Shown here in pieces: positions 1-64,000 of a stretch of DNA of 64,000 bases. A model generated the notes under the pieces. It was given only the letters and a program-made list of their open reading frames with translations. It ran no database searches and had not been told where the DNA came from. The position numbers were made by a program, and so were the translations under genes. Positions within the stretch are counted from its first letter, which is position 1; every line of letters starts with the position of its first letter. The stretch comes from an uncultured virus (IMG/VR IMGVR_UViG_3300047357_001465). Taxonomy: Duplodnaviria > Heunggongvirae > Uroviricota > Caudoviricetes. The DNA is taken from IMG/VR virus record IMGVR_UViG_3300047357_001465; one strand, 5' to 3'.

Positions 1-74
1 TCATTTCAGTTTTTACAGTTTTCATTGTATATCCTTTCTAGGTATTACTCTTATCAAACACAAGAGAGGTCGCT

Positions 75-440
75 ATGAGAGAGATAGACATTTTTATAGA
101 AAACTTCATAAACATACTAGGTCATGAGGTCTGGACACAAGTGATCAAAGAGCGGGTCAGAGAAGAAGGTGTCCTCTATTCTGTGATAGTTAGACCCTTT
201 TATGGGAGTACTACAAAGTGGTTTGGCCCCAAGGAAGGGTATGTCTCTACACCTGAGTTTAAAAAGATCACACGCCGTGTATCCTCCGCTTTTAAGAAGG
301 CTGCCAAGATGAGTCCTCAAGTAGAGCTTGACCCAGATGGTTTTTTGTTGAAGCCTACTTCCAAGAGGTTTAAGGGAAAGAGCTTTTACCCTATGGGTTC
401 TGCTTATCTTCATATGGTCTTTGTTTCCAAGCGGACCTGA
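75..440 (+). CDS. hypothetical protein
   Basis: 121-aa ORF with a GAGG RBS; no recognisable motif. Confidence 0.6.
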   Translation: MREIDIFIENFINILGHEVWTQVIKERVREEGVLYSVIVRPFYGSTTKWFGPKEGYVSTPEFKKITRRVSSAFKKAAKMSPQVELDPDGFLLKPTSKRFKGKSFYPMGSAYLHMVFVSKRT

Positions 441-801
441 TATGGCTGAAGATGCCCAAGATGTCCACCCATTTCTGTGAGTCTCTATGGAAGTCCTGTA
501 TGTACCACTCTCCTGTGAGATCACATACGTCATTGTGGTTGTCAAAGAGTGGTTCATCTAGATAGATCTTAAAGCCGTAGGCTTCTGCGAGGTAAGTTCT
601 CCCTGAGTCTTCGGATTGGCGAACGTGAAAGCCACATTCTTCAAGGCCTTTGCAGACCGCTTGGAACAGATCTAGTCCTTCTAGAGGGTGAATCTCTTTA
701 GTCCACACTCTGTGTCCGTTTGATATCTTTGTGTACATTGATAGATCCTTTGTCGTTGCCTTACTCTTATATACAAAGGAGAGCAAGCCATGAGAAAACA
801 T
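391..801 (-). CDS. hypothetical protein
   Basis: ORF co-oriented with the upstream RNase H-like gene; start uncertain. Confidence 0.45.
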   Translation of the reverse strand: MFSHGLLSFVYKSKATTKDLSMYTKISNGHRVWTKEIHPLEGLDLFQAVCKGLEECGFHVRQSEDSGRTYLAEAYGFKIYLDEPLFDNHNDVCDLTGEWYIQDFHRDSQKWVDILGIFSHIRSAWKQRPYEDKQNP

Positions 802-838
802 CGCTTGAAGAGAGCACAGATACAGAGGAAGCTTCTAT

Positions 839-1300
839 CTACTTAGAGTGAGAGTCTGCTATAGCACTCGCACACCATGAGTCTGGCTTAACCTTTACCT
901 CTTGAAACCCACACCCTCTGACCATAGACACTAGAGTGTTTGCGTATTGGGAGGTTCTCGCCCTTGAGTTCTCGGGGCTAACATCTATGTGTATCTCGAT
1001 GTTAGCTTCTTCAACTTCTCTCTGGATGTCTTGAGCCAGCTCTAAGGACATTTGGGTCTCACAATAGACCCTGTTGAACAAGTCATAAGAGGTGATTGGA
1101 GGGTGCTTGACATAGAAGTACCTACAATCATAGTCCTTGTTTGATGACGTGACCGCGATAGCAGAGACGAAAAGGGTACCGTCCCTGTGAGGCTGACTGT
1201 CTGTGCCTATAAAGATGGTTGACTGATACTTGGAAGCGTTCTTGATGAACAGGATAATGTCTGAAAAGTTGACACTAACCCTCCTACCTGTTTGCCACAT
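839..1300 (-). CDS. RNase H-like (YkuK/DUF458-type) protein
   Basis: IFIGTDSQ, ETQMSLELA, IEIHIDV and KPDSWCASAIAD motifs typical of this family. Confidence 0.75.
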   Translation of the reverse strand: MWQTGRRVSVNFSDIILFIKNASKYQSTIFIGTDSQPHRDGTLFVSAIAVTSSNKDYDCRYFYVKHPPITSYDLFNRVYCETQMSLELAQDIQREVEEANIEIHIDVSPENSRARTSQYANTLVSMVRGCGFQEVKVKPDSWCASAIADSHSK

Positions 1301-1391
1301 TCGACCCTCTCTTTCTTGTTCTTCATTATACAGGACCTCCTCTTTTTTTGATAATAGCAGTATATGAAAGAAGAAAGAACAGGAGATAGGA

Positions 1392-1694
1392 ATGCCAGAT
1401 TTAACACCTTTTACAGTAGCTTACTGCCCATCTGCTAAGACCCCCGTACAGATCGAGGGGTCTAAGGGCAACGTGTACAACGTCTTCAAAGGACGAACCG
1501 CACACTATGACTTTGATTGGATTTGTCAGTGTGCTGGTCGGAAGTACCGACCTCATGTGGACTGCAAGCATATCCACCTTGTGAAGAGGGATACCTGTGA
1601 GTGGAATGAGTCCACCAGCCCTGAGCCTTACGAGGGAGATGGAAAGTGTCCTTGCTGTGGCGAGTCTGTTGACTTCATCACAATGTGGGGTTGA
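1392..1694 (+). CDS. SWIM zinc-finger protein
   Basis: GSKGNVYNV...CQC...CKHI plus C-terminal CPCCG; AGGAG RBS. Confidence 0.7.
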   Translation: MPDLTPFTVAYCPSAKTPVQIEGSKGNVYNVFKGRTAHYDFDWICQCAGRKYRPHVDCKHIHLVKRDTCEWNESTSPEPYEGDGKCPCCGESVDFITMWG

Positions 1695-1698
1695 TGCT

Positions 1699-2079
1699 AT
1701 GGCTACATTTTACAGGAACTGTGATCACCGAGGCAGGTGGAGGGGAGACCCTCTTGACTTTCTTTTGATCAAGATCGAAAGCCGACAACATACCAAAAGA
1801 GAAATCGTCTCCCTATTGGAAAGCATTGGGTTCAAGCTCTATTGGATCAAAAAGTCTAGGGGCAGGCAGGGAGATATCATCTGGACAGCCAAGACCAAGA
1901 ATGACATTTACGGTAAAGGAATCCTCGACGGAGGGGAGTTAATTACCGCTCGTTTGAATTGGATAACCTATGACGCAGACATGGTCTCGTTTTGGCATAG
2001 GACAAATCTTGATCTACGAAAACGCCTATTCTACTCCATTAACTTAGAAGGAAACACTCTAGAGCCGTACACCTACTAA
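1699..2079 (+). CDS. hypothetical protein
   Basis: Likely start at ATG 1699, just after the upstream stop; followed by a terminator. Confidence 0.55.
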   Translation: MATFYRNCDHRGRWRGDPLDFLLIKIESRQHTKREIVSLLESIGFKLYWIKKSRGRQGDIIWTAKTKNDIYGKGILDGGELITARLNWITYDADMVSFWHRTNLDLRKRLFYSINLEGNTLEPYTY

Positions 2080-2085
2080 GGTACT

Positions 2086-2110
2086 ACCACCCTTCGGGGT
2101 GGTTTTTTTT
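2086..2110 (+). terminator. intrinsic terminator
   Basis: ACCACCC-TTCG-GGGTGGT followed by a T-run. Confidence 0.85.
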
Positions 2111-2156
2111 GTTCTTTTATTGCCTCCTTACACCAGACTAAGAAGGAGGTCTAAGC

Positions 2157-2756
2157 ATGAGACAACTAACAGCATCACAGAAAATCGCTCAACTTGAACA
2201 CCGTATCGCTCATCTTGAGAAGCAGGCCTTAATTGGTATTTTCAAGAGCAATATGAGACGAGCTAAAGAGATTCACAAGGCGATACATCAAGACATTAGC
2301 AAAGGGTACGAGCAATGGCTAATAGACCAGATACTCCCTTTTCAGATTTCTAGACAATTGGGCCGAGACTATGAATTCAAATACGAACACGCCCCTGATA
2401 ACAAATACGAGGGGGCTATCGGCTCTTACCATGATAGCCATGAGAGGGATGTCAAGTCACTAAGTGCGAACAAGTTTACGGTCGATATGTGGCGGGGTGC
2501 GAATATAGATCTTGACCTAACTATCGTCTTTGACGAGAGGAGCCTCGGCAGCAAGATCAGAGGTAAAGATCCTTCTTTCACCGTCTACATGGATGGGAAG
2601 AAAGCATTTCACCTCAAGAATATTAGAGACATCAAAAACGGCTTGGCTTGGAAGCATACCCTAAAGGCTCTCAAGACGGAGTTTAGAGAGCTGGGGAGAG
2701 AGATCGAAGACTACACTAGAGATTTTCTCGAAACACATGAAGACGAGCATATCTGA
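2157..2756 (+). CDS. leader-bearing putative virion cargo protein
   Basis: Starts with MRQLTASQKIAQLEHRIAHLEKQA; the body resembles 62173..62715; AAGGAGG RBS. Confidence 0.7.
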   Translation: MRQLTASQKIAQLEHRIAHLEKQALIGIFKSNMRRAKEIHKAIHQDISKGYEQWLIDQILPFQISRQLGRDYEFKYEHAPDNKYEGAIGSYHDSHERDVKSLSANKFTVDMWRGANIDLDLTIVFDERSLGSKIRGKDPSFTVYMDGKKAFHLKNIRDIKNGLAWKHTLKALKTEFRELGREIEDYTRDFLETHEDEHI

Positions 2757-2769
2757 AAGAAAATATTAA

Positions 2770-2880
2770 AACAAGACAACAAGGTTCATTACCCCGCCTA
2801 TAGACTCTAAAGTATTTGCGTATTGGGAGGTCTTCCCTTTAGAGTTTTCGGAGCTTACGTCTATATGGATTTCGAGATTT
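2770..2880 (-). pseudogene. remnant of a second RNase H-like gene
   Basis: Minus strand reads NLEIHIDVSSENSKGKTSQYANTLESI, versus NIEIHIDVSPENSRARTSQYANTLVSM in 839..1300. Confidence 0.75.
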
Positions 2881-3280
2881 CTTCGTCCTTAATTAAAATA
2901 TCTAAAACCGATCTTGCAACGGCCTGAGCAAGGATAGGAGGTACTGCGTTACCTACTTGCCCAAATTGAGTCATCGAAACTTTTCTTTTACTACTATATG
3001 AATCTAAGCGTGTTCCGACGAACTCCCAATCTAATGGGAATGTTTGCAAACAGGCCAATTCGCGGACTGTAAGCATTCTATCGTAATTAGGATGAATGAA
3101 GTCCCTATAGCCACTTCTAGTAACAGTCGGAGAAGGCTTATTTGGATCTAATCGTCTATATGTAGACCCAAAAGTTTTCGTAATATCTGAAAGCTTTTTC
3201 CCTTGTTCTACAAGTTTAATCTTTTTTATCGTACTAGGAGCATGAGCGGTTTTCTCGTGGTTTTTAAGTTTAGTGTCCAT
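2861..3280 (-). CDS. DNA cytosine-C5 methyltransferase, small (beta) subunit, M.AquI-like
   Basis: Target-recognition region plus motif IX (RMLTVRELACLQTFP) and motif X (QVGNAVPP); overlaps the alpha gene. Confidence 0.9.
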   Translation of the reverse strand: MDTKLKNHEKTAHAPSTIKKIKLVEQGKKLSDITKTFGSTYRRLDPNKPSPTVTRSGYRDFIHPNYDRMLTVRELACLQTFPLDWEFVGTRLDSYSSKRKVSMTQFGQVGNAVPPILAQAVARSVLDILIKDEEISKSI

Positions 3281-4040
3281 GTTTTTTAATCCTATCTTTG
3301 ATAGTTTTAGAAATCTTTAATGCATTTTCAGAAGGGGGGCTAGCGTCGGACAGTGAGCCAATCGCATCTCCGACTGTCGTGTAGGGCAAAAGGGTACTTT
3401 CTGAAAATGCATTAAACAAGGTTATCTGCCCCCTCGCGACTAATTCAGACGATTCTGTAATGCCGTGAGTAGCCTTTGGGAACTCAAATACCTGATTTAT
3501 TCTATTACCGACAATAAAGAATCTCTCTCTGAACTGCGGGGCCCCAAAATGTGCGGAATTTAAAACTTGAAAACTTAGCTCATAACTATATTCAATATCA
3601 TCATATAAGATTGGCTCGCTCATCCCACTTACTATTGCATCCTTTGCTCTACCTTTTGACCAATTTACCATCCCTTTTACATTTTCCATTACAAATACCT
3701 TTGGCAAAGCTTCTCTAACCACTCGAATATACTCTAGTAAAAGAAGCCCCCTTGGGTCATCCATCCCCATCCGATCCCCTGCTAAGCTAAAGCTTTGGCA
3801 AGGAGGCCCGCCTATAACTACGTCTATGTCTAGAGGCTTTACTCCTGCCGTCCGTAAAATTTCTTCAGTCGTGATCCCTGAAATATCACCTTCTATAACA
3901 GGTACATTTGGCATATTCAGTCTTAGCGTCTCACAACAAGAGTGATCTTGTTCTACTGCAACAAGAGTCTGAAAGCCTGCTGCATGAAATCCGATATCCA
4001 TCCCTCCCGCCCCCGAAAATAAACTAATTAAAGTTTTCAA
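3270..4040 (-). CDS. DNA cytosine-C5 methyltransferase, large (alpha) subunit, M.AquI-like
   Basis: Motifs I (LFSGAGG), IV (GGPPCQSFS), VI (ENVKG) and VIII (QFRER); TTG start. Confidence 0.9.
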   Translation of the reverse strand: MKTLISLFSGAGGMDIGFHAAGFQTLVAVEQDHSCCETLRLNMPNVPVIEGDISGITTEEILRTAGVKPLDIDVVIGGPPCQSFSLAGDRMGMDDPRGLLLLEYIRVVREALPKVFVMENVKGMVNWSKGRAKDAIVSGMSEPILYDDIEYSYELSFQVLNSAHFGAPQFRERFFIVGNRINQVFEFPKATHGITESSELVARGQITLFNAFSESTLLPYTTVGDAIGSLSDASPPSENALKISKTIKDRIKKHGH

Positions 4041-4214
4041 GCGTTCCCCCTTGTCTTCTATTATATACAGTACGGTATAGAGATATTATACCCGAGACTC
4101 AAGTGGCTTTAGCTCTTATCAGATGGAAAGAATCTACGATAAGCTAGGGTATCGTTACTAAATTCTTTATCACCCCCCCTCTGAAGCTACAAACACAGCT
4201 AAGGAGGAGTAAAG

Positions 4215-5318
4215 ATGTTCCATCACTTAACAATGGCCGTTCGAGATAGGATGATTAAAGAGCTTCGTGAGTATTGGCAAGACCACCCTCGTTATGAAAC
4301 TCTCTCACGAAACATACAAGGTAAGTACGCCTTTGATGAGAGGCCTCAGTTTGGCATGGTCATTAAAACATCGGGTGCGAGTAACGTAATCCTAAGCCCT
4401 GATAACTTCATAGGTCATGTTAAAGGCTATGTCTCACTCGCTAAAGTAAAGAACAAGAAGAGCGTCTCTATAGAGTGGGCTAAAGAGGACAGCTTCGTGA
4501 AGCCAGAAGAGGGCGTTTACCACATCAAGGTAGAAAAGAATAACAGGGTTGAAGACCCCAATGCCTATATTATGAACTATCAGAGATATGTGTATAGGAA
4601 AGAACCTTCTCCCATATTCTCTGACCCCACCACGATTGGGCTTGCGTATACTCCTCACGGAGACTCTTTGAGAATCCGAGAAGCTCCTTCGGGCAGAGTT
4701 TTGGGAGCAACGGAATACGTCTTGAATGGGTCAACCGTAACTTTAATAGAAGAGGTTCAACAAGGACTGTCTTTAAGTGCGGAGTACACAAGTAAAGATG
4801 AGTTCTTGAATGGCCCTTTCCACGTAACCCCAGACTGTGCTTTCCGCAAGATCATACCAGGTGTCGTCATTGCAGTGGGTCGCTGGATAGAGGATGGAGA
4901 TGAGCAGGTAATTGTTGTGTCCAACAAGCAGGAGATTGTAGCTAGGGAGCATGGGGGGAGGTGGGAAATCTCTGTGGATATAGACTTAGTTACAAGGGAT
5001 GTCCACTCACAGGCTGACATAGCGGATAGGACTGTGGTTTGGCTTTGGTCTACGTTGAGGCCAAAGCTGGCAAATATGGGTTTAGAGATGTCCGACGTTG
5101 GACTCGGGGGAGAGGGTGAGGAAGTTTATGATGAAAATGGAGATGATTATTTCTACACCGCCTCTATGAGTCTTAGTCTTCAGACGGATTGGTTTATCCA
5201 CTTCCCTGTACTAGTTCCTATTCGGGGGTCTAGTCAGGACCTAGTGCCTATCTCAGAGTTTGATGCTCCTCTTGTGGGCTTAGGTAGAGACAGCAGTTTC
5301 GTACAGAGGATAATTTGA
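4215..5318 (+). CDS. putative virion structural protein (neck/tail-completion-like)
   Basis: 367 aa; upstream late-type motif; near the tail sheath; function inferred from context only. Confidence 0.4.
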   Translation: MFHHLTMAVRDRMIKELREYWQDHPRYETLSRNIQGKYAFDERPQFGMVIKTSGASNVILSPDNFIGHVKGYVSLAKVKNKKSVSIEWAKEDSFVKPEEGVYHIKVEKNNRVEDPNAYIMNYQRYVYRKEPSPIFSDPTTIGLAYTPHGDSLRIREAPSGRVLGATEYVLNGSTVTLIEEVQQGLSLSAEYTSKDEFLNGPFHVTPDCAFRKIIPGVVIAVGRWIEDGDEQVIVVSNKQEIVAREHGGRWEISVDIDLVTRDVHSQADIADRTVVWLWSTLRPKLANMGLEMSDVGLGGEGEEVYDENGDDYFYTASMSLSLQTDWFIHFPVLVPIRGSSQDLVPISEFDAPLVGLGRDSSFVQRII

Positions 5319-5365
5319 TATGTCATTTATTGCGGTCTTGAGTAAAGCTATCGAAAGGATGTTAA

Positions 5366-6739
5366 ATGAGCACCAAGCTACCAAAAAAGAAAAGCTATAA
5401 CCCGTCTGACTTTAACCGCTATGGAAAGGAATGGGCAAGCAGAGATCCTCGCAGGAGTATTGCTAATGTGAAGTTTTCAGGGGCGACGCTCATAATAGAG
5501 CCTGTCCACAAATTTTACGGCTGCACATTCAACAACTGCGTTATTGTCCTAAAAAGCTATGGCAGAGAGAGTAGCCATCACCTAAAAATAAATAAGTTTA
5601 ACAACTGTGTTATACGAGACAAGAGAGGCGATAATTCAGACGTGACCTTTGGAAGTTGTACCCTCAAAAGCACAGTTGTGAAAAGTCCTATCGGACTAGG
5701 GGAACCTACCGAAAAAACTCATTTCATTAACTGCGAAATAAAAAAAGGGTACGGCAATGTTGATTTTAAGGGGGTCAACCTTGATGGCACTAAAGGCTTT
5801 AAATATGCCGATACTTCAATAGTAGAACACAAGGGTGTGACTGCTGAAGAAAAGGTGGTTATGGGTAGAAATGTTCAGAAGCTAGCAAGGGCTTTGAATA
5901 AGGTCAAAAACTTCAAGACCCTACTGAAGAAAGTGATCGCTCTTGAAGAGCAGTATGTCTATAAGAAGCACTTTGGTAGCGAACTGAGGACTCTAAGAGT
6001 AGAAATCAGGAAGCGGATTAAAGAGAAGCTGCGTAAAAATCAGGAAGAGGCTAGGCTTCGTCAACAGATCCAGCAAGAAGTTCAACTACTCAATCTGGAT
6101 CTCGCTCGAGCCCAAGGAGATGATGAGTTAGTGCCTATTATGATGAGGGCAGATTCTCTTCTTGAAGACCCCCTTGCTGAAGAATTCAAAGCTGACTTAG
6201 GGTTTATACAAGAGACAGCTAAATCCAAGCTCTCTCTCTGGGAGCGTATGCTTAAAAATAAGAGAAAACTCTTCAATGAGGGTCGTAGGGCTTCACAGAT
6301 CAGAACCGCGTCACAGATGCTCAACCATCTCAACAAAGAGGCAGGAGTCTTCGACTCGTTTTCAGAGGGGGTGCTTAAATCTATCCTAGAGAAAGTCCTC
6401 AAGATGATGGTCGAAGAGAATCTGATTTCGGAGCACTTCAGCTACAGCCCAAGTATTAAGTTCATTAAAAGAGGCGGGTTGGAGAGTGCGTTCGTGAAGG
6501 GCAACAATGACCTCGGAGACTTCTCTATCAGGGTAAACAAGAAGGGGGAGAATGTAGTTGTTTTCTTAAGACCCTCTGAAGGAGGTCGTGTGCTATTAGG
6601 GAAGGATGTCAGGTTCTCCCTAATAGACCCCAAAGCCTCTGAGAGGAAGATCCTTCAAGAAGTAGGGGGTAGTTTAAAAAGTAAGGGCAAAGTCGGCTTA
6701 CTGCATGAGCTACTTACGGGCTACAACCCTCACCTTTAA
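5366..6739 (+). CDS. multi-domain putative cargo protein (pentapeptide-like N-terminus; C-domain paralogous to 6815..7249)
   Basis: FxxCx repeats near the N-terminus; RRAS/RTAS/KEAG linker; the C-domain aligns by eye with the next gene. Confidence 0.6.
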   Translation: MSTKLPKKKSYNPSDFNRYGKEWASRDPRRSIANVKFSGATLIIEPVHKFYGCTFNNCVIVLKSYGRESSHHLKINKFNNCVIRDKRGDNSDVTFGSCTLKSTVVKSPIGLGEPTEKTHFINCEIKKGYGNVDFKGVNLDGTKGFKYADTSIVEHKGVTAEEKVVMGRNVQKLARALNKVKNFKTLLKKVIALEEQYVYKKHFGSELRTLRVEIRKRIKEKLRKNQEEARLRQQIQQEVQLLNLDLARAQGDDELVPIMMRADSLLEDPLAEEFKADLGFIQETAKSKLSLWERMLKNKRKLFNEGRRASQIRTASQMLNHLNKEAGVFDSFSEGVLKSILEKVLKMMVEENLISEHFSYSPSIKFIKRGGLESAFVKGNNDLGDFSIRVNKKGENVVVFLRPSEGGRVLLGKDVRFSLIDPKASERKILQEVGGSLKSKGKVGLLHELLTGYNPHL

Positions 6740-6814
6740 CCTTCTCCCTCTCAAACGTTATAGTCTTTAAATAATCAGAAGATAACTGACCCAATTAATG
6801 AAAGGATTTGTCCT

Positions 6815-7249
6815 ATGAGACAACTAACAGCATCACAGAAAATCGCTCAACTTGAACACCGTATCGCCAGACTTGAAAAATCTGCTAGTCGATTTGACTC
6901 CTTGAACCTCGAGGTCGTCGCATCAGCGGCAGAAGATGTTGCCCTCATGGTCAATGCTAGGTTTAACGCCAAGTCTTCTACCATCCGCAAACAAAAAAGA
7001 GGCAAAACAGTAACAGCATTCTTCAACCTACTTCGAGGGCGTGAGGTTCTCACAAAGGTTTTCGTAAGAAAGACAAGAAACCGCTTGGTCGCTTTCATGA
7101 GAAACTCTACGGGCTTTGTTGAACTCGGCAATGTTGAGTATTTCACCGCAGATTCTCAATCTTCTGTACGAGAGCTTCTTGAGAGTGTAAGGTTTAACCT
7201 TAAAACAGATAGTTCTATCGACCTCTATGTTGACTCCTCAGAGATTTGA
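6815..7249 (+). CDS. leader-bearing putative virion cargo protein
   Basis: First 53 nt identical to the start of 2157..2756. Confidence 0.7.
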   Translation: MRQLTASQKIAQLEHRIARLEKSASRFDSLNLEVVASAAEDVALMVNARFNAKSSTIRKQKRGKTVTAFFNLLRGREVLTKVFVRKTRNRLVAFMRNSTGFVELGNVEYFTADSQSSVRELLESVRFNLKTDSSIDLYVDSSEI

Positions 7250-7506
7250 TCCAAAAGTATCTCTCTGTCTTGCGGGGACACGAAAATAGGTGTGTGGTCT
7301 CCCCTATGGGTGTTGAACTCAAGGTACTCTAACGCCATGTGGTATTTTTCATTTTCTTTGAGTTCTGGGTTTTTTTTCGACATCTCCCCCGCCCAATATT
7401 CAACGACCTGATCTTTGTCATAAACGACAGCAAAGGGTTCGTAGGAAACCCCTATGATCATGTCATTAAAGATCTCTCGCGGTTCTAGTAGGAGTAGTTC
7501 TTCCAT
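7225..7506 (-). CDS. hypothetical phage protein
   Basis: 93-aa ORF with a GAGG RBS. Confidence 0.6.
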   Translation of the reverse strand: MEELLLLEPREIFNDMIIGVSYEPFAVVYDKDQVVEYWAGEMSKKNPELKENEKYHMALEYLEFNTHRGDHTPIFVSPQDREILLDQISEEST

Positions 7507-7520
7507 CGTAACCTCTATTC

Positions 7521-7534
7521 AATAGTTTATTTAT
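7521..7534 (+). promoter_or_regulatory. putative late promoter AATAGTTTATTTAT (tail sheath operon)
   Basis: One of about 22 motif copies at a similar distance from start codons. Confidence 0.65.
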
Positions 7535-7576
7535 TCAATCGACTGATAAAGTGAACATCTAAAAAGCTAGGTTACT

Positions 7577-7996
7577 ATGCCAATAATCAAGTTCCAATGT
7601 CAATCTTGTGGTCTCTTACAAAGAAAAAGAGTGCGAGGAGTTCAGTCTGTAGATTGCCCTTGTGGAGATACCGCGTATGCGGAAGGGTCTCGACCTGTTT
7701 CTAGTATAGGATTCTCTTCAGAGGTTGAGGGCAGTATGAAAGCCCAAACTTCTGGGATTGAGTCTTTTGATTTGGATTTTGATCGAGTTATTGGCGAAGA
7801 GTCAAAACAGAAATGGGACACCGTATATCGAAGGCAACGAGATAAGTGGGATGTCCTCCATCAAAGTGACAGTGCCAGCGGCTACGATATTATGAGGCTA
7901 CCTGACGGGAGCTATGGTTCTTTGCCTGAAAAAGCTAAGGTGTTCCGAGAAAACCGTCAGGACAATATGAGAAAAATACGAACTCAGAACAAGTAA
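7577..7996 (+). CDS. FmdB-like zinc-ribbon protein
   Basis: MPIIKFQCQSCG...CPCG. Confidence 0.6.
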   Translation: MPIIKFQCQSCGLLQRKRVRGVQSVDCPCGDTAYAEGSRPVSSIGFSSEVEGSMKAQTSGIESFDLDFDRVIGEESKQKWDTVYRRQRDKWDVLHQSDSASGYDIMRLPDGSYGSLPEKAKVFRENRQDNMRKIRTQNK

Positions 7997-8008
7997 AGGA
8001 GTAGTCAG

Positions 8009-11000
8009 ATGGCTATAGAAAATAGTTACCTACCACCAGGTGTTTACACAAGCACCGTATTTGGGAATCAAAACCAAAACCAAGCTCGACTGCAAGGCAG
8101 GGTGCCTACCTTAATCGGCACAGGTCGCCAGACCATCGAGAGCAAGGGCAGTCTCCTCGTAAGAGGCTCGTCTGCTGTGGTTGATCAACGGATCGTAGAA
8201 GAAGATCCATCAGGCAGAATGGTTGCAGGAGAGAATCCCGATGGGAGTTACACCTATCAGGACTTCGACGGCGAGACAAACCAACTTCAGGTCAGGAAAT
8301 GGCCTATCGTCACGGGTGACGGGTCTGGGACTAACGCTACGGTTCCTTCTTCTGTTACCGTGAGCATCAACGGCATTAACACTGTCGTTCTCGCAGTTGA
8401 TGGTGCTGAAGGAGTTCTTACTATCGCGGAAGCCCCTAAGCAAGGAGACGACGTAAGAGTTTCTTACTTCTTCAACCGCACGGACACTTTCGTAGAAGAG
8501 GAAAACCTTTCTAGTCAGGTGTCTCCTTTCGACACAGAACTTCTCGGAAGTAGTTCCCCCTTCGTGATCGACAATACCTCTAACACTCTTATCTTAACTG
8601 TAGATGGTGTGACAGGTGTTATCACACTCCCTAACGGAGCTCAGGGTGATCGAGCGAACTCCCTCCAGCGTGTCATCGCAACCATTAATGGTGCAGGGCT
8701 TGCTTCTCTCGAAGCAGACTCCTACAAAGACACGGAAGGTGGCGACAACCTCATCCTGACAGCAGAGGGGTCGATCCTTGTAGGTAACGGCACAGCTAAC
8801 ACCACTATCGGTGTTTACTTGAACCAGACAGGCAATGAACGCACCCGCACGTTCTTTACTCAGTATGGCCCTATTGTAGACGGAACAAACAGTGGAGTTA
8901 TTACTACCTCCACTGACAATGTGACCGTTAGGGTTGACGGGGTAATTGTAGCGGTTGAGTCTGTAGACGGTTCAACGAACGCTATCACCCTCGCACTCCC
9001 CCCTAAAGTAGGTACTGTCATTAGTGTTGACTACTACCACAATACTTTCAGAGATCAGTTCGACTACGTGTCGGGTCGTGACATCACCTCCATCGACAGA
9101 GTTTCTCTTGTCGCATCAGGCGGTGGCTCAGCGGCCTTGTTTGTCGAAGACGTGGACTTTGTACTCTCAGACGACAAGATTGTCTGGGGTACAGCGACAG
9201 TTGCCTCTGCGGGTGCAGTACAGAATGGCCAGACCCCTTTCGGCAACAACCAAGTGTCTCCAACTCTCCGAGATGAGAGAGCCTATCTTTTAGAGTGTTC
9301 TTCTGTAATTACGAATGCCGTCCCTCCTAGAGTCCTCCAAAACGTCTTTAAACTCCCCTTCCAGCCCGTTGACGGATCTGGTGCAGGGAAAGCCACTAAC
9401 AGAGCTGATCTTGTCACAGTGAGGACAGGAGTCTCCCTCTCAGACGCCCTTGTCAACCCTCTTGCAGTTGTGACTAAGGTTGACCCTCAGACTTCACAGG
9501 TAACTCTCGCCTCTGATATCCCTGCGAACCATAAGGTGTTTGCGAGCTTCTACTACTCCAATATTCAAGACAAGTTCGGAGATAAAGCGTATCGAGTCGA
9601 GGTTGAGTCTGCGGGAGCTTCTGGAGTTGGCACTTACTCTGTTAAGTCTTTAAACGAGACTCTTTATAACGTGACTCTTGAAGACAAAGGTACAGACCTT
9701 AGTGAAATCGCCTTGAACTTCCCTTCAGGGTCTGAGTCCATGTCAGGTGCTAGAGTTATAGGAGGCACCCCTGTGGCGGAGAATGTCACCGTTGAGCTTC
9801 GTAGTTACGACGAGACTCCTGCGATCTTCTTCACCGAAGGCTTCGGAGACTACTTCCTCGTCGAGGGTGCTTCAGACACTCTTGCTATTGAGGCAGACCT
9901 TCAGGCAATCACGATTGACTTCTCTGCCCCTATGGGTGCTGGTCGTAACGGTCACATTGCGACTCTTGTAAGTGACTTACTTACGTATGACGTTGCGAGC
10001 AACAACACTAACTACGGTGCGACAGCATTAACAAGAGCGGTCACTCTCACTGTGGATGGCGTAACTCTCGCAGAAGCTTCTATTAACGGCGTAGGTGACG
10101 ATGTTGAGACTTGGGTCGGTGCTATCAACACAGCAGCGAACGCTTCTGCACCTGTTTACACAGCCATGTCTAGCTTCTCTGCTTGGGAAGCGAAGGCAAA
10201 TTCATATGCTGGCTTCAAGTTCCGTTTCGTCGGCGACTCGAATGGTGCTTCTGCCGTAGCCTCTGCCACGATTGGTGCGGCTGTTTACCTCAGCCCCGAC
10301 GACCTCGCTAACGCTGTTGGCGTGGCGATTACTAATGCAATCACCGCAGACATCGTTGGTGCAAACGCAGACTTTACAGGTCTTGATCTCAGTTGCTCTG
10401 CGGATAACACGGGCCGTTTAGTATTTAGTTTGGATTCTCTTCCAAACGCTAACGACTCATACGGATTTATTGAGTTCATCGCAGATACTGAAGATACGTT
10501 CCTCAGTATTGCAGGCGTAGACTTCGATACTCAGAACGCAACCACGAATGGCAACGGCACTCAGACTAAGTTTGGTTTCCTCCCTGTCGCGGCACACTCA
10601 CGCACCACCCTTACTTCAGGCGAGCTCCGTGACCGCTTGATTCTTAAAGGTAGGACTGTTATAGGTAACAAGTACTTCCCAACATCAGATCTAGGTGTAT
10701 CTGTTGATCAGGGTGTGCGGGTCGAAGATGCTGGCCTCAGTGCTGGCGACTCCGCTGTTGCTTCAAGAAGATCTGTAGTTGATGCCCCAAGTGTCCTCCT
10801 TCGTTTGGGTTGGGGTGATGTAGACGCTCTTGGTATTCCTGCAAAGACACTGTACAGTGCTGGCAATGACCAGAATGACACTCTTGTTCTTGAGATTGAC
10901 GGTAGTACTGTCACTATCAATTTATCAGATGCTACGGCTCAAGGTAATCTCACTTCAATTACAGATATCCTTGATGATGTAGTAATCGCGGTAGGTGTAA

Positions 11001-12820
11001 ATGCCACTGCTCACATTGAGGGTGCGGGCATCCGTGTTATCAATGCAAACTCTAACATTGATTCCTATATTAGAGTTGGTGCAGGTAACGGTAATTCATC
11101 TTTCGGTTTAACTGAGGGTGAGTCTGTTTCTTCTGTAGGTGTCACCGCCCAAGCTTTGACCTCAGCTCTTATGAGTGATGTTGTTGCGAAGGCCTCTTTC
11201 GCAACTGCTCTCTTCTCTATTGAGCCAAGCACAGACGCAATCGCGGGTCACTACGCAGAGAAAGCTGTGTCTTACCTCCACGTAAACCAAACAGGTCGTA
11301 GTTTTGTTGGTTTCGAGAGTCTCTCAACTAGTACCAGCTCTATCCTTGAAGTTACAGGGGGTCGTGTTGCTACAACTAGAGGAAGTGGTACGAAGATCAC
11401 CGTAGGCGACGGAGCTGTCGGAGAGAATGCGTATCAAGGGTTTGTGGTCACTTCCGATAACCCGAAGGGTTCGGGGTCAGCTAATGACTCACGCCTCAAC
11501 GACGGTTCTGGCTCAGATGGTGTTGTAGGACAGACTTATATTGATTCAGTAACAGGCCTCACCTTCTCCCTCCTCGCAAGAGAAGGTGGTTTGTCATACC
11601 CTACAGGTGTCAACGCAAGAGTTCTCTTCAGCGTATCCACTACCCTGACAACCGACGCTAATATTCCTGTGTCTCTCATACAAGGTGTTGAACTCACTGT
11701 GTCTAACACACTCAACACACAGGCAGGAGACATTGCTCTCGTAGAGACTTTTGTTAAGAGTGGTTCTGAGCCTTCTATAGGTCAGACCTACTATGTTGAC
11801 TTCACCCGTGTTAGATCACTCTTTAACACTCGTACCTTCACCTCTCTCGGAGACGTGGTAGCCACCTATGGGCCTCTGAGTCCAGAGAACTCTTTGAGCT
11901 TGGGTGCTTACCTCGCGTTTGCTAATGGTGCTTCTGCAATTGCTTGTAGGCAGATCCCTCTCGCGAAGGGTCAGAGTATTGCTACCGAGGATCAAGTCAT
12001 CTCGGCAATTTCTGGTGTTGAAGGTGAGATCACACCAGGTCTTTCACCTTCTGTGATTGTGCCTGTTTATCCTGCGACATCAGCAATCCTCTCCGCAATC
12101 TCTAACCATTGTGACATTCAGTCTTCACTTCGTTATCGTTCAGAGCGTCGTGCTGTTGTTGGCGTAAAACCTGGCACTCAGCCAAGAGAAGTTCAGCTTC
12201 TCGCACAAGCAACAGGAAACTCAAGAGTTTGCATTGTTTACCCTGACATCGCCACTCTTACTTTCATAAACGACGTGGGAGTCAGTCAGAGCTTCCTCGT
12301 CGGCGGTGAATATGTTGCGGTGGGTGTCGCTCTTGCTACAAGCAACCCTAGTGTAGACAGTGCGACCCCTTGGACGGGTCGTGTAATCAATGGTCTTTCT
12401 TCACTTTCAAGAACTCTTGATGAGGTTGACGCGAACGCGACAGCTAAAGCGGGTGTGACTGTTATAAGTCAGAGAGCGGACGGTATCAAGGTCAGACATG
12501 GTTTGACCACAAACATGACTTCTACTCTCACTAAGACCCCTACGGTTATCCAGATCGCAGATGACGTTCAGATTCGATCTCGTAACCTCTTGAGTAGGTA
12601 CATCGGTGTGAAGTACGTACCTCAGGTCATACAGCAGATTGAGGGTCGTTTGAACGCTTTCTTGAAGCAACTCGTCCGAGACCAGATCATCTCAACCTAC
12701 ACAGGCTTGAGTGTTCGTCGAGATCCCGAAGACCCAACCCAATTGAACGTGGAGGTCTTCTACAAGCCCGTGTACCCCCTCCTCTATATTCAATTCACCT
12801 TTACTCTTCAGGGTGGCTGA
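8009..12820 (+). CDS. contractile tail sheath protein with large insertions
   Basis: N-terminal YLPPGVY; C-terminal sheath core ending VEVFYKPVYPLLYIQFTF. Confidence 0.85.
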   Translation: MAIENSYLPPGVYTSTVFGNQNQNQARLQGRVPTLIGTGRQTIESKGSLLVRGSSAVVDQRIVEEDPSGRMVAGENPDGSYTYQDFDGETNQLQVRKWPIVTGDGSGTNATVPSSVTVSINGINTVVLAVDGAEGVLTIAEAPKQGDDVRVSYFFNRTDTFVEEENLSSQVSPFDTELLGSSSPFVIDNTSNTLILTVDGVTGVITLPNGAQGDRANSLQRVIATINGAGLASLEADSYKDTEGGDNLILTAEGSILVGNGTANTTIGVYLNQTGNERTRTFFTQYGPIVDGTNSGVITTSTDNVTVRVDGVIVAVESVDGSTNAITLALPPKVGTVISVDYYHNTFRDQFDYVSGRDITSIDRVSLVASGGGSAALFVEDVDFVLSDDKIVWGTATVASAGAVQNGQTPFGNNQVSPTLRDERAYLLECSSVITNAVPPRVLQNVFKLPFQPVDGSGAGKATNRADLVTVRTGVSLSDALVNPLAVVTKVDPQTSQVTLASDIPANHKVFASFYYSNIQDKFGDKAYRVEVESAGASGVGTYSVKSLNETLYNVTLEDKGTDLSEIALNFPSGSESMSGARVIGGTPVAENVTVELRSYDETPAIFFTEGFGDYFLVEGASDTLAIEADLQAITIDFSAPMGAGRNGHIATLVSDLLTYDVASNNTNYGATALTRAVTLTVDGVTLAEASINGVGDDVETWVGAINTAANASAPVYTAMSSFSAWEAKANSYAGFKFRFVGDSNGASAVASATIGAAVYLSPDDLANAVGVAITNAITADIVGANADFTGLDLSCSADNTGRLVFSLDSLPNANDSYGFIEFIADTEDTFLSIAGVDFDTQNATTNGNGTQTKFGFLPVAAHSRTTLTSGELRDRLILKGRTVIGNKYFPTSDLGVSVDQGVRVEDAGLSAGDSAVASRRSVVDAPSVLLRLGWGDVDALGIPAKTLYSAGNDQNDTLVLEIDGSTVTINLSDATAQGNLTSITDILDDVVIAVGVNATAHIEGAGIRVINANSNIDSYIRVGAGNGNSSFGLTEGESVSSVGVTAQALTSALMSDVVAKASFATALFSIEPSTDAIAGHYAEKAVSYLHVNQTGRSFVGFESLSTSTSSILEVTGGRVATTRGSGTKITVGDGAVGENAYQGFVVTSDNPKGSGSANDSRLNDGSGSDGVVGQTYIDSVTGLTFSLLAREGGLSYPTGVNARVLFSVSTTLTTDANIPVSLIQGVELTVSNTLNTQAGDIALVETFVKSGSEPSIGQTYYVDFTRVRSLFNTRTFTSLGDVVATYGPLSPENSLSLGAYLAFANGASAIACRQIPLAKGQSIATEDQVISAISGVEGEITPGLSPSVIVPVYPATSAILSAISNHCDIQSSLRYRSERRAVVGVKPGTQPREVQLLAQATGNSRVCIVYPDIATLTFINDVGVSQSFLVGGEYVAVGVALATSNPSVDSATPWTGRVINGLSSLSRTLDEVDANATAKAGVTVISQRADGIKVRHGLTTNMTSTLTKTPTVIQIADDVQIRSRNLLSRYIGVKYVPQVIQQIEGRLNAFLKQLVRDQIISTYTGLSVRRDPEDPTQLNVEVFYKPVYPLLYIQFTFTLQGG

Positions 12821-12884
12821 TTTGTAGTGTATTTATCCTCCGCCTTTTCTAGTTTAACACTACTAAGAGAAGGCAGGGATAACC

Positions 12885-13823
12885 ATGTATGACCATAAGA
12901 TCCGAGAACTCCAAGGGAGGTTGCTTCGCTTAGAGCGAGTAGCTTCTCAGGGCGACGAGGGCAGGTTCTTTGACAACCCTCTGGTAAGGTCTGTCAGAGA
13001 GTTTGCCGAGTCGGAGGCGATCTCTAATGATCTTCAGGTATCAGAGAATGCTTCTGATACCTTAGATTCTGAGAAGTCAAAAGAGCTACTTAAAGCAGAA
13101 TCAGTTTTCGCACCCCCAACTCCAGCAGAGACCCGAAAAAAGCCAGGTGGCGAAGAGTTTTCAACCCTGAATCAGTTTGTATTAGAGACTGAGGAGGGTG
13201 TGAGGATGCCCTCCCCCGAAAAAGCGGAGCAACCCCCTCAGTCTTTGGAGGAAGGTAAGCTGGATCTCAAGCAGAAAGCTGAGGATCGAGTGATAACCAG
13301 AAGTGAGAAGCTACGTGCTATAAGAGAAGTCATGAAAAAGAAGTCTAGCGGGGCTTGGCTTTTACGGCAAAGGTCACTCCAGAGAAGGAAAGAAGACAGT
13401 CGTTCTAATGGGAAACGTCGCCAAGACGATGAAGATGAGTTGACGGACAGCCAGCGTGAGGTTCAGCGAGAGAAAAGGGACTATGAGAGGAGAAAGGAGA
13501 AAGAACAGAAAGAGAAAGAACAGAAAGAGAAAGCCAAAGAGGAAAGAAAGAAAAACTTAGATCAACGCAAGCAGGATCAAGTCAGTGCGAGAGCCCAAGC
13601 GAAGGAAAAGAAAATAAAGTCTTTAGAGCAACAGGCGAAAGGGTACTCGAAAATGAAAGGAACCGAAAAAAGCCAATTTGTTAGAGTCGTGTACAAGCTA
13701 CTCGACCGACAAGGCTCAAGTGGAGCGAAAGATGACCTGCAGTATAAATTGAAGAAGACTAAAAACCCCGAAGAAAAAAGCCAAGAAATTATTCGAGCCC
13801 TCAACTCTCTACGAAAAGGATAG
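12885..13823 (+). CDS. charged putative head-internal protein
   Basis: Leader-like start KIRELQGRLLRLERVAS; K/E-rich; upstream late motif. Confidence 0.55.
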   Translation: MYDHKIRELQGRLLRLERVASQGDEGRFFDNPLVRSVREFAESEAISNDLQVSENASDTLDSEKSKELLKAESVFAPPTPAETRKKPGGEEFSTLNQFVLETEEGVRMPSPEKAEQPPQSLEEGKLDLKQKAEDRVITRSEKLRAIREVMKKKSSGAWLLRQRSLQRRKEDSRSNGKRRQDDEDELTDSQREVQREKRDYERRKEKEQKEKEQKEKAKEERKKNLDQRKQDQVSARAQAKEKKIKSLEQQAKGYSKMKGTEKSQFVRVVYKLLDRQGSSGAKDDLQYKLKKTKNPEEKSQEIIRALNSLRKG

Positions 13824-13826
13824 AAA

Positions 13827-14384
13827 ATGTCTACAGATCTTAATCTTACAAGCGAAGACCTCATAGTAATGAAGCACGGTGACAGATGCCCCGTCACCGC
13901 AGGGGCGACCCTAAGAAGCACAGGGTGGAAAGCTGGCTATTGGGTGAAGTATGCTGAAAATGAAAACAGTGCTTCTGAGTTCACCGTGGAACTCGCAGAC
14001 GGTGTGTACGCTACGGGTTTTTTGATGTACGGCAGTGAAGATTACTCAAACGCAAGGCAAAGCAACTATAGGAACTTCACATCCTACCAGCAAAGAGGAG
14101 CCCTAGCATCTGCTTCAGGGGCATCTGTCTTGACCATGATTATGGGAGGCGGGAGATTTCTATTTTCTCAATTTGAGAGATTCAATCTTGACGTAAATGG
14201 AGACCGTACCATCCCTGCGAATTACGCTCTAAATGATAATCTTAAAGTGTCCGAGAATGGAGTTCTCTGCAACGACACGGACGCCCGTCTCCTAGCCAAA
14301 ACGGGAGGGACACTAGCTCTCCTTGTTGGGGTCTGTTGTAAAACTCCTGTGGATGGTAAATTAGGACTCGACCTGAAATTCTAA
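13827..14384 (+). CDS. capsid decoration-like protein (paralog of 23336..23917)
   Basis: YALNDNLKVSENGVLCND resembles YSAGDSLRASVNGYLTND. Confidence 0.5.
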   Translation: MSTDLNLTSEDLIVMKHGDRCPVTAGATLRSTGWKAGYWVKYAENENSASEFTVELADGVYATGFLMYGSEDYSNARQSNYRNFTSYQQRGALASASGASVLTMIMGGGRFLFSQFERFNLDVNGDRTIPANYALNDNLKVSENGVLCNDTDARLLAKTGGTLALLVGVCCKTPVDGKLGLDLKF

Positions 14385-14414
14385 ATATATAATAGGTTTT
14401 GAAAGGAGACAAAA

Positions 14415-14771
14415 TTGAGAAAATCACTACCAGGGATCGGGCATTGGCAAGAGTTCGACAAGATAAATACGACGTTAGAAGTAAATTACACCGTAAAGGT
14501 ACTAGCTTCAATTCGAGGCGTGACTTATCGTCGAATTGAAGAAACGGAAACTAAAGGGATTTTCCACTTGAGGTTTTCTGTGAAGGGATACGGTGACTTT
14601 TTTTTGATGTATTCGGATTGCGACGAGGACTTCGCGAAGAAAGCAAAAAAGTCTTGGTCTGGCATCTTAAGTTATGTGGCCTCTCACCCCAATATCAGAT
14701 GGGTGGACATTGAGTTCACACCCACTAATTCAATAATCAAGACTGTGATCTCACACTTAAGTAAGAAGTGA
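14415..14771 (+). CDS. hypothetical protein
   Basis: AAGGAG RBS with a TTG start. Confidence 0.55.
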   Translation: MRKSLPGIGHWQEFDKINTTLEVNYTVKVLASIRGVTYRRIEETETKGIFHLRFSVKGYGDFFLMYSDCDEDFAKKAKKSWSGILSYVASHPNIRWVDIEFTPTNSIIKTVISHLSKK

Positions 14772-14819
14772 AATTAACGAAAACTCTCCAAGAAACACAC
14801 TAACCTATGTGGGCATAAG

Positions 14820-15695
14820 ATGAACAGAAAAGCAGGACACGTAAAAGATATAATCCTCGATGAGATCGAAAATAGAGAAGATGAACTTAAAAGATATATA
14901 CTAGTCAACACCGAGTTGGAAGACCACCCTTTCTTCATAGAGCTTCTAGCAGGGAATTTAAAAAGAGCCTATAGGAAAGCAAAGGGCTTTAACTTGAAGC
15001 AGGTGGTTGCCGAAATCGGACAAAGCGTAGAGGCCAAGCTTAAGGTTGCGAACGAGGCTCATGTAGTAGAAGAGATCCGACAGTACGCCATCAACAAAGG
15101 TCAAGACCGTCTGCAAAGCATGATTGATAGTATCATTACCAACCAAGCTAGACTCATGATCAAAGGAAATTGGAGTCGGCCGCGAGGTGTTAAGGGGTTC
15201 TCTAATCTTGTAACAACAGCTATCAAATTGTATCGAAAGGAACTCCCCCTCTCGTCACATATACCTAGTAGGGTTTCCCGCACCGCCAAAACTAAGGCGG
15301 CTGAACATCTCTTGGATTGGTACTTCGACCAAATCGAAGAGAGAGTTGAAGACATGGGAGGGGTTTATGACATATTAGATATGTCAATCCTACTCAACCC
15401 TGATAGAGTCCTCCCTAAATCGCTAGAGGTTGGGGGGAGAAATTTATCTTATGAAGACTTCCTCAACCTCCTCCTAAAGGCGAGGAAGAAAATGCGGTTT
15501 GACCCAGATGTTTATCTCAACTATGACCCTCCCCCATCTGGAAGACAGGGCTACCTGAGAGCCGAAGTTCAGGTGACTACCGACGAAGACACACGGACGC
15601 CACTTTTACTCTCTTTTGATATTAAAAGCGACCTGAGAAGAAGTCTAGAAGAAGATATTGAGCGTGTTCTTCAAGCGGCCTCTATGAATACATAA
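14820..15695 (+). CDS. hypothetical protein
   Basis: 291-aa ORF starting MNRKAG. Confidence 0.6.
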   Translation: MNRKAGHVKDIILDEIENREDELKRYILVNTELEDHPFFIELLAGNLKRAYRKAKGFNLKQVVAEIGQSVEAKLKVANEAHVVEEIRQYAINKGQDRLQSMIDSIITNQARLMIKGNWSRPRGVKGFSNLVTTAIKLYRKELPLSSHIPSRVSRTAKTKAAEHLLDWYFDQIEERVEDMGGVYDILDMSILLNPDRVLPKSLEVGGRNLSYEDFLNLLLKARKKMRFDPDVYLNYDPPPSGRQGYLRAEVQVTTDEDTRTPLLLSFDIKSDLRRSLEEDIERVLQAASMNT

Positions 15696-15835
15696 GGGAA
15701 CTACGAGAGATATAGTTGGAGAGATAGAACGTCAAAGACGTGGATCAGAAGAGTAAGTCAAATAGATTTGATCTGGTTCGTGATACGATTTGGAAAAACC
15801 AAGAAGTACCTCCGCCTAATGGTCTGCTCGTAAGG

Positions 15836-16486
15836 TTAAGACTCAGACCATCTAAAGAAACGGTCATCCTCTTTGTGTGTGATCCCCTTACGCTTCACTT
15901 TACCTGTCTTCTTGCCCCGCACGTAACGTTCTAAAGAAGTGAAGTGCCTCCGCTCTAGGTCAGATAGATCATCAACTGTGATCTTTTCTTCAACCAAAAG
16001 CCAAAAACGACTCGCGGCTCGGGCTACCCAAAAGGCATCAGCTTGGTGGTTATTCCATCTCTTAGCCCCTTGACCTTCGGTAGCTTGCTTTGCGGCATCT
16101 ACCATATCGCCTTTACCCATCTTCCAACCTTTGGGTCGATTAAGAAAAGCGGCGGCGTGGGCTTTGACTTGATTGGGTGAAAGATAAACCGTATCTACCT
16201 TTTCGAGCATGAGGGCTTCATTGCTATAGAGAAATAGACCATACATCCCTTCACTATAAAGGTCATTGAAGATAGGGGACTCAATACCTACCCTCATCGC
16301 ATCATTCGGATATTTCTCTCTTATCTCTCGAATCAGTTCTTTCAATCCATCCCTAAGGTACATGTACCTTGTTACAAAGACTTCAGAAGCCTCTGTCTTC
16401 ATTGTTCCTTTGTCGAGGAAGCTCCCGTCATCGCGGATAAGCGTCCAGCCGAAGTTCCTTAGACTTGGGTCTAGTCCTAGTATCAT
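15836..16486 (-). CDS. ruvC: RuvC-like Holliday junction resolvase
   Basis: MILGLDPSLRNFG, IESP and ADAF acidic catalytic motifs. Confidence 0.8.
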   Translation of the reverse strand: MILGLDPSLRNFGWTLIRDDGSFLDKGTMKTEASEVFVTRYMYLRDGLKELIREIREKYPNDAMRVGIESPIFNDLYSEGMYGLFLYSNEALMLEKVDTVYLSPNQVKAHAAAFLNRPKGWKMGKGDMVDAAKQATEGQGAKRWNNHQADAFWVARAASRFWLLVEEKITVDDLSDLERRHFTSLERYVRGKKTGKVKRKGITHKEDDRFFRWSES

Positions 16487-16563
16487 ATCAACCTCTCTGT
16501 TTTTATGGGCAATAGTTCATTTATAAGATAAAGTTCCTACACTGCAAGAAAAGGAGCTTCGAT

Positions 16564-17211
16564 ATGTCTGAGAAAGATATGGGTCTATTACCAATAATGT
16601 CACCTTTGTTCAATCTCAGGGAGACCTGTAAACAGATGTCTCTCCTCGAAGACCATTTGAATAATGTCAGGAAGAGATGCCCTGATTGTATCAGAAAGCA
16701 CTTCCTTACGATAGAGGCACTGTTTGAAGAAGCAGTTTCTCTCGACAAAGACCGTGAGTACGCGGAAATTCTTGATGGGAAAGCTCAAGATATCAGGGAC
16801 TTGCAGGGGTCTTGGTTAGATGACGACAGTGACGAGAACTATCTCCTCGTCGCTCAAGCTCTCCGAGCTATCCGCAAGGAGTTTGCCCCGCTGTGTTTTG
16901 ATGTCAGGAAACTTGCTAGGGTTGAGAGACTAAGTTCACAGCGACATTTTTGTAGTGGGTATAGTGGTGTTTCTTTTTCTAACCTCAGAGATCTCGCGAA
17001 GAGAGCCACTAAAAGTGAAGTGGAAAAAGAAGATGAGGCAATCGCTTCCCTTGTTCGCAGGGACCCAAAGAAGAAACCGCCGAGAAAAGATCTTAGGGAG
17101 AATCGGTACAACACAGGCGACCGTGACCTTGAAGGCTTGGGGCGAGGTGACGGCGGAGACCCTCACCTTTCTAGGAGAGACAGGAAGATGAGTAGTCGAA
17201 GGTATCTCTGA
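16564..17211 (+). CDS. Cys/His-motif protein (LLEDHL...RCPDCIRKHFL)
   Basis: AAGGAG RBS; upstream late motif; charged tail ending SSRRYL. Confidence 0.6.
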   Translation: MSEKDMGLLPIMSPLFNLRETCKQMSLLEDHLNNVRKRCPDCIRKHFLTIEALFEEAVSLDKDREYAEILDGKAQDIRDLQGSWLDDDSDENYLLVAQALRAIRKEFAPLCFDVRKLARVERLSSQRHFCSGYSGVSFSNLRDLAKRATKSEVEKEDEAIASLVRRDPKKKPPRKDLRENRYNTGDRDLEGLGRGDGGDPHLSRRDRKMSSRRYL

Positions 17212-17221
17212 GGAGTAAAAT

Positions 17222-19993
17222 ATGAATCCGTATCGAAATATACTTACAGAGCTGAGAGAATCTCAAAATTTACTTAGTGAGGTAACTGCTATCCTGAAGA
17301 CATCTGCTTCTAAGGGGGACATAGCCAAAGCGAGAGAATCGTTAAAAAATAAAAGCTACAAAGACCCCGATAGCGGTAAGAGCATCTCTTTCAGCACGGC
17401 ATACAATAGAAGTGTCCCTCAGGCCCAGAAAGATTACGCAAAGGCATTGAAGTCGTTGCCTTCGGATAAAAAAAAAGAGGATGACGACGACAACCCCCTT
17501 GACGACCTTAACGAGGAGCAACTCGACTTACTTGAACGTGTTTCTAAAGGGCGTGATGTCTCGAACATGTCCCTCGTTGAAGAGAGGGTGCTTAGAGAGT
17601 CTTTAGCTATCCTCCTAGAGTCTCAGGACGAACTCGAAAAGGAGGGTGAGCCAGAGCCCCCTAAGAAAGCGGAGCGTAAGAAGAAACGTAAGTACGTGAA
17701 GAAGGTCAAAGAGAAGGTCAAAGAGAAGGTCAAAAAAGAGATCAAGCCGAAAGACGACGACGACCTTGAGTTCATTGACATTGATGAACTTATTGACGTT
17801 GAGGAGTTATCTGAAGTGCATTCAGATGACGCCAACCCCCTTTCTTCTGCCCTAGATAAGAAAGATAAGAGCAGGAGGGAGTTCGTTCAACAGGAACTGC
17901 TGAAGGAAGATGAGAAAGCGGAAAAGAGTAGGGACTCAATTCTGGACACTTTAACCCAATCTATTGACACGATCTCCATTAAGGCCAATGAGGATCTGGA
18001 GAGTCAAATAAAAGAGCTCAAAGAAGACCTGAGTAAATCTGGGATATCTGAGTCCAAGAAGAGAGAAATAGAAGACTCGATAGAAGATCTTCAAGACCAG
18101 AAAGATATCTTAACCCTTAACATTAAAAGCACTCAAGAGGGTTACCGTAAAGCTCTCACAGAGGCGGTTAAGGACATCCCTGATTTCGATGCGGAGCAGT
18201 CTAAGGAGCTATCTGAATCCTATTCGTCAATGGGAGCGGATTTAATATCGAAGGTTGAAGATCCCGCAGAGCTCAACACTTACATAGAAGACCAGATCAG
18301 CGAGCTGGAGTCTATAAGCAAAGATGACCCCGACTATCCTAAGTCACTAGGGAAGCTCTTAGCTCTCAAAGCTATGAAAGAGGAAGTAGTAGAGAACCCC
18401 ACTTTCGGCTTCTCCCCCCCTCGGCTCAATGCAGATCCTGTGTTCTTAGAAGAATATAAGAGGGAAGTTGGATCTCAGCAGAGGACTAAGTTCAACTCTT
18501 TCAGCAAAGAGCAGAGAGATGTCGCAGCAAAGAAGCTGTCGGCACAGAAGGAAGACCTTATTGATATCCTAGAGAGTCCTTCTTCCACAGACGCGGAGAA
18601 AAAGGAGGCAGAGAGGCAGATGATGATCGTTCGAGAATCAGAGTCTGCTCTAAACACTGTCCGCCTACTCAATGAAGAAGAGCCTTTGGACGGATTCTCT
18701 CCTGTAGACAAGGATCTTCTTGAGCTTGCTAAGGAGAATGAAGGTGTAGTGGAGCTGGTCTCTAATGTATCAAGATCCGACCTTTCAAATGAAGAGATGA
18801 GGCAGGTTGTAGAGAACAATCTGAGGGAGTTGCCTGAGGATCAGTGGTTAAAAGTTCTAGGGGCGGGAGGAATGGACAACCCTTATTCAGGCTATAAGGA
18901 TACTTTCAACAGCAACTACTGCCCTAACACCCCATCTAACGTAGCGGCGGGCGTAGCGGGTGAAGAACTCGACGATATGTCTAAGTGTCCAAACCCTGTC
19001 ACGGACTCATTGAAAAACTCTTTGAGGGACTCTTTAACAAAGAACTTCTTGGATGTGCAGACTTCCTTCCAAGCCCTGAAGTCAAAAAAGAAGAAAAGAC
19101 CCGCTCGAAAGAACAAAGAGCTGGCTGACGTACTCAAGAAGAACAAGGACGAATTCTTTAGCGTCTTGCTCGATAGTAAACATAAAGACGGGACGCGAGT
19201 TACAAAGGAAGAGAAGGAAGAGTATAGAAACTTTTTCTTCACTGAGTTGAGAGCTCTCAACTTGAAAAACTTGAAAACGCAAGGTTACCCTATCAATGGA
19301 ATCGAGGACATCATGCGTAAGATGAACAGGATACGAGGACTAGAGGGCAAGAAGAAGCTTGAAGAAATAGAAGCCCTGAAAAAACTCATGTCCGACATGA
19401 TGGACTTGAACCCACCAGCTAAGAAGGCATCTATTTTTAATAAACCTTTTATTGAAGGTCGTAATAGTTGCGGAGGTGTTTCAATGCACAAAAAATCAAC
19501 TGTCTATATAGACTATCAAGAAAGAGCGAAGTCTTTCAAGAAGGGTATGCGTGTGTATACTTTCTGGGAAGGAAACTCTAGCCAGCCTGGTGTAGTCGTA
19601 GCAGTTTATCCCGCTATCGGTATGGTGGACGTGGGTTATCCTCACGGCACGAAAAGGCAACCCGTAGAAGAACTTATTATAGATACCTCTAATGACGCGA
19701 AGATATTGAATAAAGGCGATTCCCTGAACGGGGAGTCAGAGGCAGTGCCTGTTACTACCAGACTTGCTAAGACAGTAGCCTCTAAGCATGTGAAGAAAGC
19801 TATCTATTGGGCTCAACGCGGTCGAAAGTACAGGCTCTGTAAAGGGGAAGACCCTAAGATGCCGAATTGCCCTCGTTGCAGGACGCAGATGAACCGTTCT
19901 ATATACAAAAGAAGAGATGGAGTAAGTGATAAATTGTTCGCTTGCAGAAACTGTCTCTTTATCATCAAAACCACAGATGTTGAAGGAGTCTAA
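17222..19993 (+). CDS. large charged head-associated protein with a C-terminal zinc-ribbon domain
   Basis: 923-aa ORF directly before the protease; C-terminal CPRC/CRNC; probable internal start at 19484. Confidence 0.6.
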   Translation: MNPYRNILTELRESQNLLSEVTAILKTSASKGDIAKARESLKNKSYKDPDSGKSISFSTAYNRSVPQAQKDYAKALKSLPSDKKKEDDDDNPLDDLNEEQLDLLERVSKGRDVSNMSLVEERVLRESLAILLESQDELEKEGEPEPPKKAERKKKRKYVKKVKEKVKEKVKKEIKPKDDDDLEFIDIDELIDVEELSEVHSDDANPLSSALDKKDKSRREFVQQELLKEDEKAEKSRDSILDTLTQSIDTISIKANEDLESQIKELKEDLSKSGISESKKREIEDSIEDLQDQKDILTLNIKSTQEGYRKALTEAVKDIPDFDAEQSKELSESYSSMGADLISKVEDPAELNTYIEDQISELESISKDDPDYPKSLGKLLALKAMKEEVVENPTFGFSPPRLNADPVFLEEYKREVGSQQRTKFNSFSKEQRDVAAKKLSAQKEDLIDILESPSSTDAEKKEAERQMMIVRESESALNTVRLLNEEEPLDGFSPVDKDLLELAKENEGVVELVSNVSRSDLSNEEMRQVVENNLRELPEDQWLKVLGAGGMDNPYSGYKDTFNSNYCPNTPSNVAAGVAGEELDDMSKCPNPVTDSLKNSLRDSLTKNFLDVQTSFQALKSKKKKRPARKNKELADVLKKNKDEFFSVLLDSKHKDGTRVTKEEKEEYRNFFFTELRALNLKNLKTQGYPINGIEDIMRKMNRIRGLEGKKKLEEIEALKKLMSDMMDLNPPAKKASIFNKPFIEGRNSCGGVSMHKKSTVYIDYQERAKSFKKGMRVYTFWEGNSSQPGVVVAVYPAIGMVDVGYPHGTKRQPVEELIIDTSNDAKILNKGDSLNGESEAVPVTTRLAKTVASKHVKKAIYWAQRGRKYRLCKGEDPKMPNCPRCRTQMNRSIYKRRDGVSDKLFACRNCLFIIKTTDVEGV

Positions 19994-19995
19994 AG

Positions 19996-21354
19996 ATGGC
20001 ATTCTTACGATATGCAAGAGCTAATGTAGTAACTCCTCAACTCGGGGGTTCTGAATGGGACAAGATCAGGGTAGCTTCTGGTTCAAAGCAGATGAATAGG
20101 TCTCTTAAAGCAAAGGCGGAAGATATACTTGGTGAAGAATTCACCCCTGACAAGTATCTACTTACCCATGCAACTATCGTCTGTTCCGTAGATGCCATCA
20201 CACCCCCAAACACCAAAACAGGGTCTATTAAAGAGGGTGGCGTTACTATCAATAGAAAGTACGCTGACTTTCGTATTTCTAAAGACACAGATAAGTTCAT
20301 CAATAACAACCTAGACTCATGGTCAAGAGGTGTTATTAAGAAGTCGTACCAGACCTTCATCGGAGCTCATAACTTTGTCGAACACGTTCAGGTTGAAGAG
20401 CTGTCTAAAGGTAAGATTATAGACGCTGTACTTAGAGACATAGGCGACTCTTTATATGTAGACATCCTTGTGGCAACAAACAAGAAGCACAAAGACCTCA
20501 TTGAGCAGATTGTCTCTGGCAAAATGAATTCTATGTCAATGGGTTGCTCTGTGGACTTTACTATCTGCACTAAATGTGGACACGTAGCCGCGGATGAGCC
20601 TGAAATGTGCTCTCACGTCAAATACGAGAAGGGTAACACCTTCTTCGATGAACAAGGTGTGAAACACAGGGTTGCAGAGCTATGTGGACACGAAGATATC
20701 GGGGAAACTGCAGGTGTCACTTTCATTGAAGCTTCTTGGGTTGCAACTCCTGCTTTCCCTGGTGCGGTGGCAAGGAATACTTTAGATATTCCTGAAAAGT
20801 GGCTGGAAAAAAAAGCTAGCCTTGTAACCGCCGCTTTCGGAGTGGACGAAGATAGCGAAGAAGGCGAAGGGGGTCAGGATAAAGCTCCCTCAGATGGCCT
20901 CCTAAAAAAGCTAGATGCTGTCTACGAAGAAGCTGTTATCGACAGATTCAAGAAGAAGCTGGAAACTGAGATCAAGAAAGAAAAGTCTCAGTTAGCTCTA
21001 CACCCCCCCATCAGCAAATCTACCGTTGAGCAGAACGACACCATCATTAAAGAAGGTGGCTCTATCAACACGGAAGATTATCTCAAAGCATTAGGCCTCT
21101 CCATAAGAACTGCTAATTCAGAGCAAGAGGCGGTCTTTAACATAGCTTTGGTCAACAACCACTTCGGTGTCAATGTACCCTCTAGTGTCTATAAGGTCGC
21201 TAGTAAGATAGGGAACGCCGAAAACTATTCCTCTGTGGAAGACTTTCTGAAGAAAGCTTCAGAGGTGTATGGTAAAACACTATCAGAAAAAGAGTCTTTC
21301 GCTCTTATTCGAATCTCAAAACTTTTATCCCTTAACAGTTTCGGGCAGAGATAA
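19996..21354 (+). CDS. prohead (maturation) protease
   Basis: HNFVEH, SMSMGC, CTKCGH..CSH zinc insert and FIEASWVATPAF; position before scaffold, decoration and capsid genes. Confidence 0.75.
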   Translation: MAFLRYARANVVTPQLGGSEWDKIRVASGSKQMNRSLKAKAEDILGEEFTPDKYLLTHATIVCSVDAITPPNTKTGSIKEGGVTINRKYADFRISKDTDKFINNNLDSWSRGVIKKSYQTFIGAHNFVEHVQVEELSKGKIIDAVLRDIGDSLYVDILVATNKKHKDLIEQIVSGKMNSMSMGCSVDFTICTKCGHVAADEPEMCSHVKYEKGNTFFDEQGVKHRVAELCGHEDIGETAGVTFIEASWVATPAFPGAVARNTLDIPEKWLEKKASLVTAAFGVDEDSEEGEGGQDKAPSDGLLKKLDAVYEEAVIDRFKKKLETEIKKEKSQLALHPPISKSTVEQNDTIIKEGGSINTEDYLKALGLSIRTANSEQEAVFNIALVNNHFGVNVPSSVYKVASKIGNAENYSSVEDFLKKASEVYGKTLSEKESFALIRISKLLSLNSFGQR

Positions 21355-21387
21355 AGTCTTGCCCTTGAACCAATGAAAGGAGTACCT

Positions 21388-23202
21388 ATGTCTAGGTATA
21401 CTCGTTCTAAGTCTCAGAGGTCTTCTTCTGCCCGAAGGAACCTCCGTTCACGCCGTGCTAACTCAGCTATCCCAGGTTATGACAACCTCGGCTGGGAAGA
21501 TTTCGGCCACCCCGCTTCAGCAGACCAGCCTAGTCTTGAGGACTATGGAATCGAATCAGATTTCGGTGAGGGTGTACGCAAAGGTCCTTACGGCGACAGT
21601 CCTGCACCAGCTTCTTACGGATGGGAGCCAGATCATCCCGCTTCAAGAAGTGCTAGCCTCCGTGACCGAAAGCTCCGTAAAGCTATGGAGCGTAAGGCTG
21701 CCAAGTGCATCAAGATTGCTGAGTCTCGTCTCGGCAAGTCTGCGTCTCAGCGTGAGATTGAAGACCTCGCACTCCGCTTCATGGATCTCCCAAATAAGGC
21801 GGTTAACACTCGCGTAGCTAGCCTCGACCACCATATGGGTATGGAAGATCTCGATGCAGATGAAGACGACATCATGGCAATGATGGACCACCATATGGGT
21901 ATGGAAGACCATATGGGTATGGACGACCATATGGGCATGGAAGATCTCGATGCAGATGAAGACGACATCATGGCAATGATGGACGATCATATGGGTATGG
22001 AAGACTTCGATGCTGATGAAGACGACATCATGGGCATGGAAGACCATATGGGTATGGACGACCTCGATGCAGATGAAGACGACATCATGGCAATGATGGA
22101 CGACCATATGGGTATGGAAGATCTCGATGCAGATGAAGACGACATCATGGCAATGATGGACGACCATATGGGTATGGAAGATCATATGGGTATGGACGAC
22201 CATATGGGTATGGACGACCATATGGGTATGGAAGACTTCGATGCAGACGAGGACGACATCATGGCAATGATGGACGAACCTGTGGCACATGGCATCTTTG
22301 ACGAGTATGACCTCGACATGGATGGGATGATCAGCCCAGAAGAGTTCGGAGGTTCAGCGGACGCTTTCAACGCTATGGACAGCGACCTCGACGGCTTCCT
22401 CTCTAGGGAAGAAGCTTCTGTCGGACTCGGTGACTCTTTTGGAGAAGAAGCCGCTGAAGTTCTCGCGGAGGAAGTGACTATGCTTAAAGCCGCGAATGCT
22501 CGCCTCTCACGTAAAGTCCGCAGTCTCTCTGTTCGCATGGCATCTCAGGAAGAGGCTTCTGAAGAAGAAGCATCTGAAGAAGAAGCCGAAGAGAAGGAGA
22601 CTTCAAAGAAGAAGGCAAGCACTTCTCGTCGTATTGCCCGCATCGAGAGACTTGCTAATGCACTCTCTGATTACATGGCTGAGATGGAGCGTCAGGCATC
22701 TGAGGAAGAGGCTTCTGAAGAAGAAGCATCTGAGGAAGAAGCTGAAGAGAAAGAGACTTCAAAGAAGAAGGCTAAGGAAGAAGAGGCATCTGAGGAAGAG
22801 GCTTCTGAAGAAGAAGCCGAAGAGAAGGAGACTTCAAAGAAGGCTTACCACTCAATGGCTGACGTTCTCGCCGACCTTGAGATAGAAGCAGACGAAGAAG
22901 AGATCGTCGCAGAAGATCCTATGGGTCTTGATGCTTCAGACCTTGGCATGATCGACCCTAAGCTTGCTTCAATCTTCACCGCTTCTGACGAAGATGACGA
23001 AGATGACGAAGATGCAGACGAGACAGAAGATGGCGATAGCGAGGAGAAGGAGACTTCAAAGAAGGCCTCTTACCGACCAAGCAAGAGAACTCGTCAAGCT
23101 TCTGTGAAGACACTCGGCAACATCAGCCGTGAGGCATCTAGCTCAGACGAGCTCTCTAAGCTCTGGGAATCAGCCCCAGACGTTTCTAAGTTCTTCGGGT
23201 GA
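21388..23202 (+). CDS. capsid scaffolding protein with tandem repeats and an EF-hand pair
   Basis: Acidic low-complexity protein between the protease and capsid genes; AAGGAG RBS before ATG 21388. Confidence 0.65.
   Translation: MSRYTRSKSQRSSSARRNLRSRRANSAIPGYDNLGWEDFGHPASADQPSLEDYGIESDFGEGVRKGPYGDSPAPASYGWEPDHPASRSASLRDRKLRKAMERKAAKCIKIAESRLGKSASQREIEDLALRFMDLPNKAVNTRVASLDHHMGMEDLDADEDDIMAMMDHHMGMEDHMGMDDHMGMEDLDADEDDIMAMMDDHMGMEDFDADEDDIMGMEDHMGMDDLDADEDDIMAMMDDHMGMEDLDADEDDIMAMMDDHMGMEDHMGMDDHMGMDDHMGMEDFDADEDDIMAMMDEPVAHGIFDEYDLDMDGMISPEEFGGSADAFNAMDSDLDGFLSREEASVGLGDSFGEEAAEVLAEEVTMLKAANARLSRKVRSLSVRMASQEEASEEEASEEEAEEKETSKKKASTSRRIARIERLANALSDYMAEMERQASEEEASEEEASEEEAEEKETSKKKAKEEEASEEEASEEEAEEKETSKKAYHSMADVLADLEIEADEEEIVAEDPMGLDASDLGMIDPKLASIFTASDEDDEDDEDADETEDGDSEEKETSKKASYRPSKRTRQASVKTLGNISREASSSDELSKLWESAPDVSKFFG
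21826..22275 (+). repeat. coding tandem repeat (D/E)DHMGM and EDLDADEDDIMAMMD
   Basis: Repeated gaccatatgggtatgga / gatgcagatgaagacgacatcatggcaatgatg units. Confidence 0.95.
22545..22845 (+). repeat. coding repeat EEASEEEASEEEAEEKETSKK (3 copies)
   Basis: Seen in DNA and protein; a partial fourth copy near 23041. Confidence 0.9.
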
Positions 23203-23208
23203 TTTTTT

Positions 23209-23222
23209 AATAACTCGTTTAT
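23209..23222 (+). promoter_or_regulatory. putative late promoter AATAACTCGTTTAT (decoration/capsid operon)
   Basis: Same motif family. Confidence 0.6.
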
Positions 23223-23335
23223 TGAACTTGTATAACCATGCAACTTGGGTGTTAGGGCAACCTACCACCCTATTCTAACAAACACACTACTCACTTGATT
23301 ACAGTGAGTATGAGCAAACACATAGGAGATTAACT

Positions 23336-23917
23336 ATGGCTCTACTTGGACAAGCAAGTGGTGGGTTCACTGAGAGCAGTTCTGCACTCCGTATTCTGCA
23401 CGTCGGTGTTCGTAACACCCTCGGTCAGCTTACTGCAGACAGTTTCACTCAGACTAACCCTCCTGTAACGACCGATACAGATCGCATTAGTACTTCTGCA
23501 GGTATGCAGACCAACGTTCTTGGTGTACTTAGCGGGTCAATCGCATTCACTAGGTCTGATGAGGGTGTAAACTTTCACGGTGGACCTACCGCAGTCAACC
23601 CCGCAACTGAGCGTGTACTCGGTGTTTTCATTAACAATGCTTCTGGCAATGCTTTTGAGAACCAACCTGGCGTAGCAAGCAACAGGGGACCTTATGTTTC
23701 TGCACAGGGTTCTTACGCGAACAGCCTCTATGAGACATCTCGCACTGACGCGGACCAAGCTATCACCTACAGTGCTGGCGACAGCCTCAGAGCTTCTGTC
23801 AACGGTTATCTCACTAACGATGCAAACGAGAGAGCTAGTGATACGATTGAGATCGCTATCCTCAAAATTGCCCCAGACTCTAACTCAGACGAGTTGGTTT
23901 ACGATCAACGCATCTGA
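23336..23917 (+). CDS. capsid decoration/cement protein
   Basis: Directly upstream of the major capsid gene; Gly/Ala/Thr-rich. Confidence 0.6.
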   Translation: MALLGQASGGFTESSSALRILHVGVRNTLGQLTADSFTQTNPPVTTDTDRISTSAGMQTNVLGVLSGSIAFTRSDEGVNFHGGPTAVNPATERVLGVFINNASGNAFENQPGVASNRGPYVSAQGSYANSLYETSRTDADQAITYSAGDSLRASVNGYLTNDANERASDTIEIAILKIAPDSNSDELVYDQRI

Positions 23918-23938
23918 TTATAGGAAAGGACGTATAAA

Positions 23939-24817
23939 ATGAGTAACACAGTTGACAATAGCGTAAAACAGAAGATCATCAGCGACTACATCAAGACCCC
24001 TCAGGGTCGTGCGAAGCTCGCGGCTTCTATGACACAGCCACTCCGCCTTCGTCGTGACTATACGAGTGTTGGTCGTAAGACCTTCCTCGTTGAGCAACTC
24101 CCAGACGGAGCGTTGCCGATTTATGACAAAGATCCAGACGTGACTGCATTTGTAGTTGGTGAAGAGGGTGAGAACATCCTCGCTATCACTAAGCCTCGTC
24201 GTGTGATTTTCCCACTCTTCGAGATCGCATCTAACCCTGAGATCCCACTCACGCAGATTAAAGAGCGTCGCTTCGACCTCATCGAGCGTGCTCAGGATCT
24301 CGCTAGGGCTCAGATTCAGGCTGCTGAGGACGAGCGTGTATTCGCGATTCTCGACGCAGTCGCGGCTAACGGCTTCGATAGCGTTGCAGGTCAGACTAAC
24401 GCTGACATCCCTGTCATCGCCCCTCTTAACGGTGCTGTTCTTGCTGATGCATACAGCCTCATCGAGCGTCACGACCTCCGCGTTGCTCGCATCTTCATGA
24501 ATGCTCGTGACTATGCTGACATCCGTAAGTTCGGTCGTGACATCCTCGACATCGAGTCACAGGCTTCACTCCTCAAGACAGGCCTTCAGGCTACTCTTTG
24601 GGGTGCTCAGATCATCACTAGTCGTCTCGTACCTGTCGGTACTGTCTACGCTACCTGTGAGCCTGAGATGTTCGGACGTATCCCTGTTCGTACTGAGCTT
24701 ACCGTTCTCTCTGCTGATGACCCGAAGGCTCGTACCATCGGTTTCTCATGCTTCGAGAATCTCGGTATTGGTGCATACAACCCACGCGGTCTTGCACGAC
24801 TCACTGTCACTCGCTAA
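23939..24817 (+). CDS. major capsid protein (HK97-like)
   Basis: 292 aa; strong codon bias; canonical head-gene order; strong terminator downstream. Confidence 0.8.
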   Translation: MSNTVDNSVKQKIISDYIKTPQGRAKLAASMTQPLRLRRDYTSVGRKTFLVEQLPDGALPIYDKDPDVTAFVVGEEGENILAITKPRRVIFPLFEIASNPEIPLTQIKERRFDLIERAQDLARAQIQAAEDERVFAILDAVAANGFDSVAGQTNADIPVIAPLNGAVLADAYSLIERHDLRVARIFMNARDYADIRKFGRDILDIESQASLLKTGLQATLWGAQIITSRLVPVGTVYATCEPEMFGRIPVRTELTVLSADDPKARTIGFSCFENLGIGAYNPRGLARLTVTR

Positions 24818-24874
24818 TACCTAGTATTTAGCTTGCGACAAGCCCCTCTGTCTCGGCGGGGTCTAGTCAAGAAG

Positions 24875-24912
24875 AAACCCTGTCTTCCGAATGGAGGATG
24901 GGGTTTTTTTTT
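24875..24912 (+). terminator. intrinsic terminator after the major capsid gene
   Basis: AAACCCTGTCTTCC-GAAT-GGAGGATGGGGTTT followed by a T-run. Confidence 0.85.
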
Positions 24913-24974
24913 ATTTCTCCCACATTCTAAATTGATAACACGTTTATACGAACCGAGATAGAAATAGGAGAGAG

Positions 24975-25238
24975 ATGATGTATATAAACTGGTCGAAAAT
25001 ACTAGAGAAAGCAAACCTCGTGACACTGAGATTACACTTTGATCTCATGTCTGCCTTGGAGTCTCTAGATGAAAACCCTAAAGACGTGACTGAAGACGAG
25101 ATTCGTTACGCAATCATGCGAGGGAGAGACCGACTAGCCCAAGCATCAGGGCAAGATAAAGCTCTTTTAATAGAGATTGTGTCCGCCCTTGAAATTGAAA
25201 TGAACAGTAGAAAACATTCGCGGACAATGAGCCTGTGA
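24975..25238 (+). CDS. hypothetical protein
   Basis: AGGAG RBS; upstream late motif. Confidence 0.55.
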   Translation: MMYINWSKILEKANLVTLRLHFDLMSALESLDENPKDVTEDEIRYAIMRGRDRLAQASGQDKALLIEIVSALEIEMNSRKHSRTMSL

Positions 25239-25254
25239 GTAGAGGGGAGTATTT

Positions 25255-26118
25255 ATGAGAAAGCTATATAACACTAAGAGAAAGCTCTCGATCTCGCCCA
25301 CCTTCAAGATTTTGGGTGGAGTCCTCCGTAAATGGGGAGAGATCCGACACCTTGAAGAGGTTGCCATCATATACAAAAATGGCTCTATCTCTAGGTACTC
25401 TCAAGATCCCGATTCTCCTTTCTATATCAGTGTCTTCCCTTACATAAACAAAATGGAAGTCTTCGGGATATCTAATAAATGGCGACGTTACAATGGCTCT
25501 TGGGATTTCGTCACTCACGTATATGACCATGAGGGACGACCAGGACCTTTGCGGGCCGAAAAGACCGAAAAGACCATCAAGGGTGCTCGCCAGGCTGGCA
25601 TTCAAGCTGTCAAAGATCACTATGTTCAAGTGAATAAAACTCTCATGCAAGATCCGCAAGAGAGGTTAGAGGAAGAGCTGGTAAGAGCACTCAAGGGCCA
25701 CGATTGGTATTACGCGATGAGTGATGACCATAGAAAAAATATGAGCGGGCGAGACTCTATGAGGCGTATTAAGCACCTAATGCGTGAGATGGAAGACTCT
25801 GATAGAGCAGAAGAGCTATTTAGAAAGTATGCACCCGAGGGCATAGAAGGAAAAGGCATCATACCTAAGAAGAGACCTATCGTGGAGGGAGACATCTTCT
25901 TTAAAAAAGACCCTCATGGATTTGATGTTCTTTATTGGTACGAAGTCTTGAAAGTAAACCGCAGGAGTCTTGTGCTTAGAGAGAAGAACTTCAAGAAGAG
26001 TAAGTATAACTCAAAAGAATATCTTGGAGATCCTTTTAGAGTCCCCTATCCTCAGAGAAAGTGGAATGTCATTAAGTACAAAGGCATCACTTACACCTTA
26101 CAGGGTACGCAGTTTTAA
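25255..26118 (+). CDS. hypothetical protein
   Basis: 287 aa; GAGGGG RBS; contains a HDWYYAMSDD motif. Confidence 0.6.
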   Translation: MRKLYNTKRKLSISPTFKILGGVLRKWGEIRHLEEVAIIYKNGSISRYSQDPDSPFYISVFPYINKMEVFGISNKWRRYNGSWDFVTHVYDHEGRPGPLRAEKTEKTIKGARQAGIQAVKDHYVQVNKTLMQDPQERLEEELVRALKGHDWYYAMSDDHRKNMSGRDSMRRIKHLMREMEDSDRAEELFRKYAPEGIEGKGIIPKKRPIVEGDIFFKKDPHGFDVLYWYEVLKVNRRSLVLREKNFKKSKYNSKEYLGDPFRVPYPQRKWNVIKYKGITYTLQGTQF

Positions 26119-26313
26119 AACCTCATCGAGCCTCTTTTTTTTATAAGTGTCAACACACAAACTTATTTAAAGGAGGCTCGATGAGCATTGAATCTATAGT
26201 CCATGCCGTATCTCGATAATGACCCTGAAGGACATTGGGAGCGGAACTTCTAGGCCTTTCCGCCTGAACAATAATATTTCTATAAGCAGTCAAGCTGTAA
26301 AGGAGAAAATAAG

Positions 26314-27063
26314 ATGAAGTTAACACCAAGAGATAAGAAGGTAATTGATTCTTTCATTGCAAAGAAACCAATGGTTTCAAAAAAGCTGTCTACAGACGGC
26401 AAAGTCCTAAATAAGAACGCCCAATTATATTCTCACTTAGAATATATAGGGGTAGCTGAGTGGGGGGGGAGTCATATTAAACAAGTAAGCGACTACCCTG
26501 AGGAACTTGCAACCATTGTGAACTATATGACGAAGGAAGCTCTTCGAAGAGGCATCTCGGTGTTCGATTTTTGGGGTCGTGAAAAGAAGCTGAAGGCGAT
26601 CACTCTCACTCCTAAAGACAAGAAGGTCATCGAGTCTTTTATCGCAAAGAGGCCTGCACGGTCTAGGAAGCTTGAGTCTTACGGACATTCCCTTGAGTGC
26701 TTGCTGACTAGTAGGGTATTATTCCAACATGACGTGACAGGGGACTTTGTGATTAGAGATCGGAAGTCTCAACGGGGTTCCGCGATTCACAGGTGGCATG
26801 ATACTGTTTTTTCCTATCTCAAGAAGAAGAGTAGGAAGGACACAATCCTCGCAGAAAACTATAAAAACCTCGCTGAATACATGAAGGACATCTTAAGAGA
26901 GAAGACCATTGAGTTCAATGAAGTGAGAAGTATAGATAGGAAGCCTAGCGAGAGGCATATCCAAGAGGTCTGGGAGTCTGGTTTGATTGATGAAGAGATC
27001 CGTAGGGTGGACGAGGCTATCTCTGACTATCAGCACATGACAGACGTAGGGTTTCAAGACTAA
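26314..27063 (+). CDS. protein with two LTP(R/K)DKKVI.SF modules
   Basis: Internal duplication visible in the translation. Confidence 0.65.
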   Translation: MKLTPRDKKVIDSFIAKKPMVSKKLSTDGKVLNKNAQLYSHLEYIGVAEWGGSHIKQVSDYPEELATIVNYMTKEALRRGISVFDFWGREKKLKAITLTPKDKKVIESFIAKRPARSRKLESYGHSLECLLTSRVLFQHDVTGDFVIRDRKSQRGSAIHRWHDTVFSYLKKKSRKDTILAENYKNLAEYMKDILREKTIEFNEVRSIDRKPSERHIQEVWESGLIDEEIRRVDEAISDYQHMTDVGFQD

Positions 27064-27325
27064 TGCATGGTTTAAGACTTCCTAAACTAACGCAAAGAGA
27101 CAAGAGTGTGATCCAAGACTTTGTGGATAAGAGGCAGTTTTATTCCAAAAAGCTTCTTTCAAACAGCGAAGCACTTGAGTGTAAAGTGACCAAGTGCTTT
27201 TCTATTGGGGAGAAGAGGGCAAAATTAAATGGAATAGTTGGGTTTTCAGTCACTTAGATTTCTCTGACTTGTGGCTACGGCATGTATCAAACTATGTCTG
27301 TAACAGGTATGGCGACATACTCTAA
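27063..27325 (+). pseudogene. frameshifted third copy of the DKKVI module
   Basis: Similarity continues in another frame after about 27190 (QVLFYWGEEGKIKW...RYGDIL*). Confidence 0.55.
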
Positions 27326-27373
27326 TAGTTTATCTATCCTCGTCTTTCTCTACACCAACAAAGGAGAAATGCT

Positions 27374-27889
27374 ATGGACAGGATTGAACAGATAACTAGA
27401 CAGTTCCTCCGTGAGAAGAAAGCCGCCGACTTCTTGGCAGAAGACAGGGAAGCAGGGGGGCATCGACCTGGTTCTTACATGAGCAGGCAGAACCTCGCAC
27501 ATATGTTGAATCAGGTCATTTCTATCTGTCAGCAAATGGGGCATGAGGAAGAGCTTGAAGATTGGGTTGAGGACAAGATATCTCACGCCCATGCCGCTCT
27601 TTCAGATGTCGCGAGATATATTGAATATGGAGACCGCGAACCTTCTTTAAAAATGGCAGAAGACGGCCTAGTCGCGAGTGAAGACGAGAGAATGGCTCAC
27701 CGAACTTGGACGAAGAAGCAGTGGAAAGAACACCTTGAGAAGTATCCTGAGATGGCCTACTACCAAGGAACTTACAATAGAGGTAAGTTTAACCCCGCCA
27801 AAGCTAACAAGAACATTAAAGAGTTCGGCCTTGAGAAGGAAATGGAGGCAGGTAAATTTAAGCCTAAAAAGAAAGCGAGATGGAGATGA
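27374..27889 (+). CDS. putative head-internal protein
   Basis: Starts QITRQFLREKKAA; LEDWVEDKI helix; upstream late motif. Confidence 0.55.
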   Translation: MDRIEQITRQFLREKKAADFLAEDREAGGHRPGSYMSRQNLAHMLNQVISICQQMGHEEELEDWVEDKISHAHAALSDVARYIEYGDREPSLKMAEDGLVASEDERMAHRTWTKKQWKEHLEKYPEMAYYQGTYNRGKFNPAKANKNIKEFGLEKEMEAGKFKPKKKARWR

Positions 27890-28362
27890 ACTCAGCTACT
27901 AGAGTAGCTTCTGCTCACATGAGAAAAGAAGCCGCAAGTGGTCTCTTTGGGTTCACCAAATCTATCCAGAGAGAGGGTGAGTCAGCCATCAAGAGGGTAA
28001 AGAAGCAGGCGGAGAAGATCTCCACACAGCTTGAAAAGAGACATCCTGAAGCAGGGGTCTATTTAACTTTGAGATGCACCAAAGCGGGTTGTGTTCCTTC
28101 TAAGGCATTAGCTAAGGTATGTATCTTCAACCGACCCCAAACTAGGGTCTTGAAAGGCCCTATGGGATTTAAGCCATCTACGGCTAAGGCTTCCCAGAAA
28201 GCGATCTCGGACATACTCTTGTTTGCGGGCGAGGTTGGATATACTCTGTATCATAAGAAGAACGACGTACTTCCTTTCTTAACATCCTACGCGAAACGGA
28301 AGAGATGCCCCTACGCCAAGCTCTTAACTGAAGCGTACCCCCACATTCAGAGTGGCCTATGA
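27880..28362 (+). CDS. putative head-internal protein with an internal duplication
   Basis: Starts RVASAHMRKEAA; two halves ending KAGCVPSKAL and RKRCPYAKLL. Confidence 0.55.
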   Translation: MEMNSATRVASAHMRKEAASGLFGFTKSIQREGESAIKRVKKQAEKISTQLEKRHPEAGVYLTLRCTKAGCVPSKALAKVCIFNRPQTRVLKGPMGFKPSTAKASQKAISDILLFAGEVGYTLYHKKNDVLPFLTSYAKRKRCPYAKLLTEAYPHIQSGL

Positions 28363-29090
28363 GATCTCTATTCTTGTCCTTCTTGATATTCCCCTCACTG
28401 AGCTTTGCCCAAGTGAATATGGAATCAGATCGCGGAGGAGACAAAGAAGGATGGGGTCTTAAGACAGACTTTGGCATCACCCTACAGTCGGGTAATGTCG
28501 AGACATTCTCTTATAAGCTTGGGCTCAGGGCTGATCTCGCGAGAGGGAAAAACCACCTTTACCTTGTCCTGAACAATCAGTATGGGGAAGAGGGTGGCGT
28601 AAGCTTTAGGGATCAGGGATTTGGACACATTAGGTGGACACATATGAGAGGGCCTGTTGGGTTTGAGACCTTTACTCAAGTAGAATATGACGACTTTCGA
28701 CTTCTCCAGACGAGGCAGTTGAATGGTTTAGGATTAAGAGTTGAGTTCATGGAAGTCTTAGCTGTCGGCATCAGTGGAATGTCTGATTTCGAGTCTATTC
28801 AGAAGAGAGACGAAGGTCAATTAGATTGGCGTGGGTCTTCTTATATCAGCTTAGATGAGGATTTAGGAGAGTCTTTCAAGATCCACGTCGTAAGTTATTA
28901 CCAACCTCTTTTTAAGGACTTCTCTGATTGCCGCCTATATAGCATAGCTACGCTATCAGCCTCTGTCACGAAAACCTTCTCGATTAAGAATCAAGTATCT
29001 TATGCCTTCGACACAAGACCCCCCGACGGTGTCGAGAAGAAAGATCTTCAATTCATAGTGAGCTTTGAATTGAAGACTTCGGGGGAATAG
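28359..29090 (+). CDS. outer-membrane beta-barrel protein (DUF481/YdiY-like)
   Basis: Signal peptide MRSLFLSFLIFPSLSFA; SGNVET motif; alternating amphipathic strands. Confidence 0.7.
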   Translation: MRSLFLSFLIFPSLSFAQVNMESDRGGDKEGWGLKTDFGITLQSGNVETFSYKLGLRADLARGKNHLYLVLNNQYGEEGGVSFRDQGFGHIRWTHMRGPVGFETFTQVEYDDFRLLQTRQLNGLGLRVEFMEVLAVGISGMSDFESIQKRDEGQLDWRGSSYISLDEDLGESFKIHVVSYYQPLFKDFSDCRLYSIATLSASVTKTFSIKNQVSYAFDTRPPDGVEKKDLQFIVSFELKTSGE

Positions 29091-29129
29091 TTTTTTTATG
29101 GTTTACTCTTTAATAAAAGGAGAGTGAGC

Positions 29130-30788
29130 ATGAAAAGCCCATCAGAACAAATCTTAGACCTTCTGTCTGAATACAAAAACCTTAAAATCAAATCCGCCAA
29201 GAAGTCTTTAAGAAAGATACTAGGTAAGTTTGATGTCGAGTTAGTCTCTTACGAACTTCGAACTAGGTTTCTTGATCAGGTTGAAGTGAAATTAAAAAAA
29301 GAGTTCTCTTTACCTAAGCACTTGAAGAGGGAGTACCCTGAGCTAGTAGGGGAGACCTTCAGCTTAGGTCACTTCATGCAAAAACAGAGTATGATTAAAG
29401 GAGTCCCAGAGATTGGTATGCACCAAGAGAATATGTGGGTGATAGACCTTAACTACGCCCTCAAGACGTGGATGTTGCAGTATGGTTGCGACATTGAGGT
29501 TCTCGTAGGAGATCGTAAAGACTACCCCCTGAAGAAGAAATACACATCCTTAGTTAAAAGAAGATTGCACAGATATGGCTGGAAAGCTCAGTTGCTTGTT
29601 AAAATGGGCTTAGGCTTATTTGGGGGTCTCTTCTGGAAGCTTGCCTATGAAACCATAATGAAGATAGACGACAACCCTTTCTTAGACTTGTCTAAAGACA
29701 GCTTAAATCGTTTGAAGAGAGTCGGCTCTAGCCAAGCGAGCTGGGCTATCCTTTCAAGCGGAGTGTCTCAGTCAAGAGTGGAAGCACATATCATCCGACT
29801 CACTGTAAACCAGCTCCTTAACTCACTAGAGAAGAGTCCGCTCAAAGAAGAGCTCTATAAGCATGTTGGAGATAATCTACAGGCTCTCCCAGCCCACTTG
29901 TCGAAGCTCGAAAGAAGCTTAGATAGGACAAACTACGCTCTTATCACTATGGGAGGTGATTGGTATCGCCAGAGATTGGTTCACGAAGACCGAGAAATGG
30001 TAGATATGGCAAGCAAGTTTAACCCCCTTCCTGTGCCTTCTACCATTAAGAAGTCTCATTTAAAGCAGGCTAACCTCTTTAAAGACCTGATAAAGAAGAC
30101 CTTTTACACAAAGACAGAGAATCTCCTCTCGGCGGTTGAGGAGATTAAAAAAGTCCCAGAAGCCGAAAGACGAGGGGTTCAAAAAAAACTCATGTCTGAA
30201 CTCGAGGTTCACAAGAAAAAGTTTATAGAAAAGGCATATGGAGTGCTGGAGAGTAAACTTGAAGGTTTCCAATACGAGATCATAAGGTTCGAACCCAGTT
30301 CTAAATTATACTCTAACATCACAGTCCGAAAGAAAGATCAGAAAACTAAGTTCTCGCTCAAGACTTTAGAGTCTTCATTGAAGAAAAAAGCGAGAGAAGA
30401 AGAGCTGAGCCTCACACCGAAGACTAGGTTCAAAGATTTGTTGTTTGTCCTTGAGAATTGGAAATTCCAATATGGGCAGTATATTCTAATGTTAATCGGA
30501 GAGTCCTCCTTAACCTTCTCAGAAAAAGATACTAAGCTAGTTGCTAGGCTAAGTCGGTGGCTTAGTATAGGAGCAAAGAAGGCGATCATCCTCTTGAAAG
30601 CTTTGTTCTTGTTTTTCGACCCTAGTGCTTTGGGTATTATAATTACCTTCCTACTCCTGCCAAAGACTCTCGGCTATCAACCCCCTGCGATGGCGTTTGG
30701 GTCTGCCTTATTCATTGCTTTTGCAAGCATGATCTTCATCGGCAGAGAGAGAGCAGTCCCACATTGGAAGAGGTTTAAGAGAATTTAG
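29130..30788 (+). CDS. three-part putative cargo polyprotein with hydrophobic segments
   Basis: N- and C-terminal modules are paralogous and separated by KRVGS and KQA linkers; start at 29130 fits the AAGGAG RBS. Confidence 0.6.
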   Translation: MKSPSEQILDLLSEYKNLKIKSAKKSLRKILGKFDVELVSYELRTRFLDQVEVKLKKEFSLPKHLKREYPELVGETFSLGHFMQKQSMIKGVPEIGMHQENMWVIDLNYALKTWMLQYGCDIEVLVGDRKDYPLKKKYTSLVKRRLHRYGWKAQLLVKMGLGLFGGLFWKLAYETIMKIDDNPFLDLSKDSLNRLKRVGSSQASWAILSSGVSQSRVEAHIIRLTVNQLLNSLEKSPLKEELYKHVGDNLQALPAHLSKLERSLDRTNYALITMGGDWYRQRLVHEDREMVDMASKFNPLPVPSTIKKSHLKQANLFKDLIKKTFYTKTENLLSAVEEIKKVPEAERRGVQKKLMSELEVHKKKFIEKAYGVLESKLEGFQYEIIRFEPSSKLYSNITVRKKDQKTKFSLKTLESSLKKKAREEELSLTPKTRFKDLLFVLENWKFQYGQYILMLIGESSLTFSEKDTKLVARLSRWLSIGAKKAIILLKALFLFFDPSALGIIITFLLLPKTLGYQPPAMAFGSALFIAFASMIFIGRERAVPHWKRFKRI

Positions 30789-30842
30789 CAGCCCCCCGTC
30801 TCTTTTCGATAATATCGGTGAAGATATTTATTAGAGAAAGAG

Positions 30843-33008
30843 ATGATTATGAGAGTTTTAGAGAATAAGTTTAAGAGCAAATGTTACGTCTGCGGGGTTA
30901 CGGTTCAGCCCGCAGACGGCTTCGCGGTTGAAGAGATACCGCGTGTTTGGAAAACCGTTTGTAAGAACAGCGGTTGCCACAGCCAAGTCAAGGGGCTGAC
31001 CGAATTACTGAACCGACCAAACACTAGAGAGATTACTTCAAAAGGGATGGTTAACATCTACCCTTTCGATTGGAGTGCCCTCCCTAAGATTAAAACCTTT
31101 CCTGGAGCGAGGTTTGATGGGAATACCAAAAGCTGGTTTATCTCCCTTGACCCTTCAGACCGAGATCGAGTAGTTAAGGTCGCAAAGGATCTCCGCCTTG
31201 ATCTCCCTAAAGGGTTTGAAAAGGTCGAAGCCACATCCGAAGTTAAAGAAGCTATCGCGAGAGGAGAAGCAGTTGGAGCTTACCCTTACCAACTTAAGGG
31301 CATTGAGTTCTTGGCGGGTAAGAAGCATGCCCTCCTCGCGGACGACATGGGGCTCGGTAAGACCATTCAGTCTCTTGTCGCCCTCCCTGAGAACGCAAAG
31401 TGCATCTTCCTCTGCCCCGCTACCCTCAAGAGCAATGTTGCGAATGAGGTTAATAAATGGCGTCCAGATCTTACCCCTGTGGTCATCTGTGGTCGAAAAG
31501 GGTTTAGGGTTCCTTCAAAGGGTGAAGTGGTAATTGTTAACTATGATATCTTGCCCTCTTGCTTCACACCTACGGATAAGTGGGGCGAGGAGTCAAGCAC
31601 GCCTTCTTCTTGGGTTCAATCTCTATCTGAGACCGTCCTGATTGCAGATGAGGTTCACGTCTGTAAGAACCCAAAGGCATCTAAGTCTAAGAAGACAAAG
31701 GTTCTCAGTAAGATGTGCCTCAGAGTTTGGGCTATGACAGGTACGCCTATCATGTCTAAAGCTCTAGATATGTGGGGTGTCCTTCAAGCGTTCGATTTAG
31801 AGCGTAAAGTATTCGGTAGCTGGAAAAACTTTGTTCAACTCATGAATGGAGAGAAGCAATGGGTTTCAGCTACCGCTTCAAAGTGGGTCTTTGGAACTCC
31901 TTCCCCTATGGTAACAGAGACTCTTCGAAAGTTGATGCTCCGTAGGTTGAAGAAAGACGTTCTCCCCGACCTTCCCGCTAAGACTTACCAAGACATCCTT
32001 GTAGACGTAAATTCTAAGTCTCTGTTCAATAAGACAGAGAAGCTCATGGTAGATGTTAAGCATCTTACTCCTAACGAGCCTTTACCTCACTTCGAGAAGT
32101 TCTCAAAGCTTCGAGCAGCACTCGCTAAAGACCGCATCCCAGCTCTCATCGAGCAGGTTGAGTCTTTTGAGGAGGCAGATGAGCCTGTCGTGGTCTTCTC
32201 GGCACACAAAGAGCCTATGAAGGCTCTGGCTCAAAGAGATGGTTGGGGTACCATTACTTCAGACACCACCCTCGAAGGCCGTAAAGAGATTGTCAGGCAG
32301 TTTCAAGACGGGTTTCTCAAGGGCGTAGGTTTGACCATCAAGGCGGGCGGAGTAGGCCTTACCTTGACCCGAGCTAGTAAGATGATCTTCGTAGACATGG
32401 AGTGGAATCCTGCTTTGAACACTCAGGCGGAAGACAGGATCTGCCGCATCGGTCAGCAAGCGGATAATATCCAATATGTGCGACTTGTCAGCAACTGTGC
32501 CCTTGACATCCATGTACATAATATCCTCCACGCAAAAGCAGAGATGATCCACAAGGCATTGGAGAGTGAAGACTCGCCTGTGGTCTTCACTCCAACTCCC
32601 GCTATCGACCTTTCTACGAAAGTGGTGCAGGAGACTCCAGAGGAGGCTCAAAAGAGAATCGAAGACCTTAGAGAAGCAAAGAAGCGAGCAGGGGAAAAGC
32701 TGGCTCAAGCATCTGCCACAGCAAAGATCACTGCTCGCCGAAGCTCTTGGACTCGAGGTAGTCTTTTACCCGACCCCTCACCCACACAGCGTCAAGAGAT
32801 CTACGCCGCCCTTGTCCTTATGTTAGGGTCTTGTGATGGTGCAGTGAGCCACGACAACGTAGGCTTTAATAAGCCTGACGCATATAATATGCGGTCAATC
32901 CGAATCTCAGGACTCTTAGGAGGAGATATCGGTCTTCAGAAATATGTGTGGGGTACTCTCAGGAAATACAGCCGACAGCTTGAGTCCATCTTCCCCGATC
33001 TCTTCTAA
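30843..33008 (+). CDS. SNF2-family helicase (SMARCAL1/HARP-like)
   Basis: LADDMGLGKT, DEVH, TGTP, GVGLTL and QAEDRICRIGQ; HARP-like GARFD...W segment. Confidence 0.9.
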   Translation: MIMRVLENKFKSKCYVCGVTVQPADGFAVEEIPRVWKTVCKNSGCHSQVKGLTELLNRPNTREITSKGMVNIYPFDWSALPKIKTFPGARFDGNTKSWFISLDPSDRDRVVKVAKDLRLDLPKGFEKVEATSEVKEAIARGEAVGAYPYQLKGIEFLAGKKHALLADDMGLGKTIQSLVALPENAKCIFLCPATLKSNVANEVNKWRPDLTPVVICGRKGFRVPSKGEVVIVNYDILPSCFTPTDKWGEESSTPSSWVQSLSETVLIADEVHVCKNPKASKSKKTKVLSKMCLRVWAMTGTPIMSKALDMWGVLQAFDLERKVFGSWKNFVQLMNGEKQWVSATASKWVFGTPSPMVTETLRKLMLRRLKKDVLPDLPAKTYQDILVDVNSKSLFNKTEKLMVDVKHLTPNEPLPHFEKFSKLRAALAKDRIPALIEQVESFEEADEPVVVFSAHKEPMKALAQRDGWGTITSDTTLEGRKEIVRQFQDGFLKGVGLTIKAGGVGLTLTRASKMIFVDMEWNPALNTQAEDRICRIGQQADNIQYVRLVSNCALDIHVHNILHAKAEMIHKALESEDSPVVFTPTPAIDLSTKVVQETPEEAQKRIEDLREAKKRAGEKLAQASATAKITARRSSWTRGSLLPDPSPTQRQEIYAALVLMLGSCDGAVSHDNVGFNKPDAYNMRSIRISGLLGGDIGLQKYVWGTLRKYSRQLESIFPDLF

Positions 33009-33574
33009 GATCCTGTCTCTATCTTCTGGTGATCATACGCCCTCAAAAACTTTTCAGCTTTATCTAGCTGATATGCCTTATCTCTCAGATCCTTATTGAG
33101 GTTCATATTACCTAATACGGTAATCTCATGGGTCGCGGTATCTTCAAGCCTTGTTGTCAAACCTAGTGTTTTTGGCATCAAGGCTTTTATTAGTTTAGGG
33201 TCTATGTATTTAATAGAGATGTCCCAAACCATATCTAATTCTACACCTTGACATATGTTCAAAGGCTGACCCCCATACACGGTAGTCATCTTTTCCCTGT
33301 GAAGAGAAATCCCTGATCTCGTCTTGAGTTCTAGGTCAAAGAAGTGGACAGGTATTGGGGCTTCAGGTCTATCAAAGAACATCTTAAAAGCTACATGAAG
33401 GTTCTTATCGCCAAAGGTTATCGTGGGTTGGTTGATATGACCCCACTCATGGATGATGATATATACCTCTTTAGACTCTACGAGCCTATTAACGAAGTCA
33501 AGTTCGATGTCGCTCATGGGTATGTACAGAGAATTACTGTTCCCACCTCCAAATTCGTTCTTGTCTTTTGCCAT
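33005..33574 (-). CDS. hypothetical protein
   Basis: 189 aa; GAGG RBS; follows the topoisomerase. Confidence 0.65.
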   Translation of the reverse strand: MAKDKNEFGGGNSNSLYIPMSDIELDFVNRLVESKEVYIIIHEWGHINQPTITFGDKNLHVAFKMFFDRPEAPIPVHFFDLELKTRSGISLHREKMTTVYGGQPLNICQGVELDMVWDISIKYIDPKLIKALMPKTLGLTTRLEDTATHEITVLGNMNLNKDLRDKAYQLDKAEKFLRAYDHQKIETGS

Positions 33575-33585
33575 CTTACACCTCT

Positions 33586-34917
33586 TTAGATAAGTTCAAG
33601 TATGTACAATACTCTACCCAAGCCAGAGCTAACCTTAACCCCTCTAGCACTAGAAACCTTTTGAGACTCTCTCAGAAAGAATAAAGGATCGAACTCTAGC
33701 TTAGTTTCGCCCTTAAGTATACAATCTCTCAAGCTTCCCTTGAGGTCAGATTTACTTAAAAAGTGCAATATGACCTCTGGGTTGATGTAAGACTGCTTCG
33801 TTGTTTTGGGTGAGTCATGAGAGAGGGCGACTTGAGCACTTTTATGTGCTTTATCCAGAACTTTGCAGATCTCGTCTATGGTCTTCTCCGCCGCCTCTTC
33901 CACCTCAAGATCAACATAAGACTTTATTTTTAACATTAGAGTGTCTCTCTCTTGCTTCAATGTCTCATAAACCGCTTCTGTGGCCCGCAGCTTCCTGAAG
34001 TCTGTAATTCTTAACTCGCCGAAGTTTTCCTTAAAGTACTTCTTGAGGTGCCGATATTTGAAATCCTCCCCAAAGAGGTAATCTGAACTATGACCCTCAA
34101 AGCCCTCTATGTACTCTCTAAGTACTTTAGTTGTAGTGGTATCAGTTAGAGATGCCCTGTTGACAACACCTTTCTTACCCTCAAACCGTAAGAGGATCGT
34201 CCCATCTCCCTGTAAACGCAGGTGCTCTCTCTTCAAAGTGAGAGCTCCGAAGGTTTCGATCTCCTCACCTTCAGCTAGGATCGCATTCCCATGACGACCT
34301 GGCCTGATGCCTGTCTCTAGAATAATTAACAAGACTAGAGCGGAGATCTTGTCAAAGCCGTATTTTGAATCCAGAGAGGACTTTAAGGTCTTCTCTATGT
34401 CATCATACTGCTCTAAGATCTTACGTTGATTAAGAGCCTTTTCTGCAACCGTGTACGTCTTGTTCGCAAACAGCTCTCCGATGTTCTTGACCCTGCCTTT
34501 ATCATCGACATCAACTGTAATGGTGTCGGGAAGGTAGGCCCTTAATTTCTTAGGTATTGTCTTAAGGAACAACTTCTGCTTCTTATAGAGCTGAATGTCC
34601 CTCCTCGACTTTAGTGTAATCTTCCCTTCACCGTCAAGAGCCTCTTTGAGTGTGAGGTCACCCAAGAGGTGGTCGGTTATGATCTTAACCGTTTTATTCC
34701 TCTTAGTCTTGAAGGAGTCCTCTGTCAGAGGCCCTACAAACTTCTGTATATATCTCTTCACTTGGGGGAGAGACTCTATCAAAAGCCTTAGCTCTTTCGC
34801 TTTCGTACTCCCCTCTTCTATGGTGCGAGGGTACTTTTTCAGCGAGGAAAGGAGAGACTTAAATTCCTTTAGAGACCTGTCTCTGAAGTTGATTGTTGCT
34901 TTATCTATATCGTTCAT
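33586..34917 (-). CDS. DNA topoisomerase IB
   Basis: Catalytic pentad R (ETGIRPG), K (FEGKKG), R (DFRKLRA), H (LSHD), Y (SYINP). Confidence 0.85.
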   Translation of the reverse strand: MNDIDKATINFRDRSLKEFKSLLSSLKKYPRTIEEGSTKAKELRLLIESLPQVKRYIQKFVGPLTEDSFKTKRNKTVKIITDHLLGDLTLKEALDGEGKITLKSRRDIQLYKKQKLFLKTIPKKLRAYLPDTITVDVDDKGRVKNIGELFANKTYTVAEKALNQRKILEQYDDIEKTLKSSLDSKYGFDKISALVLLIILETGIRPGRHGNAILAEGEEIETFGALTLKREHLRLQGDGTILLRFEGKKGVVNRASLTDTTTTKVLREYIEGFEGHSSDYLFGEDFKYRHLKKYFKENFGELRITDFRKLRATEAVYETLKQERDTLMLKIKSYVDLEVEEAAEKTIDEICKVLDKAHKSAQVALSHDSPKTTKQSYINPEVILHFLSKSDLKGSLRDCILKGETKLEFDPLFFLRESQKVSSARGVKVSSGLGRVLYILELI

Positions 34918-34973
34918 ATCCCCTCCGTCTTAACTAAGAACTGAGATTGGGGGGGCTATTAATAGACTACAAC

Positions 34974-35339
34974 CTACTTGAGTGTGCCGTCAAACTCTTC
35001 GAATTCTATGTCTTCGATTGGGTTTTTTTCGGCGTGCTCAGTTTTTTTTTGCGTTGGATGCGAGGAACCGTCCTTATCTAAGGCAGAAACCGCGACATGA
35101 GTATACTTATCAAGAGCGGCCTGCCCGAGAATGTACCCTATCTGGATGAAGCCTGAAGTGACGATCATCGTAACCAACACCATAAATGCGTAGTGTTCAA
35201 TTTTCGTCTGATATTCCCAGATGACATAGAACATCAAGATTTTCCATCCAAGGTCAGCGATAAGGTATGCCAAGAACTTCTTACTCTTGAGTGGGAGCTT
35301 ATCGAAGATGGTATGGTCTTTTGGTTTTTCGGTGGTCAT
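34974..35339 (-). CDS. 2-TM membrane protein (holin-like)
   Basis: KSKKFLAYL start of TM1; second hydrophobic helix; GQAALD. Confidence 0.6.
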   Translation of the reverse strand: MTTEKPKDHTIFDKLPLKSKKFLAYLIADLGWKILMFYVIWEYQTKIEHYAFMVLVTMIVTSGFIQIGYILGQAALDKYTHVAVSALDKDGSSHPTQKKTEHAEKNPIEDIEFEEFDGTLK

Positions 35340-35348
35340 GGGTTCCTC

Positions 35349-35723
35349 TTAATTCACTCGGAGTTTGGTTCGCTTGTTAGTGGATTTGTTAACTGTTTTT
35401 GGGAGGTGGTTGTTTCCCAAGTTCACTCTAGTTGTCATAGAACTCTGGAAGTCGTCCTCTATGGTTTGAGTGTATTTACGAGGGGGAGTGCTGTAGGCAT
35501 ATATAGTCTCCAGCCTACCCTGCTCTTCAGGGAGCATGGAAGACAGCAATGCTTGGAAGTCGTCTCTCGCCTTTTGATTTCCGTCAGACAAGAACTCTAG
35601 GATCAAATGGTCTGGGAGAAGGGGAGGGTTTTCAAAGTCGCCTGTCACACCTTTCAGGGTGTTCTGTCCGTTGTCTCTAATCCAATAGTTAGACATCTCT
35701 CTCCCCCTCTTCTTCTTCACCAT
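35349..35723 (-). CDS. hypothetical protein
   Basis: In an operon; true start probably at MSNYWIRD. Confidence 0.5.
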   Translation of the reverse strand: MVKKKRGREMSNYWIRDNGQNTLKGVTGDFENPPLLPDHLILEFLSDGNQKARDDFQALLSSMLPEEQGRLETIYAYSTPPRKYTQTIEDDFQSSMTTRVNLGNNHLPKTVNKSTNKRTKLRVN

Positions 35724-36186
35724 CTTCGGTGTCTTTGGTTTTAGGTATCCAACTCTCTACAACATTCTTTAGAATGATGTCTTCTTCTTTCTTTGCCTTA
35801 ATCACACCCTCTCCTTGGAATAAAGATAGCTTGTCAATCACAGCAGATTGGAGATCGAATATTTGTTCGCGAAGAAGTTGCATCTGTATCTGAGCATCCC
35901 TTAATCTCGCGATCAGGGCTTCTCGATCTCCGTTTGCGGACGCGAGTTTGTCCTTGAGTTCTTCTACTTCAGAGGGGTCTCTCCCTGAAGCTATTGCGAG
36001 CATAGAAGATATAGACCCCGTGAGCATACCTATGATCCCAATCAGGATGTCCCTATTTTTCTCTACTATTTCGTGCGTAGAAAGAAAGTAGATGAGTATG
36101 ACAATAAGACACATGAAGACGACAGACGCCCACCAGCCTCTTTTAGCTTTCTCTGATTGAGTGAACTGCTTATTTGTCTGGTTCAT
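35689..36186 (-). CDS. 2-TM plus coiled-coil membrane protein
   Basis: Two hydrophobic helices followed by a heptad-like segment. Confidence 0.65.
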   Translation of the reverse strand: MNQTNKQFTQSEKAKRGWWASVVFMCLIVILIYFLSTHEIVEKNRDILIGIIGMLTGSISSMLAIASGRDPSEVEELKDKLASANGDREALIARLRDAQIQMQLLREQIFDLQSAVIDKLSLFQGEGVIKAKKEEDIILKNVVESWIPKTKDTEDGEEEEGERDV

Positions 36187-37057
36187 CGCTAAATCCTATT
36201 CTTTTCTGCAGGTCTTTTTTAACAAAATCGTAAGACTCTGAGACGTAATCTACGACGCTGTCATAGATGGGCATAGTATAAGGAAGCCCTATTAATATTC
36301 TTGACATGGGTCTAACAGATATTTGAAATAGGACATATAGAATCACGATAAGAGAGATTACCCCAGCTCTCCATATGACCCAATTTACCCAATCTAGGAA
36401 TTCCCTATCTCTAGCTCTTTTCTTTATATACTTCGGGCCACCCAGCCTTTTGACTTTCTCAGAACTTGGAGGGGGCTGAAGAGATTCCACACTCTGCCCA
36501 ACTGCGTAAACCTCCTGCGGGGTGCTCACCCCTTTGAAGCGATACATACCAACGCAGGCATATCGAGTGTCCTTAGGGGTACGGGTATTAGTTCTACTCT
36601 TAATGTTGACAAATGCTTCTTTCGTCAACAGAACTTGACCTGCTTGGCAGAGGCTCATAGTTCGAGCCGCTATGTTTTTAGCTAAGCCCTCTAGTTCAAT
36701 CCTTTTAGCACCAGCACCGACGAAGAGTTCATCTTGTTGCACCTCTATGATCCGACCCCAATGGATGCCTATACGGGTAGTCAGCCGAGTCTTCTTTGGA
36801 ACTGTCCTCTGATAGCTGAGAGCAAAGTTGACGGCATCAACAGTCCTGTTAAAAGAAAGTAAGAACCCGTCACTTCGGTCTATTTCTCGACCGTCATGTT
36901 TATAGATTAAAGACCGTGCGAGCCTATCATGAACCTGAAACCACTGAGCCGACACATGGGCACCATTCTTTTGAACGAATGCGGTAGACCCAATTATATC
37001 TAGCAAGACGATTGCTAGATAACGTTCTTTCATCGTGACTTCAGTGGGGACTTTCAT
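36170..37057 (-). CDS. class III nucleotidyl cyclase with a C-terminal TM anchor
   Basis: LLDIIGST, IDRSDG, RIGIHWG, NIAAR, GQVLLT and YRFKG. Confidence 0.85.
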   Translation of the reverse strand: MKVPTEVTMKERYLAIVLLDIIGSTAFVQKNGAHVSAQWFQVHDRLARSLIYKHDGREIDRSDGFLLSFNRTVDAVNFALSYQRTVPKKTRLTTRIGIHWGRIIEVQQDELFVGAGAKRIELEGLAKNIAARTMSLCQAGQVLLTKEAFVNIKSRTNTRTPKDTRYACVGMYRFKGVSTPQEVYAVGQSVESLQPPPSSEKVKRLGGPKYIKKRARDREFLDWVNWVIWRAGVISLIVILYVLFQISVRPMSRILIGLPYTMPIYDSVVDYVSESYDFVKKDLQKRIGFSDEPDK

Positions 37058-37058
37058 A

Positions 37059-37268
37059 CTACTCCCAGAGGCTCTCTATATTGCTACAAGTAGTATTCAA
37101 GATCCTCTGAGCTATGACCTTATCGCAATTGTCTATGTAAGGTCGGTATCCGACACATTCTTCAATGTAGTCTATAGCCTCTTCGCAAGGTGTCTTCACG
37201 GGATCTTCCTGATGTCCTGCTTCACAAGAGCTTAAGGAAAACGCTATTAGTAAGGCGATCTTCTTCAT
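37059..37268 (-). CDS. small Cys-rich lipoprotein
   Basis: MKKIALLIAFSLSS-C lipobox. Confidence 0.65.
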   Translation of the reverse strand: MKKIALLIAFSLSSCEAGHQEDPVKTPCEEAIDYIEECVGYRPYIDNCDKVIAQRILNTTCSNIESLWE

Positions 37269-37588
37269 TACAAGTACCCTACGAATGCGAATTCTTGTTT
37301 TTTAACAACTTCGAGAGGAGAGTTCTCATACTTTTTGATTAACCACATGATGTAGTAGTCTCCTGGGATAAACCCAGCGGACAACCTCTCCGAGACGTAG
37401 TAGATTCCAGATTGATCTTGAAATGGCACTCTACCACCCTGCCCTACTCTCCATTGACCTCTAGCATGGTCTTTAGCATGGAATTCATAGTAGATGACGT
37501 AAGGGTCAAAAGCACCACCACTCTGGTCATACAGCATGATGTATAAATCATTAGGGCCTAACTGTTGCCCTTGAGTATATACAGGCAT
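37268..37588 (-). CDS. hypothetical (possibly virion) protein
   Basis: 106 aa; beta-rich; coupled operon. Confidence 0.55.
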   Translation of the reverse strand: MPVYTQGQQLGPNDLYIMLYDQSGGAFDPYVIYYEFHAKDHARGQWRVGQGGRVPFQDQSGIYYVSERLSAGFIPGDYYIMWLIKKYENSPLEVVKKQEFAFVGYL

Positions 37589-37589
37589 T

Positions 37590-37943
37590 TTAAATCACCG
37601 AGATGATGTTGTTGACTGAGGATGAGGCGACAGCTTTTTTAACAGAAATGGTTTGTTCCGCTTTGACCTCAGATTCGTCCCCTACAAGATTAGCGACGTA
37701 CTCAACAAAGAGAGTTTGCCCTTCGACATCATTAGGAATTGTAATCTTAGTGATGAACCTATGATCTTGATCTGTCTGTTGCATGGCAACTGGGCCTGTG
37801 ATCACTGTCCTTACGACACCTTGATACTTAAATAATGTCGCGGTGACATTAGCAACTTGAATGGGTTTGCTATCTTGACCTATCCAAGATACTTGACAAG
37901 GGTGCGACTCAGAGACCTCTGCTTGAGAATAGTACGCAATCAT
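37590..37943 (-). CDS. hypothetical (possibly virion) protein
   Basis: 117 aa; strong RBS; upstream late motif. Confidence 0.6.
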   Translation of the reverse strand: MIAYYSQAEVSESHPCQVSWIGQDSKPIQVANVTATLFKYQGVVRTVITGPVAMQQTDQDHRFITKITIPNDVEGQTLFVEYVANLVGDESEVKAEQTISVKKAVASSSVNNIISVI

Positions 37944-37994
37944 AACCCCCCTCCTTCATATGTATTATATGTATTTATGAAGGAGGGGGGTTAT
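37942..37994 (-). promoter_or_regulatory. perfect 19-bp inverted repeat occluding the RBS and start codon
   Basis: ATAACCCCCCTCCTTCATA ... TATGAAGGAGGGGGGTTAT. Confidence 0.8.
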
Positions 37995-38004
37995 AAAATG
38001 AATA

Positions 38005-38259
38005 TTAAGATTCTTCCCTCGCCATATAGGTCAAGGCTTTGAGAGACCTGATCTCATCGACATAGCTCAAAGCGATCACTCTTGACGTTCTGTTGAAGAA
38101 CTCTCTCTTAAGATCTTTAAAAGAGGACTTCTTCTCGAAGACGAAGACCACCTTACGCCCTTCAAGCTCAGTCTTTAATAGCTCCATGCCTACTACTTTT
38201 AAGTACGCGGCAAAGTACAGATCTGAGGTCTTGTAAAGAGGCTCGGGTTCAACATTCAT
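38005..38259 (-). CDS. DUF5659-like small protein
   Basis: YKTSDLYFAAYL...VFVF motif (family recalled from memory). Confidence 0.55.
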   Translation of the reverse strand: MNVEPEPLYKTSDLYFAAYLKVVGMELLKTELEGRKVVFVFEKKSSFKDLKREFFNRTSRVIALSYVDEIRSLKALTYMAREES

Positions 38260-38489
38260 ACCGAGCTTCTCTCCAGAAGGGAACTCAGGGCGACTTGGGC
38301 TTTACGAACGCCCTTGTCACTTGAAGGGATTTGAATGAGCTTGCCTTTCTTATCCCATTTAGCGACAAGGGGTCTTTCTCCCCATGCCCCTCTTAACTCG
38401 TCACCGTCTGTGACCAGCACCCGCCCTTCATGTGAAGAACGTTTTAAGAATGCACTAAGAACCTTTTTATCCTGAAGGGCGATTTTCAC
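38256..38489 (-). CDS. single DKKV-module protein
   Basis: QDKKVLSAFL...VTDGDEL resembles the 26314 modules. Confidence 0.55.
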   Translation of the reverse strand: MKIALQDKKVLSAFLKRSSHEGRVLVTDGDELRGAWGERPLVAKWDKKGKLIQIPSSDKGVRKAQVALSSLLERSSV

Positions 38490-38517
38490 CGTTTGTGTCT
38501 CCCGTGTTAGTTATGAT

Positions 38518-39189
38518 TTAGAGGACGTTACCGAGTCCGTCATATACTACCACGTAAGGATCAACAACAGCACCTCCGACAGTGCGAGTGCTTTTAAGAC
38601 CGAGAAGATCTCCCTTAGCTACAGAAATCCAGAAGCTTGAGTCCTCCTCAAGGACAGGGCTCACGACACCGTAGTCAAAGAAGCTCGTCGCTACAGGCTG
38701 AAAAACCCCAGCCACTTCTACGACATGACCTGCGGGAACGACGTATCTTGCCCCTGCGAGAATCTGTAGGATGTCTTCTACAGAAGCTGTAGAGGTTGCA
38801 ACCCCCACGCCTGCGGTAGCTACGGTCACCGCGACAACAGCATTAATAGCCGCGAGGTCGAGAGTGTTACCTGCTCTCATCTCAGCCACTAGAGCATCTG
38901 CGATGGTCTTTGCGTCCGCTGATGTGATAGACGCACCTACGGCAGGGTCGTTTGCACCATCATCGAGATTGACTAGGAGATAAGCCGCGAGGCCTCTCAC
39001 TTCCGTAGTCACCACCCCAGCCGCTACTGTAGGGAGTGTGGTGGTTTCAGCTACGCGAAGGTAACGAGGCCCTTGCGGTGCGGGGTCAACCACAGGGTTG
39101 GCTTGTGATCTATTAGGCCACATATCTTTAACAAGAATCTGGCCGTTAGAGATAGATGTGTCTCTGATACAAATTGCTGGACTTGGCAT
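38518..39189 (-). CDS. virion structural protein, paralog 3 of a triplet
   Basis: Shares D(L/M).PN.SQ.N, S(F/S)W.IS and VY..D/LG motifs with its neighbours. Confidence 0.65.
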   Translation of the reverse strand: MPSPAICIRDTSISNGQILVKDMWPNRSQANPVVDPAPQGPRYLRVAETTTLPTVAAGVVTTEVRGLAAYLLVNLDDGANDPAVGASITSADAKTIADALVAEMRAGNTLDLAAINAVVAVTVATAGVGVATSTASVEDILQILAGARYVVPAGHVVEVAGVFQPVATSFFDYGVVSPVLEEDSSFWISVAKGDLLGLKSTRTVGGAVVDPYVVVYDGLGNVL

Positions 39190-39201
39190 TTACTTTTCTC
39201 C

Positions 39202-39912
39202 TTAGATGTAGAGTGAGCCGTCATCACCATAGATGACAACGTAAGGTGCAGGGTTACCGCTAGCGTCTACCCTCTCCTGAGCTTTGCGAAGCTGACCTCT
39301 CTTTGCAGAGATCCAGAAAGAGGGGTGGTTGTTGAAGTCACTCCAAAGACTAGCATAGTCGGCAGGGTTCGTGAGAGATCCCGCTTGATCTAGACCCGCG
39401 AGAGGCACGAAGGCACCTGCATCTTGCACGTCCTGACCCGCTGGGATACTGAAGACTTTGTAGCCCGAAATAATCTGAAGAACCTCAAGCACTGTGCCTG
39501 TAGAGTTACCCAGAATGCCGTCAAGGTCATTACCCACGGCGGTGTTTTCAACGATAACAGCATTGATGTCTGCGATAGTAAGACTTTGAGCAGAACGCAT
39601 TCTCAAGATGAGAGCATCTGCGATGTCGTTTGCTTGATCACTAGTAAGGGCGATGCCCGCCGCCGCAGTATTCTCTACAGTAGTGAGAAGATAGACCGCG
39701 AGACCCGTGAGGTCAGTAGTCGTAGCGAAGTTGACATCGAGGGCAACGTCCTGACTAATGTCCCTTGTATGGCCATAGAGATAAACGGGCCCTTTGAAGT
39801 TAGGGCTGATAGTAGCATTCGACTGTGTCTTATGCGGGTAGAGATCAGTGATCTGTACTGAAACACGTCCGTCAGTTGAGTTAGTTACTCTTGGGGTTGC
39901 AAGAAATGGCAT
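39202..39912 (-). CDS. virion structural protein, paralog 2 of a triplet
   Basis: Start MPFLATPR with an AGGAG RBS; shared motifs. Confidence 0.65.
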   Translation of the reverse strand: MPFLATPRVTNSTDGRVSVQITDLYPHKTQSNATISPNFKGPVYLYGHTRDISQDVALDVNFATTTDLTGLAVYLLTTVENTAAAGIALTSDQANDIADALILRMRSAQSLTIADINAVIVENTAVGNDLDGILGNSTGTVLEVLQIISGYKVFSIPAGQDVQDAGAFVPLAGLDQAGSLTNPADYASLWSDFNNHPSFWISAKRGQLRKAQERVDASGNPAPYVVIYGDDGSLYI

Positions 39913-39925
39913 ATCTAATCTCCTA

Positions 39926-40681
39926 TTAGCTGTAGAGAGTACCGTCATCGTTATAGACGGTAAGAAGAGGCGAGGTAGAGCGAACTCCTGCGAAAAGGTC
40001 GCCGTAGACGCCGTCTCTAACAGAAGTTAAGCCCGAGAGTGAACCCTCAGAGAATGAGATCTTCCAAGAAGAGTCTCTCGGCACAAGTGTTCTCATTGTA
40101 GAGCCGAGTGTGCCAGGCGAGAGTACAAGCTCTTTAACCCCGTCTGCATCCTGAATGGGAACTCCTGCGTTCACGATGTAATCTTCACCCGCTAAGATCG
40201 CTAGTACTTCTACCAACGACCCTGTGCTGTTCGAGTTAGCGACGCTAACCCCATCGAGGTCAGTAGGTGCGTTAACAACATCCGCACCTGAAAGAATTGT
40301 GTTGATGTCTGCAGTCTGGAGGGTAGATCCAGCTCGGACTCTAGCGACGATGTTCGTAGCCGCTTGTTCAGCTTGAACTAAGCTCAGAGCAGGGCCTGTA
40401 CCCGCACCGTTAACATCTGCCGCAGGGTCAGCCTCTATGTGAGCTATAAGATATGCTATGAGGCCGTTACTTCTTCTGAGAAACTCGATTGAAGTATCTG
40501 CGTTGACTTTCAGCACAGGGCGACCGACGCCTGTTGAACCGACATTTGCAGTTCGGACATAGAAAGGGCCTTGCCCTCGCGGATCGTTGACGAGGTTTCT
40601 TTGAGACTCGTTGGGGAACAAGTCTGTGATCTGAACTGATCCGTTTTGGATTTCAGGTCGTCTTGCAATGATATATGGCAT
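39926..40681 (-). CDS. virion structural protein, paralog 1 of a triplet
   Basis: Shared motifs; upstream late motif and AAGGAG RBS. Confidence 0.65.
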   Translation of the reverse strand: MPYIIARRPEIQNGSVQITDLFPNESQRNLVNDPRGQGPFYVRTANVGSTGVGRPVLKVNADTSIEFLRRSNGLIAYLIAHIEADPAADVNGAGTGPALSLVQAEQAATNIVARVRAGSTLQTADINTILSGADVVNAPTDLDGVSVANSNSTGSLVEVLAILAGEDYIVNAGVPIQDADGVKELVLSPGTLGSTMRTLVPRDSSWKISFSEGSLSGLTSVRDGVYGDLFAGVRSTSPLLTVYNDDGTLYS

Positions 40682-40721
40682 AGTAATCTCCTTTGTGGTT
40701 ATGCTTTTACTACGCCGAAAT

Positions 40722-40735
40722 ATAAAACAACTATT
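40722..40735 (-). promoter_or_regulatory. putative late promoter AATAGTTGTTTTAT (paralog triplet)
   Basis: Same motif family; 40 nt upstream of the ATG. Confidence 0.65.
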
Positions 40736-41456
40736 ACCCTAAGTTTACGACAGAGCACCTCATCGTGAATTGAGGAGTTGAAGACTTCCCACCAAAGAAA
40801 AACTCACCTACAGAGCTTGAGGTCAAAGAGAATTCGTGACCTGGCTTTATAATCGTAGGTGACATACCAGGAGAGCAAGAGAAGTATAGATCTTCGCCCG
40901 CTACATCAGATAGGTTCTGAATATCAATAGACTGACTAAAATTAGGAAGGTGTATATTTAAACCCCCCGCGTCTAAGGAGTCTGGGAGACCCCCTCCAAG
41001 GTCTGGGGCTGTTGCGGTTGCTGTGAAGACAGGGCTTATGACGCCAAAGAAGTCGTAGGGAACTAGAGCGACAACAGGGCCGAAGTCGGTGAAAGCACCC
41101 GTAGATCGGATTTTACCTCTCGCTCTAAGGTAGCAAACCTCGCCGTTAGTCGGGATGCGAGCACCTACGAGTGGCGGTGCGGTCGCATAGTCGTCAAGGG
41201 TGAACATGAATCGAGTCTGATCTCGGTTTGAATCATCGACCCCAACCTTAGATTTGAGGATAGAAGGACTCTTGAAGGTGGAGTCGTATCTCATCTCGAA
41301 CATCTTAACAGGGTTTGTAAAAGCGTCGTCTATATTTGAGGCTCCATGTATCTCGATAAGTTCAAGGCCTCTGAGGTTTCGGTTAGGAAAACTCATGTCG
41401 GTCATGTTCTTGGCTCTATAGTTAAGACTAGGTATTAATCTTCCTCTAGACATCAC
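40734..41456 (-). CDS. hypothetical (possibly virion) protein
   Basis: 240 aa; beta-rich. Confidence 0.55.
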   Translation of the reverse strand: MMSRGRLIPSLNYRAKNMTDMSFPNRNLRGLELIEIHGASNIDDAFTNPVKMFEMRYDSTFKSPSILKSKVGVDDSNRDQTRFMFTLDDYATAPPLVGARIPTNGEVCYLRARGKIRSTGAFTDFGPVVALVPYDFFGVISPVFTATATAPDLGGGLPDSLDAGGLNIHLPNFSQSIDIQNLSDVAGEDLYFSCSPGMSPTIIKPGHEFSLTSSSVGEFFFGGKSSTPQFTMRCSVVNLG

Positions 41457-41839
41457 TTACTCGCTTTCTCTTTAGCTATGAGGGTTTCATATGAAGATGT
41501 GTTCTTCCCCTTGGATTTAGCTAACCTCTGAGCCTCTGACCAAGAGTCTACTTTCTCTCCGTCTACGTTTGGAGCTAATGTGACATTGGGCTGATCTCGC
41601 TTCATCTCTGCTGTCCGAGACTCAAGGCGTTCATTCTTCTTACGCATCTGGTTCTTGATACGATTGTTTTTGCCAGCCCAGCCGTCGCCTTTAAGTATGA
41701 AGTTACGGGTGGGTTGAAACACTTTTTTATTAGGTGTCTCGCACTCAGTGCAAGGTTGCTCTTTATCGTGATCTCTCATAGAGACTCTCAGTTGGTAATC
41801 GTGTCCGCAACTACTGCAACGATATAAGTAAAAAGGCAT
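41453..41839 (-). CDS. FmdB-family zinc-ribbon protein
   Basis: MPFYLYRCSSCG...CTEC...FILKGDGW. Confidence 0.75.
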   Translation of the reverse strand: MPFYLYRCSSCGHDYQLRVSMRDHDKEQPCTECETPNKKVFQPTRNFILKGDGWAGKNNRIKNQMRKKNERLESRTAEMKRDQPNVTLAPNVDGEKVDSWSEAQRLAKSKGKNTSSYETLIAKEKASK

Positions 41840-41842
41840 AGT

Positions 41843-42205
41843 TTAAGCTCCGAAGTATTTCTCTAAGACAGCATAGATGTGCTTGCAGATCTTATGTGTC
41901 CCATTGGGGTCTTTCTTTTCTGGCCTGGTCTCCGTACCTTTAGTTGTACCATACAAGTAGTCTTTTTCTTTTGCGTGGTATTCTGGTCCTTGATACACCC
42001 AATATTTACAGGTGCAAGAGACTCTCAGGTCATCCCCGTTGGCCTCTACAGTAACATTGTAGTCGGCTACCTTGTATTTCTTAGGTTCGTCTTCAAGCTT
42101 ACTCTTAAATTGTTGAACAATACCCTTGACGACTTTGCCCTTCTCTATGACATCTGGGTCAAGATTGTCTAATATGTCTTTTAGAGGTGCGGAGGTTTTT
42201 CTCAT
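41843..42205 (-). CDS. SWIM-like zinc-finger protein
   Basis: SCTC...ICKHIYAVL; start re-assigned to MRKTSA (GGGAG RBS). Confidence 0.65.
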   Translation of the reverse strand: MRKTSAPLKDILDNLDPDVIEKGKVVKGIVQQFKSKLEDEPKKYKVADYNVTVEANGDDLRVSCTCKYWVYQGPEYHAKEKDYLYGTTKGTETRPEKKDPNGTHKICKHIYAVLEKYFGA

Positions 42206-42253
42206 GTTCTGTCTCCCTGTGATATGCTCAAGGGGGGCAAGATAGAACATTTA

Positions 42254-43075
42254 TTAAACCTTGGAGAGAAGCTCCACAATTCTCATTACAATTTTCAAGT
42301 ATTCACCTTCCCCCAGAGCTCTGTAGTTGGGGCTTCCAGCTAAGAGGGCATCACCCCAAACATCACCGCCCCAAAAAGAGGTACAGACATCCCTACAGGA
42401 AAAGCCTTTAATCTTCTCCCTAGAAGACACAGTAATGGTGCGATCTTTTGAGTTATAGGCACAAATGACTCTCGATTCCCTAAAGAGGTCATTCACGAAA
42501 TGCCCTTCTGTCTTTCGACAGAGAAGCCCTGTCGAGTACTCTTTGTAAAAAGTGGCCTGATCTAACTTCTCCCGAAGGTAGATCCTCGCTTTCCCCATTC
42601 TCTTTGCAATAAACCCATCGAGAACAGCTTCTCGAATAAAGGCAAAGGCCAACCGACAAAAATCCGTGACATCTATAAAGTCAACATCATCTTCAGAGAT
42701 GGGGTCATTCTCTTCAAGCCACTGTAAGATTCCTTGGATCTTCTCATGAACCTCTTCGTCGCTTGAAGTCTGACCCGCTTTAACTTTAGAGACTTCTTGC
42801 CAAAAGGCATCTTCTTGAGGGAAATCGCCACTCGCCCTTAATAGACCTCCCAATGTTTCGAGGTCTAGAGACTTGACTAAGACGACATCGTTACTTCCAA
42901 CGGAAGGGATGTCCTTATCTAAGCAGGGAGAGGGCTTATTCTCTGTCGGAGAAGTGTATTGGGTGCCCTTGCAGGTGTAAGACCCGTATTGAGCCTTGAC
43001 TGTCAACACGGGAGGGTGTTTAAGGTCAACGGAGAGAGCCGCACTTTTTGCATTTGGAGATACAATGACAATCAT
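42254..43075 (-). CDS. hypothetical protein
   Basis: 273-aa ORF. Confidence 0.6.
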   Translation of the reverse strand: MIVIVSPNAKSAALSVDLKHPPVLTVKAQYGSYTCKGTQYTSPTENKPSPCLDKDIPSVGSNDVVLVKSLDLETLGGLLRASGDFPQEDAFWQEVSKVKAGQTSSDEEVHEKIQGILQWLEENDPISEDDVDFIDVTDFCRLAFAFIREAVLDGFIAKRMGKARIYLREKLDQATFYKEYSTGLLCRKTEGHFVNDLFRESRVICAYNSKDRTITVSSREKIKGFSCRDVCTSFWGGDVWGDALLAGSPNYRALGEGEYLKIVMRIVELLSKV

Positions 43076-43129
43076 CTTATTAGTCTTTCTATCATCGGCA
43101 GAGGTTAAGTTTAAGGAACGGAGAAGAGA

Positions 43130-46100
43130 ATGACCAATTCAGAAACCAGAACCCAATTAGAGGTTTTTAAATTCTACCTAGCTCTATATGGATTCCACAA
43201 TAAAGGAGGGTCTGAAAAGACCTTTCTTGCTGGAGCTTCTACTCTTAAGAGATATGTGGAACTCAGGAACGGGGTAATCAGAGATTTTTTATCCCCCTTA
43301 GCTGAAAGAGGATACCCCGCATTTAACACTCTCCCTAATAAGCTATCGAGAGCTCTTAAAGGGGCAGTGACGAACCCAGATCAAGTCTTAGCATTAGGTT
43401 CCATCTTCTATGACGTTTGTGTATTTTACAAGAGCAGAAGCAACTTGATCCGAGAAATATCAGATAGGAAGAGCAGGGATATACTCAGCACTTGTGTTTA
43501 TGCTTGCTATGACGAACAAGTATCCTTATCTATGCTCTTGACAGCACCCCCTTCTAGGCTAAAGTTACCTAACCGCTGGATTAAGAAAGCCTCTCTTCAG
43601 TTAGAAGAGGTATCTCAGGTAGAGATACACCTCAATGAACTTAAAGAGGTTCAAGTTATATCTGAAGAGATCAGAAGCCTGAATCTCAAGATTAACTCAG
43701 ATACCATCACCGACCAAGAGAGAGCTGTACTTATATCTTTGAGAGAGAAAAAGATGAAGTCTCTCCAGAAGACTTCTGAAGAGATATCGAGTGAGTCTCC
43801 AGCCATCGCGGTCGCGAGCAGTATTATTAACAGCCCTGAAGAGCATAAGACCAAAGTAGGTCAAGAGCAAAAACTGACTCCCACCCAAGAAGATATCATC
43901 CTCTCTAAAGGAGAGACTTCTGTGCAAGCAGGTGCAGGGGTAGGTAAAACCAAGGTCGTAGCGAGCAAGGTTGCCTATACGGTTAAAGAACTCGATGTCT
44001 CCCCTGAGAACATGATTGTTGTCTCTACGAGCAAAGACACAGCCGACAATTTGAGACAGAGGATTGTTAAGTATGGCGGGGAAGAAAGCATGGGCAGATT
44101 CGTAGGAGTCTCAACCGAAGCAGTCGCCTTCAGTATTGTTAAGGATTTAGGGATCATTGCAGATAAAGAGATCATTAAAGATGAAACATTGGAGGAGTGG
44201 GTAAAGCTGGCTGTAGATCTCGTCATTCAAGGTGACGGTTCCAAAGACTCACCCAATCAACCTCTTCTAAAGGGTGTTGAACTCGACCCCGAAAGTAGTG
44301 AAGACCCTAGACTAACACCTCTACTGATTAGGGTGGTGTCTACAATTGCTAGGAAGGCGGTTAAAGAAAATTCTAAAGAACTGCTCTCGCTAGTAGCCCC
44401 CGCTATTTCGACATACTCTAAAGGGAAAATCAAGCTTGCCCCTAGATCTAGTGAGGTGTGGCTAGATAAGGACTTTAGGTCTTCTATAAACCAGCATATA
44501 AAAAGCTCTGGCGGTAAAGAAGACCTAAGTCAATCTTCTCCATATGAGGGATTTCAAAGGTTTGCTTCAGAGAGTGCCAAACCTAAGCCTATTAAGGTGA
44601 GCAACCAATGGTTTAACTTGGGTATGGACCCTCTCCATAACACCCATGAGGCAAACCTGAGTCAATTTACTATATTCATAAAAGAGAACAAGAAGAAGAT
44701 GGTCTCTGCGTCTTCTCTCTGGGAGAAGAGGAAAAAGTCAGCACCTCTCGATCTCACCTCGCTCAAAGACATGGTAGATTATGATATGAAGGTCGCGGTT
44801 TATGGTGCATATGAGTATGCGAAAGAGAAACAAGGTGCGATTGACCAAGAAGACTTCTCTATCTTGGCTTGTCGTGCTCTAGTAGACAGGCCAGCTCTTC
44901 TAAAAGAGATGAATAGTAAGTACACCCACATCCTCATAGATGAGGCTCAAGATTTGAGCGGGGCGGATAAGATGATGTTCCGTCTCATTTCAGGTTCAGT
45001 GGACACTAAGACTCTTGAACCAAAGCAAATGACCTCTTCTAACTTCTTTACGATAGGTGACCGTAACCAGAGGACTAAGAACGCATCTAGGAACGCATCT
45101 AAGAACAAGGTTTTGTCAACGAACATGAGGTCTCGGTCAAATATCATAGAGGCCGCGAACAAGATTATCTCCGAAGAGGAATCCGCTTGTCGCCCCAACC
45201 CGATGAAAGAAGGCGGTGAAATCAGTTATTCGATCCACAAAGACCTTAGAAGCCCTGGTGCAGACTTCCTAGCAAAGGAAGTCAAGGAGCTGGTTGAGGT
45301 TGAAGGGTGGGATCACGAAGGTGGAGAGAACCACAAGTTTGGAATTGCGGTCAGGTCTAGCAAAGAGATGGTCGCATACGCGGTTGAACTCATGCTTGAG
45401 AATGTCCCATATTACGCTAACAGAGACTTCCTAGATGAGACTCCAATTAAGGCCGTACTCTCTGCAATAGGACTCAGATCTCCCAACCCAACTCACGTTC
45501 AAGAGTCGATACTTAACTTACACAAGTACTTGCAGTTGGATCTAGGCGGAGACTTTAACAATAAGCTAACCCGAGAGGCGGGAGGTGAGAGTCTTCTATC
45601 TTGGCTCCTAGTTCAAGAATTAGATGAGGGGGTTCTGAGTGACAAGGAAACAGAGTATGTTTCTATGATCAAGAGCGTCCTAGACTTCGAGGGGGATACC
45701 CTCTCTTTGTTGAACTTTGTAACAAAGTCTCTTAAGGCATCAGAAGGTAAGACCCTAATGGAGTTGAGAGTTAGCTTCTTAACCCCCACTGAACTCTTTA
45801 TGCTTAAGGAGGAAATAGGAGGAGGTACTGTTAGTGCCTATAATAAAGCAGAATTCTCACAGTCTGGTTTTGATGTCATTTATAGGATCTTCGAGTATTG
45901 TGACTTTGACCTTGAGAAGAGCTTTAGGAAGATCGAGAGCTTGCAGAAAGTGTCTAAGATGTATTCTAAAGACAAGAATAAAGACAGGGTTCTTATCCGC
46001 TTGTGTAAGGATTGGAAAGGCAGAGAGTGTAGAGATCTCTATGTGGCAATGAGCCCCACGTACTTCCCTAGAATGGGAGAAGATATAAGGGAAGAAGAGA

Positions 46101-46303
46101 CACTTGCTTACCTTGCTTTGACTAGAGCTCAAGAGAAGGTACATATCCTTTGCGGAGACTACCCCTCTTCTTTCGTCAAAAAGGCATGTGTGCTCTCGAA
46201 AGAAGAGTTCATGGCTCAATCTAAGGAGTCTAAGCCTACACTCACGAAAGAGAGTTCTGTTGACAGTATGATTAAGTGGCTATCTTCTAATGAGAGTGTT
46301 TGA
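43130..46303 (+). CDS. UvrD/Rep-like SF1 helicase with an N-terminal extension
   Basis: AGAGVGKT, LIDEAQD, IGDRNQ, NMRS, KGRE and LAYLALTRA. Confidence 0.85.
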   Translation: MTNSETRTQLEVFKFYLALYGFHNKGGSEKTFLAGASTLKRYVELRNGVIRDFLSPLAERGYPAFNTLPNKLSRALKGAVTNPDQVLALGSIFYDVCVFYKSRSNLIREISDRKSRDILSTCVYACYDEQVSLSMLLTAPPSRLKLPNRWIKKASLQLEEVSQVEIHLNELKEVQVISEEIRSLNLKINSDTITDQERAVLISLREKKMKSLQKTSEEISSESPAIAVASSIINSPEEHKTKVGQEQKLTPTQEDIILSKGETSVQAGAGVGKTKVVASKVAYTVKELDVSPENMIVVSTSKDTADNLRQRIVKYGGEESMGRFVGVSTEAVAFSIVKDLGIIADKEIIKDETLEEWVKLAVDLVIQGDGSKDSPNQPLLKGVELDPESSEDPRLTPLLIRVVSTIARKAVKENSKELLSLVAPAISTYSKGKIKLAPRSSEVWLDKDFRSSINQHIKSSGGKEDLSQSSPYEGFQRFASESAKPKPIKVSNQWFNLGMDPLHNTHEANLSQFTIFIKENKKKMVSASSLWEKRKKSAPLDLTSLKDMVDYDMKVAVYGAYEYAKEKQGAIDQEDFSILACRALVDRPALLKEMNSKYTHILIDEAQDLSGADKMMFRLISGSVDTKTLEPKQMTSSNFFTIGDRNQRTKNASRNASKNKVLSTNMRSRSNIIEAANKIISEEESACRPNPMKEGGEISYSIHKDLRSPGADFLAKEVKELVEVEGWDHEGGENHKFGIAVRSSKEMVAYAVELMLENVPYYANRDFLDETPIKAVLSAIGLRSPNPTHVQESILNLHKYLQLDLGGDFNNKLTREAGGESLLSWLLVQELDEGVLSDKETEYVSMIKSVLDFEGDTLSLLNFVTKSLKASEGKTLMELRVSFLTPTELFMLKEEIGGGTVSAYNKAEFSQSGFDVIYRIFEYCDFDLEKSFRKIESLQKVSKMYSKDKNKDRVLIRLCKDWKGRECRDLYVAMSPTYFPRMGEDIREEETLAYLALTRAQEKVHILCGDYPSSFVKKACVLSKEEFMAQSKESKPTLTKESSVDSMIKWLSSNESV

Positions 46304-47423
46304 GAAGGTCTGAGTCGCAAAGAGGGCAAGTTCCCGTGAGGTTAGACTTTAAGTCTTCAACCTCTTTTGTGATCTCAAAGATTCCTTCAACCATAGCCTC
46401 TACTTCAGAGTTTAGTGCTCTCCTCTCTTCTGCTTCTGAGAGGAGCGTGTCTTCAGGGACAGAGAGAGAGGGTATCTCAACCTGCTCAAGGGGTTCTAGC
46501 AAAGAGACAGAGGCTCTCAGCCCCCTCATGTGGTCGAGAACTTTTTGATATTTCTCGTGATCTTCGTTAGGCAGGTCGCTCGGGATTTCAGGGTAGCTCT
46601 CTAAACCTACGCCAATAACCATGATCTTGACAGACACGTCACTCCTCTTCTTCAACTGACCAATCAAGAAATCGAGTCTTTGAAAGCCGTCGAGGTTTAG
46701 CTCAGGGATATACACTTGAGAGCATTTAGATAATTCTTGTATCTCAGAGAGCCATTGGCTTCTATACCGCTCCACTTTCTCTAAAGACTCTATCTCAGCC
46801 TGTCTGTCTTGGATATCAGATTCTATCTGACCTATCTCAAGGATAAGATCTGAAGCCTCCCCTAACCCATCAAACCCTTTCACCACACCCCTCTCAAATT
46901 CAAGATCTTCCCTCTTGAATTTTATCTTTGACTTTAGGGATTTAATATCAGAGCGAGCTAAGCCAGAAGCTTTTTCTAGGGTCTGGATCTTGTCCACATC
47001 CGAAAGAGCGGAAGAGAGAACATTTGGAGGGAGGTCTAAAAGGAATACTTGCTCGAATTGCTTCGAGACTTGTGGCCAGACCTCTTTTCCCGACACGTCT
47101 ACGCCCACTACTCCAAGTTCCTTGACCTCATCTGGCACAGATGATCCCACCTTGTCTATGAGCGTCCCGTTGACAGAGTAAGAATTGATGCCTTTGCCCT
47201 TCTTCCACTCTACGACACCATTATCATCAAAGGTGACTTTTACGGTAGAATGCTTCTCCCCGACCCTTACATGAGAATGCCCTCTGGCATTGGAGAACAC
47301 ACCACATAAGGCTCTTGCACAGGCGGATTTTCCTGTGTTGTTCTGACCCGTGATGACGGTGAGTCCTTTAACCTCGAACTCAACATCTTTTAGAGATTGG
47401 TAATTTTGTATGTGGACTTTCAT
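46287..47423 (-). CDS. SbcC/Rad50-like ATPase, N-terminal half only
   Basis: IQNYQS and Walker A GQNNTGKS; coiled coil; ends at the CPLC zinc hook. Confidence 0.8.
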   Translation of the reverse strand: MKVHIQNYQSLKDVEFEVKGLTVITGQNNTGKSACARALCGVFSNARGHSHVRVGEKHSTVKVTFDDNGVVEWKKGKGINSYSVNGTLIDKVGSSVPDEVKELGVVGVDVSGKEVWPQVSKQFEQVFLLDLPPNVLSSALSDVDKIQTLEKASGLARSDIKSLKSKIKFKREDLEFERGVVKGFDGLGEASDLILEIGQIESDIQDRQAEIESLEKVERYRSQWLSEIQELSKCSQVYIPELNLDGFQRLDFLIGQLKKRSDVSVKIMVIGVGLESYPEIPSDLPNEDHEKYQKVLDHMRGLRASVSLLEPLEQVEIPSLSVPEDTLLSEAEERRALNSEVEAMVEGIFEITKEVEDLKSNLTGTCPLCDSDLLKHSH

Positions 47424-47443
47424 AGAAACTCCTCCTTTGCCTT

Positions 47444-47451
47444 ATTATACC
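47444..47451 (-). promoter_or_regulatory. sigma70-type -10 element GGTATAAT inside an RBS-occluding hairpin
   Basis: Flanked by CTCCTCCTT/AAGGAGGAG (47429-47463); similar GGTATAA elements at 4085, 53562 and 53606. Confidence 0.55.
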
Positions 47452-47476
47452 TAGAAGGAGGAGACCTCCATACAGG

Positions 47477-48661
47477 TTAGCTATCTCCGAGAATGCCACC
47501 AAAGTCATCAAGATCGCCTGCGTCGGATTCAACTTCGGCAAGTCCTCCAGATCCACCATCACGTTTGTCTGAGAGATAGGGCTTTACTTGATTGAACATC
47601 GTCGCGAGCCAGCCTTCGGGAAGGAGGTTTCGGAAACCCTCTAGACCTTGACCTTTGTACTCTTGAGCGTTTGAGGGGTCAGACCAAGAGTACCAAGCAC
47701 CCGCTTTCTTAACGACGCTTGCCTTCATAGCCAATTCAAGTATCGTTCTCTCGTTGTCTACACCGACACCTGATGTGAGATAGTAGTCTTGCTGGTGATG
47801 CACTGAGTCTGATACCTTGCACTTGTCGAGACTAGCCCTTGCAATATTACCTTTCACAGTCTCAACGACCTTCTGTTGCATTCCATCCCAATCCTTGCCC
47901 TTGTCTTTGCCTATAACTCGGAGCATCATGCGAAGACATGAGTAGTACTTCCAAGCATTACCGCCTTGAGCGTCACGGGTAGGCCCTGACCCGAAACCAC
48001 CCATACCGCCCATCTTCTCACGAAGCTGTGATATGCCGATCACAGCGGTCTTGCTGTCTGAAATCTTCTGCTTGAAGATCGGGAGGAACTGACTCCATTT
48101 TTGAGCGAGAAGGCCGACCTGCTGTTGCCCGCCAGGATCAGCAAAGAACTTCAGAGGAACGCCCGCACCGACGCTATCAACCACGATGAGGTCAACACCA
48201 GCAGAAGCAAACTTGACCATGAGCTTCATGCCTTGCTCAAGAGTCTCAGGCTGAAGCAACATGAACCGACTCTTATCTGTGACAGGTACGCCCAATGCTT
48301 GAGCGTAACGTGGTTCAACTTCGTTCTCAAAGTCGATGTACACGCAAGTTCCCTCTTCACAAGCAGTCGCGGCTGTTTGTAGAGCTATGGTTGTCTTACC
48401 CGACCCTGCAAGGCCATAGATGTTTGTAATCTTCCCTCTGGGGATACCTGGACAAGGTCTCACACCTTTGGTGTTTTCTTTGCCTCCGATAAGGTAGTCG
48501 ATTGCAAGGCTACCTGTTGAGATGTGAGGGATTGATTTTGTGAGACTCTCAGTGTCAAGCTCTACTAGAGCCGAACCTTTTTGATCTTTCTCGGCTTCTC
48601 CGAGTATTGCAGTTAGGTCAGGTGTCTTTTTCTTGGTTTCCGCTACCTTCTTCTTAGGCAT
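47477..48661 (-). CDS. recA: RecA-like recombinase
   Basis: ISTGSLAID, GLAGSGKTT, IVVDSV, ISQLREK and GGNAWKYY. Confidence 0.92.
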   Translation of the reverse strand: MPKKKVAETKKKTPDLTAILGEAEKDQKGSALVELDTESLTKSIPHISTGSLAIDYLIGGKENTKGVRPCPGIPRGKITNIYGLAGSGKTTIALQTAATACEEGTCVYIDFENEVEPRYAQALGVPVTDKSRFMLLQPETLEQGMKLMVKFASAGVDLIVVDSVGAGVPLKFFADPGGQQQVGLLAQKWSQFLPIFKQKISDSKTAVIGISQLREKMGGMGGFGSGPTRDAQGGNAWKYYSCLRMMLRVIGKDKGKDWDGMQQKVVETVKGNIARASLDKCKVSDSVHHQQDYYLTSGVGVDNERTILELAMKASVVKKAGAWYSWSDPSNAQEYKGQGLEGFRNLLPEGWLATMFNQVKPYLSDKRDGGSGGLAEVESDAGDLDDFGGILGDS

Positions 48662-48770
48662 CTTTCTTCTCCTTAAGTTATGTGATATACACCGTTATAT
48701 GATCTAGCCCATAAACCAACTTGTTTTTTCGGTAGGCTAGAGAACTCTGTTGAAATAGAGAAGGATTACA

Positions 48771-48977
48771 ATGAGTTGTGAAATAGATGATATTATAAGA
48801 GAGATCTTAAACTCTACCCCAGACAGGTATTCGGGATTTCAGTCCTCAACGCCTCAAACAAAAAAGGTCAATGAAGTAAATATCATTGACCTTAAAGGGA
48901 AGCGTTTTAAGTTCCCTGGTAAGTTTGAGATGACAGAATCCAACGGATCTGTCTCCTTCAAGGCGATCAAGGATTAG
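48771..48977 (+). CDS. hypothetical protein
   Basis: 68 aa; AAGGA RBS. Confidence 0.45.
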   Translation: MSCEIDDIIREILNSTPDRYSGFQSSTPQTKKVNEVNIIDLKGKRFKFPGKFEMTESNGSVSFKAIKD

Positions 48978-49459
48978 CGGTTGTCTCCGCTACCTCCAAT
49001 AACACCACGCTCTTTTCTACCTAAGAGCTTCTCCATGTTGTCTTCCGCGATCTGAGAGAGACTAAGATCCAGCTCTGCGGCTAAGCGAGCACAGTACCAG
49101 AGAACGTCACCGATCTCTGAAGCCATAGCTTGCTTCCACTCTGCGTCTGTCATCTTACTGTCGCCGTCTCGAATCCACTTCTTCATCTTGCCCGCGACCT
49201 CTCCTGCCTCAGAAGCGATACCTAATGAAAGATACTCTAAGGCTTTATTAGGAGGGTACTTCGCCGTTTCAAGAGTAGCCTCTTGGTAATCGTTGAAGGT
49301 CTCATCTGAAAAAGCCTGTGCGTCTTCAGATTCGATCCAATTTAAGATCGTAAGTTCTTGATCTTCTTCAGACATATCTGAAGTACAGACCAGCCTGTAG
49401 ATATCATCACGGGTGACTGTGTAAAGTTGGCTGTCGTCTCCTCTGAGTAGATACTTCAT
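48974..49459 (-). CDS. MazG-like nucleotide pyrophosphohydrolase
   Basis: LGIASEAGEV, EIGDVLWY and RGVIGGSGDNR. Confidence 0.85.
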   Translation of the reverse strand: MKYLLRGDDSQLYTVTRDDIYRLVCTSDMSEEDQELTILNWIESEDAQAFSDETFNDYQEATLETAKYPPNKALEYLSLGIASEAGEVAGKMKKWIRDGDSKMTDAEWKQAMASEIGDVLWYCARLAAELDLSLSQIAEDNMEKLLGRKERGVIGGSGDNR

Positions 49460-49932
49460 CAGGGAACCCCCACGTTAGAGTCACTTGAGCCTTTATCTTT
49501 CTCTTCCTTCTTGTTTGAAGGGTACTCGACATCAGTTCTCCAATTGCCATGTCTGCTCTCTTCTTCGGAGAAGTAGAAGACATCAGGAGTCTGCATGAAG
49601 TACTTCATCTCGCCTGTCTTCTCATCTTCTTTGCCCCCAATGAAGCAAAGAAGGTGGTCGATGAGTGCGGTACGCTGAGCTTCGTTGAGCTTGACCCAGC
49701 AATCATTACCGATGGTGAGTACGAACTGATACTCTCGCTCACCAAGCACTGAGAGAATTGCAGGTGCTTTTGCGGTTGTACCCAAGATAGGGCGATCACC
49801 CTTCCTGTTTGCCTTGTCTTTGAAGACGACAACGATGTCATCTACGATATCGACGAGGTGAGGGTGGTGATTGGCTGTGAGATCGCGAATGATCTCGTGA
49901 GTTGAAGACGATGCTTTCCATCTTTGGCTCAT
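49459..49932 (-). CDS. putative phage metallopeptidase-like protein
   Basis: W..L...QR.ALIDH pattern, but the second His is missing; start MSQRWK with a GGAGG RBS. Confidence 0.55.
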   Translation of the reverse strand: MSQRWKASSSTHEIIRDLTANHHPHLVDIVDDIVVVFKDKANRKGDRPILGTTAKAPAILSVLGEREYQFVLTIGNDCWVKLNEAQRTALIDHLLCFIGGKEDEKTGEMKYFMQTPDVFYFSEEESRHGNWRTDVEYPSNKKEEKDKGSSDSNVGVP

Positions 49933-49994
49933 AGTTCCTCCATGTTTTAATGTGTTGTAAAGTGTGTCTCTTATAGAGTCTATTTTTTGCAAGA

Positions 49995-50234
49995 CTACTT
50001 TTTGTGAATTGCACTCTTGACCGAGGAAGTGAGGGTAGTCAAGAACCCTTCTAAAATAAGGAAAACTCTCAACATAAGGCTTGGCTTGACACACATATAA
50101 AACCTTATAAAAAGCTCCATCTGGTCAGGATTGAGCTTGGTTTCTTCATTAAATATGAAGGATGTGTCCCCATCTTCGTGCAGGATGATTACCACGTCAT
50201 TCAGTGAAAAGCTATGTTTATTTTCGTCCATCAT
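49995..50234 (-). CDS. hypothetical protein
   Basis: Coupled small ORF. Confidence 0.5.
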   Translation of the reverse strand: MMDENKHSFSLNDVVIILHEDGDTSFIFNEETKLNPDQMELFIRFYMCVKPSLMLRVFLILEGFLTTLTSSVKSAIHKK

Positions 50235-50560
50235 TCACCTAATCTGTAACTTTCCCTTATGGCATGAAGGACTCTATTCCCTGTCTCATGAAAAGGTCGA
50301 TCCCCAGAGGATTTCACACACCATTGTACTTTGCCGTATATGACGAAATGATACCACCCAGAACCCTCTTCTAAAGTAAGGAGTACCTTCATCTTTGGGT
50401 CTTCTTCATGTATGAACTCAAGCATCTTCTCAAAAGGAGATAGATATATGAGAGAGTACCCGACCTCTGTGAGAAGATGGGTCAAGTATGCCTCATAAGA
50501 GAGATTGCCCTCATATGAGTTACACACCCTCTGGCCATTTTCAATTCTAGACAAAGACAC
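50231..50560 (-). CDS. hypothetical protein
   Basis: Coupled small ORF. Confidence 0.5.
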   Translation of the reverse strand: MSLSRIENGQRVCNSYEGNLSYEAYLTHLLTEVGYSLIYLSPFEKMLEFIHEEDPKMKVLLTLEEGSGWYHFVIYGKVQWCVKSSGDRPFHETGNRVLHAIRESYRLGE

Positions 50561-50606
50561 TACATTACTAAGCCTCCCTACCTATAATCCAAGTTCCATT
50601 TAAGAA

Positions 50607-50867
50607 CTATTCTTCGACTAAGTAGCCTCTCCTTTTAGCTAACAATGCTACATGGGCAAGAGCTACGGGGTCGTGAGAGCTGACGACAATCTTGTTGTCG
50701 TTTACTAACTGAGAAGAACAGCCTGCAATAGAAGAGACAGACCTCACATACATCTCAGGGAAAGGAGATTCGTTGGCGTGGATCGTGATGTCATATTGAT
50801 GTTTCATCACCTCTAGTATCCATTTGTCTACGATGTTCTTGGGTAGGATTGCCTTGTTTCCCGTCAT
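50607..50867 (-). CDS. hypothetical protein
   Basis: ATGA overlap with the upstream gene. Confidence 0.55.
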   Translation of the reverse strand: MTGNKAILPKNIVDKWILEVMKHQYDITIHANESPFPEMYVRSVSSIAGCSSQLVNDNKIVVSSHDPVALAHVALLAKRRGYLVEE

Positions 50868-51439
50868 AGTATAACTCTTTTTCTCGGTTCCTTATCTGAG
50901 TCGCACCTTAACAAAGTTAAGTTGTCCCCTACGGTCTTCATAGATAAGTAAATGTCTTCAAGGCTAGGAGCTTGAGATAAGGACTCCATGCACTTCAAGA
51001 ACCGATACCTGACCTTCCCTTGAGTATCTCCTAGCATTCTAGCCACATGGCTTTGACTAGAGTGCAGGTACAGATAGACCAACACGTCTATGTCTTTCTT
51101 CTCTGTAAAGAACCCAGACAGTCGGGATCTGAGTTCCTCCTCAGTATATAAAGATATTTTCAAGTAGACTTTAAGTCTGTCTATACCCCGATTAATTCTG
51201 TAGTGTATGTTAGGCTGGGTGTACCCGAAGATCTTGCCTAATAGTGCCTGACTCACCCCTTTTAAGAGATGAAGCTCTACCATATCGGCCTCAATAGGAG
51301 ATATGTGGCTCATGTGGTCTAATATCTCCTGAACCTGTAATGCCTTATGGGGGGCTACAAAGCTTGCAGAAGGCAGACTGTCAAGACCTTGTCCATTAGA
51401 GAAGATCTCTTCCATTAGCTTCGCGTCCATATCACACAC
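50864..51439 (-). CDS. sigma-region-4-like tandem HTH protein
   Basis: SQALLGKIFGYTQPNIHYRINR and SQSHVARMLGDTQGKVRYR. Confidence 0.6.
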   Translation of the reverse strand: MCDMDAKLMEEIFSNGQGLDSLPSASFVAPHKALQVQEILDHMSHISPIEADMVELHLLKGVSQALLGKIFGYTQPNIHYRINRGIDRLKVYLKISLYTEEELRSRLSGFFTEKKDIDVLVYLYLHSSQSHVARMLGDTQGKVRYRFLKCMESLSQAPSLEDIYLSMKTVGDNLTLLRCDSDKEPRKRVIL

Positions 51440-51947
51440 TCTCTACAGACAGACAGTCTGCACTTATTATTATTTCAACACTCCTCATGTCTATAAGGAG
51501 TGAGTACATCCTGAGACTGTCTTTCTCAAAGAGATCAAGGACGGTGGCTTCAAAACCCTTGAATTCGCCGTCCTTGATCGCAACCTTGTCTCCAAAATCA
51601 AACCTAGCACCTAGTTCATCAGCTCTTTTCAGCATCGAGTTGAGGTCTCTGGTACTGATAACTCCTTTTGAGATCAAACCCGTTGACTCATCTATCTGAC
51701 TAACCACATTCCGAATTAGGTACGTTCTTCTAAGATCGAAGTAGTCAGAAGCACCGTACCCTGACTTGATGAAGATATAACCCTCCATCACCCAGACGGG
51801 TTTTCCTCCGTGCTTGACTATCGGTATGAAGATGTCCCCTTCTTTAAAAGGAGACACTTCAAGCAAAGACCTTTTTAAAGTGCCTTGCTCTACTGCCTCT
51901 TCACCCTTGCTGGTTATTTCTAAGATAACCCAAGACTCTGATCTCAT
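51432..51947 (-). CDS. NusG/RfaH-family transcription elongation factor
   Basis: NGN-like W.IL...FIP...GYIFI region and KOW motif FGDKVAIKDGEFKGFEATV. Confidence 0.75.
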   Translation of the reverse strand: MRSESWVILEITSKGEEAVEQGTLKRSLLEVSPFKEGDIFIPIVKHGGKPVWVMEGYIFIKSGYGASDYFDLRRTYLIRNVVSQIDESTGLISKGVISTRDLNSMLKRADELGARFDFGDKVAIKDGEFKGFEATVLDLFEKDSLRMYSLLIDMRSVEIIISADCLSVESV

Positions 51948-51974
51948 ATAAGACTCACTAAGAAGTTAGATTTG

Positions 51975-53147
51975 TTAAATATCTAACTTACTTTTTACCA
52001 TTGTCGCGAACTTAGACAATGAAAGAGTTCTCATTTCTTCTCGGATTTGACCTTGTGGCTCTGTGAAGGCGGGTAAAGGAGCATTATTTTTGGGTATGCC
52101 CCCCTTCTTCCATTTCAGAACACTCACTTTTAACATTGCACTTGTGGGTCTGTATGGGGCAGAGGCAAGATCATCTGCAAGGGCAAGGAGTCCATCCTGA
52201 TGCAGATCCCATGCTTTCGTGAGTATGTCCTTCTTCCAAAAAGGGGGAGGTTTGCCCGAACCATACCCTATAGAGATTGACCATGTGGCTGCGGTCAGCA
52301 ACCTATCATAGACAACACCAACGGGCGTGGACATCAACAAGTCTTCAAGAATGATTAGGGACTGACTCACGTCGCTAATGAGAAGCTTGCAGATTTGATC
52401 GTTACGGTCTACATGCAGATACTCACGCACTCCTTGCACTGACACTTTACCCTCTTTAGAGGCAACGCCTTCAATCGCCTTCAGTGCATCGCGAATGTGT
52501 CCTTCGGTAAAGTCTGCAATGAGTACAAGAGCTTCCCTCTCGCTCTCAAACCCCTCTTCAGTACACACCATTTCGAGACGGTCTGCTATCTCTTCAGAGT
52601 TAACATGCTTGATGATGAATGCAGGAGCACATCGAGACAGGACAGTTTGTCTCATCTTTTCAGGTTCTGTTGTTGCGAATATGCAGACAAGCCTCTTATC
52701 GAAAGATCCCTTGTCATTCTCCTCCATTGGCTTGAGGAGAGCGTCAAGAGCATCCTTCGATAGCTGGTGAGCCTCATCGAACAGGTACAGTTTTTTCGAC
52801 CCTGAAAAAGAGGTGTAGTTCAGGTTCTCAAGTAGCTTCTTCACGTCAGCTTTACCTGAGTTCGTAGCCGCGTCCACTTCAATGAAGGAATCGTGACTGC
52901 CGTCTAGCATTGCTTTACAAGAGTTGCATTGGTCGCAAGGGTCTCCCTTTACAGGATTCTCACATAATAAGGCTCTTGCCATAATGCGACCGAGTGTTGT
53001 TTTCCCTGACCCGTAAGGGCCAGCGAACAAATAGGACTGCCTCCACCCAGCTTCACTTGAAATGAACCCTTTGAGGGTCTTTATCGTGTCTTTTTGACCG
53101 AGAACGTCTTCATATGTTCTCGGTCGGTATTTCGTATCTAATGACAT
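51975..53147 (-). CDS. dnaX: DNA polymerase III gamma/tau-like clamp loader
   Basis: KYRP..Y.DVLGQ, GPYGSGKTT, Cys4 zinc module, DEAH, ATTE and SRC. Confidence 0.9.
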   Translation of the reverse strand: MSLDTKYRPRTYEDVLGQKDTIKTLKGFISSEAGWRQSYLFAGPYGSGKTTLGRIMARALLCENPVKGDPCDQCNSCKAMLDGSHDSFIEVDAATNSGKADVKKLLENLNYTSFSGSKKLYLFDEAHQLSKDALDALLKPMEENDKGSFDKRLVCIFATTEPEKMRQTVLSRCAPAFIIKHVNSEEIADRLEMVCTEEGFESEREALVLIADFTEGHIRDALKAIEGVASKEGKVSVQGVREYLHVDRNDQICKLLISDVSQSLIILEDLLMSTPVGVVYDRLLTAATWSISIGYGSGKPPPFWKKDILTKAWDLHQDGLLALADDLASAPYRPTSAMLKVSVLKWKKGGIPKNNAPLPAFTEPQGQIREEMRTLSLSKFATMVKSKLDI

Positions 53148-53183
53148 ACATATCTCCTTTCATTCTTTTATAGAATCGGAGAT

Positions 53184-53522
53184 TTAACGCCTCCTCTTTC
53201 TTTTAGGATTGCGAGCTTCGTAGTCTACCCTAGCCTTTTGCTTCCTGCACTTGTCGGAGCAGTATTTTTTTCTATCAGACGCTACCTTGTTAGAACAGCC
53301 ATAATTCTCGCAAGAGCGGGTTGACTCAATTATTACAACTTCATGTCTGACTTCTTCTCTTCTCCCTGGACAATTGTGATACCAGCATTGGGTTTTCTCT
53401 TCTTTGAAGCCATACGAATTGAGTTGAGTACGACATCTCCACCTCCGCACCTCCAACCCATCTTCGTACCATAACACATTGCACTTACTTTTCCTGAGAG
53501 GCGTTACTTCTATCTCATCCAT
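53184..53522 (-). CDS. zinc-finger protein
   Basis: CENYGC...KKYCSDKCR. Confidence 0.6.
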   Translation of the reverse strand: MDEIEVTPLRKSKCNVLWYEDGLEVRRWRCRTQLNSYGFKEEKTQCWYHNCPGRREEVRHEVVIIESTRSCENYGCSNKVASDRKKYCSDKCRKQKARVDYEARNPKRKRRR

Positions 53523-53645
53523 TTAAAAAAACCTTATCCACCTAGTTGTTTCTGTAGAGGTGTTATACCAGCCTCAAAAAAATGTCTTTCAAATATGTCA
53601 TTGGGGGTATAAGTAACCACAATCAAGAAAGGGAGCATACTAAAG

Positions 53646-54380
53646 ATGAGTACGGATTTTCAAGACCGAAGAGTAGACATTTACAACGACGGTGTTGGCG
53701 GGGTCGCCCTGATTCAACACATGGGAGATGACCTCACAGTCGTTAACGCGGCTAGAGCCTCTCTAGACAAAGTGAGCACCGAGTGGTCTGAAAGAGAGGC
53801 AAGGCTCTCCAGCTTTCTTGTGAGAGAGGGTCACACATCAACAGTCGAACACAACGTCATCACTTTTTGGATCAAAGTGCCGATGTTCGTCGCAAGGCAA
53901 CAGATGAGACACAGGACATTCTCCTACAATGAGATCTCAAGAAGGTACACCTCAGAGAACCTTGAGTTCTACTTTCCAAAAGAGATGAGGATGCAGGATA
54001 CTAAGAACCGTCAGACGAGTCTTGATGAGACGTTCAATCCCGTGATTGAGTTCGAGCCTTCCCTCAAAGTGGATTCCTCTTCTGCAATCAAGAACCACAC
54101 CGCTGACGCCGTGATACTCTATAATAAGATGATTGATCAAGGTGTAGCCCGAGAGCAAGCGAGGATGGTCTTACCTCAGAACATATACACAACTTATTGG
54201 GCTACGGGATCTCTTCACAATTGGGTGAACAGCTTCATTGCGAAGAGAGACCATGAAGATGCACAATGGGAGATCAAGCTCTTGGCCAGAGAGATCAGTA
54301 GGCAGATACAATCAATATGGCCTAAATCACATGAGAACTTTGTTAAGCATGGGAAGATCCCCGCAGTACAAGAGGGTTGA
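53646..54380 (+). CDS. thyX: FAD-dependent thymidylate synthase
   Basis: RHRTFSYNEISRRY; EQARMVLP; AQWEI. Confidence 0.95.
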   Translation: MSTDFQDRRVDIYNDGVGGVALIQHMGDDLTVVNAARASLDKVSTEWSEREARLSSFLVREGHTSTVEHNVITFWIKVPMFVARQQMRHRTFSYNEISRRYTSENLEFYFPKEMRMQDTKNRQTSLDETFNPVIEFEPSLKVDSSSAIKNHTADAVILYNKMIDQGVAREQARMVLPQNIYTTYWATGSLHNWVNSFIAKRDHEDAQWEIKLLAREISRQIQSIWPKSHENFVKHGKIPAVQEG

Positions 54381-54461
54381 ATTCCCCCCTTTTATACCTC
54401 CCCCTCTTCCTGTATCATATAAACAAATAATGCAAACACAGAAAGAGGAGAAGCCACCAAG

Positions 54462-55436
54462 ATGATTAATCTTATCTGGAGGACAGATGTACACATGGCC
54501 GACAAGACTCCAAGAAGGAGATTAGGCTCTTGGACAACAGATGTCGTGAGAAAACTTAAGTGGGTCGGTGAACTAGCAAAAGAAACAGGGGCAAATGCTG
54601 TCTTAGACGGCGGTGACTTCTTTGATGTTAAGTCACCCTCCAAGAACTCACACTCTCTCGTTAGAGAGGCATTTAACGCCCACAGCGATTACCCTTGCCC
54701 TGTCTATGGATTAGTGGGCAATCACGATGTTAAGTACGGTAAGTACGAATACCTGCCTGAGCAACCGCTAGGGGTCTTGTTCTCCTCTGGTGTCTTTAAG
54801 GAGTTTGGCGATAACAAGGAGATTGTCTTTGAAGAAGACGGAGTAAAAGTCAGAGTAGTTGGGATACCATATCACGGAACTTTGTATGACTTTGAAAGAC
54901 TATCCTCTGTGGAAAGAGGAGATGAAGACTACCTCTTAGTTGCTTGTCACCTCTTGGCTCGAAAAGGTAAGACAGGGACGATGTTTGAAGGGGAAGATAT
55001 AGTAGGATATGACTTCCTAGACACGGTCTCTCAGGTAGATGGATGGTTCTTCGGGCATTGGCATAAAGATCAGGGAGTCGTGAAGCTTCCTAACGGAGCT
55101 ACCGTAGTAAATGTAGGTTCGCTCACAAGAGGCTCTCTACACCTAGACGACCTTGATCGGAAGCCCTGTGTGGTAGAGGTCAAGATGACCAAAGAGAGTA
55201 TCGAGTTCGTTAGGCACAATGTGCCTGTGAGACCCGCATCTGAGTGCTTCAAGATAGAAGAGGCAGTAAGAGAAAAAGACGACAGCCAGAGAATGACTGA
55301 CATAGTGGATCGAATGAAGAAGATCGCGACACAAGGCTGGACAGAATTAACATTAAAAGAGCGAGTAATGTCCATTAGCACGGCATCTAATGGTGCGAAG
55401 GAGCTTGCTAACTCTTATTTAGACAAGGTAACTTAA
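54462..55436 (+). CDS. SbcD/Mre11-like metallophosphoesterase nuclease
   Basis: TDVH, GGDFFD, GNHD and GHWH. Confidence 0.85.
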   Translation: MINLIWRTDVHMADKTPRRRLGSWTTDVVRKLKWVGELAKETGANAVLDGGDFFDVKSPSKNSHSLVREAFNAHSDYPCPVYGLVGNHDVKYGKYEYLPEQPLGVLFSSGVFKEFGDNKEIVFEEDGVKVRVVGIPYHGTLYDFERLSSVERGDEDYLLVACHLLARKGKTGTMFEGEDIVGYDFLDTVSQVDGWFFGHWHKDQGVVKLPNGATVVNVGSLTRGSLHLDDLDRKPCVVEVKMTKESIEFVRHNVPVRPASECFKIEEAVREKDDSQRMTDIVDRMKKIATQGWTELTLKERVMSISTASNGAKELANSYLDKVT

Positions 55437-55438
55437 AT

Positions 55439-55948
55439 ATGATTGTAAGTGAAAGAAACAAAGAAGGGTTATTAGAGGATCTCGGAAAGTACCTTCAAGA
55501 GTACCTGAGCCTCTCACAGAAGATCTCGTTCAACGGAAACAAGTCCGACAGGGCGGACTTGAACGAGTATGCAAGCACGATTCTCGATGTCCTGACACAA
55601 AAGTCTTTGTCGGGCAAGTCTCTAGAGTGGGATTACGAGAAGTTCCGTGAGGCGAAAGGAGGCTGGGTTGAGACAGGAGCTTCTGTAGAGGAGATCATTG
55701 AAACAGTAACCTATAACATAGGTGTGTATGAAGGCTCTTTGAGTACAGGAGAGAAGTGGGAAGTAGAAGAGATGAAGTCTAATGAAATCACCTTCGCCCC
55801 TGTACTCTCAGACATAACCGTCAAGCTCAGCGATCTCTCTGAGCTTAAAGAGAACTACCCTCAGATTAAGAACATTCACTTAGTTAGCGACGCTAAATTG
55901 GGAGAGGTCAACATTCGCCTCAAGCTCTTTTTGGACGGATGCGACTAA
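55439..55948 (+). CDS. hypothetical protein
   Basis: 169-aa acidic ORF coupled to the SbcD-like gene. Confidence 0.6.
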   Translation: MIVSERNKEGLLEDLGKYLQEYLSLSQKISFNGNKSDRADLNEYASTILDVLTQKSLSGKSLEWDYEKFREAKGGWVETGASVEEIIETVTYNIGVYEGSLSTGEKWEVEEMKSNEITFAPVLSDITVKLSDLSELKENYPQIKNIHLVSDAKLGEVNIRLKLFLDGCD

Positions 55949-57328
55949 AGCAGAGTTCATTTGAACGTGTTCCTTGATCTCCTCATCAATAGGTTCTTCA
56001 CCTGAGAGAATCTTGTATATCAAGGTGGCTCCTTCTCCGTTCTTCATATAGTCTTCAAGATCAGCCTTTAATGTGAGCATGGCTTTAGCTTGTACTATCT
56101 TTAGGGATATAGGAAGTGAAGCAGATGACCCTTTTTTGCCTCCTCCTGAAAACTTGTTCTTTATAGCGGTGAACATGTTCGCCATGCCTTCAGTCGCTTT
56201 GTCATACCACACTTCAGCCTCGTCGAAGAATTTCTTGCCTGCTTGGTCTGACATAGTTCCAGATAGATAGAGACCTTTCTCAATAGCGGGTCGTACTTCT
56301 AGCTGAAACTCCTTATGCACCTCTAGCATCTGATCTTTCATCTCTTTCCAACTCAGATCTGGGTTGTCCATGATGTCCTGAATCTTCTCGTTATACCGAG
56401 ACTCCATTTTTTCGGGTGTTACGGCACCCGCAAAGATGTCTTGAGTTACGAGCTTGAATTGATTTGTACTTCGACCATCAAAAAACTTTTTCAACGCCGT
56501 CCCAAACACTATAGCTATCACGGTAGATATCAAAAATCCTGTCCCTTTAGCTAACAAACCTTCGCTCTGGCCGATAAAAAGTTTTGCAATAAATCCATTG
56601 AGACTACCCCCTAATCCGGGGATGATTCCGAAGTGACTTATTATAAGGAAAATGCCAAAGGGTAATATCACCCTTAACAGCATATCTTGAGCCCAAACAG
56701 CGGCAATAGAAAGAACCTCGACAGATTGATCGAACGCTTTCAAGAAACTGGTCTTGAAGAGTTCGAAATTTTTGCTTGGACTCAACTTCTGATCACTAGC
56801 TCTCCAATCATCAACAAAACTCTTCAAGGCGAGAGGGACGCTCTTAAGAGCATTCAGACCGACAAAGACGAATTTTGAGACAATACCCCTAGTAATGCCA
56901 AGAAAGAGTGCTTTGTGCCAGCTTCGTTCATAACCAGGGGTCTTGAACGCACTACGAACACCCTCTGCGATTTGAATCACATCTGCCTCGTAGAGCTCTA
57001 TCTCACTTGAAGGAGCACGGATACGGTCTTCATCATAGATCAATATCTGTAGTTCGTAAAAGTCCTCGGCCTCTTTGAGTTCTATCGTCTCCTTGGTGAT
57101 CTCTCCCGCTTTAAACTTTGGATACCACGAACCTATCTTTTGCTGGGCATACCTCTTCTTCTGGAGCAGTGGGTATTCCTTCTCGGCTCTCTCCTCTTCT
57201 ATTTCAAACCAGCCTCGAAGAACCCAATACCCTATTGTCTCGCCTTTTCTATAAGGGTGAGGACCCCTCCAAGATTTCATGGCGTCGTCAAAGGGTGCCC
57301 ATTCTTTTTTTGTTAGATTCACGATCAT
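55880..57328 (-). CDS. membrane-segment-containing putative cargo protein
   Basis: 482 aa; two hydrophobic helices; upstream late motif. Confidence 0.6.
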   Translation of the reverse strand: MIVNLTKKEWAPFDDAMKSWRGPHPYRKGETIGYWVLRGWFEIEEERAEKEYPLLQKKRYAQQKIGSWYPKFKAGEITKETIELKEAEDFYELQILIYDEDRIRAPSSEIELYEADVIQIAEGVRSAFKTPGYERSWHKALFLGITRGIVSKFVFVGLNALKSVPLALKSFVDDWRASDQKLSPSKNFELFKTSFLKAFDQSVEVLSIAAVWAQDMLLRVILPFGIFLIISHFGIIPGLGGSLNGFIAKLFIGQSEGLLAKGTGFLISTVIAIVFGTALKKFFDGRSTNQFKLVTQDIFAGAVTPEKMESRYNEKIQDIMDNPDLSWKEMKDQMLEVHKEFQLEVRPAIEKGLYLSGTMSDQAGKKFFDEAEVWYDKATEGMANMFTAIKNKFSGGGKKGSSASLPISLKIVQAKAMLTLKADLEDYMKNGEGATLIYKILSGEEPIDEEIKEHVQMNSALVASVQKELEANVDLSQFSVAN

Positions 57329-57379
57329 AGCAGTAGCCTTTCTGGTTTTTGGTATACGTCACTCATAAAGAAACAAAAA

Positions 57380-57751
57380 CTAAACCTTCCACTTTGGGTC
57401 TACTACCCAAGGATGGTTGACTCCTTCTCCCCTACATAAGGGAGAGTCTTTAACCGACCAATGACACCTAGCTTTACTTCTCTTGCCCTTCTTGAGTGCA
57501 TGTTCTGCTTTCAAGGCTTCAGATCGAGATGTGTAAGGGCCATAACAAGCACGGGCGACCCAAGGACGATGTTTAGAGGTATATTTACCACCTTTGGGAT
57601 TTCCTTGTTTACCATTAGCGTAGAGTCCGTTATGTTCTCGAAGCCTTCGTGCGGGATCTGTGGTCATACCGACGTAGAAAAAGCCTGGTAAAGGCTTGCC
57701 TTTCTTACCCACCCTAACATTCTCGCTCTGTATAACATACACCCAATACAT
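57380..57751 (-). CDS. GIY-YIG nuclease (SLX1/UPF0213-like)
   Basis: YWVYVI...FYVGMTTDPARRLREHNG...GGKYT...RPW. Confidence 0.85.
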   Translation of the reverse strand: MYWVYVIQSENVRVGKKGKPLPGFFYVGMTTDPARRLREHNGLYANGKQGNPKGGKYTSKHRPWVARACYGPYTSRSEALKAEHALKKGKRSKARCHWSVKDSPLCRGEGVNHPWVVDPKWKV

Positions 57752-57762
57752 ATTTACTCCTT

Positions 57763-58233
57763 TTGAGGTCTGACATGAACACTGACGACATACTCAACTC
57801 GACAGCCCATTTTTTGAAAGAATACTTTGATATGGAAGATTGGAGTGTTGATGAAACTCCGCCTTCATTTACCCTCTTCAATCTTTATACGAAAGACGAA
57901 GAAGAGTGGGCATATCATTTCTTGCCCGTCAAAGACCTTTGTGGCGTCGAGCCTGAATTCTTGGCTCCGACTTTAAAGTCTGCACTTCACGAAAGCACCG
58001 AAGGAGAGAACCTTGCGTTTTTCGGGGTCTGTCAGGCTCCCGAAGGCGATCTCGAAGGCAGACTAGACCCCGAGTCAGAGTACTTCTTCCTTATACTGTA
58101 TCTGGCAGACAAAGATTCCTTTTACGGTAGTCTTTATGATTTTGATATGGCTGAGCTAGGGTCTCTTGATGTGTTCCAAGCATTCCCAGAATTAATGGAG
58201 GTAGACTTCTCTACCGAAGATATTGTCCACTAA
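57763..58233 (+). CDS. acidic hypothetical protein
   Basis: Probable start at MNTDD with a GAGG RBS. Confidence 0.55.
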   Translation: MRSDMNTDDILNSTAHFLKEYFDMEDWSVDETPPSFTLFNLYTKDEEEWAYHFLPVKDLCGVEPEFLAPTLKSALHESTEGENLAFFGVCQAPEGDLEGRLDPESEYFFLILYLADKDSFYGSLYDFDMAELGSLDVFQAFPELMEVDFSTEDIVH

Positions 58234-59689
58234 GGTATCTTCTAGTGATTTGGGAGGCTGACTTTTTCTTAGCTTCTTCATTTAGTTTACGGACGAAGTC
58301 CTTTGAGTTACGTTCGATGTCGCGGATCATATTTTTCACCTCTTTCATATAGCCTTTTTGATCAAACACCCCTTTTTCGTCTATGAACTTACCTATGGCT
58401 TTAGCTTCATCTTTACCGAATACGTTAAATACCGAACTGAGAGCTTCTTCAAGAACTTTCTCAGGGTCTACCTTAGCCCCCACCCTAACTCGGTCGAGTT
58501 CATTAAGCTGGAATAGGTTAGCGAATATTTCGGGGACTGTGAGTACAGCCCAAGCTCCGCCCGCCACCGCTTTCCCTGAAGCCGAGAGACCTGCATACAT
58601 TAAGCCTGTCATGGTACTTACTCCAAACCTAGCCGTCTGATCTAAAAGAGATTTAGAAGCCTCCCCTAATGCTTCCATAGCCCCCTTTTTGGCTTTGACT
58701 AGACATTCCGACACCTTATGCTCCTCCCCCTTCTTCAACCGCCCTTTGAACATCTCTCCGACCGCGTAAGAAATATTCTCCTTCATACTATTAGTATTTT
58801 CTTCCGTGGGGTTGGCAAACTCACTGAAACCTTTAGAGAATGCTACTGAGGGCTTAGGTATCTTTCTTGAGAGATTTTTGGTCACATCTTTCAGTATGTC
58901 TAACGGAAAATGGATAACCTTCCCGACCAAGTTCTTACGAGTATCGAAGACCTTGCGGTACTTTTTATCGTTCATGTCCATTTTTTTGTCGAGCCAAGTC
59001 TCAGTCGTTTTGTTTTTCTCTTCTTTATCCCGCTTCTTCAGGAAAGACTTTGCTTTGTCATGAAAGGGGCTATCAGGATCAGAGGCGTAACTCTTTACCG
59101 TAGACAGAGAAAGCTTTCGCCCTTGAAATCGAACTTTATCCGCACCCGCATTACCCACAATAGAGGAGGCCATGACCTGTCTCCCTTCGGGAGTTATTTC
59201 TCGATCAATCATAAGTGCTGGTCGGCGTACAAGAAAGTTAGGCCACTTCTCAAACCATTTCGAATAGAACTCGTCCTCACACACCTCCCTTATCGTCTTG
59301 TCTGGATTAGGGATATTAGGATCTGCGATATGTACGATGTAATTGCCTTTTTCACCTGTCACATCAAAGATGAGACTAGCGTGACTCCAATCCCTTCCTT
59401 CAGGATTCCATGCGATAAGAACAGGCTTTCCTTGGTCTGTCCATTCTTTAACTTGGGTGAGTGTCGCAGGGGTAGTGAGCGTAGCTCTGCACCCAAAGTA
59501 TTGAGCACAAGCTAATACTTCTTCCCACCTAGACCCTTGCATCGGTTTTGCACCTATGATTTCATTGACCTGCTCTTCTGTACATTTAACACCGAGTGCG
59601 TTCAGTGCCATGCAAGTAGAGGTCGAGACACAAGTGAATTGAGTCATCTGTCGGATTGGTGTTACGTTCGCTCTCGCGGATCTTCTCAT
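58211..59689 (-). CDS. C39-like cysteine peptidase fused to an unknown domain
   Basis: Q....TC, WSHAS and IADPN triad in the N-terminal region; C-terminus KKSASQITRRYL. Confidence 0.75.
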   Translation of the reverse strand: MRRSARANVTPIRQMTQFTCVSTSTCMALNALGVKCTEEQVNEIIGAKPMQGSRWEEVLACAQYFGCRATLTTPATLTQVKEWTDQGKPVLIAWNPEGRDWSHASLIFDVTGEKGNYIVHIADPNIPNPDKTIREVCEDEFYSKWFEKWPNFLVRRPALMIDREITPEGRQVMASSIVGNAGADKVRFQGRKLSLSTVKSYASDPDSPFHDKAKSFLKKRDKEEKNKTTETWLDKKMDMNDKKYRKVFDTRKNLVGKVIHFPLDILKDVTKNLSRKIPKPSVAFSKGFSEFANPTEENTNSMKENISYAVGEMFKGRLKKGEEHKVSECLVKAKKGAMEALGEASKSLLDQTARFGVSTMTGLMYAGLSASGKAVAGGAWAVLTVPEIFANLFQLNELDRVRVGAKVDPEKVLEEALSSVFNVFGKDEAKAIGKFIDEKGVFDQKGYMKEVKNMIRDIERNSKDFVRKLNEEAKKKSASQITRRYLSGQYLR

Positions 59690-59738
59690 AATACGCTCCC
59701 TTTTTATTTATTACGAAGAGGCGACTATAAGTAAATTA

Positions 59739-60272
59739 TTAGAAAGGCGTATGGCTCAACACAGGATCTGGGTAGCTTTTTAAGAAGCGTGCAAAGTGGA
59801 CTTGTGACACTCTAAGATTGAATATAGGGATATTACATAGATGTGCGGCACGAACCGCATACCTTGTGCCTCCTGACTCTTTCCCTACCATCAGAGGATC
59901 TCCCTCACAGTAGAAGACAACAAACTTAACAGGGTCTAACCTGTCAGGGTCGTCCCCGAAGATCTGGTACATATTCCTTATGATCAGAGATCGGGTGTAA
60001 GGCTTCATCCTGTTAAGAGGATACTCCCAGCATACCTCTTTAGCCTTTTCGACAGCCCATTCATGTTCTAGTATGTCTCTGGATCTTGAGAGCCATATCT
60101 GCTTTGAACCTTTTTCAATATCACACCCTGCCTCAAAAGCGGAGTCTGCTCCTTTAGCTCCCCCAGACCTCAAGACGAGTCCTTGACGAGAGCAAGCCCT
60201 CCCAATCTTCTGCATCATCTTGAGGCAGGTGTCGGGTGTGTTCCTATTTCCGATACCTGCGTAATAACTCAT
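59739..60272 (-). CDS. SLOG/DprA-like nucleotide-binding protein
   Basis: YAGIGNR, LRSGGAKGADSAFE and SGGT. Confidence 0.75.
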   Translation of the reverse strand: MSYYAGIGNRNTPDTCLKMMQKIGRACSRQGLVLRSGGAKGADSAFEAGCDIEKGSKQIWLSRSRDILEHEWAVEKAKEVCWEYPLNRMKPYTRSLIIRNMYQIFGDDPDRLDPVKFVVFYCEGDPLMVGKESGGTRYAVRAAHLCNIPIFNLRVSQVHFARFLKSYPDPVLSHTPF

Positions 60273-60285
60273 TTTACAAGTCCTT

Positions 60286-60330
60286 AAAAAAGAAGACCCC
60301 CCAACACCACAAAAGGTGAAGGGGGGTCTT
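60286..60330 (-). terminator. probable intrinsic terminator after the SSB-like gene
   Basis: AAGACCCCCC...GGGGGGTCTT stem followed by a T-run on the minus strand. Confidence 0.65.
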
Positions 60331-60380
60331 AAGTATCATCTGAAGGAGTCTAGGACTGTCCTTCGGACAGGAGACTCATC

Positions 60381-61139
60381 TTACTTGATGAGGTCGTCCA
60401 AGAGGTCTTCGGCTTCGAAGTTAGCTGTAAAACCACTTGCTGAAGCAGTAGGTGACCCGACAGAGTTGCTAGAACTCTGTGCGAACTTCTCAACAAGCTC
60501 ATCATATGTGAAGACATTGACGAGGCTGTTGATAGATTCCTCAGCGAATTGCCCTCGTCTCACGATCTCGTTAAATACTTCAGGCTTGGTCTGCGATAGA
60601 ACCCTCAAGAGACTCTCCTTGCGTGGGGTGAATGTCATCTGATGCATGTCATTCGTCACGCTGATCTGAAGATCATGCTGAGAGAAGGGGTAGTCATGGA
60701 CGAGTGCTTGAAGTTGCTGGAGCTTTGACTTCGTAAAGCCGTAGGTCTTGACTTGGAATTCTCCGTTTGAGAGGCGGTTCTTATCAACCTGACCCTTGTG
60801 GTCCAAAGGCCACAACACAAGTGTGGTGTATGCCTTGGTTTGAGCCTTCGCGGGTGATCCGTCGCGATTAGCGGGAATCCCCGGAATTGAAGCGAAGCGT
60901 GGCTCTTTGACGAGGAACTTCCCAACCCCACGACCACCCCACATTGAAGTGAGTGCAGTCATATTTGGATTTGTGGGAACTTCATCATTCTCAAATTGAA
61001 GAGATCCCTCTTTGAGGCCTGGGAGTGAGATGAAAGAAACTCGGTACTGATCACCCTTCTTGGGCTTAAGCTCTGTTCCTTCGGTGTCTAGTGCGGGGGG
61101 CGTTTCTTTGCCGAGTGTAAACTCTGTGAATTCTGACAT
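60381..61139 (-). CDS. putative ssDNA-binding protein
   Basis: Low-complexity linker and acidic C-terminus (EAEDLLDDLIK); strong RBS. Confidence 0.5.
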   Translation of the reverse strand: MSEFTEFTLGKETPPALDTEGTELKPKKGDQYRVSFISLPGLKEGSLQFENDEVPTNPNMTALTSMWGGRGVGKFLVKEPRFASIPGIPANRDGSPAKAQTKAYTTLVLWPLDHKGQVDKNRLSNGEFQVKTYGFTKSKLQQLQALVHDYPFSQHDLQISVTNDMHQMTFTPRKESLLRVLSQTKPEVFNEIVRRGQFAEESINSLVNVFTYDELVEKFAQSSSNSVGSPTASASGFTANFEAEDLLDDLIK

Positions 61140-61245
61140 CAGAAATTCTCCTTGTATATGATAGAAATGAGCTCAGTGATGTTCAGACCATTCTGACTTC
61201 CATGTCGCTCAAGTTACTTATACAAAAGAAGACCGTTCCCACAAA

Positions 61246-61530
61246 TTATTTTCCACCTAGCCGAAAACTTATCTCTTCTTCACATATGAGAGCCAGCACC
61301 TCAATCAGAACATCCTTAAGAGTGGGGTACTTGACGACCTCGTTCAAAAACCACAGGTCTCCCTGTTTCTTCAAGTATAGGTCTTGACCACCGTGAGTTC
61401 TAATAGAAATCTTAGTGGGTGATCTAGACACCTTGACTCGTAGGGAAGTTTCGATGCTACCTCTAGGGATTGTACCTATGTCAGAGGCAAACAAACTTTT
61501 AACAATATCGAATGCCTCTGGAATAGTCAC
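61246..61530 (-). CDS. hypothetical protein
   Basis: 94-aa ORF. Confidence 0.5.
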   Translation of the reverse strand: MTIPEAFDIVKSLFASDIGTIPRGSIETSLRVKVSRSPTKISIRTHGGQDLYLKKQGDLWFLNEVVKYPTLKDVLIEVLALICEEEISFRLGGK

Positions 61531-61533
61531 AGT

Positions 61534-62121
61534 CTACCTTACTTTCTTGTCTAGGCTAATATTAAGGTCATATTCCTTGCCTACAAACCAGCCAATAACA
61601 AACATCACTACTCCATAGAGGAGACTTCCGAGTAGGCCAGCTTCCTTATCGTGCGATGCAGATTTTCTAACCCCTATCACCTTAAACAGGTATTTGAGTA
61701 CACAGCCTAGTATGAAGGTCGCTAGGCGAATGATATTTTTTCCAAGGAAGAAAATAAGTCCTGCATTTTTGCGGAGAGAGGCTCTACGGACAAGAGGGTT
61801 GTCGAGGACGATCTCTGGATTCTTCTTTGCTTTGATCAAGAACTCCACCTGCTTGATAGGATTAGGGCCTACCTGAGCACTGAGCTCTTTCATAGCCTGC
61901 TCGTATTCGCGTGTCTTTGACACCTTTATGTAACTCTGGGCTATTTTTTTAGGAGACCCTGCTCTTTTGAACGTTGAGGCGACATCCCGTTGCACACGCT
62001 TGAAGATTTCGATCTTCTCTTTGATCTTCTCTTTCACATCGGAGAGAAATGCTTGCCTCTCAAGTTGAGCGATCCTATTTTCAAGAACGGCGATTTTCTG
62101 TGATGCTGTTAGTTGTCTCAT
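61534..62121 (-). CDS. leader-bearing membrane-segment cargo protein
   Basis: Starts MRQLTASQKIAVLENRIAQLERQA (start re-assigned to 62121); internal RRAS/KNAG and RKSAS/KEAG before hydrophobic helices. Confidence 0.7.
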   Translation of the reverse strand: MRQLTASQKIAVLENRIAQLERQAFLSDVKEKIKEKIEIFKRVQRDVASTFKRAGSPKKIAQSYIKVSKTREYEQAMKELSAQVGPNPIKQVEFLIKAKKNPEIVLDNPLVRRASLRKNAGLIFFLGKNIIRLATFILGCVLKYLFKVIGVRKSASHDKEAGLLGSLLYGVVMFVIGWFVGKEYDLNISLDKKVR

Positions 62122-62172
62122 GCTGTTACCCTTTCTTAGGTTCACATGAGAGGGGGGGGTATAAAAGAACGA

Positions 62173-62715
62173 TTACATTTCTTCGATCTCTTGCCTGAAG
62201 TCATCAGCCCAGTCTTCAATGTCCTTTCCAAAGGTCTTTAAGAGACGGCGGCCGTCAGGAGATGAAGAGAAGAGTTTCCAGCCCAGATTACTTTTAATGC
62301 GACCTGCGTCCAAGTAAGCTTTAAGTTTTTTAACGTCAAGCTTGTCTCCTTGCTTTCGCAGAGAGATCAAGATAACGGGGTTCTTTGGGGTCTCTGGGAT
62401 TTTCCTGAAGATTATGGAGAGACAGAATTTATTGTGTCTGAAGTCTACCACATAATCAAAGATCTCTACCCTAGACCCTTTTCTGCGACCTGCGAAGTTA
62501 GAGAACACAGAGTAATACTTCATCAAATGGGTAGAAAACGTGTCTCCTACCTGATCTGTAGGGTCATCAAAAGTCTCTTCGAAATCTCTTTCGTAAGGTT
62601 CCGCTTGTTCGTCAAGCCAATCTTGGAATCCTTCTTCGATACTTGTTATAAGAGTCTCAGATATGCTGTCCGCAACTCGCTTCGATTTGCCGAACAAGTT
62701 TCTTATGTACTTCAT
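62173..62715 (-). CDS. leader-less paralog of 2157..2756
   Basis: IEEGFQDWLDEQ vs ISKGYEQWLIDQ; IKSNLGWK vs IKNGLAWK; GKDIEDW vs GREIEDY. Confidence 0.65.
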   Translation of the reverse strand: MKYIRNLFGKSKRVADSISETLITSIEEGFQDWLDEQAEPYERDFEETFDDPTDQVGDTFSTHLMKYYSVFSNFAGRRKGSRVEIFDYVVDFRHNKFCLSIIFRKIPETPKNPVILISLRKQGDKLDVKKLKAYLDAGRIKSNLGWKLFSSSPDGRRLLKTFGKDIEDWADDFRQEIEEM

Positions 62716-62774
62716 AGGTGGTTGCCTTTCATCGTTGGTATGAATTAATATTAACTAACTATAAGGAGTCTAAT

Positions 62775-63344
62775 GTGAGAGTTGTTGTTGAGGGGTTGAT
62801 TGGTGTAGGTAAGTCCACGTTTACAACAGAAGCGAGTAGGATTCTCCAGCTTCAAGCTCAATATGAGTCTGTGGATGATAATCCTTTCTTAAGCAAGTTC
62901 TATGAAGACACCCACAGATGGGGCTACACTCTTCAGATGCACTTCTTATATGACAGACTAGATAAGCACATGACTAAGGACATGATATTAGACAGATCTA
63001 TCTGGGGAGATCTCTGTTTCGCCAATATCCTGTTTCAAGATGGAATACTTACCGAAGATGAGCATCAATCCTATATCAAGCATTTTCAGATCGCTCAGGC
63101 GTTTGTGCCTCATGTAGATTATTGCATACATCTTCATATTGAAGTTGAAGAAGCACAAAAAAGAATAGCCAAGAGGGGTCGTGACTTTGAGTCTGGGATC
63201 ACTGCTGACTATTTACATAAGTTACAGGATCAACTCGATCAGTTACCCTCTTGGCTACCCAAGAGTACTCAATATATTAGAGTTGATTGGGAAGATATGA
63301 CTCTCCCTGAGATGAGGAAGAAGATTGAATCAATCCCTATTTGA
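62775..63344 (+). CDS. deoxynucleoside kinase
   Basis: VEGLIGVGKST, DRSIWGD and RIAKRGRDFE; GTG start after AAGGAG. Confidence 0.9.
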   Translation: MRVVVEGLIGVGKSTFTTEASRILQLQAQYESVDDNPFLSKFYEDTHRWGYTLQMHFLYDRLDKHMTKDMILDRSIWGDLCFANILFQDGILTEDEHQSYIKHFQIAQAFVPHVDYCIHLHIEVEEAQKRIAKRGRDFESGITADYLHKLQDQLDQLPSWLPKSTQYIRVDWEDMTLPEMRKKIESIPI

Positions 63345-63861
63345 AAGTAAGGATACTTACGCCATCTTCACGATGGGTAGAGGGTCTTGAACTTTCCCAT
63401 AGCTTCGGGTTACGAATGTCCAAGAAAGAAGCTCCGTTTCGAGAAAGTTCCGCTGAAGTGTCAGGCAGAGCATTAAGCCTTTTTTGAAGCTGTGCAGGCT
63501 CGTTAGACCACCCTCCGATTACCTTCAAGGTAACTCCATCACGACTCGGCTTCACAATGGTTTTCACGCTAGATGGGTAGGTGCCTTCTACTAGACTCGC
63601 CACGACAAGGGCAGACCAAAAAGCGTTTGTATTCTTGTCGTTAACGGTGTGTACGAAAGAACTCGATCCGTCATCTTCTTTGATGACGATTAATTTTGAG
63701 GGGTTGACTGTCAACAAGACGTAGTGATCTCCTGCAAAAACAATGTCCTCCTGCCACTCGATCTCGCCGTCCCAACCGTACTTTTCGTGAAGTTGATCTT
63801 CTACCCTTGGGTCTAGTTCCCCATGTTCTGTGTATCTCGTTCTTTTTGCTGTATTTTTCAT
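63337..63861 (-). CDS. hypothetical protein
   Basis: Start MKNTAK with an AAGGG RBS. Confidence 0.55.
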   Translation of the reverse strand: MKNTAKRTRYTEHGELDPRVEDQLHEKYGWDGEIEWQEDIVFAGDHYVLLTVNPSKLIVIKEDDGSSSFVHTVNDKNTNAFWSALVVASLVEGTYPSSVKTIVKPSRDGVTLKVIGGWSNEPAQLQKRLNALPDTSAELSRNGASFLDIRNPKLWESSRPSTHREDGVSILTFK

Positions 63862-64000
63862 ATTTCCCTTAGTTGGGTGCCGACCCGAAGAACAGGTAGC
63901 CTTTGACTTTCCCAACCTTAACTTGATTGCGAACACCTTTTACAGTGTATGTAGGCAACTTCGACGATTCCTGATAAGAGATCGACCCAAATTCTTGTAC

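Follow-up and report, generated by a model that had tools for sequence, protein, structure and literature searches.

A viral gene pair for a predicted membrane-anchored class III nucleotidyl cyclase and a two-helix membrane protein with relatives in lysis cassettes

Introduction

Cyclic mononucleotides serve as signals in bacteria, and more recently they have been recognized as alarm molecules of antiphage systems, in which they open membrane effectors. The cassettes of the bacterial Pycsar and Pucsar systems consist of two genes, one for a class III-like cyclase and one for a small membrane protein, and the effectors belong to the 3-TM pJV1-spdB3 family or are of the CNBD-TIR type. The available part of a preprint (10.64898/2026.08.12.744502) reports that Pucsar cyclases make 3',5'-cGMP and that the bacterial enzymes are paired with transmembrane (TM) effectors without a canonical cNMP-binding domain. 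The SLATT effectors of CBASS-type systems have two TM helices and cytoplasmic helices, and they are likewise encoded beside a nucleotide-generating enzyme.

The sequence family closest to the catalytic domain described here is TIGR04510, the members of which comprise 800-1000 aa and include a C-terminal TPR region of about 600 aa. The same layout is found in XC_0250 of Xanthomonas campestris (886 aa, cyclase plus TPR), which is tentatively grouped with TIGR04510 by architecture and taxon. According to the accessible part of An et al. 2013 (PMC3770947), the cyclase domain of XC_0250 makes cGMP and not cAMP, and the protein signals via a host cGMP-binding GGDEF protein. The best matches among solved structures are the minimal mycobacterial class III domains of Ma1120 (4wp8, 5d0e) and Rv1900c/LipJ (1ybt, 1ybu); both are soluble adenylyl cyclases, in which the specificity positions hold Lys/Asp or Asn/Asp.

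Two TM helices are also typical of class II holins, and lysis inhibition by T and RI of phage T4 operates as a holin/antiholin lysis clock. To our knowledge, no cyclase is part of any lysis clock. Here, we describe a locus at which the cyclase-plus-membrane-protein logic of antiphage systems appears on the viral side. It lies in the window, i.e. the whole analyzed stretch of 64,000 nt from an uncultured virus (IMG/VR record IMGVR_UViG_3300047357_001465). A description of such a cassette of cyclase and partner was not found in the literature searched.

Results and discussion

A tightly packed gene run behind a stable hairpin

The window, which stems from a marine giant phage, is a viral record that encodes a capsid protein, a sheath protein, a protease, RecA and a clamp-loader protein, in agreement with the original prediction that the DNA is phage-borne. 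The five open reading frames predicted within 34974-37268 were all found in place on the minus strand, and they are part of a run of seven genes on that strand (Table 1). A single nucleotide separates the lipoprotein gene from the cyclase gene, and the cyclase gene overlaps the gene of its two-TM coiled-coil partner by 17 nt. The next overlap, between the genes of the partner and the small protein, comprises 8 nt (ATGTCTAA) or 35 nt, depending on the start codon chosen. The true start is more likely the ATG at 35696, which gives a protein of 115 aa and lets the ATGTCTAA overlap include the partner stop codon; relatives of the small protein have lengths of 116-120 aa. The gene of the small protein is followed by a gap of 9 nt that contains GAGGA and by the gene of the second two-TM protein. 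Junctions of the same tightness, a TAATG overlap and a 1-nt gap, connect the two genes further upstream (37268-37588 and 37590-37943).

The upstream boundary of the run is marked by an inverted repeat, on the far side of which a DUF5659 gene is located. The 3' arm of the repeat contains the Shine-Dalgarno motif of the 117-aa gene, with which the run begins, and extends to the start codon of this gene. The predicted RNA fold has a free energy of -36.1 kcal/mol (z -6.9), and none of 200 shuffled sequences was as stable.

Table 1. Features of the gene run, in the order of transcription; locus counts were obtained with tblastn within the flanks examined of 80 related IMG/VR loci.
Feature	Position	Strand	Length (aa)	Remarks
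Inverted repeat	37942..37994	-		perfect 19-nt arms (37942-37960 / 37976-37994, 100% complementary), 15-nt loop
117-aa protein	37590..37943	-	117	first gene of run; lineage-specific; 15/80 loci
106-aa protein	37268..37588	-	106	lineage-specific; 15/80 loci
Cys-rich lipoprotein	37059..37268	-	69	lipobox LSSC; 5 Cys; 18/80 loci
Tail-anchored class III nucleotidyl cyclase (predicted)	36170..37057	-	295	core gene 1; Pfam PF00211; N-terminal part of TIGR04510
Catalytic cyclase domain	36443..37036	-		residues about 8-205; predicted cytoplasmic
C-terminal single TM helix of cyclase	36314..36391	-		residues about 223-248; from conservation and AF2 helix 208-248
Two-TM coiled-coil partner	35689..36186	-	165	core gene 2; unnamed phage family
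Two TM helices of partner	35983..36138	-		residues about 17-37 and 47-68; predicted helices 4-37 and 45-66
Long helix (coiled coil) of partner	35818..35976	-		residues 71-123; invariant RLRD.QIQ and L.Q..I..LS
Small soluble protein	35349..35723	-	124	lineage-specific; 6/80 loci
Second two-TM protein	34974..35339	-	121	5/80 loci

A class III cyclase with a predicted C-terminal membrane anchor

The cyclase passed the cut-off of Pfam Guanylate_cyc (PF00211) with 23.4 bits versus 21.9 over residues 16-176. An AF2 model (pLDDT 80.6) gave 188 PDB matches in Foldseek at E <= 0.001, with TM scores of 0.87-0.90 (target-normalized) to Ma1120 and Rv1900c; for these two the profile E-values were 1e-10 to 4e-9, the rmsd 2.1-2.7 and the identity 23-25%. 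All motifs named in the original prediction were present, namely both metal-binding Asp residues (D20, and D63 within IDRSDG at 59-64), GAKRIELEGLAK at 116-127 and NIAAR at 128-132. The Asp pair aligns to those of Ma1120 and Rv1900c, and D20, D63, N128, R132 and K175 are invariant among 26 cyclase sequences. From their positions in the motifs, we take N128 and R132 to be the transition-state residues and K175 to be the phosphate-binding residue. Judged by sequence score, predicted fold and catalytic residues, the protein is a class III nucleotidyl cyclase, and the enzyme looks active.

A basic linker of very high conservation, SLQPP..SEKVKRLGGPKYIKKRARDR, leads into the TM helix, and the roughly 47 residues behind the helix form a tail in which R253, G257, P263 and D266 are conserved. 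The positive-inside rule suggests that the catalytic domain is cytoplasmic and the tail periplasmic. The description as a membrane-anchored cyclase with intact catalytic residues has held up.

TIGR04510 matched with E 2.5e-44 and 152 bits at model positions 7-204 of 814, the cut-off being 400 bits; the proposed link to this family is thus valid for the catalytic domain and not for the whole protein. A Xanthomonadales reference member of 833 aa (L122:5950-8451) reached 434.3 bits, above the cut-off, and it also carries the EIDRSDGF and GAK..E..G motifs of the phage cyclase. The motifs of the EIDRSDGF subtype were common to the 12 cellular relatives compared, which are 32-41% identical over residues about 15-205. 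TIGR04510 and the phage cyclase have in common G.EIDRSDGF, GAK..E..G...AAR and, behind the domain, a linker of the pattern PP..S.K, which in the Xanthomonadales members leads to a stretch of basic residues and a hydrophobic helix. In contrast to TIGR04510, the phage protein ends 47 residues beyond its TM helix and lacks the TPR region, has the canonical Asn (KNIAAR) in place of the Pro of the cellular proteins (KP[IL]AAR), is viral, and is paired with a two-TM protein. Two PycC models matched the cyclase as well, PDLC02367 with E 9.8e-4 and 16.6 bits and PDLC00766 with E 7.2e-3 and 13.8 bits, models for which PADLOC sets no cut-off. Because the TIGR04510 match is much stronger, the domain was placed elsewhere than PycC.

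The canonical purine-specifying pair (Lys/Asp for ATP, Glu/Cys for GTP) is absent. The phage sequence GREIDRS-DGF aligns with GREVNTAGDGF of Rv1900c with a gap of one residue, and E121 lies opposite the Asp of HGTDVAG; according to this alignment, both specificity positions are acidic and non-canonical (E58/D60 loop, E121), as had been predicted. Relative to Ma1120 and Rv1900c, the loop is one residue shorter and about eight residues are inserted before the GAK motif. The non-canonical pair bears on the product and not on class III membership. Our best guess is that the product is a 3',5'-cyclic nucleotide, with cGMP favored by the likeness to XC_0250. Transfer of the product specificity is uncertain because Pro replaces Asn128 in the cellular relatives and because XC_0250 was placed in TIGR04510 by its layout.

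The partner is a highly conserved two-helix protein

The second TM helix of the partner is rich in small residues and nearly invariant (G50, G53, T56-G57-S58-I59-S60-S61-M62, I65-A66-S67-G68), with a mean hydropathy of about 1.8 (a hand sum; crude 19-residue hydropathy counts were also used). Since two hydrophobic helices are predicted, the following coiled coil is probably cytoplasmic. Much of the protein is invariant, and the mean column identity among 24 sequences is 63%, whereas holins are usually less conserved.

No recognizable nucleotide-binding domain was found in the partner with Pfam, NCBIfam and PADLOC (cNMP_binding and TIR were absent in Pfam), and no named holin or antiholin family matched in Pfam, PHROG or NCBIfam. 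Like the other neighbors, it matched no PADLOC family at E <= 1. The partner shares with SLATT effectors two TM helices, cytoplasmic helices and the position beside a nucleotide-generating enzyme. The scores of SLATT_fungal, E 0.03 and 14.8 bits in Pfam (PF18142, cut-off 26.5) and E 0.15 and 12 bits in NCBIfam (NF033635, cut-off 35), are well below the cut-offs, and this likeness is therefore not regarded as homology; membership in CBASS was rejected. With class II holins, the partner has in common the small size and the two TM helices, with a predicted N-in/C-in topology and one helix rich in Gly, Ser and Ala. It differs from holins and antiholins in its long conserved cytoplasmic coiled coil and in a conservation far above the level usual for holins.

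The two genes form a conserved and mobile unit

The partner gene adjoins the cyclase gene in 79 of the 80 IMG/VR loci, and the only exception (L038) ends 97 bases past the cyclase. A cyclase gene without partner did not occur among the 79 informative loci, and in one of them (L033) the order is reversed on the same strand. In the window and in the relatives, the cyclase stop codon and the partner start codon overlap or abut, overlap of the two genes being the usual case. The conserved unit consists of two genes, the cyclase and the two-TM coiled-coil partner. The pairwise distances of the two proteins correlate with a Mantel r of 0.79 for 24 distinct pairs, a value that none of 999 permutations reached, showing at the sequence level that cyclase and partner evolve together.

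The pair is present in at least two unrelated phage types. In the first group, it is flanked by giant-phage genes. In the second, the flanking genes encode a small terminase, a DNA methylase, a Mu-like portal, a protease and a cement protein, with the pair between terminase and portal, and the presumed capsid protein has no likeness to the window capsid (E 0.78). The context is of the late type in both, as the pair lies beside structural-type genes in the window. A 485-kb relative with an 89% identical capsid protein lacks both genes; four genomes with capsid identities of 96-98% have both. Within and between the phage groups compared, the mean identity of the pair is 55-76%.

The cassette is abundant: 809 cyclase relatives were found in the protein collection, 294 viral loci were detected, and the window stretch turned up in sequencing runs of seawater and marine metagenomes from numerous different studies. 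In the bacterial genomes scanned, no cyclase was full-length or more than 41% identical, and only the catalytic domain matched, with 32-41% identity. No cultured phage was found to carry the cassette, as none of 50,697 GenBank phage records gave a match.

Relatives of the partner are encoded in lysis cassettes

A profile search with the partner yielded 115 representatives of a family of 1933 relatives. The partner and the short relatives from lysis cassettes aligned in hhalign with 99.65% and E 4.9e-25, and the relatives matched only phrog_9990, phrog_1009 and phrog_6664, for which no function is annotated. The gene context was analyzed in 80 loci of partner relatives of at least 8 kb each. 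An endolysin cluster directly adjoins the relative in 33 loci and lies within two genes in 38, and a holin cluster (PF11351, phrog_3427) lies within three genes in 21. One or the other, an endolysin or a holin cluster, adjoins the relative in 40 of the 80 loci, not in all. In small marine phages, members of the family adjoin endolysin and holin genes and lack a cyclase; genes of relatives occur between those of endolysin and holin and overlap them by 4 nt. A cyclase gene was found within 4 kb of the partner relatives in 0 of 160 loci, and in 0 of 5 whole records.

The pair of the giant phages does not lie in a lysis cassette, and, unlike holins of lysis cassettes, the partner is not encoded beside an endolysin. 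The only endolysin-type gene found in four related genomes (Amidase_2) is 23-103 kb away, and a crude count in two of the four regions (G001, G004) revealed no TM proteins among its neighbors. None of the 55 window proteins matched a PHROG lysis family. The original prediction was to be refuted if the neighbors proved to be ordinary holin or spanin genes; the partner does belong to a family of lysis cassettes, yet no match to a known family of holins or spanins was obtained. Lysis timing, one of several functions suggested earlier, receives indirect support because the partner family occurs in lysis cassettes.

Possible functions of the pair

We tentatively favor the view that the pair forms a late membrane complex in which a holin-family protein is coupled to the synthesis of a cyclic nucleotide, giving control over membrane permeabilization or the timing of lysis. 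Both proteins would be made late and be co-located in the host inner membrane, with the partner's coiled coil and the dimeric cyclase domain both facing the cytoplasm. A 3',5'-cyclic nucleotide, with cGMP as the most likely one, would be synthesized by the cyclase at the membrane, and the partner might be gated by the nucleotide or by the enzyme, or might report the state of the membrane to the enzyme. The outcome would be a timing of permeabilization, i.e. of lysis or of its delay. Because the partner occurs without the cyclase but the converse was never observed, the cyclase appears to be a regulatory input that was added to a membrane protein able to act by itself, and because the cyclase always adjoins a protein with relatives in lysis cassettes, these phages may use a signal of their own making to time the lysis of the host. 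In the lineage of the window, the lipoprotein and the cyclase tail could, speculatively, supply a signal from outside, and a possible input from a periplasmic accessory protein is reminiscent of RI of T4. It is doubtful whether the pair amounts to a second-messenger switch run by marine giant phages and some smaller ones, in which cGMP, another cyclic nucleotide or the enzyme directly gates the holin-family protein and sets or postpones lysis, possibly on periplasmic cues received via tail and lipoprotein.

If the cyclase controls a holin-family protein, the phage lysis clock would have an input of a new kind, and a way would be opened into a large family of lysis-cassette proteins that has no name. 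With direct gating as in such a switch, the partner would be the first holin or antiholin gated by a cyclic nucleotide, and the pair a viral mirror image of bacterial Pucsar-TM immunity. Both genes are small and easily expressed, and the question is therefore directly testable.

Alternatively, cAMP or cGMP made by the phage could act on host receptors (CRP-type, or cGMP-responsive GGDEF) and reprogram metabolism, motility or the surface, while the two-TM protein anchors or regulates the enzyme. The intact catalytic residues are in line with this, and a cNMP_binding domain was found in none of the five giant-phage records searched (three of them at least 95% complete), so that a canonical receptor would be that of the host. 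The genomes of the cellular Xanthomonadales relatives examined have 8-19 cNMP_binding matches each, and the cellular relative XC_0250 is reported to act via such a host protein, as outlined above. However, host signaling seems unlikely, as it leaves unexplained both the obligate partner of a lysis family in 79 of 79 informative loci and the late or structural, not early, context in both phage groups.

The pair might also be a phage-borne killing module like Pycsar or Pucsar, in which the cyclase senses a competing phage or another trigger and makes a cyclic nucleotide, and the two-TM protein opens as a membrane-disrupting effector, leading to superinfection exclusion or to abortive infection directed against competitors. 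The two-gene logic of a cyclase and a small oligomeric membrane protein is the same, Pucsar effectors are likewise described without a canonical cNMP-binding domain, PycC models do match weakly, and the cassette moves between phage types and occupies moron-like sites such as that between terminase and portal. Nevertheless, we regard this as quite improbable: the PycC scores are marginal, the partner matches no PADLOC model at E up to 1, the close form is absent from the bacterial genomes scanned, and the partner family is found in lysis cassettes and not in defense islands. Defense genes turn over fast, which does not fit the identity level of the pair. The earlier notion of an echo of Pycsar therefore stands as a likeness of logic and not as homology of the parts. 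Membership in Pycsar or Pucsar was rejected, since no known effector family is present and the close form occurs in viral contigs only; the phage pair stems from viral DNA, its cyclase is itself membrane-anchored, and its partner is of a two-TM coiled-coil family.

Very little probability is given to counter-defense, i.e. to a phage-made cyclic nucleotide or a drained nucleotide pool that jams, pre-empts or decoys host immune signaling. Cyclic-nucleotide immunity and counter-measures are widespread, a host-side decoy-nucleotide logic is described in the available part of the work on Panoptes, and the specificity residues are non-canonical; nothing found points to nucleotide interference, and neither the membrane anchor nor the obligate partner would be explained. 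The phage counter-measures that we know of degrade or sponge signals and do not make them.

Lineage-specific neighbors

The original prediction of a functional operon of five genes did not survive the comparison of loci, since the lipoprotein, the small protein and the second two-TM protein accompany the pair in 18, 6 and 5 of the 80 loci, versus 79 for the partner. That neighbors might be unlinked in relatives had been named as a possible refutation, and this is the case for these three in most loci and not for the partner.

The lipoprotein is a lineage-specific periplasmic accessory outside the conserved core. It has four conserved Cys residues beyond that of the lipobox and, in an alignment read by eye, the family pattern C-E-x-A-x-D-H/Y-I-x-x-C-V-G-Y-R-P ... 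T-P-C ... L-W. At position +2 it has Glu; Asp or Glu is present in eight of nine family members compared and Pro in one (L030). By the E. coli rules, Asp or Glu at +2 retains a lipoprotein in the inner membrane. In two loci (L032, L041), small Cys-rich lipoproteins of other families occupy the same position. A reading of the lipoprotein as o-spanin was rejected in view of the +2 residue, the gene position upstream of the cyclase and its lack in 62 of 80 loci. The partner was also rejected as part of a two-component spanin, as it has two predicted TM helices and not the single N-terminal TM helix and periplasmic coiled coil of an i-spanin.

That the two-TM proteins and the lipoprotein are simply holin, antiholin and spanin, with the cyclase as an unrelated or inactive passenger, is hardly credible: the lysis-cassette family of the partner, the second two-TM protein and lipoprotein nearby and the lack of another recognized holin in the giant phages (though the PF11351 control also matched nowhere) would fit, but strict adjacency across unrelated phages, correlated divergence, invariant catalytic residues, the spanin mismatches just described and the lack of an endolysin near the pair argue against it.

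The 117-aa and 106-aa proteins matched no Pfam or PHROG family, and no known family was found for the small soluble protein. Every occurrence of the 106-aa gene is accompanied by the 117-aa gene and the lipoprotein gene. For the second two-TM protein, no family was found in Pfam or PHROG. It is conserved in the giant-phage clade and loosely linked to the cyclase-partner pair, which lies within 5 kb in 11 of its 36 related loci, in two arrangements.

A two-gene cassette within a run of seven genes

The original prediction described five tightly coupled genes for a Cys-rich lipoprotein, a class III cyclase, two 2-TM proteins and a small protein, and all five are present in the window, including the motifs quoted. 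They belong to a head-to-tail run of seven genes with gaps or overlaps of 1–35 nt. The inverted repeat that precedes the run (table) folds as minus-strand RNA (−36.1 kcal/mol, z −6.9), and the fold occludes the Shine-Dalgarno sequence/ribosome-binding site and the first start-codon bases of the leading 117-aa gene. The repeat is either a terminator that lacks a clear U-tract or a translational control element. One seawater metatranscriptome run contained two short contigs identical to parts of the window, one of them spanning the junction of the partner (the first 2-TM protein, with a coiled coil) and the small protein; contigs of an RNA library may be DNA carry-over, they give neither level nor strand, and they are not counted as evidence of expression. 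In PHROGs, no match was found for the seven genes, and the 55 other window proteins gave no lysis-category match. The ESM Atlas returned only viral clusters without names.

The window comes from a viral record of 105 kb with an estimated completeness of 34%, and its sequence turns up in seawater and marine metagenome runs from many separate studies. It encodes a major head protein, a head protease, a giant protein that contains a sheath domain, RecA, a clamp loader, UvrD and SNF2 helicases and a topoisomerase IB. The capsid protein shares 96–98% identity with its counterparts in four viral records of 227–376 kb, one of which (312 kb) has terminal repeats, and 38–47% identity with the capsid proteins of Bacillus phage G and a Tunturiibacter phage. 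Both the cyclase and the partner are present in the four relatives with 96–98% identity, and both are absent from LR745208.1, a 485-kb uncultured phage with an 89% identical capsid protein.

A search of a protein collection yielded 809 relatives of the cyclase, the best 120 of which are all 238–306 aa long and 61–99% identical. In IMG/VR, 294 cyclase loci were found, and neighbours were counted by tblastn at the best 80 of them. The partner was present at 79 of these 80 loci, and at the single exception the sequence stops 97 bases past the cyclase. The lipoprotein was found at 18 of the 80 loci, the upstream 106-aa and 117-aa genes at 15 each, the small protein at six and the second 2-TM protein at five. 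The order of cyclase and partner is reversed at one locus (L033), and in one 153-kb viral contig (L341), the sole such case seen, about 1.4 kb, which may represent an inserted gene, separates the two. The flanks of the pair follow at least four patterns. In one of them, a small terminase, a terminase-size ORF and a DNA methylase lie on one side and a Mu-like portal, a protease and a cement protein on the other, and the presumed capsid protein of this group is unrelated to that of the window. The divergences of cyclase and partner are correlated (Mantel r 0.79, 0/999 permutations). The adjacency at 79 of 80 loci, the varied flanks, the correlated divergence and the 485-kb relative that lacks both genes therefore show that the pair is a two-gene cassette inherited as one piece, and it has apparently moved between phages as one piece. 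A tblastn search of 50,697 phage records, in which the low-complexity filter of BLAST may mask TM and coiled-coil matches, gave nothing for the cyclase, the partner or three distant relatives of the partner.

The other genes of the run are less closely tied to the pair. The second 2-TM protein, encoded by a clade gene, occurs at 36 loci; the pair lies within 5 kb at 11 of these, in two different arrangements, and about 14–17 kb away in three long records (distances from contig ranges), so that its link to the pair is loose at most. Four Cys residues are conserved throughout the lipoprotein family, and the +2 residue is Asp or Glu in eight of the nine members printed and Pro in one. Small Cys-rich lipoproteins of unrelated sequence are encoded in the equivalent place at two loci of another group, which hints at a recurrent periplasmic accessory, although most loci lack the lipoprotein.

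The cyclase is conserved as a predicted catalyst

The cyclase exceeds the Pfam Guanylate_cyc threshold. Its best family match by far is to the N-terminal 200 positions of the NCBIfam cyclase model TIGR04510 (E 2.5e-44, 152 bits; cut-off 400), which confirms the likeness named in the original prediction for this part of the model. Membership of TIGR04510 failed on both score and architecture. An AlphaFold model built from 26 relatives (pLDDT 80.6) superposes on the cyclase domains of Ma1120 and Rv1900c with TM scores of 0.87–0.90. Residues D20, D63, N128, R132 and K175 are invariant in 26 sequences of 59–90% identity; the cyclase is therefore under selection as a catalyst, and activity is predicted from these residues. 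The purine-specifying positions are unusual, with E58 and D60 in the loop before D63 and E121 at the second position; this loop is one residue longer in Rv1900c and Ma1120 than in the phage cyclase. The domain is followed by a highly conserved basic linker, a single hydrophobic helix at about 223–248 and a tail of roughly 47 residues in which a few positions are conserved. The positive-inside rule would place the catalytic domain in the cytoplasm and the tail in the periplasm.

A scan of bacteria with one genome per species revealed 53 related loci, all 32–41% identical, in Rubrivivax and other Burkholderiales, Xanthomonadales, Sumerlaeota and Vicinamibacterales. The matches are confined to cyclase residues up to about 205–223. 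The 12 cellular relatives translated are long, at 506 to 1124 aa (the 506-aa protein reaches the end of its locus), and share the motifs G.EIDRSDGF and GAK..E..G...AAR with the phage cyclase, but have Pro in place of its Asn128. An 833-aa Xanthomonadales relative exceeds the TIGR04510 cut-off with 434 bits. According to excerpts of An et al. (2013, PMC3770947), XC_0250 of Xanthomonas campestris, an 886-aa protein that combines a cyclase domain with TPRs, produces cGMP but lacks adenylate cyclase activity. XC_0250 fits TIGR04510 by architecture and taxon; because its membership rests on these two features, cGMP is a lead for the product of the phage cyclase, not a result. Of the residues given in those excerpts, L157, A161 and A150 fit the AARLMSAA register of a relative (L122), and D41 and D71 do not map. 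In each of five Xanthomonadales genomes, cNMP_binding domains were matched 8–19 times; as the contigs could not be matched to the loci of the cyclase relatives, orthology with XC_0250/XC_0249 by synteny was dropped.

The partner belongs to a lysis-cassette family

The 165-aa partner starts with a basic segment, which is followed by two hydrophobic helices and a further helix of some 50 residues. Its AF2 model (pLDDT 68.6, pTM 0.30) places helices at 4–37, 45–66 and 71–123. Among 24 sequences, 56 columns are invariant, including nearly the whole second helix and a GRDPSEV turn. No library names the protein. A SLATT protein was rejected, the matches being faint and far under threshold, and so was a spanin pair. 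A BFVD fold search gave 0 matches at E <= 0.001, a result without weight as the model is only moderate.

A partner profile matched 115 proteins among 1.84 billion representatives, many of them of 110–140 aa and spanning the two helices and the coiled coil. Comparison of the paired family with twelve of these matches by hhalign gave 99.65% (E 4.9e-25, 113 columns), and a wider search extended the number to 1933 proteins, none usefully named. Gene contexts were analyzed at 160 viral loci of such relatives. Genes near these relatives encode Peptidase_M15_3 and Amidase_2 endolysins and a GTA_holin_3TM/phrog_3427 holin, frequently packed as endolysin-relative-holin with 4-nt overlaps. At the loci that span 8 kb or more, an endolysin cluster was directly adjacent in 33 of 80 and within two genes in 38 of 80, a holin cluster was within three genes in 21 of 80, and either was near in 40 of 80; these counts are lower bounds because four clusters alone were annotated. 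The partner is thus a member of a lysis-cassette family. No cyclase was found within 4 kb at any of the 160 loci or in any of five whole records.

A set of intermediate relatives (L229–L264) of 170–265 aa matched the partner profile with E 1e-34 to 1e-45. They occur in phages of 36–133 kb, among SSB, ThyX-like and deaminase-like genes (named by eye from the opening residues), with no cyclase and none of the four annotated endolysin/holin clusters nearby.

A possible link between cyclic nucleotides and lysis

Because the partner occurs without the cyclase whereas no case of a cyclase without the partner was seen, the cyclase may be read as an additional input to a membrane protein that is itself autonomous. 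Translational coupling suggests that the two proteins may form a complex, the predicted topologies have both the catalytic domain and the coiled coil facing the cytoplasm, and gene contexts suggest late expression. We hypothesize that the complex would couple cyclic-nucleotide synthesis to a holin-family protein and would so control membrane permeabilisation or lysis timing, a reading that is plausible but tentative.

Some findings call for caution. In giant phages, the pair does not sit in a lysis cassette. The sole endolysin-type gene found there is Amidase_2 (ORFs of 315–331 aa), 23–103 kb from the pair, and a crude hydropathy count in two of four regions detected no TM-protein neighbours. 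Peptidase_M15_3 had no match in any of five giant-phage records. GTA_holin_3TM (PF11351) had no match in these five or in control genomes, so this search is uninformative. No cNMP_binding domain is encoded in five related phage records.

Host-directed signalling by the cyclase is unlikely. That the pair is a Pucsar-like exclusion module seems more doubtful still. Excerpts of the Pucsar preprint (10.64898/2026.08.12.744502) describe cGMP cyclases of bacteria whose TM effectors have no canonical binding domain, so the missing binding domain of the partner is compatible with nucleotide gating. Interference of the nucleotide with host immunity is very improbable, and ordinary lysis genes with a passenger cyclase are the least probable explanation.

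The echo of Pycsar seen in the original prediction was not borne out as membership: for Pycsar and Pucsar alike, the cyclase match was marginal, the effector gave no match, and the close form was found in viral DNA only. A Pucsar-TM pair is the nearest functional likeness, and under the lysis-control reading the phage pair would turn that logic to its own use. The literature on phage-encoded class III cyclases, TIGR04510 and cyclase-holin links, covered at the level of main texts, yielded no paper on the pair; the clade tables of the Pucsar preprint could include TIGR04510-like or viral cyclases. Excerpts of a jumbo-phage review (PMC7824862) and a phage G paper (PMC12484599) mention no such pair.

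Other genes in the window and its relatives

The gene directly downstream of the run encodes a protein whose catalytic core is that of a eukaryotic-type topoisomerase IB (PF01028, E 1.3e-13); the protein is kept at 44% identity in one 297-kb relative. Two neighbouring proteins look by eye like tandem paralogues: the N-terminal part of each contains D-x-[WY]-P-x-x-[ST]-Q-[AS]-N, and the C-terminus of each SFWIS...PYVV[VI]Y. A faint PKD-like match was obtained for one of them, and they may be virion decoration or fibre proteins. Sheath proteins are usually far shorter than 1603 aa, the length of an ORF in the window that matches tail sheath (phrog_2839, Phage_sheath_1C) over its last 330 residues or so. 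The gene of a protein with EF-hand calcium-binding motifs (PF13202, E 1.8e-9) sits between those of the head protease and the major head protein. In a 227-kb relative, an ORF near the pair contains intein-splicing and LAGLIDADG domains, so a host gene there is interrupted by an intein.

Positions of the features in the window and in related viral loci
Feature	Sequence	Position	Strand	Remark
Sheath-containing ORF	window	8009-12820		
EF-hand protein	window	21373-23202		609 aa
Topoisomerase IB protein	window	33586-34917		443 aa
Seven-gene run	window	37943 -> 34974	-	
Metatranscriptome contig	window	35618-35781		partner/small-protein junction
Partner	window	35689-36186	-	
Cyclase	window	36170-37057	-	295 aa
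Metatranscriptome contig	window	37663-37814		
Inverted repeat	window	37942-37994	-	perfect 19-nt, 15-nt loop
Apparent tandem paralogues	window	38518-39189 and 39202-39948 (perhaps 39926-40681)		223 aa and 248 aa
Intein-containing ORF	L015	9292-12414		1040 aa
Topoisomerase IB relative	L030			297-kb relative
Locus without partner	L038			
Intermediate partner relative	L241	3995-4507		
Separated cyclase and partner	L341	2153-4944		
Amidase_2 ORF	L309	3928-4878		giant phage; 315-316 aa (both ORFs); no classical endolysin-holin cassette there
Amidase_2 ORF	L310	3491-4438		as for L309
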